Source of the DNA: Candidatus Fraserbacteria bacterium
GTDB taxonomy: Bacteria; Bipolaricaulota; Bipolaricaulia; RBG-16-55-9
Assembly: GCA_037442925.1 (NCBI GenBank)
Contig: JBBIPG010000066.1
Span: 1 to 10,467, forward strand
Direction of reading: 5' to 3'
Length of the DNA: 10,467 nt
Below, one piece after another: positions 1-10,467 of the stretch; position 1 is the stretch's first letter, and every line of letters starts with the position of its first letter. The translations under genes and the position numbers were made by a program. The notes under the pieces are model-generated. The model had not been told where the DNA came from and did no database searches. It saw nothing but the letters and a program-made list of their open reading frames with translations.

Positions 1-17
1 TGTTCCAGGATCGGCAT
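1..17 (-). CDS. 5' end of an unidentified gene running off the left edge (MPILE...)
   Basis: The minus strand reads GAAGGAGGGTACC-ATG CCG ATC CTG GAA: a strong Shine-Dalgarno (AAGGAGG, 23-29) just before the ATG at 17. Only 5 full codons are visible. Confidence 0.55.
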
Positions 18-75
18 GGTACCCTCCTTCTTTTTCGTTACTGAAGGCTAGGATACCATGCTTTTGCCCTCGTGA

Positions 76-503
76 AAGACTTGTGCCAGAAAGCTCTCGC
101 AGGCGCTGGGAGTCGAGCTGGATGGGCTGGCTCAAGGGGGCTTGGCGAAGAAAGTCAAAGACAGAGTGCGGGTGCTTGCGGCTCTGGAGCGCGATCCGAA
201 AGTCTTAGAAAAGCAAGAGGGCTAGAAGCGCTGCTTATCAATGGACTGCACAAAGCACTAGTGCTCTGGGAGAAAGGCGATCTGGCAAAGCTGCACGAGT
301 TCTTGGCCGCAGAGGGCCTGCTCAACGCCGAGAGGTTCTGGCGGTTGGCCCAAGCGCTGATCACCGTCTTGCCCGACGGCGACGAAGAGCGTAAGCTGTT
401 GGAGCAGCTGATGCCCTCGCGCGAGGGGCTGTTGAGAAAAGAGTCGGCACGAGAGGTCCCGCGCGGGCAGAAGGGGTTGTTTGAAGAGAAAGGTGATCGG
501 TGA
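76..503 (+). pseudogene. C-terminal remnant of a DUF1156-type adenine DNA methylase (partner of DUF499 ATPases), frameshifted and 5'-truncated
   Basis: Frame +1 (85-222) reads ARKLSQALGVELDGLAQGGLAKKVKDRVRVLAALER..., ending at TAG 223-225. Frame +3 continues LINGLHKALVLWEKGD...FWRLAQALITVLPDGDEERKLLEQL. Both resemble the DUF1156 methylase C-terminus as I recall it. Adding one A to the run at 209-212 joins them. No catalytic domain is present, and a DUF499 remnant lies downstream. Confidence 0.65.
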
Positions 504-727
504 TGACGGTCAAGGAGCGAGCTAAAGCGATCATTGATGAACTGCCGAACGAAATGGTGCGCGACCTGTTGGTTCTGATGGAGCGCTTGGAGGAGTGGGG
601 CGCAACACTCGAACTCCTCGAAGATGAAACTTTTATGAAGGCTTGGGAAAAGGGCAAGGCCGAGGTCGAGCGCGGTGAAACTATCCCATGGCGGAAGATA
701 AAGCGAAGCAATGCCAAAGCGCGCTAA
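500..727 (+). CDS. Putative type II antitoxin (RelB/StbD-like partner of the downstream toxin)
   Basis: A 75-aa protein with an acidic middle and C-terminal pattern ATLELLEDETFMKAWEKGKAEVERGETIPW typical of RelE partners. It overlaps the toxin start by 17 bp and the upstream stop by GTGA. Confidence 0.75.
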   Translation: MMTVKERAKAIIDELPNEMVRDLLVLMERLEEWGATLELLEDETFMKAWEKGKAEVERGETIPWRKIKRSNAKAR

Positions 728-989
728 TTATCGTGTCGAGCTATCAAAGAGCGCCGCAAGCTACTACAAGCGTGTGGACAAGAGCACAGCTCAGAGACTC
801 GACGAATGCTTTACAGCCTTGGAACATGATCCCTTCGACTTTGAGCATCACGACATCAAGCGGCTTTGGGGAAAGCTCAAGGGCAGGTTGCGCCATCGGG
901 TAGGCAAGCTCCGCGTGGTATACAAGGTGGATCAGGAACAAAAGGTGGTCTATGTTGAGGTCATCGCATCCCGAGGCGATGCTTACTAA
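711..989 (+). CDS. relE: RelE/ParE superfamily toxin (RelE/StbE-like mRNA interferase)
   Basis: A 92-aa basic protein with YRVELSKSA, IKRLWGKLKGRLRHRVGKLRVVY and C-terminal VEVIASRGDAY, matching RelE-family motifs. It follows a small antitoxin-like gene. Confidence 0.85.
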   Translation: MPKRANYRVELSKSAASYYKRVDKSTAQRLDECFTALEHDPFDFEHHDIKRLWGKLKGRLRHRVGKLRVVYKVDQEQKVVYVEVIASRGDAY

Positions 990-1000
990 GTGACGAAGAA

Positions 1001-1892
1001 ATGGGCAAAAAGAAGTCCCTCGCGAGAGTCTGGGAACTCTGCGAGCCCCATCCCGATGTCTTCTCCGGCGAGTTGAATCTGACGCTCTTTGCCGCGAGCT
1101 TACACCAAGTCGAAACGGGCGACGCATCCGCCGACTACACCGAGCCCGAGCGCTTCTTCGAAAAGACGTTTATGACCAAGAGCTTAGAGAATCTCTTAGA
1201 GGGCGTGCTAGGGCGGCTGTCGGGCGAGGCAGAGAAGGGCGCGCCCGTCTTGCAGCTCCAGACGCCCTGCGGCGGCGGCAAGACCCACACCCTCGTGGCG
1301 CTCTATGAGCTCGTGCGTGAGGCCGATGAAGCCCGTACTGCCCCCAGCAGCGAGCTGTTGACGAAACTCTTGCGGGCTGCGGCCCCTGCGCTCATTCTGA
1401 TGAAACATCTGCGGGCGGAGGCGCTGGGGGCTCAAACACTGGCAGAGCGCATCTGGCGAAGTCTCAAGGAACAGGGTCTCTTATTGGAGACACTGGCTCC
1501 GGGGTTCCTCATGGAATTCATCTGGCCCAAAGGTGAAGACAAGATCTCGCTACGGGCGTTCTGATCACAGCCCAAAACGCTCGTGAGTTCAATTCAATGC
1601 GTCAGCGAAGGGGACAGAAACAGCTGCCAGCAGACAAAGCTCGACAGGTCAGGCAGTCGTGCGGGCGAGTTCGGCATCTGACAGCGCAACGATGCCCCAT
1701 CCAGGAGTTCGACGATTGAAGATCTCGACTCAAGTGGAGATGCTCTACCCCCTTCTCAAAGCCGCCGAGCAGCTACGGCAGCTCCACGGGCAAGTGCACC
1801 TGGTGATCGAGTCCGAAGGGATTCCCACATCTCTCCAGAAGGAGATTGAGAAGCTCTTGCAAGCTTATGGCGTCTCGTACGAATTCGAGTGA
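1001..1892 (+). pseudogene. DUF499 family AAA+ ATPase, collapsed by internal deletions, an in-frame stop and a frameshift
   Basis: N-terminus has PHPDV, FAASL, YTEPERFFEKTF and Walker A QTPCGGGKTH (GGGKTH at 1271-1288). It then jumps to YELVREADEARTAP...PALILM, lacking the DE of Walker B, and then to sequence resembling the C-terminal part. After the in-frame TGA at 1562-1564 comes PKTLVSSIQCVSEG, and another frame (1659-1892) gives the typical tail ...SEGIPTSLQKEIEKLLQAYGV. Intact members are several times longer. Confidence 0.8.
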
Positions 1893-1958
1893 GGTGACAC
1901 GCTATTCGATCTCAGATGCGTCTGAGCCAAGTCTTCCCGTAATCGAGAGTTTGAGCAC

Positions 1959-2870
1959 TTATCTCATCAGCAAGGCCAGAATCGCCTTCTGGGCATGAAG
2001 TCTATTCTCCGCTTCATCAAAGATCACACTCTGGGGTCCATGCGCCACCTCATGCGCGATCTCTTCATCGTAATGGGCAGGCAGGCAATGCATCACGATC
2101 GCATCGGGCTTGGCACGCTTGAGTAGCTCATGATTGATACGAAAGCCACGAAACGCCTGCTTCTTCTGCGGGGCGACCGCTTCTTGTCCCATCGAAGCCC
2201 AGACGTCCGTGTAGAGAACATCAGCATTCTTCACAGCCTCTTGGGGATCATGTAGAATCTCCACCCGCGTTCCCCCTTGCTTCGCATACTCCACAATCTC
2301 GTGCTTCGGCTCAAAGTCTGGGGGACACGCCACAAAGACATCCATGCCCAACTTCGGACCCGCCTGAAGCCATGAGTGGCAAACATTGTTGCCGTCGCCA
2401 ATCCATGCCAGTTTCAGCCCTTCGATCTTTCGCTTGGCTTCCCACACGGTTAAGAGATCTCCCAGCACCTGGCAGGGATGCTCTCGATCCGAAAGCCCAT
2501 TGATGACGGGTACACTCGCATGTTCTGCTAACTCTTCCACTATCTCGTGCCCGAAGACGCGCGCCATGATCCCGTCGCAGTAGCGACTCAAGACGAGAGC
2601 GATGTCTTCTGTCATCTCGCGCTGCCCGAGCTGAATATCACTGGGAGCCAGATAGAGGGCATGTCCCCCCAGCTGGGTCATACCGACCTCGAAGGAGACG
2701 CGCGTTCTCAGCGATGGTTTCTGGAAGATCATCGCGAGCGTCTTGCCCCTAAGAAGCGTCTGTTCATGACCCGTCTTGTGTTCGATCTTAAGTTGCTTCG
2801 CGGTCTCTATGTATTCCCAAAGCTCGTCACCACTGAAATCAGCCAGTGAGATGAAATGCTTCGTTCCCAT
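1959..2870 (-). CDS. argF: Ornithine carbamoyltransferase
   Basis: Carbamoyl-phosphate motif FQKPSLRTRVSF, HPCQ, GDGNNV, the SMG loop (DVWASMGQE), HCLP and FDEAENRLH. SD GAGGAGG at 2881-2887 on the minus strand. Confidence 0.96.
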   Translation of the reverse strand: MGTKHFISLADFSGDELWEYIETAKQLKIEHKTGHEQTLLRGKTLAMIFQKPSLRTRVSFEVGMTQLGGHALYLAPSDIQLGQREMTEDIALVLSRYCDGIMARVFGHEIVEELAEHASVPVINGLSDREHPCQVLGDLLTVWEAKRKIEGLKLAWIGDGNNVCHSWLQAGPKLGMDVFVACPPDFEPKHEIVEYAKQGGTRVEILHDPQEAVKNADVLYTDVWASMGQEAVAPQKKQAFRGFRINHELLKRAKPDAIVMHCLPAHYDEEIAHEVAHGPQSVIFDEAENRLHAQKAILALLMR

Positions 2871-2895
2871 GGAAGAATGTCCTCCTCAAGGGGCT

Positions 2896-2942
2896 AGCAT
2901 AGCATGTTCGAGTTGACATTCCCAAGCCCCTTGTAGTAACGT
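2896..2942. promoter_or_regulatory. Divergent sigma70-like promoters for argF and the ilvE-gltX-rsmD operon
   Basis: Plus strand: TTGACA (2913-2918), 18 nt, TAACGT (2937-2942). Minus strand: extended -10 TGcTATGCT (2904-2896). Confidence 0.5.
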
Positions 2943-3019
2943 GTAAGGGGACACCCCCAGCGGAACCTGATGAAGATTTCTCTATTCAGAAGAGCATCAA
3001 CGGAAGAAAGGGGCCATCC

Positions 3020-3922
3020 ATGAAGGTCTACCTCGACGGGAAATTCGTGCCAGAGGAGGAAGCAAAGGTCAGCATTTTTGACCACGGTCTCTTGTACGGC
3101 GATGGCATCTTTGAGGGCATCCGGGCCTACAACGGGTACGTCTTCAAGCTGGAGGAACACTTAGATCGCATGTACGACAGCGCCAGGGGCATTCGTCTAG
3201 AGATCCCTCTTGCGCGTGAGGAGATGAAGGAAGCCATCTTGGAGACACTCCGCGTCAACCAACTCAAGACTTCCTACGTCCGCCCCATCGTGACTCGCGG
3301 TGTGGGAGATCTGGGGATCGACCCAAGAAAGTGCAAGGCCAAGCCCACGGTGATCGTCATCGTGCGCGAGTGGAAGTCGCTCTACCCCGAAGAGCACTAT
3401 CAGAAGGGGCTGCGGGCGATCGTGGCAGCAACCCGGGCCAGACCTCCCGAAAGCCTCTCGCCCAGCATCAAGACCCTCAACTATCTGACCAACATCATGG
3501 CCAAGATTGAGGCCAACGTATGGGGGGCGGACGAAGCCATCATGCTCGACGTGCGGGGCAACGTAGCCGAGGGGACTGCCGATAACGTCTTCATCGTAAA
3601 GCACGGCGTCTTGTATACGCCTCCCGTGACGACGAACTTGCCCGGCATCACGCGAGCCACCATCATCGAGCTGGCTCATGATGCAGACTACGAGGTCCGC
3701 GAAGAGCACTTCGGCATCGGGCAGCTGTACATGGCCGACGAGGTATTTCTTACGGGTACGGCGGCCGAAGTGGTCCCCATCGTGGAGATCGATGGGCGCG
3801 TGATTGGCTCCGGTCAGCCAGGTCACATCACCAAGGAACTTCGCAAGCGATACAAAGAGATCACGGGTATCCCCGAGACCGGAACGCCCATCTACAGCAA
3901 ACCCTTACAGAGAGTGAAATAG
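3020..3922 (+). CDS. ilvE: Branched-chain amino acid aminotransferase (PLP fold type IV)
   Basis: DHGLLYGDGIFEGIRAY, YVRPIVTRG, PLP lysine in IKTLNY, EGTADNVF, LPGITR and ADEVFLTGTAAEV. Confidence 0.95.
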   Translation: MKVYLDGKFVPEEEAKVSIFDHGLLYGDGIFEGIRAYNGYVFKLEEHLDRMYDSARGIRLEIPLAREEMKEAILETLRVNQLKTSYVRPIVTRGVGDLGIDPRKCKAKPTVIVIVREWKSLYPEEHYQKGLRAIVAATRARPPESLSPSIKTLNYLTNIMAKIEANVWGADEAIMLDVRGNVAEGTADNVFIVKHGVLYTPPVTTNLPGITRATIIELAHDADYEVREEHFGIGQLYMADEVFLTGTAAEVVPIVEIDGRVIGSGQPGHITKELRKRYKEITGIPETGTPIYSKPLQRVK

Positions 3923-5380
3923 ATGAGGCCTCGCGTTCGATTCGCTCCCAGCCCCACAGGGGAACTCCATGTGGGAGGCGCCCGCACCGCGCTCTTTAAC
4001 TGGCTCTTCGCCCGCAAGCACAGGGGCGTGTTTGTATTGCGTTTCGAAGACACGGACATTGAGCGCAATCGCCCAGAGTTGGTGGAGCCCATTCTGGAAA
4101 GTTTCCGCTGGCTTGGGATTCTCTGGGATGAGGGACCGTATTTTCAGAGCCAGCGCTTCGCTCTCTACAGAGAGTATGCCGAGCGACTGCTGCGCGAGGG
4201 CCAAGCCTATCGCTGCTATTGTGCACCAGAAGAGCTTGAACAAAAGCGTACGCAAGCGATGGCCGCCAAGCGCAAGCCCAAATATGATGGGCACTGCCGA
4301 AATCTCTCTTCTGAGGAGCAGAAACGCTACGAGGCGGAAGGCCGAAAGCCGGCTCTACGGATCAAAGCTCCCCAAAGCGGCATGACCATAGTGGAAGACC
4401 TTATTCGCGGTCATGTGGAGTTTGACAACACAGAACTCGATGATTTTATCATCTTCCGCTCCGATGGGCGGCCTACCTACAACTTCGCGGTTGTCGTCGA
4501 TGATGTGACCATGGGCATTACTCACGTGATCCGTGCGGATGAACACCTCAACAACACGCCCAAACAGATATTCATCTATGAAGCTTTGGGATATGCGCTC
4601 CCGCAGTTTGCTCATGTGCCCATGGTCTTGGCCAAAGATCGCACGAAGCTCTCTAAGCGCCACGGGGCCACAGCGGTGTTTGAGTTTCGAGATCGGGGCA
4701 TCCTACCGGAAGCGCTGATGAACCATCTAGCCCGATTGGGCTGGTCTTGCGGCGACCAAGAGATCTTCTCACGGGAGGAACTCATCGAGAAATTTTCCTT
4801 GGAGTCCGTGAACCCCGCCGCAGCCATCTTTGATGATGAAAAACTTCTGTGGCTCAATCACCATTACATCAAGACCGGAGACCAACGACGATTGGGTCAT
4901 CTCGTGCGCGCGTTTGCCGTCAGACGTGGCTTCCTCACCGAAGCCGAGGCTGGGAAAATCCCCGAAGAGCGTTGGGCTGCCGTTGTGGATTTTCTTAAAG
5001 AGCGCAAACGGACGCTCCTTGAACTTGCTGAAGGAGCGCTGCCTTTCCTTACGGATCGACTGAACTATGACCCGAAAGTCGTCGAGAAGTTCTTAACTCC
5101 AGACAAGGCAACGCTGCTGCAGGAGATTGCAGAGATTCTTCAGGCGATGTCCGACCAGGACTTCCGAGCTGCTGTTTTGGAAGAGAGGGTTCGAATTCAT
5201 TTGGAGTCACAAGGGCGGGCTCTGAAAGAGATCGCCCAGCCATGCCGGGTGGCGCTTACGGGAGTCACAACAGGCCCAGGGCTTTTTGAGACCATGGAGT
5301 TTCTCGGCAAAGCTTGGGTCATCGCGCGGCTTAAGCGGGCGATAGAAAAGATCCAAGGAGTCGGGTCCCCAGCTCGATGA
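3923..5380 (+). CDS. gltX: Glutamate--tRNA ligase
   Basis: RFAPSPTG, HIGH-like HVGG, LRFEDTD, CYC...YDGHC zinc motif, KMSKS-like KLSKR and a full anticodon-binding domain (485 aa). Confidence 0.97.
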   Translation: MRPRVRFAPSPTGELHVGGARTALFNWLFARKHRGVFVLRFEDTDIERNRPELVEPILESFRWLGILWDEGPYFQSQRFALYREYAERLLREGQAYRCYCAPEELEQKRTQAMAAKRKPKYDGHCRNLSSEEQKRYEAEGRKPALRIKAPQSGMTIVEDLIRGHVEFDNTELDDFIIFRSDGRPTYNFAVVVDDVTMGITHVIRADEHLNNTPKQIFIYEALGYALPQFAHVPMVLAKDRTKLSKRHGATAVFEFRDRGILPEALMNHLARLGWSCGDQEIFSREELIEKFSLESVNPAAAIFDDEKLLWLNHHYIKTGDQRRLGHLVRAFAVRRGFLTEAEAGKIPEERWAAVVDFLKERKRTLLELAEGALPFLTDRLNYDPKVVEKFLTPDKATLLQEIAEILQAMSDQDFRAAVLEERVRIHLESQGRALKEIAQPCRVALTGVTTGPGLFETMEFLGKAWVIARLKRAIEKIQGVGSPAR

Positions 5381-5961
5381 GGGTGACAGGGGGAATGCTC
5401 AAGGGACGCGAGCTTTTCGGTCCCAAGAGCGCCGAGATTCGCCCCATGCGCGATCAGGTACGCCTGGCGCTCTTTAGCATCCTCGAGCATGTCATTGAAG
5501 GCAGCCGGTTTCTTGATCTATTTGCGGGCACAGGCAGTGTAGGCATCGAGGCACTCAGTCGGGGAGCTGAGCACGCCGTCTTTGTGGATAGTTCCACGCA
5601 AGCCGTACAGATCATTCAGAAAAATCTACAGCAACTCGAACTGATGAAGCAAGCGACCGTCTATCGTGAAGACGCATTCCTGGCTCTAGAGGATCTCAGC
5701 AAGAGGGGACAGCGTTTTGATCTCGTCTTCGTGGGACCTCCCTATGGCAAGGGCTTAGTAGGCAGAACACTGGAGAGAATTTCTGAGCTAAATGTGCTGA
5801 ACCCCGATGCGATTGTTGTGACAGAAATTTTCAAGAAAGAGACTGTGCAAGACCGCTACGGTGCGTTAGAGCTTTTCGATGAGCGGCTGTACGGAGACAA
5901 TCGAATGAAGCTCTATCGAAAGACCTCGCCCACCGGAACCTTGAAGCCGGCGAGTACCTGA
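5377..5961 (+). CDS. rsmD: 16S rRNA m2G966 methyltransferase RsmD-like
   Basis: MRVTGGMLKGREL, RP..DQVR.ALF.IL, SAM motif LDLFAGTGSVGIEALSRGA and YG near the C-terminus. Motif IV is GPPY instead of DPPY. ATGA overlap with gltX. Confidence 0.9.
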   Translation: MRVTGGMLKGRELFGPKSAEIRPMRDQVRLALFSILEHVIEGSRFLDLFAGTGSVGIEALSRGAEHAVFVDSSTQAVQIIQKNLQQLELMKQATVYREDAFLALEDLSKRGQRFDLVFVGPPYGKGLVGRTLERISELNVLNPDAIVVTEIFKKETVQDRYGALELFDERLYGDNRMKLYRKTSPTGTLKPAST

Positions 5962-6515
5962 GAGCGTGCGGTCTCACCGGAATGGAATCTGTCGACGAGC
6001 TCATAGGCCCGTTCCCGCAGTACGTACACCTCGATCGTCTGCTCTTCCGGATCGATCAGCCAGTACTCTCCGACTCCGGCCTTGGCGTACTCGAATAGCT
6101 TTTCTCCGCGATCCACGCGACGGGTGCTCGGTGAGGTCACCTCGACAACCAAATCCGGCACGCCACAGGCTTGCTCCGCAATACGATCCCGATGCTCCTT
6201 GGAGATGAAGAAGATATCGGGTTCGCGGATCTTCCCCGGCCACAGCCGAACCGGAAGGGGGGCCAAGCGCACTACACCGAGTTGCTTCTGTTTTACAAAC
6301 ATCTCTAGCTGGAGAAACAAGTTTTGTAAGGCTGTCTGATGGCTGTACGTTGGATGCGGTGGCATGACCAATGCCCCCTCGGAGAGCTCTACAAGACGAT
6401 TCGTATCGGGCAGTGAAAAGTAGTCCTCTTCCGTCCATTGTCCTTGAGGCGGGTAGAGCTCTGCCACCGGTGCCGACTTGCCGCGCCTCGATCTTTTGAG
6501 CTTCGGATCATTCAC
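5913..6515 (-). CDS. Uma2 family (PD-(D/E)XK) putative endonuclease
   Basis: WTEEDY, VEL.EG, H, REPDI, PDLVVEVTSPS, K...YA..GV.EYWLIDP and S.VL.GF. The start is more likely GTG at 6515, 9 nt after GAGGAG (6525-6530), than the TTG at 6524. Confidence 0.92.
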   Translation of the reverse strand: MNDPKLKRSRRGKSAPVAELYPPQGQWTEEDYFSLPDTNRLVELSEGALVMPPHPTYSHQTALQNLFLQLEMFVKQKQLGVVRLAPLPVRLWPGKIREPDIFFISKEHRDRIAEQACGVPDLVVEVTSPSTRRVDRGEKLFEYAKAGVGEYWLIDPEEQTIEVYVLRERAYELVDRFHSGETARSQVLAGFKVPVGEVFR

Positions 6516-6589
6516 GAGGATCAACTCCTCTCGTATATCATCGCTCTATCATAGCCTGCTCGGAATTCTATCGCGAAAGGCCTTGCTCG

Positions 6590-6687
6590 GTCTAACGAGC
6601 TACCAATCACCTGCGGCGGGCGCTCATAAGCGCTGGCCGAGCCACGAACCCGCGGCGCCCGCCGTCAGGTGCATTGGCGTGTTAGAG
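6590..6687 (-). mobile_element. Integron attC recombination site (98 bp)
   Basis: Minus strand: R'' CTCTAAC (6687-6681) and R' GTTAGAC (6596-6590). The arms 6603-6623 and 6655-6677 form a 21-bp stem with two unpaired bases (T6665, C6672), both on the R''-proximal arm. It lies 46 bp downstream of the DUF4242 gene. Confidence 0.85.
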
Positions 6688-6733
6688 GGCGCTGTTGCCT
6701 CTCCCGCCAAGCGCGGGAACACATCGCCCATTG

Positions 6734-7006
6734 TCACTCCGCTGTGGTCGGATCGATTACCGATCGGACACGCGACACCTGGTTCGCGGGGAACCCGCCT
6801 TGCCGAGCGTGCTCGCGTACCGCCTCTTCATTCGGTGCGACGTACACACAGTAGATCTTATCGTCCGTGACGTAGCTCTGGACCCACTGGATCTGTGGCC
6901 CCATTTCTTTCAGAACACCGCATGACTTCTGCGAGATGGCTTGGAGCTCCTGCGGGGAGAGCTTCCCGGCCCCGGGGATCTCCCTCTCGATGACGAACTT
7001 CGGCAT
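6734..7006 (-). CDS. DUF4242 domain protein (SCO4226-like), carried as an integron gene cassette
   Basis: MPKFVIEREIPGAG...QWVQSYVTDDKIYCVYVAPNEEAVREHA..GGFPAN matches DUF4242. SD AGGAGGTG lies 6 nt before the ATG at 7006. Confidence 0.88.
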   Translation of the reverse strand: MPKFVIEREIPGAGKLSPQELQAISQKSCGVLKEMGPQIQWVQSYVTDDKIYCVYVAPNEEAVREHARQGGFPANQVSRVRSVIDPTTAE

Positions 7007-7057
7007 GATGGTCACCTCCTTTCTTTAGTTTCAGTACGCTTCGACTGGTCGGACGCT

Positions 7058-7095
7058 TTCTAACTAGTAATTATACCGCACCCGCGGTATAATAT
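7058..7095 (-). promoter_or_regulatory. Candidate attI site / cassette 5' junction with divergent -10 boxes
   Basis: The minus strand reads ...GCGGTATAATTACTAG|TTAGAA, with core GTTAGAA at 7064-7058 pairing 6/7 with the attC R''. A perfect inverted repeat ATTATACCGC-N4-GCGGTATAAT (7070-7093) carries TATAAT on each strand. Confidence 0.6.
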
Positions 7096-7263
7096 CTCTT
7101 TGAAGGTGATTATATAGATTTCATTCGCTTCCACGACAAGCGCCATCCACGAGAGATGGGCGTGCACAAGACCAGCCTGAATCAGCTCCTTAAATGCATA
7201 CGCATCGAGAATTGCAATGTGCGAGAAGGTCTGGTTACCATAAGGCATGAACCCCTGGCCTGA
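7093..7263 (+). pseudogene. intI: Integron integrase (IntI) remnant
   Basis: A start-less open frame reads [56 protein letters not shown]. FIRFHxxRHPxxMG is the IntI N-terminal signature (IntI1: FIRFHGVRHPATLG). It is divergent from the cassette, the usual integron layout. Confidence 0.72.
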
Positions 7264-7301
7264 ACGCGACATCCATCAGAGAAGTCATTCCGGAGGCAAG
7301 C

Positions 7302-9056
7302 ATGTCAACAGAAGGTGAACGAGATGGGCACCGTAAGATGAGCGCGAACGAATCCCCTGCTCCCTCCAACTTCATTAAGAAGATCATCGATGAGGACATA
7401 GCCAAGAACACCTTCGGTGGTCGGGTTCATACCCGGTTTCCCCCGGAACCCAACGGCTATCTGCATATTGGACACGCCAAATCGATCTGTCTCAACTTTG
7501 GCCTCGCCCAAGAATATGGTGGCCTATGCAATCTGCGCTTTGATGACACGAATCCCACAACAGAAGAAGCGGAATATGTGGAAGCGATGAAAGAAGACAT
7601 CCGCTGGCTAGGGTTCGATTGGGAAGATCGGGAGTTCTATGCTTCAGATTACTTCGATCAACTCTATCAATTCGCCGTCCAACTCATCAAGGAAGGCAAG
7701 GCGTACGTGGATAGCCTGAGCCCCGAGGAGATCAAAGAGCACCGTGGCCCCTGGTATGAGCAGGGCAAAGTGAGTCCCTACCGCCATCGATCCGTCGAAG
7801 AAAATCTGCAACTGTTTGAGCGAATGCGCGCCGGGGAATTCGCAGAAGGCACTCATACTCTACGCGCCAAGATCGATATGACTTCACCCAACATGAATCT
7901 GCGAGACCCCATTCTCTATCGCATCATCCACGCGAAGCATTATCGCACCGGAGACAAATGGTGCATCTACCCGACGTACGACTTCGCCCACGGGCAGAGC
8001 GATTCTATCGAAGGCATCACCCATTCCATCTGCACTCTGGAATTCGAAGACCATCGCCCGCTCTATGACTGGCTCCTCGATGCGTTGAAAATCCACCGTC
8101 CCAAGCAGATCGAATTCGCCCGCCTCAACCTCAGCTACACGGTGTTGAGCAAACGAAGGCTGATTGAACTGGTCGAAGGCGGATATGTGAGTGGCTGGGA
8201 TGATCCGCGGATGCCGACGATCTCCGGAATGCGGAGGCGCGGCTACACACCAGAGGCCATTCGCAATCTTTGTGAGAAGACGGGCGTGTCCAGAGTCAAT
8301 AGCGTCATTGACATGGCTATGCTCGAAGACTGTGTCCGTGAGGATCTGAACAAGCGTGCGCCTCGGGTGATGGCCGTGCTGCGCCCTCTGCGCGTCGTCA
8401 TTGAAAATTATCCGGAAGACGGAGTCGAATATCTCGATGCCATCAACAATCCCGAGGACCCCAGCATGGGGACCCGCAAAGTCCCCTTCTCCCGTGTACT
8501 CTACATCGAACGGGACGATTTCATGGAAGACCCACCACCGAAGTTCTATCGTCTCGCGCCCGGTCGTGAGGTCCGACTGCGATATGCGTATTTCCTCAAA
8601 TGTGTAGGGGTGGAGAAAGACGAGAAGACGGGCGAGATTGTGGAGCTGCGTTGTACCTACGATCCAAAGACGCGGGGTGGTCATGCCCCAGACGGACGCA
8701 AGGTCCAAGCGACGATTCACTGGGTCTCAGCAAGACACGCCATGGAGGCTGAGGTGCGCTTGTACGATCGGCTCTTCCTCAAAGAAGACCCCACGGACGT
8801 GCCGGAAGGAGTAGATTGGAAGACGAATATCAATCCGAACTCGCTGGTGACGTTGACCTCGTGCCAAGTGGAGCCGAGTTTGGCGGGCGCCAAGCCGGGG
8901 CATCGATACCAATTCGAGAGACTGGGTTATTTCTGCGTCGATCCTGTCGATTCTTCCCCAGAGAAGCTCGTATTCAACCGGACGGTATCATTGCGTGATC
9001 CCTGGGCCAAGGCCATGAAGACAGAGAAGAGATCAGAAAAAGGAGGAGAACCATGA
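7302..9056 (+). CDS. glnS: Glutamine--tRNA ligase
   Basis: [69 protein letters not shown] and [15 protein letters not shown] at 7292-7296. No C-terminal YqeY domain. Confidence 0.97.
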
Positions 9057-9655
9057 AGCCGCTCAAAGTATTTCTCTTGCTGATATTGGTAGTTGCAGCC
9101 GTCAGTGCCTGCTCGTTGCTGAATCCGCCTCCACCTCCATCGCCATCCAGCAATCCACTCATGGCACTCTCCAGTGCGGATGAGCAACTGAGAGAGCAAG
9201 TGAAGCTGGCGATGCAGCGGGCAGCGGAAGAGGCAGGGATATCGATCCAAGCGAATAACCTCGTCTTTGTCTCGCGGGATGATGTTGTGGTCGCACATGC
9301 CTTGGTTACGGGCTTTGACTCCCTGAAGTTACAGCAACCCAACCGGGTAGCGGATGTTGGATTCGCCTTTCTCGCATTGCCTGCGCAACTGGGCGTACCG
9401 AGGGGCTTCTATAAGATTAGAATCTTTGTGCCAGAGGCAAGAGCGGAGCTGATCAACGCAGATGGCAGTCCAGTTGCCGTGTTTCCTCTGGAGCAAGGCC
9501 ATGAGTTATCTAGCTCACGTCCGCTGATCTATGCCACGGGCTGCCGCGTGACCTTGATCTATCAGCAAGTTAAGCAAGGACTCGGGATTACCCCCATCGA
9601 AGCCGCTGTGCCATTGGATTGGTGCAAGCTGGTGGGTCCGACGGGGGAACACTAA
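9053..9655 (+). CDS. Hypothetical lipoprotein with Pro/Ser-rich tether
   Basis: Signal peptide [20 protein letters not shown] (lipobox VSAC) followed by [20 protein letters not shown] and an ATGA overlap with glnS. Confidence 0.8.
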
Positions 9656-9720
9656 GCGAGGGACTATCGCCCGAAGCACCCAAGCAGCGGCACGCCCTGG
9701 AAGGAAGTTGACTCACCCCT

Positions 9721-9749
9721 TTGACAACACTGCCTCCATTTCTTACCCT
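9721..9749 (+). promoter_or_regulatory. Sigma70-like promoter of the cupin gene
   Basis: TTGACA (9721-9726), 17 nt, TACCCT (9744-9749). SD AAGGAGG at 9791-9797. Confidence 0.6.
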
Positions 9750-9804
9750 GATCCAGCCGGATCGCACTGGTCTGGGTGCGTCTGGAATGTAAGGAGGTCG
9801 AGCC

Positions 9805-10155
9805 ATGGAGTCGAAGATGCAGTCATTCTACCCTGAGTTGATCCAGAATCTACCGGACGCGGAGATTCCTATTCCCGGCGTTCGAGGAAAGCTTCTCCAA
9901 AGCGAGCAGGGCCAAGTCGTCTTCTTTGACATTCCAGCTACTGCCAAAGTCCCTCCTCACTCCCACGGGGCGCAGTGGGGAGTCGTGCTCGAGGGCGAGA
10001 TGGAGCTGACGATTGGCCCCGAAACACGCACCTATCGTAAGGGAGATAGCTATTTCATCCCAGCCGGCGTCACTCACGCAGCAACGTTTAAGACACGCTG
10101 TCGAGTCCTAGACCTCTTTGCGGACAAGGACCGCTATCGAGTCAGAACTCGGTGA
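9805..10155 (+). CDS. Cupin domain protein
   Basis: Cupin motif 1 PPHSH..QWGVVLEGE and motif 2 GDSYFIPAGVTH, with a strong SD. Confidence 0.9.
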   Translation: MESKMQSFYPELIQNLPDAEIPIPGVRGKLLQSEQGQVVFFDIPATAKVPPHSHGAQWGVVLEGEMELTIGPETRTYRKGDSYFIPAGVTHAATFKTRCRVLDLFADKDRYRVRTR

Positions 10156-10343
10156 TCTGGACATCCTTCGCCGGCGGGCATCCTGCTGCTCCCGTATTTC
10201 TTGTGGGTGAGCTCCGCGGCAGTGCTCAATTTCTCGATTTGGCAGCTCAATCCTTGAACTGAGTGAGGATCGAAGTGGGTTTCGCGTAGTGCTCTTGCTC
10301 AGGGTTATTTTGAACTTTGCTTCACTGCTCAATAGCTCTTCCG

Positions 10344-10467
<124 letters not shown>

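Follow-up and report, generated by a model that had tools for sequence, protein, structure and literature searches.

We analysed the whole of contig JBBIPG010000066.1 (10,467 nucleotides, hereafter the window), which is contig C66 of the source assembly G000 (GCA_037442925.1, Candidatus Fraserbacteria bacterium; 2.07 Mb, 86 contigs, 94% complete). The gene order is argF, ilvE, gltX, rsmD, an integron block and glnS, where names that do not come from Pfam are those we take from our own reading of the sequences. An rsmD-type methyltransferase gene (5377..5961, plus strand; Pfam PF03602) forms the left flank of the block and glnS (7302..9056, plus strand) the right. A Uma2-family gene on the minus strand (5913..6524; Pfam PF05685, E 6e-37; PADLOC PDC-S03) meets rsmD tail to tail with a 49-bp overlap (5913-5961), such that the last rsmD residues are read from the antisense strand of the Uma2 gene and are unlike those of two relatives, G001 and G006. 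The Uma2 gene lies within the block that relatives are without. It is followed by no attC, and our covariance model R2 found no second attC in the window; the gene may be what is left of a second cassette, or it may have arrived independently. A promoter scan placed a promoter-like site for it at 6594-6565, overlapping the R' box of the attC described below. Toward glnS, a spacer without IntI similarity (7162..7301, plus strand) holds a promoter-like site for that gene (7212-7241; 8/12 matches, 18 bp spacing). Pieces of the flanks (the rsmD/Uma2 junction and 7152-7320) are near-identical in two runs from other studies at a depth of 3-9; the attC is uncovered in those two runs, from which neither its presence nor its absence follows. 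An Rfam scan returned nothing relevant, the one chance match (CC2171) scoring 24 bits against a gathering threshold of 75.

The ends of the window hold features of their own. At 72-1564, a ParE-type toxin-antitoxin pair has on its flanks an unmatched ORF and fragments of a DUF499 / HmaC-like AAA+ ATPase (187 of about 940-1020 aa), and this stretch is the remains of a defence locus. At 10344-10467, a tRNA-Ala gene and a cut tRNA gene, presumably tRNA-Ile by our own reading, are laid out as in a 16S-23S spacer, with no 23S after them. The single 23S match of the genome lies on C60 (G000:C60:459-4399) and spans 3941 bp compared with 2925 for the model, which suggests that the rRNA genes are unlinked and that the 23S gene has an insertion of about 1 kb.

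The attC site (6590..6687) was recovered by its fold, by a rule scan and by a covariance model, and its top strand is the minus strand of the window. Its arms run from R'' (6687-6681) through a 5-nt spacer to L'' (6675-6668), then through a variable stem to L' (6611-6605), an 8-nt spacer and R' (6596-6590); on the bottom (plus) strand, the C at 6672 and, three positions on, the T at 6665 are extrahelical. All 17 model pairs are standard (17/17), as are the R and L pairs (13/13), the crossover is G|TT, and the hairpin (-32.5 kcal/mol, z -4.3) was equalled by 0/200 shuffles. The predicted probability of the recombinogenic fold is 0.75; values above 0.1 are counted as recombinogenic in the available text of an earlier study (PMC5371416). 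A strict first rule scan admitted no spacers but those of 5-6 nt and so passed over this site, with its R'-L' spacer of 8 nt; the rule was relaxed after the fact. The rule scan of the 2.07-Mb assembly gave seven sites scoring at least 15, among which this attC ranks first and is the only 17/17 one; the relaxed scan of a 2-Mb order-4 Markov sequence gave no site of at least 16. In 23 attC sites located next to 80 related integrases, the spacer is most often 8 nt long (10/23), and the same first extra base is found in 15/23. Covariance model R2 scored the site at 43.8 bits (a rough E of 1.1e-8), with the next match in the window at 9.6 bits. This model was trained on 13 outside sites with 7-9-nt spacers from our own scan, 12 from related-integrase loci, one from G001 and none from G000, and it favours the 8-nt-spacer class; the test is therefore independent in sequence, not in design. 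Across G000, where 150 of 674 candidates were scored, R2 gave sites on C71, C66, C52 and C45. In another model, R1 (22 sites), the left arms were misaligned and only five pairs were kept, and it was not used for any search.

The gene cassette extends from the attI crossover to the attC crossover (6596..7063, minus strand; 468 bp) and carries a 90-aa gene of the DUF4242 / SCO4226-like family (6734..7006, minus strand; Pfam PF14026, E 4.5e-30, 104 bits), with its SD at 7015-7020, 8 nt upstream. Our guess from the family is that the product is a small ferredoxin-fold stress or metal protein; nickel binding should not be assumed. The protein scores 17.5 bits against NCBIfam NF033706, the nickel-binding SCO4226 equivalog, which is below the cut-off of 125, and a PDB sequence search with it gave 0 hits. 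PF14026 is common to the cassette protein and Streptomyces coelicolor SCO4226, but the latter, a nickel-binding protein, has nine histidines compared with one here, and the accessible text describes its nickel ligands as conserved only within Streptomyces (PMC4186839). An attC lies just downstream of the gene in few of its 80 closest outside relatives (strong in one, weak in three); thus, the DUF4242 gene is an occasional cassette gene. None of the three other copies scanned in the order has an attC. The domestication of the cassette gene proposed in a preliminary description of this DNA was not borne out, since the gene was found in only 5/35 genomes of the order.

At its other end the cassette abuts an attI site (7058..7114, minus strand) with an R box (7064-7058), a 5-nt spacer, an L box (7070-7076) and a G|TT crossover between 7064 and 7063. 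Further boxes are a second copy at 7084-7093 and a third, cut short, at 7109-7114; the second forms a 10-bp inverted repeat with 7070-7079 (z -5.7). This inverted repeat (7070-7093) is perfect, holds a TATAAT hexamer in each arm, one per strand, and is conserved in the attI family. Through a DNA search across 41 genomes we arrived at G015:C34, which is a complete integron that has attC-bearing toxin-antitoxin cassettes and a 331-aa IntI (TIGR02249, 471 bits against a cut-off of 265) and is located next to carB in a genome of the same order as G000 and another family. Window positions 7060-7114 are identical to G015:C34 positions 1-55 at 53/55 sites (96%, E 6e-19). A pattern search for this attI family gave 10 stretches in species genomes and 8 metagenome stretches (one of the former duplicates the reference locus and is not counted), with matches in Meiothermus, Calidithermus, Thermogemmatispora and Deinococcota, among others; in records of these four the attI family adjoins IntI. 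We found no paper on this attI family, or on intI stub retention, in the open-access literature.

The attI is followed by a fragment of the integrase gene. Window positions 7113-7161 correspond to G015:C34 positions 192-240 in the same order and orientation (39/49 nt identical) and encode, on the plus strand and with no start codon, residues 45-60 of the reference IntI. The stub peptide is identical to IntI at 13/16 residues (genome-wide tblastn E 0.013), reaches only E 0.22 with Pfam Phage_int_SAM_4 and has no match in NCBIfam. Between attI and stub, 138 bp comprising the start codon and 44 codons are lost, with a 2-bp overlap at the junction, and the locus has no IntI similarity beyond codon ~60; with 16 codons left, it is not a complete integron. 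Alternatively, 140 bp may have been deleted between two 6-bp repeats, with a TA slip afterwards; this fits the G027:C9 relic, the closest stub (44/49), where the unslipped form is found. We also considered the stub as an IntI with a 4-residue deletion and dropped this, because Y-I-I-N/D-F is the native sequence of this allele. An independent contig set, which may come from the source sample, tiles the region; one of its contigs spans the attI/stub junction with 0 differences, and its breaks at 7070 and 7093 coincide with the attI inverted repeat. No intact integrase was found in G000, where TIGR02249 matched best to a gene on C52 that has an internal deletion, and matches in a plasmid collection were limited to generic C-terminal integrase similarity covering 15% of the query. 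Since the G000 assembly is 94% complete and arrays sit at the contig ends of C52, C45 and C49, it may lack an intact intI that the genome has.

The preliminary description had recognised four signals, namely an attC hairpin at 6590-6687, for which it suggested a covariance-model check (here made with our own R2), a short SD-led minus-strand gene in a cassette of about 468 bp, an AT-rich attI-like site at G|TT, and an IntI peptide within 7093-7263. All four are real and stand in canonical order and orientation, and the integrase was deleted as it had proposed. The IntI similarity is confined to 7113/7114-7161, however; 7093-7112 is part of attI, and 7162-7263 has no match in G000, nor among the matches listed in the fetched loci. 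The locus is a decayed integron that consists of an intI remnant, an attI, one cassette and a well-formed attC.

The block as a whole is quite likely foreign to its place. In G001, of the same genus, and G006, of the same family, gltX, rsmD and glnS are contiguous (rsmD-glnS gaps of 53 bp and 14 bp, respectively); thus, the 1.34-kb block is a later insertion. This ancestral state rests on two genomes, as rsmD is next to glnS in 2/8 family genomes, and the stretches fetched upstream of glnS in the other six, one of only 516 bp, gave no rsmD match. Housekeeping DNA of G000 and G015 is 69-71% identical over long stretches and 81% over one 204-bp piece, and the remaining attI copies of G000 reach only 77-80% identity with the G015 site, so the 96% seen here is not explained by constraint alone. 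The genome with the closest stub, G027, is of the same genus as G015. We found no insertion scar, IS end or donor boundary at the locus. The same attI family is, moreover, present in other phyla. On this sequence evidence, the block looks less like an integron bound to its locus than like a mobile platform that was imported and then decayed.

We put the probability of the whole account, a horizontally acquired integron platform whose integrase was lost, at roughly three in four. Homology shows that the locus stems from an integron like that of G015:C34, with intI on the plus strand, an attI, and cassettes on the minus strand. It quite likely entered the rsmD-glnS gap as foreign DNA, with a neighbouring family of the same order as the probable donor. 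The anatomy of the site makes it highly probable that an active IntI then inserted the 468-bp DUF4242 cassette at the attI G|TT. The alignment shows that two deletions took away the first 44 codons and everything after codon ~60, so that no integrase is made.

The segment of intI that survives carries a putative cassette promoter, Pc, on the minus strand (7109..7139), with -35 TTGTCG (7139-7134) and -10 TATAAT (7114-7109), identified by consensus match only. Its spacing is 19 bp, compared with 17 bp in the intact gene: on the opposite strand of the G015:C34 gene, TTGCCG-17-TATAAT lies over codons 44-53, facing attI, and is the only match of at least 9/12 on both strands of the 1060-bp reference attI+intI. 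This promoter-like segment survives in eight relics of the allele, the window at 19 bp and seven at 17 bp (G000:C52, G015:C3, G020:C46, G027:C9, G001:C24, G001:C47 and G024:C87), one of the seven in the form TTGACA-17-TATGAT. An exact -10 at that place is found in 0/79 IntI genes from outside, and codon 45 is ATA in 7/7 copies compared versus 6/98 Ile codons in four window genes. However, in 51% of trials with reshuffled synonymous codons the reference gene acquired a promoter-like site at residues 40-50, and 74 outside intI genes showed no enrichment of antisense promoters (3 such sites versus 1.7 expected); the motif is thus largely a by-product of the IntI protein sequence. In the Meiothermus/Thermogemmatispora allele, we noticed after the fact a TG-extended -10 three codons away, in 3 intact records and 2 relics.

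Promoter-like sites of the host peak at spacings of 17 bp (137) and 18 bp (82), whereas 19 bp is at background (23). The predicted promoter of the window may nevertheless not be dead, because among sites with a perfect -10 the 19-bp spacing is slightly above background (14 versus 4-9). A second cassette promoter inside attI was sought, and neither TATAAT has a -35 of at least 4/6 at 16-18 bp or a TG extension. The expression of the cassette under an adjacent promoter, as first proposed, found no support, as there is no -35/-10 pair at 16-18 bp upstream of the cassette. We slightly favour the view that the stub is the ancestral Pc, such that what survived would be the part of intI that carries this promoter on its opposite strand. 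It seems rather likely that the promoter spacing went from 17 to 19 bp through the 138-bp deletion, and that the cassette is therefore weakly transcribed at best.

Relics elsewhere bear on why the stub is there. An N-terminal IntI query gave many relics in 35 genomes, and a mid-gene query of the same 35 gave no mid-gene-only relic. Nineteen of the 20 relics that pass residue 45 end at 51-85 (16/17 after merging likely shared events), and a uniform-breakpoint null, admittedly a crude one, was rejected for these ends. The count leaves out full-length or frameshifted genes (G015:C34, L269, L271, L273, L281, L283 and L285), contig ends (G010:C19 and L278), stretches with no protein match (L275, L276 and L286), attI-only or early-ending cases (C71, C49, C40, G001:C14, G001:C98, L282 and the second G001:C24 relic), G024:C14 and C-terminal pieces. 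A site-specific breakpoint at the stub end was rejected, since relic ends differ by up to 35 codons. Differences among the stubs fall mostly in third codon positions (pairwise counts of 65 versus 31 and 14), so that, judged by these substitutions, the stubs come from different once-intact alleles.

Several relics have unusual surroundings. In G020:C46 (L158), a promoter stub with a perfect TTGACA as its -35 and no attI faces a toxin-antitoxin-like pair, followed by attC sites. In G027:C9 (L172), the promoter stub, likewise with no attI, has the -10 box at its start and precedes a 289-aa lipoprotein-like gene by 25 nt. G000:C52:1-1903 (L001, L162) carries another intI, of a different type and internally deleted, in a reverse layout: gene and cassettes share a strand, an attI-like site comes after the 3' end of this intI, and the promoter stub of the first IntI type faces its start; G015:C3 (L171) has a similar layout. 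The C52 array runs off its contig; its continuation may be C45, at whose start lie the end of a GNAT-like gene and an attC.

The stub could also be neutral debris, a reading that we give somewhat less than an even chance and that leaves the rest of the account unchanged: deletions would consume intI from its far end and come to a halt close to attI, either by chance or through causes that have nothing to do with a promoter. Among other IntI alleles, six relics do end at 52-83 with a motif score of only 6-7/12 there, two relics lost the segment while keeping its flanks (G024:C14 and the second relic on G001:C24), and attI is found with little or no intI in C71, C49, C40, G001:C14, G001:C98 and L282; in the window, moreover, the promoter spacing is spoiled by the window's own deletion and the motif is half forced by the protein. 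Points against neutral debris are the loss here of the attI-proximal 138 bp with the more distant stub kept, a pattern shared by G027:C9, G001:C47, G000:C52/G015:C3, L275 and L279/L284, the stub of G027:C9, which starts at its -10 box close to a gene, and the lack of mid-gene-only relics in 35 genomes. Similar ruins in related microbes usually retain this stub, perhaps for the switch on it that drives captured genes. As a general rule, such selective retention is a tentative idea that we hold to be less probable than its opposite. On it, decay would be non-random, with intI eroded from both sides to a Pc-carrying island of ~50 bp that is reused as an ordinary promoter even after attI loss (G027:C9, G020:C46 and G000:C52); a thermophile-associated clade would have seeded several attI/promoter ruins per genome across phyla, and many SALINs and CALINs ascribed to attG might be such ruins, missed by pseudogene searches that use the catalytic half.

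Returning to the acquired platform, it follows from known specificity that a cassette with a single attC has one exit, attI x attC recombination by a cognate IntI. As no such IntI was found in the assembly, the cassette is locked. Since attI sites need their cognate integrase, as far as the available text states (PMC2095811), and attI x attC is the only exit, the excision assay with IntI1 suggested in the preliminary description is ill-chosen. A live satellite attI, at which an intact cognate intI elsewhere (unassembled or transient) still loads cassettes, here and at other solo attI sites, is unlikely. Its attI core, L box and second box are intact, the attC is predicted to be recombinogenic (pfold 0.75), the family has three further attI sites in G000, of which one adjoins a cassette and an attC, and CALINs are described, in the part of the text at hand, as mobilisable in trans (PMC4889954). 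On the other hand, no intact intI was found, the third box is cut short, and the other copies are diverged, one of them split by an IS at the crossover. The first of these copies is a solo attI with a 348-aa cassette gene, an attC and an IS (G000:C71:4388-5710), the second a solo attI before a 392-aa gene near a contig end (C49:15724-15792), and the third a solo attI with an IS-like element at its crossover (C40:19261-19289).

We consider it improbable that intI, attI, cassette and attC left a donor together, as one circle excised by the element's own integrase, and that attC x attG recombination then placed them upstream of a Uma2 gene that was already there. Such a route would fit the lack of an attC after Uma2, the Uma2 homologues of relatives, which are ordinary genes with no attC in the two loci scanned, and the presence of the clade at many unrelated loci without a common transposon; yet the other junction would fall in the deleted or unmatched part, and relatives also are without Uma2 at this place. 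The sedentary chromosomal integron of the preliminary description, old and native to the glnS locus with its cassette domesticated, is very improbable and already largely refuted. It would suit the setting among housekeeping genes, the intact attC and the only DUF4242 gene of the genome, but the block is absent from G001 and G006, where rsmD-glnS contiguity leaves none of the intact integrons expected upstream of glnS in relatives; attI identity across families is 96%, the intact relative sits at another locus, next to carB, and the gene is in 5/35 genomes of the order. The reading as a plain SALIN, in which a single cassette entered the genome at attG and the resemblances to attI and IntI are chance, might appeal because the stub alone is weak (Pfam E 0.22, none in NCBIfam) and lone cassettes can arise at attG (10.1101/2022.09.11.507474, in the text available), but is refuted by the attI match (E 6e-19) and by a stub in register with an intact integron.

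The locus, with one attC and no functional intI nearby, remains close to the SALIN and CALIN elements, which, in the available text of the reports describing them, are single or clustered attC sites that lack an integron integrase (10.1101/2022.09.11.507474, PMC4889954), and a detection tool would classify it among them. The 10.5-kb contig has one strong attC and no intI beyond the stub, as a SALIN does; SALINs formed at attG have no attI at the 5' junction of the cassette, whereas one is present here, together with a recognisable N-terminal intI stub. The locus is thus an integron ruin and not an attG insertion, formally a SALIN that retains its attI. As described in the accessible text, 95% of CALINs were reported without an intI pseudogene (PMC4889954), and the underlying search used intI_Cterm and PF00589 profiles at over 50% coverage, which could not see an N-terminal stub. 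With the intact ancestor type in hand, both deletions are readable to the base, and the locus can serve as a test case. If stubs are indeed kept for their promoter, they would provide a cheap genome-wide test of lone cassettes as integron ruins versus attG insertions, and would show how a recombinase gene can supply its host with promoters.

Chromosomal integrons of Xanthomonas, to the extent covered by the text available, have also lost intI by truncation or deletion with the array fixed (10.1101/2025.06.18.660453), but they are ancestral and occupy one locus (ilvD), whereas the locus described here is a late insertion and its clade is scattered over several loci per genome and several phyla. 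Integrons of class 1 and class 3, and Pseudomonas stutzeri IntIPstQ, are known to have their Pc within intI (PMC2791841, PMC8876359, both in part); there it lies opposite the 5' part of intI and faces attI, as does the Pc predicted here. The class 1 Pc is at IntI1 residues 31-39 and the predicted Pc at residues 44-53 of the reference IntI, each numbered on its own protein. Loss of costly integrases is likewise known, according to the portion of the literature at hand (PMC3510236), and the locus is a clean, well-resolved example of this known process.
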